From the NCBI RefSeq assembly GCF_038025025.1, contig NW_027117338.1, forward strand, positions 434,001 through 498,000: a stretch of 64,000 nt of DNA, in the 5' to 3' direction. The notes under the pieces are model-generated. The model saw only the letters and a list, made by a program, of their open reading frames with translations. It was not told where the DNA came from and did no database searches. This DNA is from Phyllosticta citribraziliensis (Eukaryota). Numbering within the stretch: position 1 is the first letter of the stretch; the number at the start of each line of letters is the position of its first letter. The position numbers and the translations under genes were made by a program. Positions 1 through 64,000 of the stretch are shown here, piece after piece.

Positions 1-1147
1 TGTTCTTCTTTTCTGCTTTTGTGCGTGGTATGTATTTCGTGGTGGCGCTAGGGTGGGCTGGTGTGCGGTTTTGCTTTTTTTGGGTGGTGCGTTGGCTGGT
101 TTTGTTGGCTGGCGGTCTGCGAGGACTATTTTTACTTTCTTTGCTTATTGTTGTCGTCTTTTTGTTTGCACATACATACATACATCTATCTCGCGCCGTG
201 GGAAGGGCAAGGCGAGGTGGGAACATGGGGAGTTTGAGAAAATGGGAGGAAGAAGGCGAGGAAGAAGAGGAGGAAAAAAGAATGAAGCCAATTGATGTGA
301 CTGTCGCCCCTACCAGCGCGTCCAGTCCAGTGCAGTCCATCTGCCTACCTTGTACCTACTGTACTGCATGTACATAGTACAACATACCGCAGCAGCTGGC
401 TGTGCTCGCTCCCGTCCCTCTCTCGGCCTTCCTATTCTCCTGCCCTCTCCCTCTCCCTCTCAGCCCCAGTGTCCCGTCCCCGTCCCCGTCCCGTCACCGG
501 CCGCTAGCCACCGTTCCATTCGCCGTTCGCCGGCCTCGCCATCCACCCATCCATCCGTCCGCCCGTCCGTCCATCCCTAGGTACGGAGACGAGCAGATCT
601 ATCGGCCGGCCGGCCGGGATAGGAGTGGACGTAGTTCTACAGGCCGCCGCCGCCGATCGCTGCCTTGATGACGCGTGGATCTACCCGAGGCGGTTCGGCG
701 TTTAGAGAGGAGCGAGGGGAGGGAGGCTCGGGGTTTGTTTGTCGATTGATGGGGTCGATTGAGGGAGGCGATTGATTGATTGATTGATTAGATGGGATGG
801 GATGGGGTGTCGATGGTGGTGGTGGTCAAGGACTACGGACGGAATACTCCCGTCACGTCGTCCTTCGTCCTTCGTCCTTCGTTCTTCTTCTTTTTCGGTA
901 GATATCCCCATCCATACTTACATATGGATATGTAGGTACCTACCGTAGAGCATACATACATGTAGCATGCATGCAGCATGCACACGCGCCGCGCCCTCTT
1001 CCTCCGCTCTCCCCTTCCTTCTCTCTCTTTCTCGAATCTTGCCCGCCTTGCCCCATCGCATCGACGTAAACACCTGCGCAACTACTCCACACCGGCAGTG
1101 CAATAATCCCCACCCAGGCGCTCAATCCAACCCACTCAACACTGCGC

Positions 1148-1167
1148 AAAAAAAAAAAAAAAAAAAA
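1148..1167. repeat. Poly(A) tract in a microsatellite-rich intergenic region
   Basis: Run of about 20 A. Nearby short repeats include (GATT)n, (CCATC)n and (CTCG)n. Confidence 0.8.
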
Positions 1168-3317
1168 CTCTCTGAGAAAAAATCGACAGAAAAAACTGGC
1201 ATCGCGCATCCCTCACCGGTCGGTCAATCGGTCAACACCGACATCACCACTACTCTATGTAACCCGACCCAACCCGCGCGCGAGTCAGCCATCTCGCTCG
1301 CTCGCTCGCGTGGTCGCCGCTGGGGTCCGTTGCACGTCTGTCTGTGCCCGCGGTGCGGCGGGCGGCGCGTGCGAGCGAGCGGAGCGAATGATCAGCGAGC
1401 AAAGCGAGTGACTACTAGCGTCCAGCGAGTGCTCTTTCCGAGGCTCCACTTGTTGGGCGGGCGAGTAGTGGGCGCGCGGGTCTGCCCTATGAGATTGAGG
1501 CGCGTGGTGAGTGGTAAGTGGTGAGTGGGCGGGTTGGATTATTGATGACTGTACATACTGATGCCGCAGGCAGGTTGTACATACAGAACATATGTCGGTC
1601 GGTTGTGGAGTGTGATGATGGTGGTTTGGTACGTGTGTGGGTTGAGCCGAGCTTCTCTACAAATCTTCTTTTGAGCTTTCGTATTCTGATGTCTTGTGTT
1701 GTTGTTCTTTGTATTCCTTGTTTTTCTCTACATGCGGCAAACCCTCTGCACGTACTCGTGTTGGTGTTTGCCATTGGACTGCGCGCTGCCTGTCATTGTC
1801 GAACCGCGCTCGCTCTCGCAGTCGTAGTAGTGTACGGACGAGAAAAGCGGTAGGAAGGCTATCGACAATGTCTCGTTTGCTCGTCAGCAACGTGAAGATT
1901 CAGCGCGCCGCCTGGCTTGGGACTACTCACTTGCCAATCCAGCTTTGCAGCTTGACTGCCGGCCAACAAGGAAGGAAGAAAGATGAAGAGAGAACGAACG
2001 GGAGGAGCCCAAGCAGTTGCCATCATCATCTTTCTTCTCCATGCTTCTTTGCCAATTGCCATCCATCTCCCTTCCCCTTCCCCATTTCAATTGTTTATGG
2101 AAAAGTCTCGCATCAGGCTGGCTCACAGCGACGACCATCAGCCAAGCAATGTCTTCATTGAACGGCATGCCATTGCCATCCCATCCCATCCCATCCCATC
2201 CCAAAGACATGTCTCCCAGAAATAAGACTGAATGAACCGAACTCATGGCCAACTTACATACATACCCTCCGTACAATTCTTTTTCCTTTTCACCCCTGGC
2301 GGCCCCTTCATCTCGCTACCCACCTACCCATCCCCTTCCTCACATATACATCCGATCCCCACCCATCCACCCACCCTCAACCCCTGACCCCCGGACGCCT
2401 GCCCACCCGCATACGCATGCATGCAGTCAACAAGCGAGCAGAACCGAGCCGAAGCGGCGCAGACGCATACGCATCTAGACGTGCGGCGCAGCGTTAGCAA
2501 ACGCAGGTAAGCAAAAGTCTGGACAAGGCTTTGTGCACTGGCTTACGTATGTACGTACACAAAGAGGGGTATGTGCTATATGTGGGTGTGTTGGTGACAA
2601 GCGACGGCGAGCGATGGCGGGGCTGAGGGGCTGAGGGGTGAGTTAGGTTGGCTAAGGATCGAGGGGAGGAGAGGGGCAAAGGTAGGAGAAAGGTGATTAA
2701 ACGCGCATGCCGCGGAGTTGTAGAGGTTGTTTAGATGGAAAGCGAAGCGGTCGTGTGCATGCAGAGAAAGAGAAAGCCTTGGACTGTAGCGGAAGAGAGA
2801 CAAGGCAGCGGTGGAGGACACGTCGGGTTGAGGGCCTGATTTCGCCTGTGTTCAAGGCTTCGCTTCGCTTCGTGATACATGATGTGGCATGTCTGGATCG
2901 ATATTAAAGATGATAGCAAGGAAAAGCGCAGACGGGGCGGGGCGTGTTCAAGAGCTTCAACGTCGGCACCTCCATCGCTCCTCCGTCTTTGCTCCGGGTC
3001 TTTTAGTTGCTGATTCCATGTCCAGCGTGGACGCCATCTTCTCTTCGACCACGAAGGGGCTGCAGAGCCTGTCTATCATGAGGCATGATCGGTATCCCAA
3101 GGAGTTTCTCGAATCCACCCGCTGGAACAGTCCTTCGTACAACGATTTCACCGGCACAGGTAAAGCCTGAGTGCGTCGGTGGTGCGAGAGCGGTGGCCAT
3201 GAGAAGAGGTTGACATCCAAATTGTGCACATCTCATTGAGCGATTGGAGCACGAAGCCTCTGACGCTTCCCCGTCTCTTGGTGCGAGGTGTGACTTGGCT
3301 CCTCTCAAAGACCGCTC

Positions 3318-4896
3318 TCAACACTCGGCCAACGACCGACGCGCCTGCATCATTTCCGACGCATGGCCCTGCGGCGGCCCATCCCCCTCCTCCTCATCCT
3401 CCTCTTCACCAACGCTCCTCTGCTTGCCATCCCTCGCAATCCACCTCTTAAACGCCGCTACCAAAAAATGCGCACAAAACACCTGCTCCGTCGTGTACAA
3501 AATAACCGGAATGCTCATCTTGGCCTTGGTCTGCGCGTCCAGGCCATCCCACATGGCGTAGAGCAGCGGGATGCCGAGGGCGGCCGTCTTTGCGGGGCCG
3601 CAGAAGCAGATGGCGACGGTTTCGCGCTTGCTGAAGCCGCGGATGATGTTGTGGGTGAGGCGGGGGATGGAGGGGGGAAGGCGCGCGAAGAGCAGGCAGA
3701 GGAGGGTCCAGGTGAGGTAGAGGGCGATGTTGAGGAAGACGACGAGGATGATTGTTGGTGTGGAGAGGGATTGGAGGGCTGATGTTGCGAAGCAGGAGGA
3801 GAAGGATGACCTGTGGTAGTGTACACAGTCAGTGGACAGACTTGAGCATCGCCATTTTCTAGGGCTCCATGACTGGGGATACTGTGAATCCCACCGTGGT
3901 AGTGTGAAAGGAAGAGTGTACGTACCAGATCAACAGCAGCAGACAGACCGTCCCGACTTTCCCCAGATACAGCCTCGCCACGCACCACGCCGTCCGCTCC
4001 GGCCACGCCCACCGCACGCACTGCCCAACAGCCAGCGGTAAATACACACTCAAACCCAACAGGCGAAACACACTCCTATACATGCCCGTCAGATCGCCCG
4101 CATCGCCGCCCCACGCCGCAAAGCGGTCATTCTGCGGAATCAACGCCACCGTCCAGGCAGGGCTAATGACAGGCCCAAACACATTCCCCAGCAGCACCTC
4201 GACGAGGGCCGCCGCCTCGTCGCCGCCGGCCGCGCGCGTCATGACGACGTTGGACGCAATGGTCGTCGGGATGCAAGCCGTGAGCAGCCAGCCGACGAGC
4301 ACGGCGCGGTCGATGTTGCCCGCGGCGCCATCGCCCGCGTCGATGATGCGCACCAGCACGTACACGCTGACCGGGCACAGCACGAAGCAGAAGCCCTGCA
4401 CCAGCAGGTGCAGCCGCCAGTTCAGCGCGTGGACGAGCAGCGCCCGCGGCGACAGGCTCAGCCCGGAGATGACGAAGATGATGGCTACGGCGCCGTACAG
4501 GATGCTGTATTCGGAGCGGATGATGCCGCCGTGCGCGGCGACGTGCGGGAACAGGTAGGCGAGGAGGCACACGAGGCCGAGTCCGAACATGAGCCATTGG
4601 GACAGGAGGAGCTTGAAGAGTTTGTGCAGCGGTTGGGGTAGTAAGTGGGTTTGGTGTTGACTGGGTGCACGTGTCGAGGGGGATGCGTCCGGAGATGCTG
4701 TCTGTGGGGGAGAATTGGTGGTCGGTAGGGTCATCGTTGTTGATCGCGCAGCATGCTTGTTGGACGCGTGGTGACAATCTTCCTCTTCCTCTTTCTCGTC
4801 CGGCTTTGGTGACTCTTGACGCCGCACGTCGTCTACCTCGACGCTGTTTGCCGCCCTCGTCCCGGCTCTCGGCTCCATCATGTCTTCATGGCTCAT
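3318..4896 (-). CDS. Sodium/bile acid symporter family (SBF-like, RCH1/SLC10A7-like) membrane transporter, 2 exons (intron ~3812-3925)
   Basis: Multi-TM ORF with 'HGGIIRSEYSILYGAVAIIFVISGLSL' and 'PTTIASNVVMTRAAGGD'. After a GTACGT...CAG intron it continues 'WSSFSSCF...AICFCGPAKTAALGIPLL...IPVILYTTEQ'. Start codon uncertain. Confidence 0.88.
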
Positions 4897-5874
4897 AATT
4901 CCCAGCTCTTGACCGCCGTCTCGCAATTGTTCACCCTCGAGGTGTCTCAACTTTTGTGCGTGCAAGTCGGTACGGTTCGTTGAAGCAGTGTTGCAGTAGC
5001 ATTTCTGCGGTTGAACTTTCAGCCCGACACAGCGTCAGTGCGGGCCTGCAGTGGTGATGAGTGGGAGGGGCAGGATCGTCGTTGGACTGATAAAGACCAA
5101 AGAAGCAGCTTGGGTTGCGACATCGGTGCTCGGTTAGTCGGCATGGTGCCGCCTATGTGCGCTAGCCACGATGGGTTGGCATCCAGTCTGGGGTCAGATG
5201 CACTCATTCTGCCTTGAGCCAGAACAACTACTATCTAAGAGCGTTCAAGCGACACAATCGAAGTGCCTCACCTTCTACGCATCCAGAAACCTAAGAGGGA
5301 CTCAAGTCTACCGAAAAGACAGACCACGAGCAACCCAGCATATTGCTCCATGTGCCACGACTTTTGATTTCAGACGAGACTAGAAATAACTCGCATTTAA
5401 ACACTGGTTGCACTGTACTCAACCAAGAATTTACAAAACTTACGCAGGTTGTTGCTGGAGAAGACCCACCATCAAGATGTTTGCCAATGAGCTCCGCTTC
5501 TTACAGACTCTGTCTCTGAACCGGCAGCCTCCTCGTTTCCTTGTTCTTTTTGCCTGAACTTGCCAACTCCGATACGAAATTTGGCTTAGCCGGGCGAGTT
5601 GGTCATGTCGTGTCGCCAAGGCTTTGGAACACCGCTTGCGAAAAGCGACGCAAAGCCAACAAGGCCAGGGTCCAAGTCTTCCGAGCCGACGGATGGCTCT
5701 CAAAAATGTTGCCCCATGCAGTAAAAGGAACGATTCGAAGGGTATACGGGTATAAACTTGTTGCAAACGAAGGTGACGCGATGATTTCTTCCCAACTCCG
5801 CTGCCGAGAGACCAATGTCTCTATGAAAACCCTCCCAAACGCCTTCTCCTGCAACCTCGAGGCCCCTGACGAGA

Positions 5875-6683
5875 TTACCTGAACTTGCTGACAATGACCG
5901 CAATGATTAGAATTACAAGAACCGTGATGATGGCGATGGTGATTATCCGATTCGTAGCCATCCTGAAAGCTTGTCAGTGTCACTGTTCGACATGTGCCGC
6001 GTTTAGAGGATAAGGGGAGACTCTACCTACGAGCCATCCCCCGCAAAGTTTTGATGCTCCTGTCCGTGTAGCTTTCGCTCTCGAGAAGGTTGCCTCTCGT
6101 ATGTTCGATAGTCTCTCTCTGCGCAGCCAGGTCACTCAAAGTGTTTCGGCCGATATCCTCAGTCTCCAGGGCAATGCGCTGCGACTCGCGCAGACGTCCA
6201 CTACTGCGCTCCAGCCGGTCAGTACCCGTGAGCAACTGCTGCCTTTGTTCCAGCTGGTCATCGTGCGCGGGGTCGTCTTTGTAGCGGTTGCCAAAGAGAG
6301 CGCGCTTGTCGGAGGAGAGGGACTTGAGCTTGCGGCCGAGTTCGTCAATGTCGTGTTGCAGATTGCGGAAGCGCTGGTTGACTTTGTTCTTGGCCGGGGC
6401 AGGAATGTTGGGTTTTTCGATGCGCATTTGGTCGAGCTGAGAGCACAGGTTAGTCACGCCGTGTACCGTTTTGCGCCGCCTCTTGCAATTTGGGCAAAAT
6501 TACCAGCTCCTTGGCCTCTTCCAGCGCTCTTTCAGCCTGGCGTATTGCGGCTTTTCGGGGCTCGCCGGCCAACTCCGGGATCTGATCGAGCTTTTGCGTC
6601 AGGTCGGCCTGGACGAGCTTGAGCTCAGCTTCATAGCTGCCAAAGCGCTCGGATCCGGCCTCGGAGTCGAGAATGTCGGACAT
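5875..6683 (-). CDS. VTI1: Vesicle transport v-SNARE Vti1, 3 exons
   Basis: N-terminal 'SERFGSYEAELKLVQADL...AERALEEAKEL', SNARE helix 'QRQQLLTGTDRLERSSGRLRESQRIALETEDIG', C-terminal TM 'MATNRIITIAIITVLVILIIAVIVSKFR*'. Confidence 0.93.
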
Positions 6684-7240
6684 GATGTCTTTGATGGAGA
6701 GATGTGCAGTTGGACGGTAGACGGGCGGGTCGAGAGCGGCAACAACAGAGGGTGCGCGTGGGCGAACTGGTGCCTTGGGGGTTTCAGCGGCGTATGGAGG
6801 GCGTGTCGCGAGCGACGAGGAGCGCAAGAGTCGGACTGGGGAGTGGGAGGGGTAGAGGGACGGACCAGAAGGGGCCGTCAGGTCGTGGTTAGGTTGTGGT
6901 CAAGGACGAGGGTGGTCAGTGAGCGCCAGGTGGTCTCGCCGCGGGCGGAGGAGGAAGCACGGGCTAAACCGTGTGGAGGCTGGCTTGGCACGTATCGATG
7001 GTTGTGGCTGCTCTCTCGACGACGCTAATCAAAGACGCAACCGAATTCCTTCCTGCTGCTCCTACATAGCTCTGCCTGTCTGCTTCTTGTCAATCTCGCT
7101 TCACCCTCTCGCTCGCTCCAGTTCCCGCCCGTCTGCTCTCCGCGCCATTCCACAATCCCCGCCCCAGACGTCTCTCTGAGTTGATGATGTCATTGCTCGT
7201 CCTGTGAATCCGCACCGTACCGTACATCCTCTCCCACGCC

Positions 7241-8908
7241 ATGACCAAATCGATCGCCATCGTTGGCAGCGGCGTCACGGGCATTGGCGCCTTGTATGCC
7301 CTGCGCGACACCGACCATGATGTCCACCTCTTCGAATCCAGTGACCGCCTGGGCGGCCACACTAATACCCTCGACTTCAAGCATGGCGACGAAACCGTCC
7401 CTGTCGACACCGGCTTCATTGTCCTAAACACTGCAACGTACCGTCAGTAACCCCACACTTTGGCATATGGCTGGGGTATTGATCCTGTTGCAACAGCAAA
7501 CTTTCAATCTTTCTTGAAGCACCTCAATGTGGAAACAAACAAGACGGAAATGACCTTTGGCATCTCCAGAGACCAAGGCAAATTCGAATGGGCAGGCACT
7601 TCTCTCAATGCCGTCTTTGCACAGCGCTCCAACATCTTCCGGCCATCCCATTGGCGCATGATTTTCGACATAATACGCTTCAACCAATTCGCACTAGACC
7701 TCCTCAAGGACGAGTCCAGCGTGAGCTTGAATCTAAGCATTGGCCGATATCTCGATCGCGAGGGCTATTCTGCAGCATTCAGGGACAACTACCTCATCCC
7801 CATGACTGCCTGTGTTTGGAGCACAGGCGCTGACAAGTGTGCCCTCGACTTTCCGGCCGTCACCTTGGTTCGGTTTCTGTGGAATCACCACTTGCTCAAC
7901 ACCATCACCGAGCGCCCTGCCTGGCTTACCGTCAAGGGAGGATCCAGAAACTACATCGACGCTGTAATGAAAGATTTTCCATCCGAACGCGTGCACCTCT
8001 CTAGCGGAGTAAGAAGCCTCAGGAACACTCCCGACGGCAAGGTCGCGCTCCGATTTGCCAGAGGCAGAGAGCAAGTCTTTGACCAAGTGTTGCTGGCATG
8101 CCACGGAGACCAAGCCTGGGAGATCATTGCCCCATCAGCCTCTGCCGAAGAGCTCAAGATATTGGGTGCCTTTCACACGTCGCTGAACAGAGCATATCTT
8201 CATTCAGATGTTTCTGTGAGTTTGCTTTGCGAGTCTTACAAGTATCGACGCTGACAAAAATTCAGCTCATGCCCCGCAATCGCGCAACATGGTCTGCGTG
8301 GAATTATTTGACGACCTCCAACCCGAAGGGCCCCAAAAGCTCACCTTCGGGTGCACTCGGTCTCGTTTCGTTGACTTACAACATGAACATTTTGCAGCAC
8401 ATTCCCGTTTCCAAGTATGGCCACGTACTGGTGACCATGAACCCGCCACATCCACCAAAACAAGAATTGACTCAAGGTAAACCCGATCTTGAACACAAAT
8501 CTCTTCTCTCATTCTGACAACATCGTAGCCAACATTCCGTACACCCACCCTCTCTACACTGCCAATGCAGTTTACTACCAGGGACAGCTCCACAAAATCC
8601 AAGGCACAAGGGGCGTCTTCTACGCGGGAGCATGGACTCGATACGGTTTCCACGAAGACGGTTTCCTTTCTGGCATCAACATTGCCTGCGACCACTTTGG
8701 CGGTGATGTGCCATGGGAGCGCGTCGAAACCAAGACGATCAGAGGCAACTCCCCCGAGTTCAGCACCAAGGATTACGCCGCGAGGGTCGTGATCCATTTG
8801 ATTTCTATCGTCATCAGAATTCTTGGCCTTTTATTGGCCCTCTTTACTGTCCCGAGTAAGACTACACTCAAACGGACGACAAGTAGCAGGAGGAAGAAGA
8901 TGAACTGA
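7241..8908 (+). CDS. FAD/NAD(P)-binding amine-oxidase-like oxidoreductase, 4 exons (introns ~7443-7496, 8216-8265, 8477-8528)
   Basis: Dinucleotide-binding 'IAIVGSGVTG', 'RLGGHTNT', 'VDTGFIVLN..TYPNF', and C-terminal 'GAWTRYGFHEDG'. Splice sites are canonical. Confidence 0.88.
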
Positions 8909-9217
8909 GGAGTTGGTAATGATGCGTGTTATGGGGGGAGACATTGGTGGAGCAGTTGTCCTTTTTGTCATGGCGATGCATATGCTAGGCGTTTTGCTTG
9001 CTACAGGCGTAGCCACGCTTCTCTTCTCACAATCAGAATTTGTAGCAGCTTGCTAGTTTGGATGGGCACGGACTGCTGCTGTTGAAGTTTCGAGGACAGA
9101 AATTCCGTGAAAACACATTGGCTTCTGGCTTCTGGCCTTGGCTGTTTGTAGCTCCGTTTCGTGGGTTGCAATATTGCCGAAGAATTTTGGGGCCATGGAC
9201 GTGCAAAGGACAGCAAT

Positions 9218-9829
9218 TCAGCCGTCACCAGCCTGAGCGCATACCGCCTGCAGCTGCTTGAGTGTCTCGACGGTTGCTTGACCGAGCTCCTCTCCAGCGG
9301 CAGGCTTGGGGAATTTTCCATAGCGGAGATCGCTCAGATCATCGACCGTCTTCTTGACATCGCCAAGTATCGCCTGTGCTTCTTCTTCAATCTCGCCAAT
9401 CTCCGTGTTCAAGTCGTCTTCAGCTTCCTTCATGTCTTGTAGGAGGTCCTCAATGGTTCTCTTCCCATGTCGGCGCGTAAACGCTGCATCGAGAGGTCCG
9501 TACAGGTCCTCGTCCATTTGGACGTCCAAGCGCTCGTCTGGCGTGAGCCCCGCCTCTTCCAATTCTCCCCTCTCCTCCTTTCTTCGACGCTTGGCCACCT
9601 GGCGCGCCTGCTGCTCGCCGCGCTTAGCCTCGCCGGCAATGGAGCGCTTCACATCATCAATGTCGGTGGCGCGTTGGTGCTGCAGCTCGCGATAAAGCCG
9701 CGGGATGGCAGGATTGGAGGCTTGCGAGCGCGGGAAGAGGTCGATGAATTGCTGGAGTGTGATGACGTTGGTCAGAGGAGCGGGTCGCAGGAGAAGGTCG
9801 GAGAGGATGGAGGTTTCGGTGTGCGGCAT
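9218..9829 (-). CDS. Cnl2/NKP2-family kinetochore protein, single exon
   Basis: 'MPHTETSILSDLLLRPAPLTNVITLQQFIDLFP...LYRELQHQR' N-terminus, and a coiled-coil C-terminus with 'LSDLRYGKF'. Confidence 0.75.
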   Translation of the reverse strand: MPHTETSILSDLLLRPAPLTNVITLQQFIDLFPRSQASNPAIPRLYRELQHQRATDIDDVKRSIAGEAKRGEQQARQVAKRRRKEERGELEEAGLTPDERLDVQMDEDLYGPLDAAFTRRHGKRTIEDLLQDMKEAEDDLNTEIGEIEEEAQAILGDVKKTVDDLSDLRYGKFPKPAAGEELGQATVETLKQLQAVCAQAGDG

Positions 9830-10174
9830 TGCTAAGGTAGAGCGGGTCCGGGAGCAGCGGATCGACGGCGATGGTGGAAAGGAGGAGGCAGAGATTGGAT
9901 GTTGTTTGGTGGTCCGGGAGACGCGTTGGGTTGGCACAAGCGAGGAGAGGACGACGCGCCGGGACGGACAGACAACGAGCGAAGCTAAGACGCCATCAAA
10001 CTCACCACCCACCTCACCTTCCCCAGCCCGTTCGGTTCGGCACCACCTGACGTGAAGACGCCTGGTCCTAAACACCCACCCACGCCCCAGAAAGAAGTCT
10101 GTTGCATGGTGGCCACTTCCATCCTACCCTCGCTTGCATAACCATTCATCACAACCTCTGCCGTGCCGCCAGCC

Positions 10175-12287
10175 ATGGCGCCTTCGTCCCAACCCTACTT
10201 TCAAAAGGACGAGAAGGCCTTGTGCTTCCATCACGAACTCCTGTATGAAGCAAAGGTCCTGGACGTCAAGCAGGTAGACCCGAGCGACAAAAAGTCGGCA
10301 TATCAGTACAAGGTCCACTACAAGGGCTGGAAAGCCACGTGAGTTGATGCGCCCTCTCCCTCAAGCCACCCTTGGTTCACTTCTGTCGTTGGCGAGTGCG
10401 CAGCACTTTGTCATGATCCCATCATCATTCACCTCTCGCGCCATCGCAAGAGCGTCCGCCGTCCACTTCGCCGGGCGCAAGTCATTTCGCTCGGGAAAAG
10501 AATTTTCATTGATTGCACCCATCTGCGCAAGCGCGAGCGTGCCAACAACTGACGGGGCTCACTTGATAGATGGGACGACTGGGTCCCGCAGGACCGGTTG
10601 CGCAAACTGACGGACGAGAATCGCGAGCTGGCAGCAAGTCTGCGCAAGGAGATGGAGGCCATTCGGCGCAGCAGCACTGCGGCTAAGGGCGCGTCTTCTG
10701 CGCACAAGAAGAAGGTGACGGACATGAGCTCCATGCGCGGCAGCGAGGGTCGCGAGACGCCCGCTGGCTCGACCAGCCTGGCTGGCCGTAAGAGGGGACG
10801 CGACTTTGAGATTGAAAAGGTATGAGGCTTTCCCATTCTCCTTGCACGTGATTTATACTCTTCACTTGCTTTCACTTCACTCTGTCGTCTGCGTTGTTGT
10901 TTTGTTGCTCTTGGGGCTCTGCCTCCATCTCTCTCGTCAATTACTCCTCTACACCTCTCAAACCTTCAACATCCCTTCACCCTCTACACAAATTCACTGC
11001 GTCGTTCTTGTCCGTCACTTCGCCTTCCAAACTCTTCCACCCATCATGGTTTCCACGCGAGCCAAAACAAAAGCCACGACAGAGACTGGAGCAAAGGTCA
11101 AGTCTCTGGGCCTTCACGATGCCGCCAGCTTGGAGACTCGTGTCAAAGTGTCCGATTGCAAGAATCCCGCTCCAGAGGTCCTGGGTTCTGACAAGTCGAC
11201 CACCTCGGAACGGACGCTTGAGGGACTTTCGCAAAACGGACCTCGACCGCCAAAGGGGCTGAAGCTCGCCTGCGCACATCCTACGCAGCCGTACGCCAAG
11301 GTCCTTGAAAATTGGGCAAGGGACACTGCCATCCAAGTCGAGCCTCCGCGCAAGCAGCCGCCCAGGAAAAAACCTGCCAAGAAGAAGATGACCGGCAAGG
11401 GCAAGCGTGTTAGATTTGAAGAGTCTGAGGAGCCCGAGGTGCCTTCCGGACCCCCCAAAGGAGTGAAAAGAGCCAAAACGACCACGACTGCTGAGGAAGC
11501 CCACACGAGAGTCCTCCAGAACTGGAACACGAAGCCTCGGACTCCCCACACAGTACTGCTTTCTTGCACCTGCGTTGCTTATCTGCCGTTTCTTGACTGT
11601 TTTTGCTTGTTGAGATTGACATTGAGCTCTGGCTAACATGATGCACAGGAGGAGCAATTCCGCACCAGACCGGCTGTCCGCATCCCAATGCCCGACAAGC
11701 TCAAGTCTGTGCTCGTTGATGACTGGGAGCAAATCACCAAGAACCTCCATCTCACCAAAGTTCCTAGCTTGTGTTCTGTCTCGACGGTCCTCTCCCAGTA
11801 CGAAACTCAAGAGAGGACCAAGCGCATTCCCGGCAGCGCCGACTGGGACATTCTGCAAGAGGTGATGCAGGGCATCAAGGAGTACTTTAGAAAGGCTCTG
11901 GGCCGCATCCTGCTGTACCGCTTTGAGCGTGACCAGTACTTGGAAGTGCACAAGAAGATGGAATCTCCAAACTCTCCGGGATATACGGGCCGCAGCCTGG
12001 AACAGATCTACGGGCCGGAGCATCTCCTGCGCCTGCTGGGTAAGCGTCTTGTCCAAGCACAATTACTCATCGAGCTGCGACAAGGCTGACAGTGGGCAGT
12101 TTCATTACCCGATCTGATTGCACAGACCAACATGGACCCTCAGTCGGTCAACCGGCTGCGCGAGGAACTGCTCAAGCTCACCATGTGGATCGCCAAAGAC
12201 GAAAACGCCAACAGGTTCTTCCGCAACAACTACGAGCCGGCCGACCAGGAGTACATTGAGAAGGCCAAGGGCGACGAGAAGCACTGA
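10175..12287 (+). CDS. EAF3: Chromatin modification protein Eaf3/MRG15 (chromodomain + MRG domain), 4 exons (~10175-10338, 10569-10819, 11649-12039, 12100-12287)
   Basis: Chromo-barrel 'LCFHHELLYEAKVLD...[23 protein letters not shown]'. MRG domain 'LKSVLVDDWEQITK...LGRILLYRFERDQY...IYGPEHLLRL...LPDLIAQTNMD'. Confidence 0.93.
11046..11552 (+). other. Putative alternative first exon of EAF3 nested in intron 2 (169 codons, Lys/Pro-rich)
   Basis: Good Kozak context CCATCATGG after a CT-rich leader, an open frame, and a phase-0 donor ACA|GTACTG at 11553 that would join the 11648 acceptor in frame with the MRG exon. Confidence 0.55.
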
Positions 12288-13866
12288 GTCGGGCAAAAGC
12301 GGGACGACACAGGCAACGCGGCGGCACCATTTTCATTTTGTCTGCGCAGGCTACGAGGGACAGCACACGGTTGGGGATTGATTGTCCGAGGGCGCATACA
12401 AGGCGTTTACCCGGTCGTTGGGAGCAGAAGAGACCTTTTTTTGACTTTGCTTTTGCTTTTTTCACACCACCCCTGCATCATTCCCGAGACGCCCTGCATA
12501 TTGCGTACGTCGGCGGGCGTGCTCCCATTCCTTCGGGTCACGATTGACAGGAACGGGTTGCCAGGGACGTGGGAGACGGTAGAGGGAGGGAGTGGTGAGG
12601 GTCGCGCGTGGGCGGGATCGAAATGGGAAAAGGCAAGCGAGCGAGCACGGGCAGGCGGACGTGGGAACTGGATAGCATGCAAAATGTCCTAATTGAGCCG
12701 TGGTGTCATGGTGTTTGTGGTGTTTTTGGAGCACAGCACGGCGGCGCAAGGCACTCTGGAGCTGGGCGGGCGCACAACAGGCAAGGAATGCGGGCACAGG
12801 AACGAGCCATGCAGCAGTCGCAACGTTGTACCCCATGGTGGGGCACGTGGATTGGCGGCTCGCGAGGACGTGGACAGGGACGTTCGGTGGGTCTCTCTCT
12901 GCAGACACGGAGGCCAGCTCATGGACGTCGAATCGAATCGTATCGAGGCGGCGAGGCGGATGGACGGCGGCTGTCATGTCAGGTCTCCCTCCGTCTGTGG
13001 CTCAGCAAAATGTCACGAAATGTCGGGGGCCTGAGTCGGCCATGCACAGTCTGGGCCTCAGTCCAACCAGAGGCAAGGGCGCCAAAGGAGAGGAACAAGA
13101 GAGAAGAGCAACCCGGCTTGGGTCTGGCGTTGTCCAGTCCACTCAGCCCTGGTGGTTGGGTGTTGACAACCTCAGCTCACCTCGCTGACACCAGCAAGCA
13201 GACGCCGCCGCAACGGGACAAGCACAAGCACAAGCACAAGCTTCATCGTTGCCCTCCCTTATCGTCGGGCCCTTTGCCGCCAGCCACTCGATCCTCTTCT
13301 TCTCCCTTGGTCTCCCTCCTGTCGTCCTCGTCCTCGTCCTCGTCCTATTGCCCGTTGCGAAGGCGGCCTCTTTCTCAAGGCGCTCCGCCTGCGACCCCAT
13401 ACATATCCAACCCCTCCATGCGCCCATCTTTCCTTTTATAACTCGCCGCTCCAGAATTGCTTCTCTGCTCGTCCGCGTCCTCGTCCTCGTCCTCCCCTCT
13501 CCGTCGCGCCGTGTGGCGCTGCTTCCCGGTCTTGGCTTGTTGAGTTTTTCATCTTCGTACCCACGAGGAAAAAGCTTCTTTGGTTTTGCTTCTCAGCTAC
13601 CCTGCTCTTCGGTCTTTCCTCCTTGCACGCCGACTTTTTATCCTCTCTCCACCTCGCCCGGTCTCCGAGTTGGCTCGCTGCGCTCCCGCCGGCTCCATCC
13701 ATCGTCAATTATCTTGTCGATGCTACCATGACATTCTTATCGAGTCCTGAGAGTCAATCCCACGCCAGTTACTCGTAGCACTCACTCATTAACCCCGCCG
13801 GGTCCTCGTTGCTGGAGCATCCAATCGAGCTCCCCCCCCCCCCCCCGCACCGTGCCCGAGCCCACC

Positions 13867-16800
13867 ATGGGCCTCTGTCTCCGCGCAGAGTCCTGGATAT
13901 GGTACTCGTGCGTCATGGTCGTCGCCATTGCCCGCTTCGTCTCTCGAACCCTCCTGTTCCGTGGCGATGTCAAGAGGCTCCAGGTCGACGATTGGCTCAT
14001 GTTCGCCGCTCTGTGCACCTACACGACTCTTGTCGTCACCATCAACATTGTGGCCACGACCGAGACCAACCTCTTCCCTTCCGGCTACGATTATCGTGCC
14101 TTGCCCTCCTCCGAAATCAGCTCGCGGGTATTTGGGAGCAAGCTTGTCCTGGTCGTGGAGCAATGCCAATGCGCGACGGTCTGGGCAGTCAAGGCTTGTC
14201 TTCTCATCATGTACTACCGCTTGACGTATGTCCTAACGTACGCACCGGCGTGAAATCTGAGTTTACGGACACTGACGCGTTTGCAGAATCGCGCTGAGAG
14301 AAAACTTTGTCGTCAAGATTCTCGCCGCCTACGTCGCCCTCGGATTCGTCTTCATGGAAATCTTTTACCTCTTCGTTTGGTGCCGCCCTTTTCGCAATTA
14401 CTGGGCTGTGCCCACGCCGAATCCGCAATGCAATGTCGCGACCGATCACCTCATCACTAATGCCGTCTTCAACATTTCTTCGGACGTCTTCCTCCTGGTC
14501 CTCGCGCTGCAGATGGTTGTCCGGAGCCAGTTGCCCGTTCATCGAAAGCTTGTTCTGGGCGTCATTTTTGGACTGGGAATCTTTGTTGTTTTGGCTTCAA
14601 TCCTCAACAAGTACTACAGCTTCACGAATCCCTACGGCCAGGCTTGGACCTTTTGGTATACTCGAGAAAGCAGCACGTCGCTCTTGGTCGCAAACCTGCC
14701 GTACACCTGGACATTGCTGCGCCGTCTGTTCAATCTCAGAGCTTTCGACCTTCAAACCTCGCAGCACACGGCCACTTCCATGCCGTCTCCACAGGCTCCT
14801 TCATTTAGCTACCATTCCAACCGCACCAAAAGGGCCCGCACGCGTGGACAACTCCAGCCTAGTCTCACTGGCACCACTGTCGCTGATCCGCCACCACTAG
14901 CGTCTCTTTCTCCCAAGTCGACGTCAAGGTCTCTCTTCAAGACTGTTCGGAGCGACTCGCACTTTTCGCCCTCCTCCCCTGCTCTTCCCTTTCTCCCGCC
15001 TGTCGCAGAATTGCCACCGTCCAACACCCTTCGCGTCCCCCGGCCGGAAATGTATCGCGCGGACACTGCGCCGCCAGCTTGCCTCGAGTCTGGCCTCATG
15101 GATTTCCCAGGCGCCAGCTTCCGGAGCAAGAGTCCTGGGAGCAGCCAAGCGCACGCCCACTGTCGCTCCGACAACGATCTCCTCCGTCCCTGGCACGCCG
15201 GCGACAGCTATCTCTACGCGTCCGCGTCGTCGTCGGCGTCCAACAGCGGCGATGACGACCTCGAATACGACTCCTCCGGCGTCTGTGCGCTCGACCCACT
15301 CTCGCACCATCACCGCCACCGCGGACACGAACAACACGCCTGCCCTTGTCCCCCGATCGACGGCTTGAGTCTGGGACTGGGTGCCGACGGCTGGGGCGAG
15401 GGCGACGCGTGGCATGGCCGGCTGGCCATCCAGCAGCGGCAGCTGGCGCGCGAACACGAGCGCATGCAGCGGCGGTCGACGCGGGGAGCGCGGAGTCGCA
15501 GCCGCGCGGAGAGCGTGTTGGCGTTGAAGACGCGGCTGGGGCTGCCGGTTGAGCTGCAGGAGGTGCCAGGGGGCGCTGGCAATGCGAGCGAGGGCAGGAC
15601 GACGACGCGCAAACCGCGAGCGCAGAGTCTGGATGCGCGCGGCCGCAGTCGCAGTCGCAGTCGCAAGAATCGCGACCATCCTCCCCTGCCTCTGCCGCTG
15701 CCTCCGCCGCCGCCTCACTTGGGCACGTCGGCGTCGTCGACACAACACCCGCGGACACAAACACCCCCTGCCGCCCCTGACTCCACCCCCAACCCCACCC
15801 CCGACTTCCCCTCCCTCCTCCTCCCGCCTCCCCCGTCTCCCGTCCTCGGCCTCTCTCGCGCCCCTCCCCTTGCCGCAAAAGCCAAATCCAGCTTCCCCAA
15901 CGTCGTCGACGTCGACGACCATATGCCGACCGACAGCTCGCTCGCGGCCGCCCCCGCCTCCACCTCTTCTTCGACGGCCGCACGCGCCCTCGCGACGGCA
16001 GATTTCGAAGCCGCCAAGCGGCGCGCCGCGAGCCGCGGTTGCCATGGCGGCGCCGTGGACGCGCTGCTAGAGCTGGAGCGCGAGATCTTGATGAGTGAAG
16101 AGGATGACGACGACAGGCAAACAGAGGGCGCTGCCGGGCATGGAGATAAGACCACCACTGCCGCGTCTCCGTCGACTGATCTTCCCATGCCTACTCCTCC
16201 TGCAGCAGCAGCCGCCGCCGCCGCCAAGTTGGCACTGGCAGCAGCGCCACGGCCGGCCTTCGCCTCGCCCGCGCTGGTCATTGGCGCGCGTCGCCAGTCC
16301 GGCGAGGCCGCAAAAAGCACTGCTCCATCACAAAGCATCACAGCGACAGCACCAGCAGCAGACGCGACAGCAGGTCTAGGTCTAAGCCTCGACCACCGCA
16401 GAAGTGGCGACGTCTCCCCGGCACGCCTCCGTCCCGTGCACTGCCCCTCCCCTCTCTCCGACGACGACGACGATAACGACGTTTACCACGACGCCAGCAG
16501 CCAGCGCGTCGTGTCCGCGCTTTCTACTTTTTCGGCCACGCCTGCGGACGGCGAGGAGCACGAGCACGCAGCGGACGACGAAGGAAAAGCAGAGGACGAA
16601 GACGTGGATGAGGGAGGCGACATAGAACCGCTCGACGCAGGCGAAACAACGCCGCTAACCGACGACGCGCCCAGCCGCAGCCGCAGTCTCGAGCTGCAAC
16701 GGACGGGCGATGGTAGTGCTGCCGCGAAGACTCAGCGGCGGGCGAAGGAGGCTCAGCCGCGCGCACGACGAGAGAGAGATCGAGATGTGTGGCGCGATGC

Positions 16801-16876
16801 TGTCGGCGCGGGAGCCGAGAGGGATAGTAAGAGGAGGAGGAGGAGGATGGTGGTCGTGAGGAGAGAGGTGGTGTAG
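13867..16876 (+). CDS. PTH11-like (fungal rhodopsin-domain) integral membrane protein with a very long low-complexity C-tail, no CFEM domain seen; intron ~14226-14287
   Basis: 'LQVDDWLM', 'SKLVLVVEQ...VWAVKACLLIMYYRL', 'WCRPFRNYWAVP...NAVFNISSDVFLL', 'WYTRESSTSLLVANLP'. Confidence 0.85.
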
Positions 16877-17750
16877 ATAGGAGACGAGGGTTTAGACGGA
16901 TGGGATGGGATGGATAGACATACACCAGGAAGGCATGTAGAGGTAGAGGTACAAGCGCGAGCGCGCGCGCGCAAGCGCGACATGAACGCGGAGTTGTTTC
17001 GTAATGATAATGAGATCAATCATGCCATCATCCATCCATGGGTTGGCCTTGCATATAGATATGCCTTGCCTTGGCTGTGCAGTAGTCTGTCTACACATGT
17101 AGATAGATGCCTCAGTTCATCCACGCAGCATGCATACATACATAGCAGCACCATCAACAACATTCTCAATTATTCCACCTGCGCTTCTTCCCTTCCCATC
17201 GCCTCCTTTTCCTACAGCCCCAGCGATGCAGGCTCGGCAGCTGGCCCCATTACATATATCCGTTTATCCATTTATCCAACGACGCGGCAATCTCTCTCTT
17301 TCCTTTCTCGCGGCGGTGCGACGGCCACTCCACTATTCCATCCCATCCCATCCAGCCCACGTCCCAACAAAGAAGAAGGAAAGGAAAGAAGGCAAGAGAC
17401 AAAAGAAGAGGCAAGAAAAAGGGGGTGTGTGTGTGCACAAGGGGAGCCAGACCAAGACCGGCAGCCACATCAACAAGATAGAAAGAGGGGGGAAAAAGGG
17501 GGCCCGAAAGAAGTGTGTGTGGCGTCGTATTGGATTGGAATGGATTGGAAAAGAGCACGTATGAGTCGATGACGCCTGACTGCTCGCCGCTAGGTAAGAG
17601 ACACTGAATGGCTTTGAGAAGAGAAGAAAGGGGGAACTTCTCATGCCGCCCGCCCGCCTAACTGGCTAGGCAAGAAAGACAAAGGTGAAGAAGAAAGAGG
17701 AGAGCAAAGTCTGACAGATGATCGGGCAAACGGTGTCGCTGGCTGGCCGC

Positions 17751-19031
17751 CTATGCCGCAGGCGACGCGCCATGGTCGTTATGGCTGCCGCCGCTGCCGC
17801 TGAGGCGAAACACCTTGCGCACGCTCTCCACGCCGCGCTTAACGTGCGGATGGTGCGAGAGAAACTCGTGATGGTGGTGATGCGAGGTGGTAGGGCTCTT
17901 GGCCACGGCCGCCGCGTGCGCGTTCAACCCGCGCTTCTCTGCTGCGGTGGTGGTGCCGCTGCCCCCTGTTATGCCCCCTGCACCCCCTCCGCTGCCGCCA
18001 CCCCCTACGCTCAGCCCCCCCGTCAGCACGGCAGCCACCTTGCCGACGCCGCCTCCGACGACCCCTGTGCGGCCCGTTTTGCTGCTGCTGTTGCCGCCGC
18101 GCGCCGCGCCGACCAGCGGGTCCGCGTGGCTCGGTTTGGGCGGCCACTCGCCGTCGGCCTTCCAGCCGCTGACCAGCGCCGTCGTCATGTCCTTCAGGTT
18201 GATCGGCACCTTGGGCGTCTGGCTCTGCAGGACGATCTTGGAGTAGATGTCCGGGTAAGACCGCGGCGTGATGCTGTCGCGGATGGGGTTGTGCGGCAGG
18301 ATCCGCGGCGCGATGGGCAGCGGCGGCTCGTAGTCTGTGTCGTCGTCCGAGGCGGCGAGGTTGTGGAGGTGCAGCGTTTCTTGCGCTGCGCGCTCGAGCG
18401 GCGCCGTCGTCGACGACGAAGACGGCGACGTGGCTGTCGTCGGGCTGCCGTTGCTTGGGGTGCTGGTTGTTGCGGCCGCCGCCGCGGCCACGTCTGATGC
18501 CTTGCGCCGCAAATGCTTGCGCGCGGCCGTTGCGCCGGTCCACGCATCGCGCTGGGCAATAAAGTTCGCGAGGCCCTCGTTCCATTGCATTTCGGCCAGC
18601 AGACGGCGCCTCCGCCTGCGCTTGCGCCGCAGAGCGCGGTCGACCATCTCATCGGCCACGCCGTCCGGATGTTCGAAGCGGAACTTGTTGGTGGTGTCGT
18701 TCTGGTGACGTTGCTGCTGGCGCCGATCTTCTGAGCCAGCAGTGGTTGTGGTTGTGGTTGTGGTGGCGCTGCTGTCCACAACGGCGGCGGCGGCGGCGGC
18801 GTCCTTCTCTTCTCTGGGGCTCGCGGCCTCCAAATGCTCTTCTTCGTCCTCCGTCACCGTGTCGTCGTCGGTCGTGCCGTAGAACCTCTCGCGGTATTGC
18901 GACACTTGGTGCAATTCGTCCCCCGAGCTGTCCCATGCCTGCGGCGTGTCCGGGAAGCTCCAATCGTTGCGCACGCGATCGGCGAGAAAGCGACGCGCCT
19001 CGCGCGCGGCGGCCTGGTTGTGTGATTCCAT
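17751..19031 (-). CDS. DUF4050 / Gag1-like clamp domain protein
   Basis: 'WNEGLANFIAQRDAWTGA' and 'YPDIYSKIVLQSQTPKVPINLKDMTTALVSGWKADGEWP'. Start codon uncertain. Confidence 0.75.
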   Translation of the reverse strand: MESHNQAAAREARRFLADRVRNDWSFPDTPQAWDSSGDELHQVSQYRERFYGTTDDDTVTEDEEEHLEAASPREEKDAAAAAAVVDSSATTTTTTTTAGSEDRRQQQRHQNDTTNKFRFEHPDGVADEMVDRALRRKRRRRRRLLAEMQWNEGLANFIAQRDAWTGATAARKHLRRKASDVAAAAAATTSTPSNGSPTTATSPSSSSTTAPLERAAQETLHLHNLAASDDDTDYEPPLPIAPRILPHNPIRDSITPRSYPDIYSKIVLQSQTPKVPINLKDMTTALVSGWKADGEWPPKPSHADPLVGAARGGNSSSKTGRTGVVGGGVGKVAAVLTGGLSVGGGGSGGGAGGITGGSGTTTAAEKRGLNAHAAAVAKSPTTSHHHHHEFLSHHPHVKRGVESVRKVFRLSGSGGSHNDHGASPAA

Positions 19032-19561
19032 GCTCGTGCTATGTCTCAATGCGTCTCATGCGATTGTATGTATGTAGAATTCGAGAGGCGCTATGGCAGT
19101 CGAGGCGGCGGCGGCGCGGCGGGCGACTGGTGCGATCACTCGCATGCAGACGAGAAATGCGGAGGTGCGGAGGATGCGGTGGTGGTGGTGTGAGAAATTG
19201 GAGGCGCGGAAGCGAAGCAGCACGGCGGGTGTGTGTGCCAAAAAGCAATGAATGGTAGCAGGCGAGACCGAGACCGGGGACTGGCTCTAACTACAGGCCG
19301 GACGAGGTGGAGAGCATGGCGGGTCACCACAAGGCGTGGGTAGCTGCAGATTCTGGAGACTTGTGGAGATGGCCGTGGTCCAGGTGGGTGATGCTGGTGC
19401 CCAGCTTTTCCCCGCCGACTGAACAAGTCAAGCAAGTCTTTGATGTCACCCCAGGCCAAGAAAAACAACTGACTAGCCATCGTCATCCCGATTCATGAAA
19501 TTGCTCAGCTACATGCGCCGCATATCGTCATGTCCAACTCTAGGTTTTTTTCTTCCAACTC

Positions 19562-22174
19562 TCACGGCTCTTCTCCAGCCTTGACCGCCTTGGCCTCCCG
19601 AGGCCACACGCGCTTGTACAGGCTTACACCTACGGCGTCCTGCGGGTTGATCCTACCATCAAATGTCGCCTTGAAGTACCCATGCGTTCCCAGACTCTCC
19701 TTCATATATCCGCTTCTACCCCTCTTCGTCCACAGCTGCAGCGCCTTGAACCAGGCCACATCTTCGGCGTTGAAGAACATGTACCGCACCGTGACCAACC
19801 TCTTGTGAATCTTGTAAGGGTGACCAGTCAATACCACACGCTTGGCAACGACTCTGGCAGTCGACGGCGCAAGAGTTGTGCCTGTTCCCACAAGCTGGAG
19901 AGACGATTCCGACGCTTGTTCTGCGTCCATGGCGACGACGTCACCGTCTTTTTCTTCCTCGTCCTCGCCTGCAGACTCGCGCTTGAAAAAGAGCGCAGGA
20001 ACAGAGCCCCAGGTCAAAGGTCCGATGAATGTGGCCACGGCACTGCGGCCGGGGTGTAGATAGCGATCAAACTTGTGCACGTCATTGGGCGTGTTGCCTG
20101 CCTGCGAGAAGAGCGGATTGATCCGGAGGCGGCGCGGGCCGCACTGGAGAATTAGCTCCTCCTTGCTCCTCATGGGCTCCTCGTAGTCGCTGCTCAGCGT
20201 GATGGCGTAGTTGAGCACAGTGTGCTTGTGCTCGTGGCGGAGGAGCGAAAACAGGCATAGCGTCCTGGCGGGGTTGTGCTTGTTCTGCAATGACAAAGGA
20301 ACATTGCGCAGATGGACATGGACGCGCGTGCCCGGTTGGACGCCGCCAACAAGGGCTTCTCTGAGCATCCTGGCTTTGGCTCCTTTGTAGTCGGAAATTT
20401 CCAGCAGTCGTCGCCAGCATTCGGGCTCGTACGGACGGTCCTCGTCCGTCTCCCAGTGACTGGTTCTCAAACTCTTCAACCCTCTGTACTTGGCCAGACG
20501 CTCCCGTGCCTGCACATTCGGATGCAGCTCGATTTCATCAGGGAATTCGAGGTCTTCTTCCGCCTCCTTTTTGCGCTCTGCCCGGTACGCGGCAATCTGC
20601 TCTGCTTCGTCTTCGGGCGCGGGATCCAAAAACATTTCCGACTGAGGGTACTCGGACTGGGCGTACTCTGTAGGCTCTCTGCCATTCTGATCGATGCCCT
20701 CCATGCCGTCTGCTGGATTTGCCGGTCCATCCATATCCAGGTCGCCGTCCTCGTCCTCACTGGCAATACTTTCCATGTCTGATCCAGAATAGTCCACGTC
20801 GTCGAGGTACCATGCGGATTGGTATTTCGACGTTCCTCTGGGTAGCTTCTTGGGGCGGTGCATTTCTGCGTCTGCATCGTCGTCTGAAAAGTAGTGGTGG
20901 TCGTCCAGAAGCACTCCCTTTCGTTCCGAAGGTGCAACGGAAACGGGGTAGTCGTCCGCATCCTCCATTGCCACCTCCTCAGGAGCGAGCTCGGCCAAGT
21001 CGTCCTGGTCTTCAGTCGGCTGCTCCAAGAGCGCTTCTTGTCCCTCCTGGTCCACAGCCATGTCCTCTCCCTTGGTCTTCTTCTTTGTCTCCAATGGCGC
21101 AGCCGTAATCTTTTCAATCTGGAATGTGCCCCATTCGCCAACCTCCACCAGTCTGTCTGCCTTGAGGCCCTTGCCTCTCACCACGCCGGTCAACACGACC
21201 TCGCCAGTTGCCTCGGCATCGGTCTGGGGCGCCTTGCCCGAAGGCCATTTGATGTCTTCCACCATCATCCAGCTGCGGTCTTCTCTCCAGCGGATTCCCT
21301 TGGGTGTTGTTGTGCACAGCGATCTCGTAACGTTCAAGCACTCCTGAGACGAGTCCAACGAGTGTACCTTTTCCAGCGTTGGGTAGAAGTGAGTGATGAA
21401 TGACTTGAGTGACGAAACGACTTGTGGCCGACGCTTGGGTGGGTCGATAGCATCCAGACCCTGCTCCATGATTAGCGATTGAAATCCTCTCAACACTGTC
21501 CGAGCAACTCACTTGTACAACCGCCATCACATTGCCAACGCCCTGGCCCTCGATACCCCTGAGCATCAATTCGCCCAGGCCGTCGACTTCCTGTTCGGCG
21601 CTGAGCACAAAGACGACAAAGTCGGCCACGCGCGCCGCATCCAGCGCGGCCCACAAGTTCCTGCCCACAACCATGTACTGCAACTTTTGCTTGAATCGTT
21701 CGACCTCGACGCGGGCCCAGCCCTCTTCAGGGACGTCCTCTTCCACACCCAAGGCGCTGTTGAGGCTGCGCACCGCGAGCTTGGGCGAGACGTCGTCGGT
21801 CAATGGGACGACGGCAACCATGCGCGGCGCGCCATCGCGACCGGAGAAGACGCGCGACGCCGACGCATGCGAGCTTGTTTTTTGAATGCGCTTCTGCTTG
21901 GCTTGGTTGCGCCGCGTGAGCTTGCTCATGACTTGTTGGTGTGGTGTACGGCGGGCGCCACGGTCGTCGAAGGCGTTGATCTTGCCTGTGACAAGGATGG
22001 TGTTAGCTGGGCGCTGTTATGAATTTCGAGGCCGAGGGTCTGGAGAAACCCGAGCGACTGAGAGAGCGCCTTACCCTTTGACTGTTCCTTGAGCGCACTC
22101 TTGCTCGCGTGGCGAGACTTGAATGGTTTGTGCGACGATTTGGTCGTGCTGCGGTGGTGGTGTTGGCCGTCCAT
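19562..22174 (-). CDS. TSR1: Pre-rRNA processing / 40S biogenesis factor Tsr1, 3 exons
   Basis: 'HHHRSTTKSSHKPFKSRHASK', 'EFPDEIELHP...ARERLAKYRGLKSLRTS', 'RYMFFNAEDVAWFK...GRSGYMKESLGTHGYFKATFD'. Confidence 0.95.
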
Positions 22175-22573
22175 ACTGCTCGTTCCACCTCCTGCTTTGA
22201 ATCTGAAAGGTATGCTCGACGCCAGGTTGGCGAGTGTTTGTCGTTGGAGCGCGGAGCACCAAACTGGCAGAAGTAATGGAAAAAGGCCCGTGGGCGTGCG
22301 AATGATGCACCTCGCTGCCGCGGAATTTTTGGCGAGTGGGTCGTCGTGACTCCTTATCGATAGGGCTGTCGGCGACGACCAACGGTTTTTGGTTGTCACC
22401 AATTACATGAAACATATATTTGTAGCAGTCGTATGAAATTACTATCCAAAGCATGATCCGCTTGCTTTTTCTAGTCCTAAACGCCAATCACAGGTCCAAC
22501 TTAAATGGAGTCATCTCGCCGAACCAAAAGGACTCTATACACCGCCAGCAGTCCTGCTGCCCCTCTCACCAGC

Positions 22574-24106
22574 TCATTGCCTGTAAACGGCATTCATCGA
22601 CTCCTCCACGATGCGCATACCGCTTTCAATCTCCTCCTCAGTGATGGTGAGCGGCGGGACAAACCTCAGAGTGTTGGTGCCGCAAGTGATAATCAGCAGT
22701 CCTCTTTCCCTGGCAGCAGAGATGAGAGGAGTAGGGTCTTGGGACAACTGCAATCCCAAAATCAGGCCCTTGCCCCTGACCTCGGTGATGATGTCGGGGA
22801 AAGTGTTTTGCAACTTCTCAAAGTGCTTACGGAACACTTGCTCCTTTTTCAACACAGACTGCTGCAGCTCCTTGTCGGCCAAACGGTTGATGATGTAGTG
22901 GGCGACACGGGAAGCGAGGGGGTTGCCTCCAAAGGTAGTGCCATGGTCGCCTGGCTTGATGTTGTTGACGACAAAGTCGTTGACAATCGAAGCGCCAATG
23001 GGAAAGCCATTGCCCAACGCCTTTGCCGTCGAGATGATGTCTGGGTGCGCCTCCTTGGGCAAAGCAGCGTGAGCCCAGAATTGACCGGTACGGCCGAGAC
23101 CGCACTGAATTTCGTCGAAGATGAGTACAGCGCCGACCTCGGTGCAGCGCTTACGGAGCGCAATCAAAAACTCGGTAGTCGCAACGTTGACACCACCCTC
23201 GCCCTGGATGGGCTCAATGATGACACCGCATGTCTTTTCCGTGACCAGCGAGGGGATGGCGTCAATGTCGTTGTACGTGCCATATTTGAAGCCGGGCAGC
23301 ATGGGGGCAAAAGGCTTCTGGTACTTGGGGTTGGGGGTTGCAGAGAGGGCTCCCATGGTGCGTCCGTGGAAAGAGCTGTGGAAGGAGACGACCTCGACCT
23401 TGTCGCCAGTAGGGTCCAGCACCTTGCCAACCTTGCGGGCAAACTTGATGCCAGCCTCGTTGGCCTCAGAACCAGAATTGCAAATGAAAGTCTTGGTCGC
23501 ATCGTGCATTCCGCCGCCAGCGCGGGTCTGCTCCACGAGGAGTTTGGAGAGGGCACCAGTCCAGGGGTTGTGGTAAAGGTTGGAGGTGTGGATGAGTTGA
23601 GCGGCCTGAGTGCCCACGAATTAGCTCAACGTCTGAGTCAATTCGTGATTCCAACATACCTGCTCGTTCAGCACCTTGACCATTCCAGGTTCGCAGTGTC
23701 CCAGAGCATTCACAGCAATGCCTGCCGTAAAGTCGAGGTACTTGCGGTTCTCCACATCGTAAAGATAGCTGCCCTCGCCCTTGTGGAACATTGGAAGCGG
23801 GCGAACATAGGTAGGTACCATGTAGGGCATCTGGTCGTTGACGAGACGAGCGGTTTGGGAGTCTGCCGCAGGGTCTGGGGTAGGAAGAGAGGCATCACCC
23901 TGTGAGGACTTGTGAGAATCTTGAGTGAAGCTTGGGGATTGTTGGGGAGAATTTGGTACCTCAATGCTCTGCTTCACGCTCTCAGGCAAGCTGGAGGCTG
24001 CCGTGGCGGATGACGCATACCTGGGACGGGAGAGTGGCGCTGCGACCGACAGTTTCTGAGAGCGCAATGCTGCGCCGACGCGCTTGGAGCAAGCCCGGAA
24101 AGCCAT
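22574..24106 (-). CDS. ARG8: Mitochondrial acetylornithine aminotransferase, 3 exons
   Basis: Arg-rich presequence, 'YLDFTAGIAVNALGH', 'NSGSEANEA', 'FHGRTMGALS', 'EPIQGEGG', 'FDEIQCGLGRTG', PLP lysine in 'TAKALGNG', 'HGTTFGGNP'. Confidence 0.95.
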
Positions 24107-25585
24107 GGTGAAGAGAGAGTGAGATATGGACGAAAGCAAGACGCAAGAGGGGTATCAAAGGGAAGAGTGAGTGGAAAGCGGAGACGGGGAAAGCTTGAGG
24201 ACGGTGGAGTCCGCACCGCAACTCACTCCTCAGCTGTCATGTCAGGGCTCGTTTTTTTCGCTATCGATAAGTTGCCGCGCTGCGAAGTCGGCTTGTGAGC
24301 GGAGCAGATCTCCGCATTGTGGCAGCCATCTCCGCCCATCCTCCCATGAGCTCCAAATTCTCTGCCACAAAGCCGTCTTCCCTTGAACCGCATGTTGGTG
24401 TTGACTGCGGTTTTCAAAGAGTTCGACGTCATCACACGTCGAGTTCCAATGTCCAACAGCGCTCCGTTTGAGGATTCGGGAGTCTTAGTCAAATCCTGGA
24501 GCAGTCTTTCTCTCATCACCAAACAACACTTCTTGGCAGTTTCGTCTGCGTCCTTCTCGGTTGCCATTATCAATCCTTCCTTGGCACATGAAGCTGGCTG
24601 CGAAGTCGGCGAACTTGTGTGCTGAAGGGTCGCTTGACTACATATGTACCGTACCAAACTCGGCCTTGTTTCATGGAGCGTTTCGTTCTCCGCCCACAAA
24701 GAGACGTACATTCCGCGACTGTTCTGTGTGGTTCTGACCAAGATGCCTTGTGTTGATGCCAAGCAGAGGATTGACAGGAGCCAGAGATGAGTCAGGTCAA
24801 GAATAAGCAGTTTTCATGACAGCAATCCATGCACCAAAGAAGGAGACAAGCAAATCTGACGAGAGGAATGACGTTTGACATGTGGCCGAAGAATTCTTGA
24901 GTCGCCGGATCCGGGGATTGAGCAAGAATGGTTGTGGGCCAGGCGGACAGGAAGCAAGGGGAGGTTCGGCCGAGCCAGGTGATACAAGGGAGGGGTCTGA
25001 TCATAGGGGTACTCCTATACTCAGTATGTGGATGAACGAAGTCTGGAGACGACGTAGATGGAAGATAAAGGCATAATGCGGGGAGCGTTCATGTTTGTTG
25101 ACGGGCCGTCAGATCACTGACCTGAGCCTCATCCCAGTGGCGTCATGCCAAGATGGCGGGCTGGGGTCAAGCTTTTCGGGGCTCACCTCACTGCAGTGCG
25201 TCTTGGGGTCGAGGTCGAGGTCGAGGTCGAGGGTCGTGCTGCTGATGGGTTGCGCGGCCTCACAGCTTCAACTGCTTCACGGCCCTCCAGGGCGCGAATG
25301 GCCACCATCCAGAGGCGCCCGCCACTGGCTGCAGCCAATTACCGGTCCCTTTTTCGGTGCCGCGACCCCTGCTTCCTTCGTGATAGCAGGCCTACGCAAG
25401 CCAGTCCACTTTGGCCTCGATTTGTGTCGCGTGGTCCCGTCGCCCACCTTTTCACCTTAAGGAAGCCACCTCTCCTGTCCTGTCCTGTCCTGCCCTGCCC
25501 TGTCCTCACTTAGGACTTCTCTACTCTCCTCCACGCTACTGTACCCTACGCTACCGACGCTACTCGAATCGCCCGAACCGAGACC

Positions 25586-26974
25586 ATGCGGACAATCAAC
25601 CGCCTCCATGCCATCGTCTTCCTCGGAATTTGCTCCCTGGTCTACGTAGGCTGGGTCTTGCCCACATTGCGCGTGCAGAGCCGCTTTCAAAAGGTCCTTT
25701 CAGGCTCGCGGAGTCGTTTGGTCGTCTTCGGAGATTCGTATTCAGACACCGGGGTATACAAGGTCGCAGTTCCCAAGACAAACCCTCAGGCCAATGCCAG
25801 TCACCCGCTGTGGACCGAGGCTTTGTGTGCAGAGGTAGGCTTCGGCGCGTCGCATTGACCTCTCATGACACGGACGCTGATTGCGTAGCTGCTGTGCGAT
25901 TCGCTCGACAACTATGCTCGCTCCTCGGGCTCGCTGGACTTCAAAGCCCACCCAGACGCGCTCGTAGATACTGACGTCGTCGCCAATGTCACCAACCAAA
26001 ACCCCTCCAATGCAAAGTTCAAGGCCGACTTTGGCATGCAGGTCCAGCGCTGGATCAACTCTGAGCAACAACGCCTGAATCGCACCGCCGTCCAAGAAAG
26101 AACCGTCTTCACCGTCTTCTTTGGCATCAGCGATGTCTGGCAATTCGTGGGCTTGGAGGACAAAGAGGCTCACGAAGGAGTCCGTCAGAGCATCCGGACC
26201 CTCTTTGCCCAGCTTGACGTAATAGCCCAGTTCATGCGCAAACCGATCCAGGTCGTCCTGCCGCACATCCCCGACATTACGTTCCTCCCTGCCTTTTCCC
26301 AGCAACCAGAGGGTCCCTTTCCCACGTACCAGCGATCTGCCGTCTTCTTGGTCGAAAAGTGGAACACGGAGCTAGAGCGGGCGGCCCGGGAATTCGTTGG
26401 TGGGAGCATTCATCTGCTCTCCATGAACAAGTGGCTGCTGGAAATGCTCCGCGAGCAGCAAATGTACACGATCGGCATTGCAGATGAGAACGGCGATGGC
26501 AAGCGGGCTCCGACCTTTACTGAGACCACCAACCCATGCCTGCCTCTGCCGGTAACTGGGGCTCAGTACCCATTCGACATGGACGATGCCGATAGCAACC
26601 GGACCGAGCCCTGCACCGACCCGTCCCAATACCTGTTTTGGTGAGAATTTTTTGCCTGCCACAATACGTGTCCAAAGATACGGCTGTTCCCCTGGGTGCA
26701 ACCGGAGTGCTTGGAGCTGCCATGTCTTTGGACACCTACTGCGCCGCCATCTGCTTTTTGATTGATCTTGTGCTGACGCTGTCTCAGGGACGGCATGCAT
26801 CTTTCCAGCAAAGCCCACCGGCTCCTAGCCTTGGAAGCGGCTGACCTCGTGAGCCACAACGACACGTTCAACCTGAACGCGCTGCGCAAACACGAGCAGG
26901 AGCTGGCCGAGAAAAAGGACAAGGACAAGAAGCCAGGCGAGGCAGAAATGGATTCAACGAATTCCGAGTCGTAG
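25586..26974 (+). CDS. SGNH/GDSL-type esterase/lipase with N-terminal signal anchor, 3 exons (introns ~25834-25888, 26642-26787)
   Basis: Block I 'VVFGDSYSDTG' and block V 'YLFWDGMHLS' across the last splice junction; hydrophobic N-terminus. Confidence 0.82.
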
Positions 26975-27612
26975 GCGTTTCTTCAGCACACTTACATGTT
27001 CATGGGCATTTCTTTGGAGTTTCCGGGTGCTTTGCGCTGTTGTCTGAGATACCCATTCAAGTTTCAGCATCTTCTGGCGTTGGCATGGACTGTTGCGGCC
27101 GCATTCCGACCAAGCGGCGCACAATTCCCAGAGTTTGGGCGTTTGTATGCATTGTCTCAAATCAGTCTCCTTTATTCTCCCCCTCCTTGCATTTGCTCCC
27201 GCCTGAGGAATGTTTGAGGCTGGAGCTCGCGCGCTAAAAAATGGCCGCTTCTGGGCGTCGTCGTCGGCTGGTCAAAGAATCCGTCGTCCAGGTCATCGCG
27301 AACAGCGCGGCTTCCCGCACCTGTCTAGGATAACAGCATGCGCCAGACCGCTCCGCCGCGCTCAAACAAAGAAATTCCGCCGCGAAGAGCTGGCGCCATA
27401 ATAGACACAAAGTATCTCGTCGAGGTCATGTCTTTGACTAGCGCCGCCCTATTCACCATTCAGCGCCGTGGATATTGTCCAAGTCTTCAATCTGGATGTC
27501 TATCAAGGCCGGCCCTCGCCCCCTGAAAACACAACAACTCGAGCTCTGCTGCCCCAGGCTTCGTTTGCTCTTGCATCGACCTTGACTTCCCCGGCCAGCT
27601 GAAGAGATAGAA

Positions 27613-30130
27613 ATGTCAGATCCCTCCTCGTCCCACCAGGTCTCGGGAAAGAGTGATAGGACCACCCGCAACAACAAAACATCAACGGCTGTGTCCACCC
27701 GCTCACGCCGAACAGCCAGCCCATCTCAATCGAAACAGGACGATGGTCCGCTGACACCAGAATCCCCACCCTTTCGCTTGACACGAAAGCGTGCTGCCTC
27801 GCTCGTCGACAGGACAGAAGAGATGGACATGCAGGAAACTGAGGCGGCACCTGTGCCCGGCACACACTCTCGCATCAACTCTGCTAGCTCTTTGGTGTCG
27901 TCTGATGGCTCGACTGCGAACCACGTTTGCCTATGTCAGCCCGACCCCAAGATTCCGCGACCGAGGAACGGTGAGTGATGGCTCTTTATCTTTCTGCTTG
28001 TCTTTTGAGCAAATATAGCTCGCTCCATCCCTTTGTTCTGGCGACGCCCTGGCGTGGAGTCACCCTTTGTTGTTCTTGTTGTTTCGACGGACGCTGACCA
28101 GTGGTTTCTTTGTAGCATTCATACTTTATCGGCAGCATCACCACGCTACCATCGTCGCAGAGAATCCAGGACTCGCAAATCCCGACATATCCAAAATCAT
28201 TGGCGAGCAGTGGAGATCGGAATCAGAGTCCATCAGAGAAGAGTGGAAGAGATTGGCAGACGAAGAAAAGCTCCGCCACCAGCAGCAGTACCCCGAATAT
28301 CGTTACCAACCCCGTCGTGGCGGCCGTCGTTCGAGCGTGTCCAACGCCAGTGGTACAGCTGAGAAACACCCTTGCACCAAGTGCGGTGGACGGAGCATTA
28401 CGACGCCTACGACGCCTTTTGGTACAGCCCCAGGGAACGCTCCGACACCTATGCTTCCTCCGCCAACACCTTCTTCGGCCTTGACCCCCACATCGCGCTA
28501 CCTTCCACCGATGATGAGCAACTTAGCCATCAATGCCAACGGACAGCCTCGTCGCATCCGACACACACCTGCTGCCATAAGCATTGGTCGAATCCCCGAA
28601 GACCGCGATGTTCAAATGCTCAGCCCCCTGTCCCCTGATGCAAAGCGGCGCCGCTACAACTCGGGGTATGTGCCTCAATCGGCGCGTCCAGGCCCAGGGA
28701 CGCCATACCCTTTTCCCCCAGACCCAAGGCGACAGTCTCTGCCAGCTGTTCGTCCAGAGGTGCTGCGTGGGCCGTCTCCTCGATCCTCGGCCTCGCCCGC
28801 CGTCCACCACGTCCAGCAACACCACCACCACCCAGACAGCAACCTCACGCTGCCTCCGCTGCAAACCACGGCGAACAACAGCCCGCGGCCAGGCACGACG
28901 GCCGCACCAGCCACGGCGCACCCGAATGGCGTCATGGCCATGGCGGACCCGCGCAGCGTCGAAGCTATGGTCATGAGTATGCCGTTCTGGGGGAAGCTCC
29001 GCATCCTGGGCAAGATCTCGCCACCGTACGGGACGCACGTGGGAGGAGGCGGTTCTCCAACATCGTCGTCTCCGCGCGGTGCCATCATCGCCGTCGAGGG
29101 CGACGACCGCGCCGTCGTGCAGCAAATGGCCGAGTGGCTGCGCGACAACCTCAACAAGGGCGGCGAGCTGGACGCGCGCGTGGCAGAGCCACCGCGTGGA
29201 CCGCCCGAACGCAGCGATAATGGTAGCAGCGATGCCGCCGATGTCAGTCTGGGCGCGTACATTGGCCTCGTGGCTGAGTGGCATGCGAAGAATGCCGAGA
29301 TGGTCGACTTCATCACGGGGCATCAGTCGGCGGCCAACAAGCAGCAGCACCACCACCACCACCACGACGCTGGCAGTGAAATCGACAGCGGCACGTCGCG
29401 CAGCAACTCTCTCGCGGCGTCGCCGGCGTCGGCGTCTGTCTCGTCGCCGACCGACTCGGCCATGGAAGACGCGCCTCAATCGCAGTCCAACACGACTAAA
29501 CAGCTGACGGCGCACAAACCCGGCAAACCGCCCTCTTCTTCCCAGCCCAACAACACCAACATCGCTACCACCACTGCCGCCGCCACTGGTGCTGCGACAG
29601 GCAGTAAGTGCAACGGCCGCACACCCATCCTCATCCTCCCCAGCTTCACCCTCTCGGCCGCCAACGCCTGGGCCGCCCGCATCCCCATCGCCGACGCCTA
29701 CTCGCCCGCCGACCACTGGCAGTGGCTCGCCACGCTGTGGCGCGGCATCGTCGGACCGGACGTCACCGTGTACGTCGCCGACGCGCCCGCCTCGTCGTCG
29801 CCTTCCGCTTCCACTTCCGCAGGAGGTGCCGCTTTCGCTGGCGCGGGCATGCAGACCCCTGGCCTCCCCCCGCCGTCCGGCATGGGGTTCGGCGCTGCTG
29901 CTGCTGCTGCGGCGGCGGCGGCGGCGGCGGCGAGACCGGTTGAGGTGCGTGAGGAGGGCGTCACGCGGTGCGTCGTCGTGAGGAGGGAGCGGCGGGCGAG
30001 CGCTGTCAGCGTCGGGAGTGCGGCGAGCGGTGCTGGTGGCGGCGGCGCGGGAATGGGCATCGACGAGAGCGCGCTCAGGCGGCTGGGGTTCGAGGTTGAG
30101 GAGCTGGTTAGGTGTAGCGTTGGTAGGTAG
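27613..30130 (+). CDS. HMG-box transcription factor (Rox1-like), intron ~27971-28115
   Basis: 'KIPRPRNAFILYRQHHHA...NPDISKIIGEQWR...YPEYRYQPRR', plus the C-terminal 'PIADAYSPADHWQWLATLWRGIVGPDVTVYV' region that I recall from Pezizomycotina homologs. Confidence 0.9.
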
Positions 30131-30958
30131 GGAGATTGTGGGGGAGGGGTTAGGGGGTAGGGGGTACGGGGATTCTGATGGGGGGGGACGCGCTGTTTCG
30201 TCGTCATTTTTTGCTTCTCCGCTTCCTTTCTGTCCCTTTCCTCTTCTTTTTTTTCTTCTCCTTTTCTTCTCATCCGGTGCCGCTCGCTTGGTCAGTGAGC
30301 AGTGCGCACTTTTAAACCACTTCCTGTTGGCAAACTGCGTGTGTGTGTTCGCAGCGTTCTCACACGAAAGACCGGATTGTTTCAGCACCGGCCGGCTGGC
30401 TGGGTACATGTAGTAGAGGAGACGGACGGGGTGGTACATATATTGGCAGATAGGCAGACAAACAGGCGGGTAGGTAACTAGGAGAGAGGGAAAATTGCTG
30501 TTTCTCGTTGTGTATGCATGTCTCTTGTATGCGTTACGGTCGTGACATGTAAAACTGCTTCGGCAGGATGAAGCTTCGCTCATCGTTACTATTGTTGTAC
30601 AGGTTTGAATGCTTGATACTTCTCTCGGCTGCCGGGTAAAGGGTATCCTCTCCTGTCCTATCCCTATTTCCGCACACCTGACTTGTCTCTTGGTGAGCCA
30701 GCCTCAATTAACATGCATTGACTAGCTTGCAAAGCCACGCTTGCTTGCTTGCTCAATCGCTCGCGCTTCTCCCGAGCCGCAAGGAAACGTACCGCGCGGT
30801 ACACGGCGTCCATCATTCGGATGCTCGTCCATCCGTCCATCTGCGCGGTTTCTTCGTTCGTTCGAGTCCATCAAGACAAGACACACCCCGCCTGACCCGA
30901 ATCCGAGTCGCCTTCTCGCTCCAGACCCGACCAGGTACATACGTTGCCACTACTACTC

Positions 30959-32430
30959 TTACACGCCACGCCAGTTGCCATCCAGCAGGCCGCCGATGAG
31001 CGAAAACCCGACGCCCGACGACTGCGCCGTCGTGAGGCCCGTCCAGTTCGTGTCGTCGACGAGCCAGGGGCCGAAGAAGCCGATCCACGCAAAGGTCCAC
31101 ACGGCACCGAGACACTTGAGCCACGTCGGCGGGGGCGCATCATCCTTCTGCTTCTCACCCCCCTTCTCTGCACCTTCTGCTGCTGCGCCCTTCGTGCCGA
31201 TGATGCCGGTAAACTCGCCTACCACCTTGGCGGCATCCTCGAGTACGAAGCCGAGCTCTTGCGCGAGGAAGAAGGGGATGGTCGCCGTGAAGCGGACGTG
31301 CGGGAGGACGGCCTTGTTGGCGAGCCAGTGGAAGAGGCCGGATTGCAGGAAGGCGAGGCCGGACTGGACGTGGCGCGAGGCGAAGGAGCCGCGGCGGAGG
31401 TGCAGCACGTTGCGGGCGAGCACCAGGCCGGGAGTTTGGAGGTACCGCCGCATGTTCTGGTGCCACGTTCGTCCCCAAAACCTCCTTAGGCTGTGCGGGT
31501 GAGTCAGTGGGATACGTGCTACTTGGAGATAAGGTATCCTGTGGGGAGCTTTACCTGTAGCACTGGCTCAGTGGACCCAGCATCGGCACCCACAGCTGCT
31601 TGTCCGTCCAGCCGAGCCGCGTCGTCAGGCAGAAGGCACAACACGCCCAGTACGTCAGCTCCATGAAGGTGCCGGCTTGGGTGCCGGCCAGCAGCACGCC
31701 TGCCATGGCTTGCCACGCTGGCATCGCCGCCAGCCGCTGCGTTCCGTGCGCCGTCAGCTTGCTGAACAGATACGCCGCCGCGTCGTGCGTCAGGTACAGC
31801 TGCAGCACGCGCGAAAGGGCGCAGCTATAGAATTGGGACGGCGGGAAGCTGGCTGGAATGTGCGGCGCTTGGTAGGACCATCCAATGCCGCGCAGGTTGC
31901 GCGTTGCTTCCACACACCAGTAGAACTTGTTGAGAGGCGATAGGTGGGAAAAGGCGTAGATGGGCGTCGTGGACGTGGTAAGTTGGTCATCTGCCCGCTC
32001 TTTCTTTCCTTGGTCTTCAGCTTCTTCGCCAGACGAGACGGGCGATGGCGGTGCCTTGGCCGCGGCATCATTGGCCTTGGTCTGCGCAGAAGTGGTGACG
32101 CTCTGCTGGAAGGGTGGTCTCAGGCGGACGAATTCAGAAAACGGGTCCTTGAGCATGAGCAGCACTTGCTGGCTCAAGAGGACGTAAACGATAGCTGGGA
32201 GGTCGTTAGTCCAAAGGCTGTATACTTTGATATTGCAACTCACAAGCGGAAAAGGCAAAGTCGTCCGAGTGGACATTGCTGCGAGGAACAAAGAAGACGA
32301 CTGCCAAAAAGAGGGCGATTGATGCGAGACAGACGGTAAAGCGCAGATGCTGGGGCAAAAAGTGGGCAAGCCAGAAGGAGACGGGTTCAAGCGCCGATGC
32401 GACGGGCATAAAGGTAATCCAGTGGACCAT
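30959..32430 (-). CDS. Wax synthase / MBOAT-2 (TRI7-like) membrane O-acyltransferase, about 3 exons
   Basis: 'NLRGIGWSYQ', 'PMLGPLSQCY', 'RRFWGRTWHQNMRRYL', 'AFLQSGLFH', multiple TM segments. 5' end uncertain. Confidence 0.8.
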
Positions 32431-33401
32431 GACGACGCGGCCAACCAACCAGGGGCGAAAGTTGGCGAGGTTCCGGTGGAGGGGAGAGTAGGAGCTTGAC
32501 GTGGTTAAGGGCGTGGGCAGAGCAGAGTATAAGTTATAAGGTTTGCAGGCCGGGACATCCTGGATGGTAACACGAAGATCTGGTGTCACTTCAACGTGCC
32601 GCTCGCCATTTTGGCAAGGCGAGTTCCCGGGTTCCGAGTGCCACTTTGTCCCTGGCGACACGCCGCCATTGGAGAATCGCTTCAGACCGTGAGGTGGTGT
32701 TTGGCGTCCGGGCTAGTCAGGCGTGAAAGGCCGTTTTGGTCTGTTTTCCGCCCCAATTCGGCAGCTTGCGCTGCGCGTGGCCAAGACGGTGCGCCACGGC
32801 GGTTGACAGCTCCCTGACCCAAAGTGCGGTGAAGAGACATGGCGGATGTTGGTTGACGAAGTGGTGAAGACGAAGGTCACTTCGTCACTTGATGTGCGTG
32901 ACATGCGAGATGCTGCCGTCCGGATGCGAGTGAGCCAGCCCGGCCGGCCTGTGCATCACCTCACATCCATCACCACCTCACCTCCTCTCCCTCGCTTTCC
33001 CCGGAACGCGTCCGTCCCATCCGTCAACAACACCACCATCAACCATGAGCATTGTCCTGGGTCGGTCCGCCTCGCAGCCAGGGTTGGCCCGTCCCAGGGT
33101 TTCGCGTCGCGACGTCACCGGCTGGCCGTCAAGCTAGAGCCAATGCAGTCGGGTCAGTCAGGTCAGTCAGGTCAGTCAGGTCGCTTTCACATGTCAAAGC
33201 CACGCCTACGCCTACCACCCTATGCCCTGCCGCTGGCCTGGCTGACCACGAGGCTCTCGCAACCACGCGCGCTACATCTTTGACCATCTATCGTCCAGCG
33301 CACCGCATCAACTGCTTCGTCCGACTCTGCACCGTCCGCTTCGCCATCACCCGCCCTCGTCCGTCATTGTTGCTTCGCTGCGCGCACATGTTTTCGCCGT
33401 C

Positions 33402-35970
33402 ATGATAGGTAAACACCTCCATCCTCTGCTCGGCCTCTTGTCCGCCACGCGGAACAATGCTAACGCTGCCTGGAGACCACGTACTTGGACGGCCCTCGAT
33501 CAAATTCCGCAAGATCCAGGTCCTCGCCGTCGTCTCCTTTTGGTCCGCCTACCTGTACAGGTACGTTCCCACCGCCTTTGTTTGCTTGGGCCCCACTGAC
33601 TTGAAAAGGGGAAATCGACATGGCCCTCCCATCCTGCGGCGCCTCTCGTCCCTCCTGTCGAAACGCTTGACGACATGGCAAACCGTCATCATCACACTGC
33701 TATGGCTTTACGTCGCCCGAAACTTTGGCAAACTCGTCGGCCTTGAATGCCCAGAGCCTCTGGCCAATCTCTACTCGAGATCATATTTCCGGGCGACATG
33801 GGTTACGACTGCGCTGGACGCTGGCTTTTGGTCCGCCATGCCCATCAGGCGCAAATGGTTGCGGGACCTGTGCTCCGTCATCTTCACCGCGTACTACCTC
33901 ATTTGTGCCGAGCAGGCCGATGAAAAGGTGCGCAAGGTCAGAGCCACGCTGACGGTGGACCACCTGCGCGTCAGCTGGGACAAGGGAACGACGCCCTACC
34001 TCAACTTTTTGACCAACTTGATGCGCCCGCGTCTCATGCGCTACCCTCCCAGAGCCATTCGTATCCCGAGGCCGTCGGGATCATCCTACAAGGATCCCGT
34101 GCAGGGGTGGCTGTACTTTGACGGCCCCGTATCCGCCTTGAAGAACTTCAACAAGGTCGTGCTGGACATTCCTGGAGGTGGCTTCGTGGCCATGACCCCA
34201 CGCCACCACGACGACAAGCTCATTGGCTGGGCAGCCAAGACTGGACTACCCGTTCTCAGCCTCAACTATAAAAAGGCTCCCGAGTATCCCTACCCGTACG
34301 CTCTCAACGAATGCTATGATGTGTACCGCACGATCATTGCGAGCCGGGGTCGATGCCTGGGTCTGTCGGGCGAAACCGTGCCCAAGATTATCGTTGCTGG
34401 AGACAGTGCCGGTGGCAATCTTGCCGTAGGAATGGTGCTTATGATCCTGCAAAGTGGAACTACCGAGCACCGTCGATGGCACGGCGAGCCGTCGCTGCCG
34501 CCCCCAGAGGCTCTGGTCCTAGTCTATCCCGCGTTGGATATGAACATTGGGAATTGGATGACCGACGAGCAGATGGCTTTGATTAGGGACAGAAAGACTC
34601 GCAAGATCAACGACGGGATTCTACGCCGCAAGAGCGACGACTATAGGAAGCTCACCCCAAACACGCCCCATCACTCTGACGACGAGGAGGAGGACGAAGA
34701 TCAAGAGACGCCTCCGGCCAAGTCCGGCGTCCCTAACAAGACCAACGAGGGCAATGCCTCTTCCAAGACTTTGACCGAATCCTCTATGGCAAGGTCTACC
34801 TCAACCGCTGTCCAAATGTCAGCCGCACACACGGGAGTCGACTCTCGAGCGCTGGAACAACGCCTTACAGAGTCTCCCTCTCTTTCTCAGCGTCTGGCCG
34901 AGGCTCCCTCGAGCAAGCCCAAAACCTTCAAGACTCGTCTGGCCATATCGTCCATGATTTCGTACTTTGGCGACCGCATACTGACCCCAGAAATGATGCG
35001 CGCCATGATTGTCTTGTATATTGGACCTCACAATCGCCCAGACTTTTCGACCGACTACTTTTTGTCTCCCCTGCTCGCCCCCGAGTCCCTCCTCGTCAAC
35101 ATGCCCAAGACTTACTTTTTGACTGGAGAGCGCGACCCGCTTGTCGACGACACGGTCATCTTTGCTGGCCGCATCCGACAGGCAAAGGCAGCGGCCTGGA
35201 GAGATCGTAAGGAGCTTGGACTGCTCTCTGCGAGCGAAGCCCGCGCGTTTGTTGACGAAGACCATGTCGAAGTGATTTTGATCCCAGGCATCTCCCACGG
35301 GTTCCTGCAATTTGTCAGCGTCTTTTCGGATGGGTGGCGCTATATCTTCCGCTGCGCTCGCTGGATACGCGAAGTAGCCGACAAAATTGACCGCGATGCC
35401 GCCCGCGCAGCGCGCTCGTCGCTCTCGTCCAAAAACGGCGGCGTGGGCGTCATCCTCAAGCGCTCTTCCGGGCCACGCCACCACTTCCGCCGCTCCACCT
35501 TTGAGTCGTCGGGTGACGACGAACGTCCTCTGGAAATGTCGTTTCCCGGCAAAACACAGTCGGGTGGTGCAAACAGGCACCTTGCGGCAAGAAACGGCAA
35601 CCGCTTCAAACCCGACGCCGACGACGTCTCACCCGGGTGCGCGCGTCATTCCGAAGCCACCGATTACTTTGACGGAGCTCCGTCAGGCAAGCCTGTCAAC
35701 GGCACGCACGAGGACGACGACGACGATGCTGCCAACGGCGACGAAGCAAACGGCGGCACCGCAAACGACACTAACGGCGGTTACGTCAACAGCAACAACG
35801 GTAGCCGTGGCAGAGGTCGCGGTCGCACGGCTGGCAGCGGTCACCGTCCACGCCGAAAGAGCCTCGTCAGCCTGGCAAGCGAGGACGACTTGCTCGGTCG
35901 CCGCATGCGCGGGTTGACGGGCAGTCTGATGCGCGAGGCGGGCCAGATGTACGAACCTGGTAGCCCATGA
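33402..35970 (+). CDS. Hormone-sensitive-lipase family alpha/beta hydrolase, 3 exons
   Basis: Micro-exon ATGATAG|GT joins to 'DHVLGRPS'. Oxyanion motif 'PGGGFV', nucleophile 'GDSAGG', 'DPLVDD', 'GISHGF'. Confidence 0.9.
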
Positions 35971-37463
35971 ATAGGCAGGCGGGCTTTTGATCTTTTGCCT
36001 TGCAGTCGGGACCCTCTTGTCGTTCGCTTCGGCTGCTGTCTTGATGATCTTTTTGCGTCGGTCATGTCGTTTTTGTCCTGACTTTGTTGTTCTCACATTG
36101 TTTCTACGTCATACTCATACTCATCCGTGTTCTTGATGACATCGAGAACGCGCGGCCGGTCTTCATCCTGTCGTATACTTCATGGGCAGGCAGGCAGGCA
36201 GGCAGGCAGTCTGAATAGCTGATCACTTTATGCAAGCGGGGGCACTGGGGGCGTCTGGGATTTCTGTATCACCTCATACAATTGGATTGAAACATTTATT
36301 GGCGTTGAGGTTGTTAGTGGGAAGGAGAGGCTGGGCATCAAATCTACATATCAGAATTATTGATTTTGCTCCTCTTCCTCTTATCACTCACACCTTCAGC
36401 TCATATCTCTCGTTCCTACCCTACACGTCCTCTCGCCTCCTCAAGCGCCACCCCGCTTTAGGCAATATCTTGCTTCTCAGAAAACGTGGTTACTTTGTGT
36501 GGAAAGCAAACGTGTTTCACACTACGGGACTGGGAAAGGACGCATCGTCTGGATTAGCGCAGTGGCACCACTCATAGACCTTCCGTAACTGAAGGAAATC
36601 TGTAACTTAGCTTGCAGGCGACTACATACTGTGAAGGCGTGACTTGTTGTGTTGGCAGCTTGCTGGCTGGCTGGCAGGATGGCTCTTGCCCTGATTGACT
36701 CCCACTCACCCACTTTTCTTTGCCTTTCCGGGACCACACCCCCAAGAAATGACGACTGCGCCAAGAGAGAGGTGATGTTGCATTGGGAAAAGGGAAACCG
36801 AGGGCGAGGGTGTGTGGGGGAGGTACTCCAAGTTTCTCCAACTCCCCTCCAACTTTGCTCCAAGTGCTGACTAATGTGCTCTAGCCGCACCATAGTGATT
36901 GTGTCCAAAGAAATCGACATCCTGAAAATGCCATTGCGATGAAGGAGCATTCATCTGCTGCTGTAGCTGCGCTAAATTAGCAGTCGTTTAATGTTACAGC
37001 TAGATTTGGGGACTTTTAGTTCTTCTTGTTCGGCACCCATTGTGGCACCTTTCCCATTTCCAGCGCCACAGCCCCGTTTTGCGCTGGTCCTCAGCAAGCT
37101 CGCGTCGGACTTGTCCAGGCCCATGTTGGAGAGGGAAGAAGTGGTAATCAGCCATACACCTGGACACATGCATTCGTCATCTTTGCCGGAAAGGTTGTCC
37201 CAAATGCGCTCATCCATCTACCTTTCTGCTGTCTCCCAAGGCTTCAGCGAAGACAGCAATCTGAGCTATGACGACATTGAAGTCGTCATGGTGTGCAAGG
37301 CATTATAAATTGGGTCTGATTTGTCAGGCTACATAGCGATTTCGCTATACCACGGGAGTGTACTTGCAGGCTGTAAGTACATTTACTTCCTGCGCCGCAG
37401 TACTCTCTGTATCGACTAACATCACCACCACCTCCAACACCAGTTGATCAGCACATCACCAAA

Positions 37464-38795
37464 ATGGCTAACAACGTCCTCATCACCGGCGCCTCGGGTT
37501 ACCTTGGCGGATCCTTCCTCGCCGCGTGGGCCCAGTCCAACGTCCAAAACTATCAGACCTTGTACGCGCTAGTCCGATCCGACGACCAAGCCGACAAGGT
37601 CAAGACACTGTACGGCGCCGAGCCCGTCCGCAGCGAGATCACGGAGGAAAGCATCCGCAAGTTGGTTCTGGAAAAGCAAATCAACGTCGTCTTTTACCTG
37701 ATCGACGCGTACTTCGCCAAACGCCAAGTCGCGTTCATCAAGGCCCTCGAGGAGCTCAAGAAGACTACGGGACAGGAGGTGCACTTCGTTCATGTGATTT
37801 GTGTCGTCGGAGGATATGCTGTTCATTTGGGCGCTTTTCTGACTTCTCGGACAATGCTCGACAGACGTCTGGAGCCAAGATGGTTTCTGATATGGCCGGC
37901 GTGAAGATGGACGGGCCTCTGTACGATAACCGTGACGACATCTATGAGATCCATAAAAGCCAGAAGCCTAAGCACTGGGAGCTTGAAGAGGTAAGTGCTC
38001 ATCTGCATCGTTCATCAAGGGATGTGGATAACATGGACACAGGCTGTTCGAACCAACTGCACCGTTGTCGACGCCGGAGAGAAACACAACATCAGAACCT
38101 ACCTCTTCTTTCCCTGCATCGTCTACGGCAAGGGCGCGGGTTTCGGCAACGTCATTTCCATCCAGACGGTCGACACTGTGATTGCCGCACAGGGCGCAGG
38201 CGGAGTATACAGGCCCGGTCGCCCTGGAAAGGTACGTACGCCAAAGCTCTTCCGACTAACTATCTATGCTCTTGGGAAATCTCTCTTTTCTGTTCTGACC
38301 ACGGCAACAGACTTGGCCTGTTTGCCACATCGAGGACAACACGTCGTTGTACATCTCTCTCGCCAAGGCCATCCTCAACGGCTCGAATCCCGACTGCGGA
38401 AAGCACGGCGTCTACCTCGCGTCCTCGGGCTCTGTCGGCTGGGACGACATTTATTCGGCGATGGCCAAAGCGCTGGCAAAGCGTGGTGTCATCAAGGATG
38501 CCACGGTCAAGTACGCCACGGACGATGCGCTACAGGCCATGGCGAACGCGCTCAATGTTCAAAAGCCGTCTGTTGCCGTCAAGATTGGTGGACAGTAAGC
38601 AGTTCCCCCTATCTCCTGAGATGTTGTTGATGCACTCTGGCTAACGAGAAATGTAGATGCAACTTTACTGCCGTCCATGGAAAGGATTTGGGGTGGCAGC
38701 CTAAATATGCCCCCGCTCACATTCTTGAGGCGCTTGATGATGAGGTTGCGCTCATTCTTGAGAACTTGTCTAAGAAGCACAGGGGTATCAGGTAG
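37464..38795 (+). CDS. NAD(P)-binding Rossmann-fold (epimerase/dehydratase-like extended SDR) protein, 5 exons
   Basis: 'VLITGASGYLGG', 'TSGAK', 'PCIVYGKGAGFGNVISIQ', 'WPVCHIEDN', 'LGWQPKY'. Introns are canonical. Confidence 0.82.
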
Positions 38796-39236
38796 TGCTC
38801 TCGCTTGTCGGGACTGTGTCTGTGGTACAGTGACTTGGGCTGGGAGTCGGGGAATCTACTTCAGTGCCGCAGTGGGTGTTGAAGAAATGGTACTTACTAG
38901 GTCCAGCTCCAGTAGCGAAAAAAGGTCCCCGAGTATGCTATGGCAGCGAACGACAGTTTTCTGGCTGTTTCTGTAGCAGTAAGTGAATACCTGTTGGACG
39001 CAACCGCGGTGTTAGAAAGGACCAGTGATTTGAAAGTGCAATACCTCTAAGCTGTCAACATGCAGCCTATAGAGAAAAAGTAGTAACGCTTGGCCCAAGC
39101 AGCACAAGTCAAGGAGTACACCTCTCTCTTCACATACCGCACGCCCACCATTCCCCTGCGACCTTTTAAAACGACAAACTCCTCCAAACAACGCAACAAG
39201 AATGGAGAAATCCGCCCTCGCCTCGTTCCCTCCCGT

Positions 39237-39860
39237 TCACATCGCACTCTCCTGTATAAGCACCGGATTCAGATTGCCAGCCGTCGGCGCCAGCCCATCA
39301 AACCGCGCAAACCGAAACATAGTCGCCCGCATGTGCGGATCATACGGCACCCAAACATTGACCTCGTGGGCCTCAAGCGTCGGCGTCTCGACGTCGACGG
39401 CGGGACCGCCGTCGCCCGACGGGCGCCAGAAGCGCATGTTGACCTCGAGAACGTCGAATGCGCGCAGCGGCTGCATCGTGGCCATGCTGAACGGCGGCTG
39501 GACCTGGGTGGGGCGGTCGGCGTCGCCGGGTTGCTGATCCAGCGCGCGGAAGAGGCGGATCACCGGCGGCAGCTGCGAGCAGATGACGGTGAAGCGCTGG
39601 CGCGGCGGCTCCCGCGCGTCCGCGGGGTTGGCAGGCGGATGGTAGGGGACGCGGTAGGAGGGGGCATTGCGCTGGTGGAGGCGCAGGGTGAGGAGGCTGA
39701 TTAAGTGATTTGGGCCGCCGTGGACGTGCGGCGTTGCTAAGATGTTGTGTTGGACGTCGCCTCGGTAGCTGGTGATGAAGCTACCGTGCTCAAATTCGTT
39801 CATGGATTGGTACGATATGCGCGGCAATGCTGACTCGTAGATGACTGTAAATGCTGCCAT
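39237..39860 (-). CDS. Orphan protein, paralog A (207 aa, intronless)
   Basis: ATG-initiated ORF with GC3 bias. Shares IR[LV]FRA, E[LV]xxx[FY]W and L[AR]PTA motifs with the two neighbouring ORFs. Confidence 0.7.
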   Translation of the reverse strand: MAAFTVIYESALPRISYQSMNEFEHGSFITSYRGDVQHNILATPHVHGGPNHLISLLTLRLHQRNAPSYRVPYHPPANPADAREPPRQRFTVICSQLPPVIRLFRALDQQPGDADRPTQVQPPFSMATMQPLRAFDVLEVNMRFWRPSGDGGPAVDVETPTLEAHEVNVWVPYDPHMRATMFRFARFDGLAPTAGNLNPVLIQESAM

Positions 39861-39951
39861 GGCTATTATGGCGGCCGTGATGGCGGTGGTTGGCTGGTGA
39901 GTGGCTGCGATGTGGCATCCCGGGCCATATATATCTCAAAGCTCGGGATTT

Positions 39952-40600
39952 CTTTGTCTTGCTATTTCTTCAAAGGTCGTGGGAAATGGTGGCGTAGCGA
40001 TGAAAGGACTTTGTTTATCAGGAGAGCCTCCCCTACTGTCCAGTCGCTCGGGACAAAGTGGCAGACACTTTGCTCGGATGCGGACTACTCGCCGTAGGCG
40101 CCAAATCATCCCAGCGATGAAAGGTGAATTCAGTCGGCAGTATAGACTCATCGAAGGGCACAAAAAGATTCATCTCCCACCAATCCTCCGTCAGCACCTC
40201 GACCCCGTTGCGCCAGTAGTGCATGCGTAACTCGACAATGTCGTAGCCGCGCTGTACGCGCGACGGAATGTATGGGCCAGACACTATGGGGATTTGCCAG
40301 TTGATCATCTTCGGCGTGGTCGAGTCGCCGTAGTGCTTCTCCAGCGCGCGGAAGACGCGGATCGTGCGCGAGCACTGGGACGTGGCGTCGTACCAGCGCT
40401 CGCGCACGCCGGCGCAGATTGTGGGATACTGATCGTTGGTGCCATTGGAGATTTGGTGCTGGTGGTGGTTAGCGGGCGAGTAGCTGCGGGTGTGGTATAT
40501 ATACATTGATGCTGTAAATTGCTTTATCTTGCTGATTTCTCAAAGGCCATTGGCAATGGTGGCGTTGCGATAAAAGGGCTTTGCGTATATGGAGAGCGTC
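39952..40600. repeat. Two direct copies of a 79-bp block (39952-40030 and 40522-40600) upstream of paralogs A and B
   Basis: Manual ungapped alignment gives 62/79 identical bases; the copies are 570 bp apart. Confidence 0.85.
40033..40506 (-). CDS. Orphan protein, paralog B (157 aa, N-terminally shorter)
   Basis: 'TIRVFRALE', 'YDIVELRMHYWR', 'EMNLFVPFD', 'DDLAPTA' are collinear with paralog A. Confidence 0.65.
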   Translation of the reverse strand: MYIYHTRSYSPANHHQHQISNGTNDQYPTICAGVRERWYDATSQCSRTIRVFRALEKHYGDSTTPKMINWQIPIVSGPYIPSRVQRGYDIVELRMHYWRNGVEVLTEDWWEMNLFVPFDESILPTEFTFHRWDDLAPTASSPHPSKVSATLSRATGQ

Positions 40601-40780
40601 TTTGTTGAATCTCCGTCCGAGGAACCGCATCCCCCGATGGCCGCTTCGGGACCAGACGGACAAAGGTGATGATTGATTGGGGACGACTCGAATAAATACC
40701 GTGAGATGAGACTGGTTCAATGTCATTCTATGCTTTCAACCCAACCCACGATCCACCACCGTCCTCTGCAGAAGCCCAAA

Positions 40781-41305
40781 ATGCCCACAGTTGCGTATGC
40801 GTATGATGGGACGGAGAACGGCTTCTTCGGCTGCTGGACAACACGCTATAACGTCGACGTCAACCTACAGGAGTCGTTCATCAACGACCCAACCATCAAC
40901 GGGCCGGACGCCGGCCAACGCGAATGCATCATCGGAATGACGCTCAACGACTGGGCCGCCATTGGCTACCCCCGAAACCGACACACAAGGGAGCCGCGGC
41001 TGGAGAGGTACAGATGTGTGTACGCAGAGCGCCCGTCGACGATCCGATTGTTTCGCGCGAACCGCGCCTGGAATCCTAGGATGCGGGTGCCGCAGCGAAT
41101 TTCGACCAACCTGCTGGAGGTGCCCTTGTGGGCGCTGCAGCAGTGCGAGATAACGGAGCTGAACATTACCTATTGGGATGGTGGATATAGGCCGTTGCCG
41201 CCGAGTCCGATGACAGCAGAGCTGTTTTTCCCAAATGTGCCAGGCAAGCGGACTGAGATTTGGTTTTATTATGACCTGGACCTAAGGCCAACGGCGGAGA
41301 TTTAG
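40781..41305 (+). CDS. Orphan protein, paralog C (174 aa, intronless, inverted relative to A and B)
   Basis: AAAATG start; 'REPRLERY', 'TIRLFRA', 'ITELNITYW', 'DLRPTA'. Confidence 0.7.
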   Translation: MPTVAYAYDGTENGFFGCWTTRYNVDVNLQESFINDPTINGPDAGQRECIIGMTLNDWAAIGYPRNRHTREPRLERYRCVYAERPSTIRLFRANRAWNPRMRVPQRISTNLLEVPLWALQQCEITELNITYWDGGYRPLPPSPMTAELFFPNVPGKRTEIWFYYDLDLRPTAEI

Positions 41306-41498
41306 AGCGATCGGAACTTTGAGGTTCTCTGCGCAAGGAGATGGGGTTTTGTCGATTCTTTGTTCCTTCCTTTCTTTTCTTTCTTTTTCATGAGAATTGG
41401 AAGGGTTGCTAAAAGAAAGGTCTGAATGGGAAGTGCTTTCAATCTTTTCGTCTCTATGACTATGCACCAAAAACTCCAGAGAATGGCAAGAGTCCGAA

Positions 41499-43717
41499 TC
41501 ACAGCTCAACGAAATCACCCAACAAATACTTGCCCTCTCTCTTATCACTCAAATACTTGACAACCTTCTCCGTCATAGCCGTCGTCTCAAAGCCAAACCA
41601 CTTGTATGCCGCCTTGCCCGGCAAGCTCTTGCCAAATGTCTTGACGCAAAACGCAGCATCGGCGTAGCGCTCCCAGCCTTGCGGCGCGTACGGCTCAATG
41701 ACCACTGACGGGATACCTTGGTGGCGCTTGAGCGTGTCGCGGTTGTAGGAAATGTCTTGTCTTTCGAAGAGGCGCTGGCACGGGAAACTGACGACGCGCG
41801 TGCGGATGCCGCGCTCGCGCAGAGCGGCAGCCACGTCGACGGCGAAGCTGAGTTCAGCGCCTACGCCAACGAGCGTGACGTCGGCGTCTTCGACCTCCTC
41901 GATGACGTAGGCTCCCTTCGCGACGCCGTCGCGGCGCGTCTTGGGCGCCAGTTGCGGCAACGTGTGGCGCGAGGTCGAGATGATTGTGGGAGTATTTTTG
42001 GCCTCGATGGCGGCGATCCAGGCGCCGGCCGTCTCTTCGCTGTCGGCGGGACGGATGTAGAGGAGGTTGGGCATGGCGCGGTAGAGGGCGGCCAGCTCGA
42101 TGGGCTGGTGCGTGGGTCCGTCTTCGCCCATGCCGATGCTGTCGTGCGTTGCGGCGTGGATGATTTGGAGGTGCTGCAGCGCACCCATGCGCACGGCTGG
42201 CGCTGCGTATAGGTAGAAGATAAAGAAGGAACTGGTGACGGGGATGATCGTGTTGGGGGCAAATGCTGCCAGTCCATTGCTTACGGCCGCCATTACGTGC
42301 TCTCTTACACCGTAGTGAACGTAGCGTCCACGATATGTCCCGTTGATGCCGCATGTCGTCTTGCGGTCTGGATGCTGAAAGTCTTCCTTGCCTTTCCAAA
42401 TCATGTTGACGGACGGCGACAGATCTGCCGTGCCAACCATGAAGTTGCTGATTGCTTGCGCAATTGGGTTGAAGACGAGACCCGAAGACGCCCGCGTAGC
42501 CGTCAGCTTGTTAGGAAACTCCTTCGGAATGAGGTCTTTCCAGTGTGCCGGCAATTCGCCCCTGACGCGGGCCTTGAATTCAGCTGCGAGCTCTGGGTGA
42601 GCCTGGCTGTACTTTTCAACCAGCTCGTTCCACCCTTGCACAAGCTTTTCGCCACGCAATGGGCACTCGGCGAAGAACTGCTTGACCTGGTCGGTAATTA
42701 CAAAGTGCTCATCTCGGTTGAAGCCGTAGGCTGCCTTCATTTTGGCAATGTCGTCTTTGCCCAGCGCAGCTCCGTGTGCAACTGCAGTGCCAGCCACCGC
42801 ACTTCCGACTCCAATGACCGTTCTGACGTTGATGAATGTGGGATTTTCGGTTGAAGTTTTCGACTTGTTCAGGGCATTTACAAGGCCCTCCACGTCGAAG
42901 CAGCCGTCCTCAATATCTATCACGTCCCAGCCGCATGCCGTCATTTTTGCGTTGACATCCTCGCTGTTGGTCAGGTCCACTGAGCCATCGCAGGTAATTT
43001 GGTTGTTGTCGTAGATGACGGTCAGGTTGTTGAGTTTGAGGTGACCAGCGAGAGAAATGGCTTCCAGGCCAACACCCTCCTGCAAGCACGCGTCTCCAAT
43101 CATGCACCACGTGTGGTTGTCAACGACATCGTAGCCGGGCCGGTTGTATGTTGCGCCCAAGTGCTTTGACGCGATAGCCAGACCGACGGCATTGGCGATA
43201 CCCTGGCCAAGCGGGCCCGTCGTAACTTCGATTCCTTCGTGCTCAATCTCAGGGTGCCCGGGGGCAAACGAATCTTTGCGGGACGAGTGGTAGCTCTTGA
43301 GCTGGTCCAGAGTCATGGCCTTGTATCCGGTAAGATGCAGGAAGCTGTATTGGAACAAACATGTGTGTCCTAAAACAGGCATTAGATATCTGTCTTGGAC
43401 TAGAGTCATTTCCACCCACCGTTTGAAAGCACAAATCTATCGCGGTTGAAATAGTCGGGCGTGTGCGGCGCGTAGCGCATGGCGTATTTCCACAGCGCAA
43501 TGCCAATCGCGGCCATGCCAATGGCACCTCCAGGGTGTCCGCCGTTGAACTGCTGACACAGGTCCGCGATCAATAACCGAAAGGCCTTGAGGACGTGGTC
43601 ATGCTCGGGCGACAGCTTTGCGACAGCATTCTTTTCCACTTTGGCTTCTTCCAGGACGCGATCGACCAGAGTCTCTCCGTATGCCGTGTGGCCGTTCGTT
43701 GCGACGCCTGGAGCCAT
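41499..43717 (-). CDS. Transketolase / dihydroxyacetone synthase-like ThDP enzyme, intron ~43371-43420
   Basis: 'GGHPGGAIG', 'NRDRFVLSNGH', 'TTGPLGQG', ThDP motif 'GDACLQEG...YDNN', 'YGVREH', 'THDSIGMGEDGPTHQP'. Confidence 0.93.
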
Positions 43718-44419
43718 TATGGAGATGTTGCGAAGGAGAGGGAGAGAGATAGAGATTGGAGACAAAGAAGGGCGTCGGCGGACGTGAAGAGCTGCCAGCT
43801 CAAAGATTTAAGCCCCGGACACCGCCGTGCGGACCGTCTGCAGCGGCGCGTGAAGCCATGATCGCACGCGTCGGGTACGTAGCGCTCTTGGAATTTCCAC
43901 AACGGGCGCCGCAACAAAGGTGCCCGAAGCCCCTCCACCGCGCCGAAAAGGAATCCGGCGGCTAAGTTTCCCGAGGTGGCCAAGTGTGGGCAGCGGATTA
44001 CCGGATTCGGCAAGAAATGGATGGAGGTAAGAATTGCCTCTTTGGGCGCCGGCTACCCCACACTTTTTTCTGGACTGCGGAGCTCCGTGTTGGCCTGACG
44101 CCTGACTTGCATCGTCGGCGGCGCGCCAGCCGGTGATCTGCAGCTAGGGACGGCGAGTAAACGACGGGCGCGTCTGGAGAGATGCGGCTTTGTTTGGACG
44201 GCCCCGGGGCTGCGTATCTATGTGGCGTTCCCGGCCGCCAGCTGGCACCCCGGAGTTCCACACCTCGTAGCGAATCTGCTCCTCAATATGTCATGGGCTC
44301 GAGAATAGCGGATCTAGGCCTTGTGTCATGGGATGTGGTTTTTCTCGTGCCCCTCTCTCGTCTCCGAAGAAAGTATTTCCTTAGTCCTGGGCCTGACTTT
44401 TGAATTGAACAAACACAAG

Positions 44420-45697
44420 ATGGCGCTTCCAACAGTGACGACCGACGACATTCTCCAAACAAATGGAAACACCATCAAACTGTCAGCAAACGATTCCGTA
44501 GTGGAAAAGGTGTCTGACCTCTCCCGCTATGGCAATCCCGCGCTGAAAGCAACCGTGGACCACCAAATCTCGCTGAACGAAGCGCCAATCGAAGAACCAG
44601 GTCCGGGACAAGTCCTGTTGCACATCAAAGCCACTGGAATCTGCGGGTGCGTAGTTTTCGCCAGGAGAAGAATCAAGCTGACAGTGTGCCAGGTCCGACA
44701 TTCACTTTTGGAAGTCGGGTCGCATTGGGTCGCTGGTCTTCGAAGGTGACTGCATCCTCGGCCACGAAGCCGCCGGCATCGTCCTCAAGTGCGGACCAGA
44801 TGTGCAGGAATTCCGACCCGGTGATCGCGTCGCAGTGGAGCCCGGCGTCCCCTGCGGATCTTGCTTTCTCTGTCGCGCTGGACGGTACAACCTGTGTGAA
44901 GCAGTCGAGTTCGCTGGCGTCTACCCCTACAATGGCACACTCCAACGGTTCAAGGTCCATCCCGCGCGCTGGCTGTACAAGTTGCCCGACAATGTGAGCT
45001 TTGCAGAGGGCGCTTTGCTTGAGCCCTTGTCCGTCGTCATGCACGGCATCGCGACGGCTCCACTGTCGCTTGGTCGTCCGGCGTTGATATGTGGTGCTGG
45101 TCCAATCGGCCTGCTTGCTCTCGCTTCTGCGCGCGCTTCTGGCGCCAATCCCATCGTCATTACCGACCTCGAGCCAAAGCGCCTGGCGTTTGCAAAGTCG
45201 TACGTTCCCGCTTGCCAGACGTATCAGATTCGAAAAGATTGGGATGCCCGGCAGAATGCCGAGGGGATTCGACAGCTGTTTGGCGAGACCGAGTACGAGG
45301 CGCCTGATACGGTGCTGGAGTGCACGGGCGTGGAGAGCAGCATATGCACTGCAGCTTTCGCCGCCAGAAGAGGCGGGACCGTGTGTGTTATTGGAGTGGG
45401 CAGAGAGATTATGAACAACCTGCCGTTCATGCACTTGAGTCTAGCCGAGGTGAGTGCCATCCGTCTTTTGCTTGGTCGAGACTTACGAAAGAGATCAACT
45501 TGAAATTCATCAACCGATACCGCGATACTTGGCCGGCCGGCATTTCAGCCGTCAGTGGTGGTGTTCTGAATGTCAAACCTTTGATTTCGCACACATTTCC
45601 GCTGGAGAAGGCAAGAGATGCCTTGGAGTTGTGTTCCGACGTCAGTCAAGGAAGCATCAAAGTGCAGGTGGTGGACGAGGTGGAGGTCCGGATTTGA
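44420..45697 (+). CDS. Zn-dependent polyol dehydrogenase (L-arabinitol/xylitol/sorbitol dehydrogenase family), 3 exons
   Basis: 'TGICGSDIHFW', 'LGHEAAG', structural Zn site 'CGSCFLC...NLC', 'GALLEPLSV', 'GAGPIG'. The Asp in 'ITDLEP' suggests NAD preference. Confidence 0.92.
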
Positions 45698-45962
45698 GGA
45701 CACTTTTGTCGCAGGGGCGCCTTGATTGCTGCTGTTGTGAGGTAGGAGTAGAGTACGATGCGAAAGCAGTACGAGTAGGATCCTTGGCAATTGTAAAGTC
45801 GAGCATCCTCACGGTCAAGGGCATGATGAATGGAGCAAACAGTATACCTTTTCAATTAGCGTCCCAAACGCCTTTTTCAGTCGTCTCCCTGTCCGAAAGG
45901 ACCTTGCCCACTATTAGTACAAACACCCGAAATATTTAGAGCTTCGTAGATTCCTCAAGCCG

Positions 45963-48763
45963 TCAGACGAGAAAGCCAGTCTCGAAAGCTGACAGCGTTG
46001 GGTCAAGTTGAAAGGCCAGCCAATCACTCCAATCACCACCGAGAAAGTCTCCCTCCAAGGCCTCCATACTGCTCCCGCCGCTCCTGAAAGACTGGTCGGC
46101 CATGTTGGTGTCTTGAGGCAGACTTGAACTCGGAATGCTGACGGGTCCGGAGTTGGGGACACTTTGCTGCTGAGACGGAGCCGGGTCAGGCCCGGGCCGA
46201 TCGACAGACTGCACCTTTTGGAGCAGCGTGGCGAGCGACTCGGCGTAAAGGGGTCCCGGGTGCAGGTCGTCGACGGCTGTTGTGTTCATAATGTGGATAA
46301 CCTCGTTCAGAAGGCCCACCATGTCGCTTCTGGGTTCGATACTTAGACCAAGGACCTGTGCTCGTGTCAGCAAGACGAAATACAAGCTTTGGCGTTATGA
46401 ATAATACCTTCATCCCGAATACTGCCGAAGTGATTATGTGCTGAAGCAAAGTCTCGCTCACGTTGCGGAAGAAGCCAACTTTATGAAGTTCTACTGTAAG
46501 TTCTAGTACCCGGCGAGAACCAGTAGCAATCTGTAAATGTAAGTATCCCAACTTTGAGAATGCATTGGGTTATACGTACGACTTTGACAAGCTCCATATC
46601 TCTGCTCGCTTCGGGGAGACTGACAGCCGCTGTCGTATTTGCAGCCAAGGCCGATCTTTGCTGCTCGGCATTGTTCACTGGACCAGACAAAGAAGCCGAC
46701 CTCTCAAGTATGGCCTGGATTGCAATGAGGTGGAAATATGAACGAGAGTTGTGGTACATGATTTCAGATTGCAGTCTGAAAGGGAGAGGGACTAGAAGGC
46801 TGTTAGCAAAGAAGCTGAACAGAGTTGTCATCACATACTGTTGGGGATATTTTGCCATCTGGTAAACCAACTCTCGAGAGACTGATCGAAATGAGCGATA
46901 ATGTCGAAATATCTTTTGTTCGAAATGAAGGCCTTGGTCTGTGAAGGAGTCGCATACAACGTGTTGGTTGCAAGGCGGGCGATTCTTGCCAGCTCGATGA
47001 TACAGTCCAAGCTTTGGTGCACACCGCGGTCGCTTTGATCTAGATTGATGTGGCTATCAAAGGCTCTCGAGTCGAGCGAAGAGGAGAATAGATGGTTGAG
47101 CGACGAACTCCTGCCACATCGAAAGGCAGACTCGACTGTGTGGAGAATGAGGAATTTCCGAACGCGCAAAAACCTTTCCGGGGTGTCTTGGCTTTTGACG
47201 GGAAGAGAATTGATTCCATCAGGCCCTTCATCGAAGAGTCCAATCTCCTGGGCGAGAGTCGATGCGACTCCAAGTAGCATCCTATACATGTTAGCAAAGT
47301 ACTAAAAGCAGTACCGTTGTTCGCACCATGACATCTTGTTGGACTGCTTGCTCAGCTTGGCAATGAGTGTGCCGTGCAGCCCTCGTTCGGACTTTTCGAA
47401 GAAGTGCTTTCCGTGTGCCTGATTCTCAAAGTCGGTGGGCAGCGCTTGCTCGCTCAAGTCAGATAGAAGGTAGAGCGCTTCGAGATGCTGGGTGGTCGAG
47501 TCAGAAAATGGCGACAAAATGGCGACAACAATACAAGTGGCTCATACCCAAGTTGTGAGCAACAAGAGGCTCTGAATGAATCCAAGCGTCCTCCCAACGA
47601 TGGCGTCCGCTTCGAGGCCCCAAATCACCCGAGACAGGGCTGTTTGAATGTGTCGAAACAGGGAGTTGTGTGCGATGAGACGACGGGAGAATGCCGAGTG
47701 TCCTGGCAAGCTTCCGTATCGACATGCTATGGCGATGATTGTGCAGCACAGAATCGGTTCCTCTTGCAAGAGCGTCCAATGGTTGGCTGGATCCAGATAG
47801 TGATCGGAGAGGATAGGATAAAGGGGGTTCATATGATTGAAGTAGCTTCACAACTCATCAGTTTAATAACTTTTGGGCCTGGAATATACGTACTATTTGA
47901 GCAAATGGATGCACTCTGTTGGGTTGAGAATTTTGTCTTTGCAGAGTCGAAAGTGCAGCCAGGTGTTGAAAGACTCGTCATCCCAATGAGCCAAAATTTC
48001 CTCATGGTTGAGCTTCATCTGGCTCGCGGTTGACGTTGCAAAATCACCTTGCCATTCCGGAGGAGTGCCATGCATGGGCGGGTGATGGCAGTCGGGGCCA
48101 CCCAAAGGATCAGAATTAGCACTCTCGTAACGGGCGGCGGTGGATAGAAGATGCATGGCATCGACATTGTTTTTGAGTGGTGTATGCATCAGTTGGTCTT
48201 TGAGTCCGTCTTGAGTCAATCGCTTGGGAACAGCAGTTTCTACCGTCGAGCTACTGGTATTTAACTGCCGCTCATGACTTGCTTGCCGAGTAGTCTCCGT
48301 AGAAGGCCAAGACGCAGTCGAAGGCAAAGAGGGAGCGGGCAGTCCATGGCTTGCAGTGGCGTTGGAACCACCTGATGCGTTCAGTCAGTTTCAATACTTG
48401 GCCGTTTTGATCTGCAGTATTACCGAGAGTCGTCTGGTCAGGTTCGCTAGAATTGGCCTGATACTTGGCTCCTTTGGTCGAATACCGGCTCGGACCGAAG
48501 ACGCATTCGCGACGTGCCCTTCTACAACTAATCGCTCGTTAGTCTGGGAAGTGCCCTTCTGGAACAGCAGGCTACGGTTATTACCGTGTGCAAGGGGGTT
48601 GCTTTTCGTTGTGTAAGCATCGCCTCATGACTCTTCAAGGGAATCTTACCGGATCGTCACAACTACCCAGGTCACATCGGCCTTTTTGCTTCTTACATGC
48701 CTCGCAAGCTTGATAATTGCGGCGATATGAAGACCTCTTCCTGGGTTGCGAGCGCTCTGCCAT
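45963..48763 (-). CDS. Zn(II)2Cys6 fungal transcription factor, multi-exon
   Basis: 'RRNYQACEACKKQKGRCDLG...PCTR' binuclear cluster split by introns. Middle region 'EEPILCCTIIAIACRY', 'RTLGFIQSLLLL', 'LLGVASTLAQEIGLF'. Confidence 0.85.
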
Positions 48764-49397
48764 GGTTGTGGGCGTTCTTGGAGGTGGATAACGAGGGAAG
48801 TTGAAGGTAGCGACCGGATACTGACGGAAAGGAAACTGGACAGCACTTGAAACGGCGGACAGATTTTCCGTATCGGATCAGGCTTGTACCACCTTACCCT
48901 AGTCTCTCGGGACCATCTGTTCCGCTGCTGAGCTTGGTTTGCACAAAAATAATGCCGTGTGCTTGACGGAATGATGGGTGGTTTGTCGAGGATGGGACAT
49001 ATTTCGACGAGCAACTCCCAGCGCTGAAAGCCTGAGAAAATTGAACATTTGGATGAGAAATTGAGCAGTGAATTGAGCAGCAAATCGAATAGTGGCTGGG
49101 GAGACCCCTGCCAGCGCCCTTGAAAGCCTTCTGCCTTGATGCCTTGAATATCACGTGGCGCTGGGAAATCGACTGGCTAGAAGCTGATTGGTTCGCAGCT
49201 TCCGGTCTTTATCCGAACTGCAGTCCTTGAGCCGACCTTCTGGCACGACAACAAAGTCAGTCCACACGCCTTCAAATTTCGGGATCAATGTATTGTCCCT
49301 CTTCGGTACATTTGGTATCCCACTCCAAGACAATGCGCGGCAGTCTTTCCCCCAGTCTTCCATCGTCGCTGTGAAACCACGCTACCCATCGACCCGT

Positions 49398-50491
49398 TTA
49401 CTGAGACGCCGCCGAGTCTCCAGCGCCACCAGCGAAAATGCGCAGCGGCTTCTTCTCCAAGTAGTATCCAGGGTCGTTGAATCTCAGACCCTTGTCCAGC
49501 GACGAAATGGCGTCAAGCTCGGCTTGCGACAAGTCAAAGTCAACAACCTGCAGGTTCTGCTTCAGGCGGTCGGGGTTGTTGGACTTGGGAATGACGGCAA
49601 TGCCGCGCTGTATGGCCCAGCGGAGGAGCGCTTGGGCTGGTGTGACCTTGTGAGCCTCGGCAACCTTCTTGACGGTGCTGTGGTCGAAAAGCAGCGGCGC
49701 GTCCTCGGCGCGCTTGGACTTGAGCTCCAGGAAGCTCTGGGGTCCGAAGCTGGAGTAGGCCGTCACGACAACGCCGTTTTCTTGGGCCAACTTGATGAGC
49801 TCTGGCTGCACAAGGTAGGGGTGGTGCTCGATTTGGAGAGAGGAAAGAGGGTGACGGTTGTATGTTAGGAGATCGTAGATGCTTTGCGCCTGGAAGTTGC
49901 TGACACCGATGCTCTTGGCGATGCCCTCGTCGACGACTTGCTCGAGAGCCTGCCACGTCTCGTGAATCGGAATACGTTCGGTCTCGATGGTGCCCGCGTC
50001 ATCCAACCACCAAGCCTATGCCCGTTAGCTTTGGACATCAAGGTGCAAAGTAGGTATTACAGGATATTGTCTGACGGCCGGGTCAATGTACTTGAGGGCG
50101 ACGGGGAAGTGAATCAAGTAGAGGTCAATGTAGCCAAGTCCCCATTGCTCGTTTTGCCATTTGGCCATCTTGACGGCGATATCCTTTTGGTGGTAGTTGT
50201 TCCACAGCTTGGTGGTGATGAAGATTTCTTCTCTCTTCACGAGGCCATCGTTGATGGCACGCTTGATACCCTCACCGGCCTCTTTTTCATTCTGGTAGTC
50301 GTAGGCTCCGTCGAAGAGTCTGTAGCCATTTTTGATGGCCTGAAGAGGTCAGCAGCGTTAGGGCAAGGTGTCGAGATTCTCACATTGTAGACGGTGTCGG
50401 CGGCGGTTTCCTTGGGAACCTTCCAGAGACCAAAGCCAACCAGCGGCATCTGGTGGCCCGAGGCCAATTTGACGTAACCCTTGGCAGCCAT
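49398..50491 (-). CDS. NAD(P)H-dependent aldose (xylose-reductase-like) aldo-keto reductase, 3 exons
   Basis: '[11 protein letters not shown]', '[13 protein letters not shown]', 'FITTKLWN', 'DLYLIHFP', 'SIGVSNF', 'QIEHHPYL', 'YSSFGPQSF', 'IPKSN'. Confidence 0.93.
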
Positions 50492-53400
50492 TGTTGTTGT
50501 TGTAGAGGTTATGGAGGTTGGAGAAGTGGTTGAAGCTGGAGAGAGACTTGGGGAATGTTTGCAAACAAAAGAGCTGGAGCGAAAGCTGACGGGTAAAATG
50601 GCAAAATGGCGCCTTCCCAGCGCCTGGATAAAAGGCGCTGTGCCCCACCGTCCATCATGGCGTCAATTGCGACGAGCTGGTGAGCTTGCGCTTGGGCCAA
50701 AACGGACGGTCGACGCGGAGCTTTTACCTTCCCTCTCTGGCAAACCGAAGGAGTCGGCGTCTGTAGCGCTCTCCTCGAACAAACGTTGCGCCGTCGTGGA
50801 GACGCCAAGTTCTTGAAGCGGGACCCGTCTCGGGGGTCGACGTTGTGCCGCCACCATCTTCTTCCATCAAATCCCAATCGACGGTCGTCGTTTACAGGTT
50901 ATCATGATGCAGGTAAGCATGCAAGGACAAAGATCTCCCATCTGTGGCGCTGATGCGGCTCGAAAAGTGTCTCGATAGTGTCAGCACTTGTTATTCGTCG
51001 TCGACTTGTTCCAGCAGCGGGCATTGGCTGGAAGCTTCCGGTCGGTCGACTGTTTGTTGGCATGAAGTGCCGGTAGAAAGAGAAGGACATGTCAAGCGCC
51101 AGGAGACAAGCCGAAGTGACGTCAGGGGGCGGACAATTTCCGACCGAGAGCGGAAGATTCCAGCGCCTGTGTTTTCCTGCTTCGAACGAGCCGCGCCCGT
51201 GCGCTTCTGGCAGCTACTGTGCTACAGCCCGAAGAAAATGAACACGATGTGCCGAGAACATGTCAGAAGAGCGGATCTGACTTGCGGCTGTTGAGAATCG
51301 CTTGACCATGAAGCATCGAGGAAATCCGGCCCTCTACGACTCTTTTCGAGATGTGCCAGTCTGCCCTTTTGTTTCCTTTGACTTGGAGGAGCACCGCGAG
51401 GTCTCGTGAAGAGATCGGTGGTGCGAGAGTAGCGCCATGAGAGGTTCCACGCGAGGACAAAGACGTTCAAGTCGAAGCCGGATGCTATCTCCTTGAGCCT
51501 AGATGAGTCGAAATGTGGCTTTTCCGCGTCCCAAGACGGCCCAAGACCAAGAAGGACAAGCTCTCAGGCGAACAGGCCAAGAGACGCTTGTTTGCTCATC
51601 ACGAAGATCTTCCGTTGGAGTCGATCCTCCACATGTCAGATCAGCGAGAGTTTGTGGCGACTCCCAGTCTGCGGCTCGTTGGTTGACTCTCTGGTTCGAA
51701 AGATGACCTGATAACGAATCGAAAGACGGGGAAACATGGCTCTCAGGTCTCAAGGAGGTTGAGTCGAACAATGTTGCGCGTCAGACCTTTCTTTTGCACG
51801 TCAATGAAACAGTCAAATCCTTTCTACTGGTACGTCACCATGGATGGGCCCATATTCATTTTTATTAAATTAAGCGGAGTAACTGATGATCGGGTCCAGT
51901 CCAACAAGTCCTCGAGTCTATCCGCCAATCATTTACAAGCACCAGTTGCCTCTTCGTCGACCCTCATACAGTAGCAAGGACAGCCCCGAGCTGATTCTCT
52001 CTGTAATACATGTATTGCTCCCTAGTGTGAATCGGGCCGGCAGAATGAGTGCTTGTCGGTACGTCACATTTTCGTATCATATTCCTCGGTGCGTCATATT
52101 ATATGGTTCGTATCATGTTCGACTTTGAAAGGCGCCTCGGTGCGTCACATATTACGAGGTGCGTATGGGTGTAGGTTTCGGCGCGACGGGTCACTACCAG
52201 ACGTAAAGAGACGACCCCGAACGCGTGGACGTAGTCTATAGGACTGTGAGCATTTCTCCTTTAGACTGCCCCGAAATCTGCATGCGCCGACAGGGGACTG
52301 CGACAGTACGACGTACAGACAACAAACTCCTCGAATCGGCATCACCGGCCGGAGGACTCTCGACTTGATCCAGCGCCTCAACAGATTTGAAGTTCCGGAA
52401 AAGGTCAAAGGAGCGAGAGACCCTGCGCATCGAGTCTGTGGACTTGTTCCAGCTCCTGAAAAAGGTCGAGAAGCGATTGCCGTTGCTGGGGACCCGCCGC
52501 CTTGTTTGCGGCACACCGTCACCGGTACTCTCATTCTTTGGACGTCTCTTTTGGAGCGGCATAACGCGTAATTGTCGATTTTGCAGCGGGCCTATTGTCC
52601 GCCTTGATGACGACGAGGGTCAGTTTGGTACATGCGCGGCCACCCCAGTGGCAACTCCCTCTTTATCATGGAACCAGCTGTTCAGCCCTCAGCCAAAAGC
52701 CGCTCGCTTCTGCTCCCACCCGTTCTATTTTCTTCTCTGTGGAGTTGATCACGGGGAGCATGAATGTCTTGTGTTTCAAGGCTTTTTCCCTTGGCAGCCT
52801 AGCTGAGGGCATCTTCTGAGATGTACCTTATGGTGTTGGACATTTTTCGAAGAGCAACGACAAGCTGCATGCGCAACATGCAGGCCTAGAACAACCTCCT
52901 ATTCATCTGCATCTGCAACCCCATCATGGGGTCGCGGCGTTCGCTACTCCATGTCCGCCCCACCTTAGTCAGCCTCCGTATACTGCACATTCGAAGGACC
53001 GAATCCAGGCCGCCCAGGCGTACACGACACCCAAGGACATGTGCCCGAAATTTGCAGTCCAGTTTTTCGCCCTTCTCGACTGCGCAAAGAAGAAAAAAAT
53101 GCGCGGCTCTGCGGTTCCAGGCGCTGCCCCGTCTCCCCAAGTACCCCTGACGGCTTGAAACTGCGCGGCCCCACCTGGCGGTGATCCTGAGGCTTTCCAC
53201 TCGCTCGATTCGTCTTGGGCTCAGTCCGCGCGCGTTGCACAGCCAAATCACAGCGCGGTCCGCAACTCCACCATGGCACCACGGTGTATAGATTGAACCC
53301 GCCGGATGGCGTTTCACGTCAAGCCACCCGCCGGTCGCCTTGGCGGGCGTCGCTGCGCAGGGGCGCCTCCAGTCTCAAACTGCTGGAGACGGATGGGTCG

Positions 53401-53542
53401 ATGGTCTGGCCTTCGAGTCCAGATATAAGAGGGAAGAGCCGCTAGTTGGAAAGTCTCATCAACCAGCCAACACTATCACTACTGTCCTTTACGCTCAATC
53501 TATCACCACTACCGCTCCTTTTTGATACCCGAGTCTTTCAAA

Positions 53543-54142
53543 ATGGTCTCTTTCAAGATCCTCTCCGCTCTCGCCCTCGCTGGCCTCGCCGCGGCCACCC
53601 TCGAGCCCTGCACCAGCAACACCAAGGGCAAGAAGCCCAGCGTCGACCTCAGCAGCGCCGACAAGTCCTCGGACGACATCCAGGCCGCTGAGTGCTCCCA
53701 CAACACTCGTGTCTCTGGCGACCAGACGTTCGCTGTCTTCATCACCGACCACTCCAAGGATGAGAACCACGGTGCCCCCTACGGGTGAGCTCATACATGA
53801 TCCTACGCTTCAGAAAGTAGCTAACAGAAGTCGAGATCGTGCTATGCGTTCACAAGTGCTGCAGGTGGTAATGGTTCAATGGTTACAGACGCTGATGCTT
53901 GGACGTTCTTTTGGTAATTCCGACTCTTTTAATTAAATATGACATATAGGATACTAACCCAGATGTAGGAGCAACTTAGGTTCGTCCTCAGGCGTTGGCA
54001 CTGGCTGCATTAAGGATCCAGAAGATGGAACCTGCGGATGCGAAAATAGTGATGGCTCTTGGGTTAAAGGTCAAGCACTTATACCATCTTTTAATCTAAA
54101 TTCATTACTAACTCTTTACTAGGCGGAACTGACTGCTCTTAA
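53543..54142 (+). CDS. Small secreted cysteine-rich protein, 4 exons
   Basis: Signal peptide 'MVSFKILSALALAGLAAA'. The spliced product ends '...HGAPYGSCYAF...WTFFWSN...GTGCIKDPEDGTCGCENSDGSWVKGGTDCS*'. Introns have CTAAC branch points. Confidence 0.82.
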
Positions 54143-55069
54143 ACGGAGAATCATGAGCACTTAGGGGTAGGAGGTCAAGGGCCAGGGTGAAACATCACAC
54201 CCCAGCAACCTGTGGCTTCTTAGGAAACCCTCTAAGTCAGCTGTCAACCGCACAACCTGATTGAAACGTTACGACCTTTAGGCTTTCGACTGCATCCATG
54301 CATGGCCTGGCGCCGGATGACGGAGCGGACGAGCGGATTGGAGCCTGAATTTGGACATTGTAGAATTACGAAATGATGAACAGCTGGTCTTGTACTTCAA
54401 ACGATCTTTTGCCAGCGTGACATGATCGGGGAGGAGTCGAAGAGTTGATATTAAAGTAAGTTTCCACTTCGACCAAAAGGCGCGGTTCCCTAATTGGGCT
54501 AGCGCGACGAGTAGCCCCATTCTTATTTTCAAGTCACCTCGTCAACACCAGCACTGCACGAAGAAGAAAAGTGTTGGATTGAGCATCAGTCGGTGTCTTA
54601 CAGATCACCAGGCAATTCAAGTAGGGTTCAAGCTTAACACTGGCATGTGTTAATTTCGCAACTCGTCAGACTCCCCTTTTCTCCGCCAAAAGCTCACTTC
54701 GCGCGCTCGCAAACTGCAGACAAACATTTTTCTGAAGGCAAAGTCGTACAGAAATATGGGCAGTGTTCTTACACGAACGTGAAACGATCCATTTGCTGCG
54801 CCCAATGGCGATGATTGCGGGTGACTGCTGCGTTTGCATGCGCCTCGGCTTGCCCCGGCTATTCCCTTTTGGGTCGCTGCTTCTTCAGTCGGCGCAGGCG
54901 GTACTTCTCGCCAACAGACCAAAATAAATTCTCCGCCGCCGGAAAATCTACATCTCGCACCCTCAACCTTTCTCGTCCTCGACAGACCAAACTTCGAGCA
55001 TCGTAAGTCCCTTTGCTCGCCAGATCCTTTTTCGCTTGCTTATCGACCACTTTCCAGAATCTGCCCGTC

Positions 55070-55808
55070 ATGGCTGGCGATCAGACAAAGGACCCTTGTG
55101 GCAACCTCAATAAAAGCCAAGGTATTGTGGCTTCCCTCGAAACCTCTCGAATTCCGCTGACGATTGCAGGAGATGACGCCAAATCCACTGAAGTAGGCAA
55201 AGAGAAGGCAGTCTTGAGCGATGGCGCTGTCGGTGAGCTACCCTTCTAAAGCTCAGAACTACTCCAATAGCTAACAGACTTTAGACGGTCCTGGCCGCGC
55301 CCAGTCTGCATCAACTTCCCCTACCACCACCAACACCAAAGGCCACGACGAAGACGTTGACAACGAAGACGACGACCCATATCAACCTCTGTTTGAATAC
55401 ATTCAAGTCCTTGAGGAGGATGCGACCCTCATAGAGTTCAACATGACAAAAGTCAGGATCATGCAGCCTTCCTTTGGCAAAACTGCTCCGGTGCTCAAGG
55501 TCAACAGCAGCGAGCCTTTTTGGCTCGCCCCCGTCAGCAACGCCATCCGCAAGGCTTTCCTGCAGTGGAGGCCCGAACCGATGTCATACGTCGTCGAGGC
55601 TGCAGCCGTCGCTTGCGACAAGGTCAACGGAATGATACGCGATGGGGAGCTTCCACCAGTGCATTGCCAATGTTCTGGCGCTGATTCGACGTGGACCACG
55701 CATGCCTGTGCGATCTGCAATATGCAGACTCCCTGCAGCTCATTGAAAATGACGGAGGATTACGGATATCGCGTCTGTCGCCAGTGCATCCGCATCCACA
55801 GTCTCTGA
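55070..55808 (+). CDS. Hypothetical protein with C-terminal Cys/His-rich putative zinc-binding domain, intron ~55233-55283
   Basis: A GTGAGC...CTAAC...TAG intron joins two frames. C-terminus is 'HCQC...HACAIC...PC...CRQC'. Confidence 0.6.
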
Positions 55809-56388
55809 GCGCGTACACTGCTAGAGGCACCGTCCGTCGAGGTCGTACCGCGAAGTCTCTAGTCCTCTCTTCGGTAATTCTCTCCGACGAACTTCTAACC
55901 ATACCTCTTTCATGATTGACATTGCTTCCCCCGGGTGGAAGCTCATCATCTCAGAAACTGCGGGCAAAAGAAGGGAAAAATGATGGCGGCCGTGCAGTAT
56001 GGGTAGAGGGCACAACAAATGCAATTTTCTTTTCAGGCTCAAATTTCCATCCTTGTTTTTGTCACCTGATTTAATGCGCGGCTTTGTCGCCCATCCATGA
56101 AGACAGTCGCGGCCTTGGTTGTGGAGCTTTGCTGAGGAGGAGGCTCGTGAAGTGAAATCAGATATTTTCGCAGCCCTGCACATGCCCTCTTCTTTCCTTC
56201 ACCCCAACCCATCCATCTCACAACCTTTCTTTCCCACAACCTCTCCATCCTACGGTCATTGACCTGACGAAGTCCTCGCCCAGTCGACAAACCTCTCAGC
56301 AGTCTACCGCCGGCGCATCACCTTGCAATCACCCTCCAAAGAGATCAAAGGCCGCGCAAGATCACCGAACTTGCATCCATTCGGCACC

Positions 56389-59300
56389 ATGGCCGACACT
56401 CCGCCGGAAGGCGAGACGACGTCGTCGCCGGCGCGGAAAAAGGTGCTCAAGGTGAGCTCACCGTGGACCTACGACATGATCTTGCATGGAAAACGCTAAA
56501 CTCGACCTAGGCTCGCAAACCCAATGCAACAAGAACCAAGCCGTGTGAACGAATTGATGGCAGGAACCTCAAAATGAGGTTCGATGACTACCAAAGCGAG
56601 GCAGCTGTCGCCGCGTACCTCTTCTTCAACGACCAGGCCAAATTCAGACACCTGATGTTATCCTATCCGATTCTTGACGCATTCGTGGTTTGGAAAGAGC
56701 ACAGCTCGTGTACCACAGAAATAAAGCCTGCACTGGAGTTTCTGGACGGAGTGCCCGACCCGGACACAAAGTATCCACTGTCTCTCGAGGAGATAATCGC
56801 CAAGTACGGCGCGCAGACCGACCCAGAGGAGTCCGAGCTGCAGTCAGACCAAGACAAGCACTGGAGAACGCGGGAAATCAAGTTTCGACGAATCGACCTA
56901 TTGGCCTCAATCCTGCGCTACTTGGTCAAGCGCACGGGGGATCTACTGGACCGCACCGAAGCCGAAAGGGGCACAGAGCAAGCTCGTGCAAATGCAAGCT
57001 TTGAGGCTTTGCTTGGTCTCAAAATGCCGCTTTCGCATGATATCACTCAGGTCAACAAACCACTTTGGGGGCCAATTGAGGGCTTTCGTGAGGGTCCTCT
57101 GGAACCCTTCAATCGCGCCTATCTTCTCCTGAGACGTCTGATGAAGATTGTTCATGGCAAAAATGCCTGGAAGTCCCAATTTCTTTCGAGTAGGGCTCCG
57201 TTTGAAGCTCGCATCATCCATCTTGATTCCGTCCCGATGTGGATGCGGCAAGTTGAAGGCCAGAACGAGAGGGCACCGATAACCCCCAGATCTGTCCGAG
57301 TGGAGAATCTACCGCACAGTCAGAACGAGAGGGCGCCAACAACCCGCAGATCTGTCTCGGTGGAGAATCTACCGCATGGCTCGAAGCTTCGCCTTTCCAA
57401 GACTTCCACAATACATGCTGAGCGGATGCAACACCACAAAGAGACCTTTCTCGCCCCCAGAGGCCTAAAGCTCCCCCGTTCTGGCAAGCTCGTGCAATGC
57501 CTGCCGGATCCGCGCGTATTTCAAACAAGAGAATCATTCTTGGATGGTGTTCGCAGCCAGCTCAACTTCGTCAGGCTGAGGGTGCAGTTTTTTGGCGTGA
57601 AGCTTATCGTGTGTGTCGAGGGCGAGGAAGATCACGAATTGCAAGTTTACGGCCAGTGCGGAGATTTTCCATGGGGGAAAATCCAGAACGAGTTCGAGAA
57701 GGACTCATATTCTTGCATTTTGGAATACACTCTCAGGCCATTGTCCGGGACGGACCATGGTCCCATGGAGTCCACCAGCGTCCCTCTCTCTCTTGCATCT
57801 CACATTGGCATCGGTCCAGATGGTGACCTGCAGACGCTTGACTCAGACGTCCCTCGAGTATCCCAGCCATCTGAAGACGTGGGCGAATCTGCATCGTTTG
57901 GTCGGGAGAAGAGTGAGACGGAGAAGCGCGTTGCAGATTTTTGGGCCAGCCTGACGACTCAAAGCAACTCACGCACCATGCAAATGCCGGCTGACATTTT
58001 TCCTCCCGACAAGCCTGGCATTTGGCGGCAAATGCTGAACGAGTACAGTCAAATCAACGTGTACGAGCCCCAAGGCCTTCGGGACTGGCAACTTCAAACC
58101 ATTGGCGAAGTGATGGCGAGCTCAGTGAAGCCTACCGGTAACCTGGAATTTGCGATGGGCAAAGCCGTCCTCCAATCAAACTTTTGTGGCGACGTGCTTG
58201 TCTCTGCAGACACAAAGGTTCAAAAGGAACTTGTCGAATACGAGCAACATGTCAGCCAAACAATGCTCTCAACAGACGTAAGTGTTCCAATATTTATGAA
58301 GCAAGAACTTTGCTAACTTTGACCCAGGTTGGTGAGAAAGAAATTGATTTCAGCGACTTCTACATCATTCAGGAGGCTTTCGCTGGATCTTCAGACCCGA
58401 CGGACAGCCCTAATATTGTCGACTCGCGCCTTTTACTTGGTATGAAACGCTCGAAACCATATGAGCACGACAAAAAGCTTGATATGTGCAGAACATCCAC
58501 GATGAATATCAATTCAGACTTTCTAGACATTCAAATCACGGGCGCTGCTTGGATGCTGGCGAAAACCCTCGGCTTTGTTCCGAACCTTGCTGAAGACCCG
58601 GATACAGATGCTGTCAAAGCTGCGTCGGAACGGTTGAGGACTGAACCTACTTCTGGCGGTATCCTTTCTGACGATGTCGGAACCGGGAAGACGTATACTA
58701 CATCATTATGCATGTCCGCATTGGCAAAGCATCTGGCAAAGACCAAGACAAACGAGCATAGACCGATGCTACTGCTGGTCCCAAATGGTACCTTATTTTC
58801 TCAGTGGCAGGACATATTGCACCGCCAATTCCCTGAGCTCGAGCTCATTGTCTCGAACGATGACCGCCCAACCCATTCGATCTTCGCCAACAAATGGATC
58901 TCCTCGTCAGCAATGCGGAAAGCACCCCAGGATCTATCCGACTGGCCTCGTAATCTCAGATACGTCTTCAACAAGAAGGATGAGCGGGCATCAAAGACTG
59001 TCCTTCTGGTTCCATACCAGGCTTTTTCCGATAGGTCCATGAAAACTCTGAATACGGATATGTTCATGGACAGTGAAGGCCTAAAGAAGTGGAGCACGAA
59101 GCTCCGCAAAATCGTCCTCCGAGAGTTCGAGCAAAGTTATACATCACGCTTTTCTGCGGTCTTCTGTGATGAGGGACACCGGATACGCCATGAAGAAACA
59201 GGTATACACCAGTGTGTGTCGCTGCTCGATGCCCCCATAAACTGGATCATCACTGCTACCCCGGAAGTGAATTCGGCCTTGGTAAGTGCTCTAAAATTTT

Positions 59301-61601
59301 GTTTTCGATAATAGGTACACAACACTGACGAGTTCAGGACATTTGCGGGCTTCTTAAAATTCTTTGGCGTCCAGTGCAGAAGAGGCTTGCACAGCAAGAA
59401 GGTGAGCCTGATGATAATATTGCAACACCCACGAACGGATGCTTATGAAACTTAAGATCGTCTCGAAACCTACTTCAGACAGCACAGCAACAAAAAGAAG
59501 CCTTGGATTGTTTTCAAAGAGGTGCAGTCTCTGCCGGATGGCGACCCATTGAGGCTGCTTCCGGTGCAACCAGACCAGTAAGGTTTTGTCCAGTCAATGA
59601 CTCCCCGCATGCAGATACTGAAATGTTGTAGCATCAAGGCCCTCATCAGTTCCAAGGATTTAGCCGAAATAGCCAACTACTCAGGCTACATGAGAAAGCT
59701 GGTTGTGCTCAAAAGGACGACGGCATCTTCATTGGCTTGGGACTCTTCGCCAGCTTCAGCCCACGTCAGTTTGAAAAACTTGATGCCAAAACATAAGGTT
59801 GAGACGATTGAAATTGGCTACGCTGGCATGGAGGCGCCAGAGGCCCAGGCATTGCACCGTATCTACGCTCGGTAAGTCATCAAGGTCTACCCTAATCTCT
59901 TTCTCGTCAGCCACCGCTGGAAATGATGAATCATTAATCTGATGTTACGAAATACAGCATCTACGAGGAAACCATAGACGACTGGGTCAAAGACCAATGG
60001 AAGAAGAACAGTGGAAAGGGAGACAAATTGGACGACGACGCGCCGCGATTGGCGAGGGTGCGCCGGGCCCTCTCGATTGTGTCTGCCTCGACACTTTTAG
60101 GTCGATTCGACCTCGAGATGAAAGCAAAGGGTCTCGACACTCTTGTCGAGAACATACGTGACATGCGCACTCAGGAGTGCGGTGTGTCTTGGTTCATTGA
60201 CAAAGTCCGAAAAACTGGAGACTTCTTGCCCGTGGGCGACCGCCAAAAAGACATCGCCTACTTGTGCTTTGGGGGCCCAAAGCTTCGAATGCTGTTGAGG
60301 CAGGTCCGAGAGACAGTCTTGAATGCAACAAGGCCAAGAAAACTGCTTGTAATTGACGAGACCCCTCTCGTTGCTTGGCTAGAAGAAATGCTTTTGCAAC
60401 ACATGCATATAGACGCCCGCGTCTTGCATGCCGACCTCGACACTGCTGAACGCGACGCGCTCGTAAAAGACTTCAATGATCCCAACAGGGGTCCTCAGGT
60501 GCTGATCCTCCTTTACAACGTCTCGAGCCAGGGCGTGAACATGCACAAGGCGTGCAGCGACGCTCTCGTCACCTCCAGCGGGATCAATGCTAGTGCTGAA
60601 GTGCAAGCCTGGGGACGTCTGATCAGGGTACGTCGAATTCAGGACTCTCCAGATTACAACTAACGCGAACCCCAGATCGCCCAAAAGGACACGGTCCACA
60701 TAGTCCGTTGTCAAGTGTTGAACAGCTACGACCAATTCCGGGACTCCAAGCAGCGTGATAAACAAAAGCTCATCCTGGCCTTAAATACGCCCTCCCCAGC
60801 TATGAAGGTTCTGCTGGTCAACCTTTTGAACGCGGCGAACGTGGAGGTCAAAGCCCTGCACGACTCGAACCTGACCAGTCTGTTTCGAAACAAGCGCGAG
60901 AATGCCGTCCTTGGCTTGCGAGCAGGCGTTGAAGATGACAAGAAACTGAGCAACGATGTCCTGGAAGACGAGTTTACGCTTGCAGGAAAATCTGTCAGTG
61001 ATGTCAGACGCGCGTTGCGGAAGGATTGCGAGAAAAGAGAGAGCTTCAACCCCGACCTCTTTGCGCTTGCCACCCAGCTTCGACTTGACCCTAAACGTGT
61101 TTACACGGAAGAAGATCTCAATGACAATGCGGTCTATGGGCGCGCTCTGGGCTTGCTGTTCCGCGTCAAGTTTGGCCAGAGGACCGAAAACTTTCGCCTG
61201 TCGCCAATCATCCGCTACGATGCACTCGCCCCTGAGATCTCACGTGCCATTGAGGCACAGGTTGAAGCCTTTTATCATAATCTTGGCCGTGCGCTCGAGC
61301 AGCAAAAGTAAGTGTAAAACGGAGGATTCATTGAGTGTTATGCTGACTTAATTCTAGCGACGGGAACGAGTTCCCCGTTTCTGCTGAGCAAGTGGTTCGC
61401 GAGATGTTCCCCCAGACTGCGGAGACTTATAACGGTGACGGAGATGCTAATAGCGCCAATCAAGAGCCTAGAGAATCCCAGGAGATTCGGGCCTGGGAGG
61501 CCTTCTGGGACGTGGAAATGACAGACGGTGATGGAACCACCCATCCAGGGCCTGGTGAGGACCAGGACCAGGACCAGGACGTGGGCATGTCAGACGAGTA
61601 A
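56389..61601 (+). CDS. Divergent SNF2-family (SF2) helicase/ATPase with long N-terminal extension, multi-exon
   Basis: Motif I 'GGILSDDVGTGKT', Ia 'LLLVP', II 'FCDEGH', III 'ITATP', V 'SSQGVNMH', VI 'QAWGRLIR'. Introns with canonical signals link the ORF blocks; it is uncertain whether the N-terminal block belongs to the same gene. Confidence 0.78.
57261..57380 (+). repeat. Imperfect 60-bp in-frame tandem duplication
   Basis: Encodes QNERAPITPRSVRVENLPHS / QNERAPTTRRSVSVENLPHG. Confidence 0.9.
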
Positions 61602-61724
61602 GCACTGAAATAGCTCATCAGGAGCGCAATCAGCGCTACGAGTCCCCCATGACGACTCGAGATTTTCACAACGCGCAAAGGTCCCGGAAAGAACTTGCAG
61701 TACACAATCTCGACTCTGGCGCAA

Positions 61725-62087
61725 CTAGTGGCGAAGAGCTCTAGCGAGCGCCTCTCCAGCCGGCACATCTGGGGGAAGGCTTATCGAAGCCTTAGACTTT
61801 ATTTCGAATCCTGCGATACCCATTTCTTTTGAGTACCCAAAAAGCATCCACCTTGAGCATCTCCAGCTGGGCCCTGGCAAAACTTTCTTCCACGCGATTC
61901 TCTCCTCTTTCTCTGCTTCCTTCCGGCTGGGATTAAAATGGCGATTCAACTCAGCATTGGTACACTCAGTGCTACCGCAAAAGCTATACTCAAAATGGAA
62001 AGTGTTCGGTGCATCACTCCTTTGTCTCATGTGATACCCAAAGCCTATTGCTCTCCATTCCGGATCAGAGGGACTCATTTGACACAT
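61725..62087 (-). CDS. Possible small hypothetical protein (120 aa), convergent with the SNF2-like gene
   Basis: ATG-initiated ORF with protein-like composition; no recognisable family. Confidence 0.3.
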   Translation of the reverse strand: MCQMSPSDPEWRAIGFGYHMRQRSDAPNTFHFEYSFCGSTECTNAELNRHFNPSRKEAEKEERIAWKKVLPGPSWRCSRWMLFGYSKEMGIAGFEIKSKASISLPPDVPAGEALARALRH

Positions 62088-62839
62088 GGGCGTTTCTTCC
62101 CCCTTCCTCAGGTCAAAACGTTTGTTCGGTGCTTCGTTTTACTTCCAAACGGCCGCAACTGTCTTCTTAGACGCGTGATAGGGAGTCAACATAACACTCC
62201 GTATGGCCACCCGTATGTGTTCGCTAGGAATCTTGATACTGAAAAATGTGCCTCCACTCCGAACCGCTCGAAGAAATCCAAGTCGCTCATACGATGATTG
62301 CCACATTGTGGTTACAAAGAAATGACAGCTCCCGCCACCACTTTTGCGTCCCGGGAGCGTTCATTCCTACAGCGAACAAAACTTAAAAGGTTGCGGCCTA
62401 CTACCTGTGGTAAAACCAATTAATGAAACCTCTTTAGCATTGATGATTTCCACGTGTGAACTCAGATAGAATTGTAGCAAAAGAAGGGTGCATTTATTTG
62501 TCGACCGCTTGTTTGTAGATGGAGTCTTGTTTGAAAAAGTAAGGAGATTGACTAAGACAACTGTTAATCTAAGCTCCCTCTTTCAGTGCCTATAAATACA
62601 ACCATCTTGTTCCACCTCTACTAGTTCAAATGCTGTAATAATCAGGGCTTGTAGTATATCCCAACTTATTCCAATATCTTAGTTGGGGCGTAGGAGGGTT
62701 TACTGCAAAGTGCGCGGGTCGCCTGGGTGGTTTTAGAAGGAAGTTGCGACCGGTGCGTAGAGGAAGCCTCTACTGGCCCACAGCAACAAACCTTTCACAC
62801 TTTCCGTCGCCCTTCTTTTCAACTGCTGGCAACATAGCC

Positions 62840-63574
62840 ATGTTTTCTTTGGGCGATACGGTCCACGAAGGCCAAGGCCGAGAGCCACCCACTGGCGACG
62901 CCTCGCGTGGAGACAACATGCGTGCGCTCAGGGACTTTGATGAGATGGAGGTAAGTCAACGACCTACGATGATAACGCAGCGATTTCTAACGAAGCGAAG
63001 ATCATTGGAGAGGTCTCGGCTGGAAACTTCGATAGTGCAGGCGAACTAGCTGAGCAGGCTCTGCTTGATGCCCGCCTCCCGCTACTCGACCGCTACATGT
63101 TCGAGTCCCTTCTTGCTACCTTGCCTGGTAAAGATTCCTGGCGCCATCTAGGGAATGCGGAAAGAGTTGCCAGAATCATCGAGGACGATGTGGAAGGTGT
63201 CAGTATTGCCGTTCTCTTTCCAAATAAAACATGATCTAACGGAGAAACAGAGTCCCGATCCTGATCCTGTCAACTTCGAGATTATCGACTGCATGCGCTC
63301 ATTTCTCCGAAAATGCAAGGCTGGCCTACTCAATCAGGCAGCTGAGAAGGCTCGTCAGAAGCTGGACGACGAAGCCGAGACAACAAAGCCGAAAGACAAA
63401 GGCGGACAAAGAACCCTCGACCAGTTTTTCAACAAAGTCGACACGGGCGCGAAGCCGGTCAAGCCCGCTAGAAAGAACAAGTTGGACGACGACTATGTCA
63501 TATACTTCCAAATGGCAATCTTCGATTACTTCAGTCCTCTACAGGATGAAGAAGGCACCGAGCTAGAATCATGA
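62840..63574 (+). CDS. Hypothetical protein with PIP-box-like motif, 3 exons (introns 62951-63000, 63199-63250)
   Basis: GCCATG start, GTAAGT and GTCAGT donors with CTAAC branch points, in-frame joins; contains 'QRTLDQFF'. Confidence 0.68.
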
Positions 63575-64000
63575 GCCAGCAAATCCGATTCGAGTCAGCG
63601 CAGCATCGAACTGGGCGAGGATTATTAGTCCCGCCCGACAACGAGGGAAAAGACTGGTGACAAAGTTCAGGGAGGCCCGTGTACCAACTCATTGGGCGCA
63701 GTGGCGTCACTAGTGGCTGATCAATTTATGTTGTTTTGACGCGTCCTCTGCTAGAATAAGAATATACAGCATATCACAGTTCCAGATTTTCTCACTGATG
63801 ATTGTGAAGACGACGACACCCCTCGCGCCAGGCGTCATCAGCCACACGCACCCAAGACAGACGCGGAGCATGCCGATTCGGAGCGTGATGAGCTTGCCGT
63901 CTTCTCCAGTGGCGGCACGCTTCGCCGTGGCCGCAACCGCGGGCGTGAATCTATTCCGCAATTTGCCACTGGAGTCGAGGAGCCTGAGCGCTCTAACTCT

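Follow-up and report, generated by a model that had tools for sequence, protein, structure and literature searches.

An open reading frame within intron 2 of EAF3 in Phyllosticta citribraziliensis as a candidate first exon of a chromodomain-less MRG isoform

The second intron of the gene EAF3 of Phyllosticta citribraziliensis, located in the 64,000-nucleotide stretch of DNA that was analysed here as a whole (the window), contains an open reading frame (ORF) starting at ATG 11046, which is very probably a selected coding sequence. The function that we propose for it, a conditionally used internal start leading to a chromodomain-less MRG isoform with a basic tail, which would be MRGX-like in function without being an MRGX, is in our judgement evenly poised between right and wrong. 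Our confidence that the exact junction 11552^11649 is used falls somewhat short of even.

The locus is identified as EAF3 by its exon 3, which is 100% identical to P0001, named by NCBI as an MRG-domain protein of Phyllosticta citribraziliensis. It carries both hallmarks of Eaf3/MRG15 proteins, an N-terminal chromo barrel domain on exons 1 and 2 (PF22732, E 7e-12, and PF11717) and a C-terminal MRG domain on exon 3 (PF05712, E 2.5e-38), and it is the one locus with MRG matches in its genome. The main spliced product is a chromodomain and MRG protein of 330 amino acids of the ordinary type, which corresponds to the canonical Eaf3 of Magnaporthe oryzae, Zymoseptoria tritici and Neurospora crassa. 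RNA evidence was obtained from contigs of four runs (X1–X4), whose RNA label was guessed and which are spliced at GT..AG. The long intron of about 830 nt on which the original prediction was founded measures 829 nt, and its removal is seen in all four contig sets. It exceeds the length of 37 out of 40 orthologous second introns from metagenome EAF3 loci, and the other introns of the same gene comprise 231 and 60 nt. The features of the locus are:

10175..10338, + strand: coding part of EAF3 exon 1, first half of the chromodomain (Pfam; joint 10338^10570 in three of four runs; matches P0001)
10339..10569, + strand: intron 1, 231 nt (GT..AG joint in three of four runs; retained in contigs of X1, X3 and X4)
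10570..10819, + strand: EAF3 exon 2, end of the chromodomain and basic linker (..RGRDFEIEK; PF22732 positions 51-77; RNA contigs)
10820..11648, + strand: intron 2, 829 nt (3n+1), GTATGA...GCTAAC...CAG (829-nt skipping joint in four of four runs)
10827..11045, + strand: pyrimidine-rich leader (about 72% C+T), AG-free and non-coding, candidate internal promoter and 5' UTR (codon score, composition, indels)
11046..11552, + strand: hidden coding exon of 169 codons (ortholog P0017; codon score best of six frames)
11409..11414, + strand: second candidate phase-0 donor GTTAGA, which would yield a 313-aa isoform (donor score -1.3)
11553..11648, + strand: T-rich tail, proposed as intron of 96 nt in the short isoform, with donor GTACTG, branch point GCTAAC at 11632-11637 and CAG at 11646-11648
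11649..12039, + strand: EAF3 exon 3, MRG profile positions 10-144 of 190 (PF05712; P0001 identity; single genome locus)
12040..12099, + strand: intron 3, 60 nt (joint in four of four runs)
12100..12287, + strand: coding part of EAF3 exon 4, end of the MRG domain and stop TGA (open frame, P0001, RNA contigs)

Translation from exon 2 into a retained intron 2 would encounter a stop at once, after one codon (GTA TGA). The CT-rich leader that had been described at this place is free of AG (10827-11059), and a CTRAY branch point is likewise missing upstream of 11188. ATG 11046, which sits in CCCATCATGG, is the first one after ATG 10822, which itself falls within the donor, and the predicted 169 open codons extend from there to a phase-0 GT at 11553 (ACA|GTACTG). 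The abrupt turn to a T-rich sequence at this GT is equally evident, as the T content falls from 37% in the leader to 14% in the ORF and rises to 40% past 11553, and the codon signal ends nearby. The ORF shares the frame of exon 3 (11649-11046 = 603 nt) with a single stop in between, as the frame runs for 27 codons past 11553 to reach TAA 11634-11636 within the branch point GCTAAC, which would result in an unspliced product of 196 residues that ends four codons before exon 3; upstream, the same frame is open as far as 10728. The encoded sequence is basic (20% K+R) and proline-rich (11% P). It contains a VL(E/Q)NW motif twice, as well as a lysine cluster KKPAKKK..GKGKRVR, which may be a nuclear-localisation signal. 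In 3000 simulations each, an ATG-initiated ORF of at least 169 codons in the frame of exon 3 emerged in 0.07% of base shuffles and 1.6% of second-order Markov sequences, and in any sense frame in 0.4% and 4.3%, respectively.

Three other readings of the region were dismissed. An antisense frame (10977-12062, 361 codons) has a codon score of -0.19 and no Pfam family and is a shadow of the sense frames. Descent from a repeat or transposon found no support, as within the limits of the search the ORF matches only itself in its own genome. Finally, translation of the leader, whose frame is open from 10728, is contradicted by its non-coding score and by single-base indels in organism B.

The assignment of the ORF as coding sequence relies on its conservation and on codon statistics. 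A search with open-frame residues 107-302, corresponding to the ORF from its ATG (363 candidates scored, 166-529 aa), recovered one orthologous cluster, P0017 (Logan contigs, 3 members), which on homology grounds we would place in intron 2 of EAF3. Both sequences share the seven N-terminal residues MVSTRAK and are collinear end to end, with six whole-codon gaps within residues 1-169 and neither stop nor frameshift. The identity amounts to 52% for residues 1-60, 75% for residues 61-121 and 73% for residues 122-169, compared to 72% between P0001 and P0002 in their MRG exons. P0017 also retains a Val codon (GTN) at the proposed donor site and terminates 26 codons further on, at the same place as the ORF, with the tail after this site showing six identities in its first seven residues and seven in the following 17. 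The locus thus displays two traits of an alternative first exon, a conserved start and an open frame in phase with the exon that follows. No Pfam family was found on the ORF or P0017, and the ESM Atlas provided no usable match for P0017.

Codon usage in 64 long ORFs, drawn from 259 kb of the same genome, served to train a model in which the ORF scores +0.003 per codon in frame (shuffle p 0.003) and between -0.14 and -0.34 in its five remaining frames, compared to -0.25 in the leader, -0.67 in the tail after 11553, the worst value of the locus, and +0.22 to +0.47 in the true exons. Its score is nevertheless weak, as it ranks at the 6th percentile among 116 coding chunks, and 11% of 624 chunks from outside ORFs, short exons included, score as high. 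This weak codon bias would also be expected if the ORF were the decaying, unused relic of the long isoform with retained intron that other Pezizomycotina show, and the RNA detected within it were pre-mRNA or excised intron, an explanation that we consider improbable. It would account for the closure of both ends of the frame, by a stop right past the donor of exon 2 and another at the branch point, and for the divergence of contigs of organism B, which reaches about 4-5% in the ORF as opposed to about 2% in the exons, with two of three listed changes in the ORF altering a residue. It is difficult to reconcile with a comparison to P0017 in which all six indels comprise whole codons, the start is identical and identity is maintained at 73-75% over residues 61-169, and in which the leader translation, unlike the ORF, aligns only poorly and patchily, here to the upstream extension of P0019. 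A single depth-5 contig of organism B contains four single-base indels in the leader and none listed in the covered part of the ORF, which is a weak indication that the ORF is coding.

How the ORF would be connected to the MRG domain is less clear. The splice 11552^11649 of the original prediction would indeed be in frame with exon 3, but neither this joint nor 11408^11649 is found in the four contig sets, where canonical joints alone are listed, and in three of the runs 11553 is crossed unspliced. As contigs lose rare forms, the missing joint makes the splice less likely without proving its absence. Listed pieces within intron 2, besides which two further ones exist, extend in X1 from 11201 to 11606 (depth 25 vs 1212), in X3 from 10791 to 11367 and from 11397 to 11595 (depth 5 and 5.5 vs about 250-260), and in X4 from 11212 to 11381 and from 11472 to 11604 (depth 3.4 and 4 vs 70), with the X1 contig and the second piece of X3 and of X4 crossing 11553, whereas in X2 the intron is uncovered by contigs. 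None of the contigs of the four runs extends from intron 2 to exon 3 or spans 11606-11649 unspliced. One contig of X3 continues from exon 2 into intron 2, and these runs also frequently retain intron 1, so that the coverage of intron 2 may reflect pre-mRNA. The start of coverage near 11201-11212 in X1 and X4, past the leader, is not taken as evidence, since gaps in contig coverage are uninformative and the leader is covered in X3.

The strength of the proposed donors was evaluated against EAF3 introns of other fungi because a species-specific model built without annotation offered only 16 noisy candidates. From 80 metagenome loci, 13 lacking exon 2, 11 without intron or with unresolved ends, and 8 exact and 8 near duplicates were removed, leaving 40 introns of other fungi, a few of whose donors may be misplaced; of these, 36 contain a G at position +5. 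In line with its earlier description as weak, GTACTG at 11553, with T at this position and a score of -4.6, is weaker than every one of the 40, whereas the score of GTTAGA at 11409 (-1.3) is equalled or undercut by three of them. Conservation, proposed earlier as a check on ORF and donor, is found in the ORF and in the GTN of the Val codon, whereas the Val-Leu codons of P0017 force a T at +5 there as well. In Neurospora, more than 200 GTnnnn donor variants are in use according to the accessible part of PMC4408805. The switch in T content and the Val codon kept in P0017 speak for the splice at 11553, and the conserved residues following it, the shared stop position, the weak donor and the missing joint speak against it.

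The latter observations would be explained by the main rival, a nested stand-alone gene, in which an internal promoter drives an unspliced RNA encoding a basic protein of 196 residues with a hydrophobic tail that is never joined to the MRG domain. This arrangement, which we regard as unlikely but deserving of serious weight, agrees with the intron contigs of three runs, whose ends at 11595-11606 leave exon 3 unjoined. It does not account for the codon score and the intron-like T content of the tail, and the T-rich stretch would be poor in stops and hydrophobic through composition. A loose poly(A) end was not seen in the contigs, and a loose end in X4 consists of consecutive T residues on the + strand. 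It also leaves unexplained that the ORF is in the frame of exon 3 and that most of its equivalents in other fungi run into the MRG domain, two properties that make a basic-armed MRG protein the most economical product. A fused protein of ORF and MRG domain was found neither among the 363 scored candidates of 166-529 aa nor among the 8000 candidates of 141-459 aa that were scored in a profile search. The chromodomain-less isoform that had been predicted thus gains from the coding ORF and from the fused architecture in other fungi, and lacks a junction and a fused protein.

The relationship to other fungi became apparent in the best 150 of 1496 matches to exon 3 among representatives at 50% identity. 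Since canonical forms are merged by the clustering, and since many entries, judged from their ends, appear to be gene calls reading through introns, this set describes open frames and neither transcripts nor frequencies. In its commonest class (55 of 150), the chromodomain is kept and exon 2 is followed by an insert of at least 100 residues (median 260, range 104-743), of which 52 end in Gln, as expected from a CAG acceptor, and 46 contain a Val in the first two places, as expected from a GT donor. Another 32 entries contain no sequence of exons 1 or 2 but at least 100 residues upstream of the MRG domain, 45 that also lack exons 1 and 2 have fewer than 100 residues in this region, and the remainder are distributed among the canonical join (8), short inserts (6) and others (4). 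The feature common to the classes of 32 and 55 entries would thus be a fusion to the MRG domain. Named proteins (17 of 20 looked up) originate from Diatrype, Monosporascus, Verticillium, Apiospora, Colletotrichum, Fusarium, Xylariales, Camillea, Neoarthrinium, Hymenoscyphus, Lepraria, Xylographa, Pyrenula and Capronia, and long forms are annotated in named genomes (P0056, P0135, P0161, P0168). In the less biased set of 40 metagenome introns, seven comprise at least 500 nt, six of them with a sense frame of at least 150 codons. Intron 2 is open end to end in L037 and L040; in L081 its 5' part is closed, after which the frame stays open for 495 codons as far as exon 3, and in L011 332 of 346 codons are open, with stops only near the acceptor. 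The long intronic ORFs of L036 and L052 are out of the frame of exon 3, as would suit a stand-alone gene. The other 33 introns are shorter than 500 nt and loss thus appears common, which would suit a relic. Judged from these sequences, intron 2 appears to conceal coding sequence in many EAF3 loci of Pezizomycotina, with the ORF of the window as one variant. The hidden exon is therefore not the peculiarity of this fungus that it had been taken for, and the chromodomain is retained in the largest class of representatives.

The open introns of L037 and L040 and the 55 long representatives resemble exitrons, retained in-frame coding introns as defined in the available part of PMC10985678. Intron 2 of the window differs from an exitron, as its 829 nt correspond to 3n+1 and stops at both ends leave it open for one codon from the donor and four codons to the acceptor. 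A related possibility is that the ORF serves as cassette exon between exons 2 and 3 and thus contributes to a long protein combining chromodomain, insert and MRG domain. This would match the annotated long forms and would assign the leader a role as long AG-free pyrimidine tract, but the missing CTRAY before 11188 deprives it of a branch point, the first three AGs past the leader are in phase 1, and those in phase 0 are GAG or AAG. The conserved MVSTRAK and an A at position -3 favour use of ATG 11046, no corresponding joint is found in the RNA contigs, and the weak donor would be needed too, which makes a cassette exon very improbable. Still more far-fetched is a bypass of TAA 11634-11636 by readthrough or RNA editing that would lead to an unspliced protein of ORF and MRG domain with 393 residues. 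It draws on the common frame of ORF and exon 3 with its single intervening stop and on the comparable organisation of L011, but TAA is the least leaky stop and would need two edits, no contig covers 11606-11649 unspliced, and we know of no A-to-I editing of this kind in Dothideomycetes. Such editing is described for the sexual stage of Fusarium graminearum in the accessible part of 10.1101/2021.11.08.467853, which would speak for a bypass.

In 51 of 103 intron-encoded segments (30 used for training and 21 further ones) we found a domain with the signature HP..FY..IAG(I/V)P. A Pfam scan of 23 EAF3 proteins carrying it revealed no convincing family besides chromo and MRG, and in the same scan one sub-threshold match to BST2 was located inside the MRG domain. 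AlphaFold applied to alignment A4, whose first row is P0114 of another species, produced a patch of two helices spanning residues 161-190 (means over 10 residues of 78, 92 and 83), and a Foldseek search with this model, which is not a model of the ORF of the window, retrieved only MRG-containing structures at E <= 0.001. The domain has no HMM match on the ORF or P0017 and nothing above threshold in six frames, a profile comparison to the ORF by hhalign assigns a probability of 0.07%, and the motif HPTQ..WARDTA, considered as a degenerate version, failed in both HMM and profile comparison. Its absence is consistent with a relic. The ORF is consequently tied to the widespread inserts by position, frame and composition (20% K+R and 11% P compared to 15% and 10%) and not by detectable homology. 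Intron-derived segments also contain seven MARxK starts among 399 Met, compared to 0.19 expected from composition, an expectation that ignores the bias of true N-termini towards MA, and this excess suggests that internal starts are genuine in other lineages. The MARxK start presumably resembles that of histone H3; the window and P0017 begin with MVSTRAK and lack it.

For the chromodomain-less isoform that we favour, transcription would start in the pyrimidine-rich leader under conditions outside the four runs, translation would begin at ATG 11046, and the weak donor at 11553, leading to 361 residues, or that at 11409, leading to 313 residues, would be joined to the acceptor at 11648 that is also used by the canonical transcript. 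The predicted product would contain nearly the whole MRG domain, and could thus still join complexes of the Rpd3S, NuA4 or Ash1 type, and a disordered K/R-rich arm in place of the chromodomain that reads H3K36me. It may compete with full-length Eaf3 and either uncouple these complexes from H3K36me or retarget them via its basic arm. According to the accessible part of PMC11343894, an engineered chromodomain-less Eaf3 of M. oryzae did not rescue the deletion and showed reduced occupancy, which suggests that a natural one should act as competitor or retargeting subunit.

Judged by its sequence, the predicted isoform would resemble mammalian MRGX (MORF4L2) in combining an MRG domain with the absence of an N-terminal chromodomain. 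MRGX is reported to share NuA4/TIP60, Sin3B and ASH1L as partners with MRG15, the two being mutually exclusive (10.1101/2021.08.11.456009, accessible part). However, MRGX is encoded by a separate gene, whereas the form proposed here would arise from an internal start within a single MRG locus and is thus not a paralog, and its N-terminal arm has no relative detected outside one cluster (P0017). Another parallel, of one MRG gene tuning histone reading by alternative RNA processing, is provided by the long and short chromodomain isoforms of MRG15, although MRG15-L carries a 39-residue insert within the chromodomain (same source and part), whereas the change in EAF3 is located between chromodomain and MRG domain. 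The change would remove the reader in this fungus, and in others it would add 104-743 residues.

Going further, an ancient second coding exon in intron 2 of EAF3 of filamentous ascomycetes might constitute a reader switch that was rebuilt in Phyllosticta as alternative first exon, a conjecture that we hold tentatively. Besides the ordinary short Eaf3, the gene would then produce a long form, which carries a basic insert together with a small unnamed helical domain, and an internally started form without chromodomain, which in some lineages would begin with an H3-tail-like ARxK. The new weak donor of Phyllosticta would let developmental stage swap H3K36me reading out of the Rpd3S, NuA4 and Ash1 complexes.

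Eaf3 is central to work on gene silencing in fungi. In M. oryzae it is a binding partner of Ash1, PRC2 and Sin3 (PMC11343894), in Z. tritici Ash1-dependent H3K36me3 requires it (PMC10553808), and in N. crassa RPD3S is defined by it (PMC11317574). The accessible parts of these studies treat it as one protein, and the word 'isoform' is absent from their main texts. The first of these studies also mentions an ortholog of Verticillium alfalfae with the chromodomain alone, and the V. dahliae models split at intron 2 (P0174, P0175) suggest an effect of the hidden exon on annotation. The terms 'Eaf3' and 'MRG' are absent from the main text of 10.1101/2021.11.08.467853 and 10.64898/2026.08.26.747414. 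Judged provisionally by titles and the beginnings of abstracts, an exon or isoform from intron 2 of EAF3 appears to be undescribed, and the hidden coding exon thus apparently belongs to a widespread, undescribed feature of EAF3. Should a second N-terminus be encoded by the intron, a deletion would eliminate several proteins at the same time, a C-terminal tag would report on a mixture, and complementation by cDNA would bring back only one of them. This would also explain inconsistent gene models of EAF3, with their split, long and chromodomain-less annotations, and it would offer a simple fungal model for the role of a chromodomain-less MRG protein.

Among the 103 stretches of EAF3/MRG proteins encoded by intron 2, 51, spanning several fungal classes, share a domain of the form HP..FY..IAG(I/V)P, which is found, among other places, at residues ~160-202 of P0114, in P0013 and P0166 and in intron 2 of the metagenome loci L036 and L081. 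The domain has no name and no match in Pfam, and structure prediction models it as two short helices. It is also contained in a long frame at one of the metagenome loci with extended open frames in this intron:

L052, 2191-3000: intron 2 of 810 nt, occupied by a frame of 269 codons; likewise in L053 and L055
L011, 2083-3120: intron 2, with a frame open from the donor for 332 of 346 codons

The 269-codon frame of L052, within which the domain is located, is one base off register relative to both flanking exons. In L011, the stops (TAA and TAG) are confined to the vicinity of the acceptor, and the intron carries tandem repeats resembling SKPKE(S/P)KDLAPSRE.

Starts of the form MARxK that derive from the intron are found in seven proteins (P0028, P0045, P0071, P0077, P0084, P0090 and P0170), compared to an expectation of 0.19, and in intron 2 of L063. 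Three of these starts display the form ARIKxT, and such beginnings are similar to the N-terminus of histone H3.

The frame hidden in intron 2 of the Phyllosticta gene contains a different motif, VL(E/Q)NW, in two copies:

11301-11315: VL(E/Q)NW, first copy
11511-11525: VL(E/Q)NW, second copy

Both are conserved in P0017, the ortholog from a relative, and a motif search of the remaining 101 segments did not detect it. It could constitute a short binding motif. Downstream, at 11604, an RNA contig of set X4 terminates on the plus strand with 18 unaligned T letters, whose interpretation as a poly(A) tail is excluded for either strand and which probably reflect a longer genomic T run in organism B.

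Between two Phyllosticta species (P0001 and P0002), the MRG exon (11649-12039) is 72% identical, far below the 98% and 96% of the chromodomain and linker exons, which is unusual for a conserved interaction domain. Two further features characterize the upstream part of the locus:

9218-9829, minus strand: kinetochore gene of the Cnl2/NKP2 family (PF09447, E 4e-23); it and EAF3 are in a head-to-head arrangement, with ~345 nt between their start codons
10339-10569, plus strand: EAF3 intron 1, interrupting the chromodomain

EAF3 models in Verticillium and Hymenoscyphus (P0174, P0175, P0177, P0178, P0150; P0114, P0185, P0186) differ at intron 2, being split, fused or chromodomain-less, a sign of annotation pipelines tripping over the hidden exon. 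Intron 1 is frequently kept in RNA contigs (at depth 189 vs 1212 in X1, at depth 64 in X3, and, in X4, in the main contig), and the reading frame through it immediately encounters a stop, its retention offering a possible second route to the loss of full-length Eaf3.

Follow-up and report, generated by a model that had tools for sequence, protein, structure and literature searches.

Three adjacent, intronless open reading frames in the genome of Phyllosticta citribraziliensis, a fungus of the order Botryosphaeriales, raise two questions: (i) do they belong to a single protein family that has so far gone unrecognised and (ii) are all three still genes. We addressed both in a window of 64,000 nucleotides, the whole stretch of DNA that was analysed (positions 434,001 to 498,000 of contig NW_027117338.1; coordinates below count from its first letter). 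ORF A (39237–39860, minus strand) and ORF C (40781–41305, plus strand) are intact single-exon coding sequences of 207 aa (P0001) and 174 aa (P0003), respectively, and ORF B (40033–40506, minus strand) is a frame of 157 codons (P0002). In what follows, A emerges as a fast-evolving member of an A/B type, C as a conserved member of a C type and B as the probable residual frame of a broken member. All three frames are found where the first-pass annotation had placed them, on the same strands, and the neighbours fit its description: one Rossmann gene is NmrA-like, and a transketolase and a Zn-alcohol dehydrogenase are also present. A chance ORF of 205 codons also runs antisense to A at 39087–39704.

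The first question arose from an alignment made by eye. By BLASTP, the pairwise similarity of the three proteins is far beyond chance: A and B share 33% identity over 123 aa (E = 1e-18), A and C share 22% over 176 aa, N-terminal blocks included (E = 3e-9), and B and C match with E = 2e-4. The peptide blocks originally picked out are present in the three translations and align in register. Full-length membership was defined by N-terminal G-G-W/NGP blocks together with C-terminal IRxFRA, YW and (W/F)(V/I)P blocks. The family HMM matches A over profile positions 3–178 (E = 6.6e-58) and C over positions 2–176 (E = 8.2e-65), so that both belong to the Phyllosticta family across the whole profile. 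B is a partial member, because the HMM matches it only at positions 57–177 (E = 5.5e-34); its lack of the N-terminal blocks common to A and C, already suspected, is evident both in the alignment and in the HMM match. When all six frames of the window were searched with the HMM, neither further copies nor a displaced remnant of the B N-domain came up. Copy number beyond the window was taken from database proteins only; a fourth paralog, D (P0008), shares a 3.4-Mb contig with A.

The base composition of the frames bears on whether they encode proteins at all. GC content by codon position in A is 0.66/0.46/0.79, and A and C have GC3 of 0.72–0.79 and GC2 of 0.46–0.47, a pattern like that of the neighbouring genes. 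Were A, B and C frames that GC-rich DNA opens by chance, or remnants in decay that gene prediction carries along, this signature in A and C would not be expected, nor would paralogs be likely to retain collinear motifs in six species at only 22–45% identity without selection on the protein. The frames of A, C and D are, moreover, kept between sister species at 80–97% identity with no more than one in-frame gap, and AlphaFold2, given 13 sequences, returns a confident model. The explanation without protein-coding genes can draw on the local occurrence of chance frames of about 200 codons, such as the one antisense to A, on the status of the database members, all of which are unreviewed "hypothetical proteins", and on RNA evidence that is weak for all three ORFs. 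We regard it as hardly tenable.

That RNA evidence consists of contigs from sequencing runs. Contigs of run X1 match at 100% identity at 39085–39567 and 39832–40290, covering parts of A and the 3′ half of B, and another X1 contig lies at the 5′ end of C (40734–40884); a contig of X7 matches 39703–39921, also at 100% identity. None of the runs behind these contigs is catalogued as RNA; X1 is taken to contain RNA solely on the ground that its transketolase contig lacks a 50-nt intron. Contig depth over A, B and C is 4–8, versus 135 for the transketolase, in contigs that carry no strand or end information. These low-depth contigs are a weak sign of transcription of A, B and C, for which DNA carry-over is a possible source. 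Cover from X1 is absent from 40338–40554 (the 5′ part of B) and from the NmrA-like gene, and gaps of this kind carry no weight.

How widely is the family distributed? A profile hmmsearch of 1,835,955,588 representative proteins returned eight matches at E ≤ 1e-3, half of them (4 of 8) the query members themselves. The seven clusters (90%) around the profile matches hold 20 members, and the 15 that are named all come from Phyllosticta. Six species carry the family: P. citricarpa, P. paracitricarpa, P. citriasiana, P. capitalensis, P. citribraziliensis and P. citrichinensis. Word-indexed database searches added no relatives from outside the genus. The restriction to Phyllosticta holds at the sensitivity of HMMER and for the genomes present in the databases. 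A scan of metagenome contigs with protein C gave 53 pattern matches, none of which was confirmed by tblastn, and ESM Atlas look-alikes of C and D provided no usable match.

Domain collections were equally unrevealing. Pfam assigned no family to A, B or C at E ≤ 1, and at E ≤ 10 its matches to 13 members were inconsistent, with one family appearing in two members (E = 0.24) and a second, unrelated family in one of the 13 (E = 0.082). The HET domain had no Pfam match in the members tested, which have 157–207 aa and a single predicted domain. NCBIfam had no match for five members, and an hmmsearch of 177,635 distinct PDB sequences with the 13-sequence profile reached a best E of 0.96. The suggestion of an unrecognised family without a known domain therefore stands, with no Pfam, NCBIfam or PDB-sequence match, no significant fold match and all named members in Phyllosticta, and we conclude that the family is real and undescribed. 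We think it likely that A, B and C are a small, genus-restricted orphan family shaped by local duplication, divergence and decay, in which C is old, the tandem duplicates A and B are younger and B is probably a pseudogene.

The histories of the copies can be read from their counterparts in P. citrichinensis and from the family tree. A is 80% identical to P0004 over 205 aa with a single 1-codon gap, and C is 97% identical to P0022 over 175 aa; copy by copy, the identities between these same two species are 97%, 91%, 85% and 80%. As judged from these comparisons, A is intact and evolves fast, and C is highly conserved. The P0022 model carries a 20-aa N-terminal extension that is out of frame in the window DNA, and the start of C is for this reason placed at the Met at 40781. 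In the tree, A and B form a clade with support of 100/100. C groups with 182–190-aa proteins of the P. citricarpa clade (84/87) and is by this grouping an older paralog; the proposed inverted duplication is not supported as a recent event, C being no recent inverted copy of either A or B. D joins the N-terminal half of a fused P. citriasiana model (83/88); in sister-species annotations, 54–67 protein accession numbers separate it from B or C. In the P. citricarpa clade, the copies make up a tandem pair of their own.

The tandem duplication postulated for A and B is borne out, and it extends beyond the coding sequences. The upstream region of A (promoter and 5′UTR, 39861–40030, minus strand) is duplicated upstream of B: a direct repeat of 104 nt, D1, relates 39927–40030 to 40497–40600 at 74% identity. 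In a MAFFT alignment, the TATA-like motifs (ATATATAT at 39927–39934 for A and TATATATA at 40496–40503 for B) and the ATGGCA start codons of the two copies are in register, and the motif, judged by its position and conservation only, would be a working TATA box. The intergenic region between the divergent genes B and C (40507–40780) measures 274 nt, and its first part (40507–40600) lies within the duplicated promoter block. A and B form the younger, tandem pair, duplicated together with its promoter. The sister species P. citrichinensis has the pair as well, and its divergence from the other family members is strong.

The second question turns on B. Its conserved part (40033–40407, minus strand) comprises 124 codons homologous to the C-terminal half of the family, and matches the full-length P. 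citrichinensis protein P0005 (201 aa, N-domain included) at 85% identity over 124 aa, corresponding to residues 78–201. The ancestral start codon of B can be located at 40443–40445, where an ATGGCA aligns with the start of A; the conserved part is no longer read in its frame. Translation from 40445 yields 46 out-of-frame codons followed by a stop, and the resulting peptide starts out similar to P0005, sharing M, A, T, I, Q, S and A with it within the first 11 residues. The ATG and the Val codon at 40407 are 38 nt apart in B, against 231 nt in P0005; by coordinate arithmetic, a net 193 nt is missing between the ancestral start and the conserved C-terminal half. This number is not a multiple of 3, and the ancestral ATG is out of frame because the sequence for the N-terminal half, 193 nt net, has been lost. 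Selection had been credited with keeping all of the frames open. The frames of A and C do stay open across species, at 80% and 97% identity; for B the idea fails, given its 193-nt net loss.

Two further changes distinguish B. The column of A Pro98, invariant in the family alignment that omits B, is Ser in B. A quasi-palindrome, I1 (40363–40408), with 20-nt arms that are 90% complementary and a 6-nt loop, lies where B carries a micro-inversion when compared with its P. citrichinensis counterpart: by tblastn, a 15-mer read from the plus strand is identical to P0005 residues 78–92 at 12 of 15 positions, versus 9 of 15 for the coding minus strand. The terminal branch leading to B is 0.34, versus 0.018 for its ortholog, or ∼19 times longer. 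In the genome of P. citribraziliensis, B is thus probably a pseudogene. Its decay would have involved (i) a net 193-nt frameshifting deletion that removed the N-terminal half, (ii) loss of the invariant proline and (iii) a hairpin-centred micro-inversion that rewrote a conserved strand. A contig of run X3, from a related organism, aligns from 38654 and stops at 40410 with 56 letters of its own left over. It ends where the deletion in B is inferred to have its junction, as might be expected if B were intact there; we do not rely on this agreement. Three joints in another X3 contig (38795>39377, 39400>40342 and 39908>40555) have sides of only 24–28 letters, within repeated DNA.

It could be argued that all three copies function, with B a shortened isoform consisting of the C-terminal domain only, whose translation would begin with the ATG at 40506 or with the more distant upstream ATG of the NCBI model. 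B does keep an ORF of 157 codons that an in-frame ATG opens, the NCBI annotation gives it a product of 183 aa (P0021), its C-terminal part still resembles its ortholog at 85% identity and the RNA-run contig at 39832–40290 includes its 3′ half. The start of the frame speaks differently, however. The ATG at 40504–40506 (minus strand) abuts the duplicated TATATATA, which is read as codons 2–4 of ORF B (ORF start, 40496–40506), and codons 1–33 are DNA homologous to the promoter and 5′UTR of A. The first exon of P0021 falls in the same promoter-homologous block, inside the B–C intergenic region, and matches non-coding DNA upstream of A; the NCBI model looks like a prediction artefact that rescues a broken gene. 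A half protein would also be unlikely to fold alone, because the N-terminal strands belong to the same confidently predicted domain (pTM 0.78). Taken with the lost proline, the rewritten strand and the long terminal branch, these observations make a functional short isoform distinctly unlikely, and we continue to treat B as a probable pseudogene, from which a truncated product may still be made.

What kind of protein do the intact copies encode? AlphaFold2, run on a shallow alignment of 13 sequences, gives an all-beta model for C (pLDDT 82.1, pTM 0.78) and a model for A with pLDDT 68.6 and pTM 0.71. The models have 9–11 long strands in a single domain and only short helices, in agreement with the beta-rich fold anticipated from hydrophobic patterns. 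Family proteins are 160–210 aa in size, with an aromatic content (W+Y+F) of 8.7–13.2%. The expected absence of transmembrane segments and signal peptides is upheld by hydropathy: across 13 members, the 19-residue Kyte-Doolittle mean does not exceed 1.11, and the first 20 residues average from −1.19 to 0.51, with no hydrophobic N-terminus. Foldseek searches of the PDB gave best E values of 2.0 and 2.5 with TM ≤ 0.18; Ostreolysin A (6myi_B) appeared at E = 5.0 and TM 0.10, and the only recurring structural neighbour was the designed beta-sheet homodimer HALC2_062 (PDB 8d04).

Fungal cytoplasmic lectins are in general small, beta-rich and aromatic-rich proteins without signal peptides, encoded by locally duplicated and patchily distributed genes, and the family resembles them in these respects. 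It may accordingly be asked whether its proteins belong to an already known superfamily, beta-sandwich or lectin-like, from which they have diverged beyond recognition; aegerolysin-like proteins and the cytoplasmic defence lectins of fungi would be examples. In that case the missing matches would reflect model error or the limits of the searches. Indeed, a missing fold match is not proof of a new fold. Pfam lends this no support at E ≤ 10 over 13 members, though, and neither the best PDB profile match (E = 0.96) nor the Foldseek results come close, and we consider such a relationship unlikely. It is possible, if doubtful, that the fold arose within Phyllosticta, either de novo or by extreme divergence, as an open, long-stranded beta-sheet module for intracellular binding used in biotic interaction or defence. 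This reading of the models would add, just as tentatively, that the fold has no counterpart among solved structures and that C is a conserved founder, A a duplicate that diverges fast and is possibly neofunctionalised, and B a dying copy.

The conserved residues provide some guidance on function. Across 13 members, eight columns are invariant (Gly, Gly, Val, three Pro and the two Arg of the IRxFRA strand), and none of them is His, Asp, Ser or Cys. A binding or scaffold role is favored over an enzymatic one because no invariant His, Asp, Ser or Cys is available, as a catalytic site would need, although an argument from 13 sequences could miss a catalytic set that is conserved in some subfamilies only. 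Members of the C/D type do share a Cys-Glu pair and a His, which A and B lack, as well as a further Glu. Together with the metabolic character of the flanking NmrA-like, transketolase and Zn-alcohol dehydrogenase genes, this could suggest small enzymes, such as hydrolases or transferases acting on a metabolite. Even among C/D-type members, however, the His, Cys and Glu are not universal, no enzyme family or fold was matched, and the gene neighbourhood is not conserved, as seen from the distance between D and B or C and from the separate tandem pair of the P. citricarpa clade. We find an enzymatic role very unlikely. Our best guess from these sequence features is a soluble protein of the cytosol that binds or scaffolds and has no enzymatic activity; Trp, Tyr and Arg, of which many are conserved, could form part of a surface for a ligand. 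A role in biotic interaction or defence is plausible because the family is dispensable and varies in copy number.

Family turnover is visible at this locus. A promoter and its gene were duplicated together, the rates of the copies then split sharply, and one copy, B, would have been lost to a deletion that shifted the frame and a micro-inversion centred on a hairpin. Should the predicted structure be true, the family offers a compact all-beta domain, modelled with confidence, for which no relative could be detected by sequence or structure, in one fungal genus, and would be a tractable case for studying the origin of new folds and families and for structural genomics. The genus includes citrus pathogens and endophytes described in the literature.

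Genus-restricted families of this kind are common in fungi. Unannotated ones number in the thousands in Phyllosticta genomes, and A, B and C are one well-documented example and not a surprise. In the passages of PMC9073689 that bear on this, 2,734 (72.6%) of the orthogroups unique to Phyllosticta hold 2–3 genes, and 288 unique secreted orthogroups are without annotation; the corresponding passages of PMC6965161 give 262–1,991 orphan genes per Phyllosticta species. By the lifestyles that abstracts in the literature assign, the family is present in both endophyte-labelled and pathogen-labelled species. The passages of the two papers contain no mention of the family, its tandem layout, its predicted fold or its broken copy, and their supplementary tables may list the genes. 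The orphan orthogroups described in those passages resemble the A/B/C family in being found only in Phyllosticta and in having no functional annotation; they differ in being reported as counts, with an emphasis on secreted and effector candidates, whereas ours is an account of one family.

Comparison with two known classes of protein is also instructive. Conventional small secreted effectors and the family are alike in being small, lineage-specific, unannotated and fast-evolving (80% identity for A). Unlike such effectors, the family proteins have, by the hydropathy check, no hydrophobic N-terminus and no transmembrane segment, and they contain 0–4 cysteines, none of them invariant. Cytoplasmic defence lectins and aegerolysins differ from the family in showing no sequence or fold match to it, Ostreolysin A being found only at E = 5.0, yet they share with it small size, a beta-rich structure, the absence of a signal peptide, a patchy distribution and local duplication.

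The first-pass annotation had reported three mutually similar ORFs, and these are present as described: A (39237–39860, minus strand, 207 aa), B (40033–40506, minus strand, 157 aa) and C (40781–41305, plus strand, 174 aa). In pairwise protein comparisons, A and B match with E = 1e-18 (33% identity over 123 aa), A and C with E = 3e-9 (22% over 176 aa) and B and C with E = 2e-4; the A–C alignment takes in the N-terminal blocks that had been noted as common to those two proteins. A family HMM run against every stop-to-stop frame in the 64 kb of the window matches all three (C, E = 8e-65; A, 7e-58; B, 5e-34) and no fourth copy, the next match having E = 0.35. The trio is flanked by genes for an NmrA-like Rossmann protein, a transketolase and a Zn-alcohol dehydrogenase.

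Opposite A, on the plus strand, is an open frame of 205 codons (39087–39704). Many further antisense ORFs of at least 180 codons occur in this window of 55–64% GC, so ORF length alone is no evidence of a gene here. Elsewhere, a long open frame at 28019–30130 (plus strand) contains an HMG-box domain (Pfam E = 1.2e-19); a frame of 726 codons that matches nothing in Pfam overlaps it on the opposite strand.

The family appears to be confined to one genus. An exhaustive profile hmmsearch of 1,835,955,588 representative proteins with a cut-off of E ≤ 1e-3 returned eight proteins, four of them already in the query alignment and four new. Between them, the seven clusters concerned (90% identity) comprise 20 sequences; a source name is attached to 15, and all 15 are Phyllosticta proteins described as hypothetical or uncharacterized. 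Six species are represented (P. citricarpa, P. paracitricarpa, P. citriasiana, P. capitalensis, P. citribraziliensis and P. citrichinensis). Word-indexed protein searches likewise matched Phyllosticta only, and a scan of metagenome contigs with protein C found no relatives. Local clustering is typical: a fourth P. citribraziliensis paralog, D (P0008), shares a 3.4-Mb contig with A and has an accession 54 numbers from that of B, the D and C orthologs of P. citrichinensis are 67 accession numbers apart and the two P. capitalensis paralogs are two numbers apart. In P. citriasiana, the 356-aa protein P0011 consists of two tandem family members fused in one model, so that the P. citricarpa clade also has the family in tandem. 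The D-type copy in P0011 is truncated at about residue 150 and reads through into the upstream region of the C-type copy; one of the two copies may, like B (see below), be damaged.

Searches for known domains and folds bear out the proposal that the family was unrecognised. There was no Pfam match to A, B or C at E ≤ 1, no consistent match to 13 members at E ≤ 10 and no NCBIfam match to five members; the best PDB sequence profile match had E = 0.96, and the ESM Atlas gave no usable match for C or D. AlphaFold2 models built from a 13-sequence alignment are moderate for A (pLDDT 68.6, pTM 0.71) and confident for C (pLDDT 82.1, pTM 0.78; mean pLDDT of at least 72 in four of five models). Both consist of 9–11 mostly long β-strands with only short helices, in agreement with the β-rich fold that had been anticipated. 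Foldseek found no structural neighbor in the PDB for either model (best E = 2.0 for A and 2.5 for C), and the best match of the A model in BFVD had E = 0.62. We conclude that the family is genuine, that it is undescribed and that it has no detectable relatives, so that by its distance from known families it counts as new. As far as the accessible text of PMC9073689 and PMC6965161 goes, Phyllosticta-unique or orphan genes are treated there only as bulk counts, with emphasis on secreted candidates; no description of this family was found in the accessible genome, transcriptome and orphan-gene literature on the genus, where supplementary tables may list the genes by identifier. Unannotated genus-restricted families are plentiful in fungi.

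Several observations argue for A and C being real proteins. Their ORFs stay open from one species to another, with no more than a single in-frame gap, the paralog motifs are collinear at 22–45% identity, the codon-position GC order (GC3 > GC1 > GC2) is that of neighboring genes and the AlphaFold2 model of C is confident. The 20-aa N-terminal extension of P0022, the P. citrichinensis ortholog of C, is matched at 40720–40779 (17 of 20 residues identical) in a frame other than that of the CDS, so this segment is 5′UTR and the true start of C is the Met at 40781.

The history of the family was examined in a maximum-likelihood tree (IQ-TREE, 14 rows, among them the P. citriasiana fusion cut by index into two halves, and a trimmed P0022). 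A and B form a clade with 100/100 support on a long branch, restricted to P. citribraziliensis and P. citrichinensis. C groups with 182–190-aa proteins of P. citricarpa, P. paracitricarpa and P. citriasiana (84/87); D, with 83/88 support, groups with the N-terminal fusion half. Both P. capitalensis proteins have long, unresolved branches, and long-branch joins may mislead. The upstream DNA of A and B is homologous (a 104-nt direct repeat, 74% identical), with TATA-like motifs (A, 39927–39934; B, 40496–40503; minus strand) and ATGGCA start codons (A, 39860; B, 40445; minus strand) in register, indicating that the tandem duplication took in the promoter. Thus, of the tandem plus inverted duplication originally envisaged, the tandem part stands for A and B, but the grouping of C makes it an old paralog and no recent inverted copy. 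Identity between P. citribraziliensis and P. citrichinensis is 97% for C, 91% for D and 80% for A, and 85% for B over the C-terminal half only. Several C/D-type conserved motifs (G-G-W, N-G-P and C-E) are replaced in A and B, as might follow from either weaker constraint or a new function.

The suggestion that selection had kept all three frames open fails for B. The ancestral ATG of B is in a different frame from the conserved C-terminal half and opens 46 codons before a stop, the first 11 still resembling the N-terminus of P0005, the full-length P. citrichinensis ortholog (201 aa, N-terminal domain present). The distance from ATG to a conserved Val codon is 38 nt in B versus 231 nt in P0005, a net loss of 193 nt, or 64 codons plus 1 nt. 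The listed ORF is open only because no stop happens to fall within the 33 codons before the junction, and its ATG (40504–40506) adjoins the TATA-like TATATATA motif, read as codons 2–4. The NCBI model P0021 (P. citribraziliensis, 183 aa), whose C-terminal 141 residues are identical to the B ORF, places its first exon within 40506–40630, a block homologous to non-coding DNA upstream of A, and assigns the TATATATA motif to an intron of 46 nt; it is probably a prediction artefact from rescue of a broken gene. B also has Ser opposite the A Pro98 column, which is invariant in the 13-sequence alignment omitting B. A quasi-palindrome at 40363–40408 (20-nt arms, 90% complementary, 6-nt loop) contains a 15-mer matching P0005 at 12 of 15 positions on the non-coding strand versus 9 of 15 on the coding strand, a pattern indicative of a hairpin-centered micro-inversion in one lineage that left the frame open. 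The terminal branch of B is 0.34 versus 0.018 for its ortholog, whereas other pairs are near-symmetric (A, 0.12/0.13; C, 0/0.029; D, 0.034/0.059). The Ser substitution, micro-inversion and long branch are signs of decay. B may still give a truncated product, but the better reading is that it is a pseudogene. A 1,816-nt contig from X3, a sequencing run from a related organism, aligns over A and B (38654–40410; 137 differences, 15 gaps) and stops at the inferred deletion junction with 56 letters unaligned, as would fit an intact B in its source.

A second run, X1, contains RNA, since the 50-nt GT..AG intron at 43369–43418 is spliced out of its 2.7-kb transketolase contig. Contigs from this run, 100% identical, cover 39085–39567 (the 3′ part of A and 152 nt downstream), 39832–40290 (the A start, intergenic DNA and the 3′ half of B) and 40734–40884 (the 5′ end of C) at a depth of 4–8 versus 135 for transketolase, with no contig joints inside A, B or C. 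This fits intronless, weakly transcribed genes, in contigs that carry no strand, end or level information and may include DNA carry-over. The transketolase contig (depth 135) runs 356 nt past the transketolase stop (41143–41499), enters the 3′ end of convergent C by 163 nt and terminates in adapter sequence at 41143; this reflects a tail-to-tail overlap of the two mRNAs or else their merger during assembly.

Hydropathy shows no hydrophobic N-terminus or transmembrane segment in the family proteins, as the first-pass annotation had held, and inspection by eye revealed no obvious targeting signal. The pI is mostly 5.7–7.1 (9.1–9.8 in citricarpa-clade rows) and W+Y+F content is 8.7–13.2%. Eight columns are invariant among 13 members: two Gly, one Val, three Pro and two Arg. 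Both Arg lie in the IRxFRA strand, and none of the eight is a typical catalytic residue. The aromatic content and the lack of such a residue, membrane segment or signal suggest soluble proteins that work inside the cell in binding or as scaffolds and are not enzymes, a reading to which we would give about an even chance. Cytoplasmic fungal lectins function in defence and biotic interaction. Not one search match supports a likeness between these lectins and the Phyllosticta family; a comparable role for the family proteins is the one we would favour, though as a considerably longer shot.
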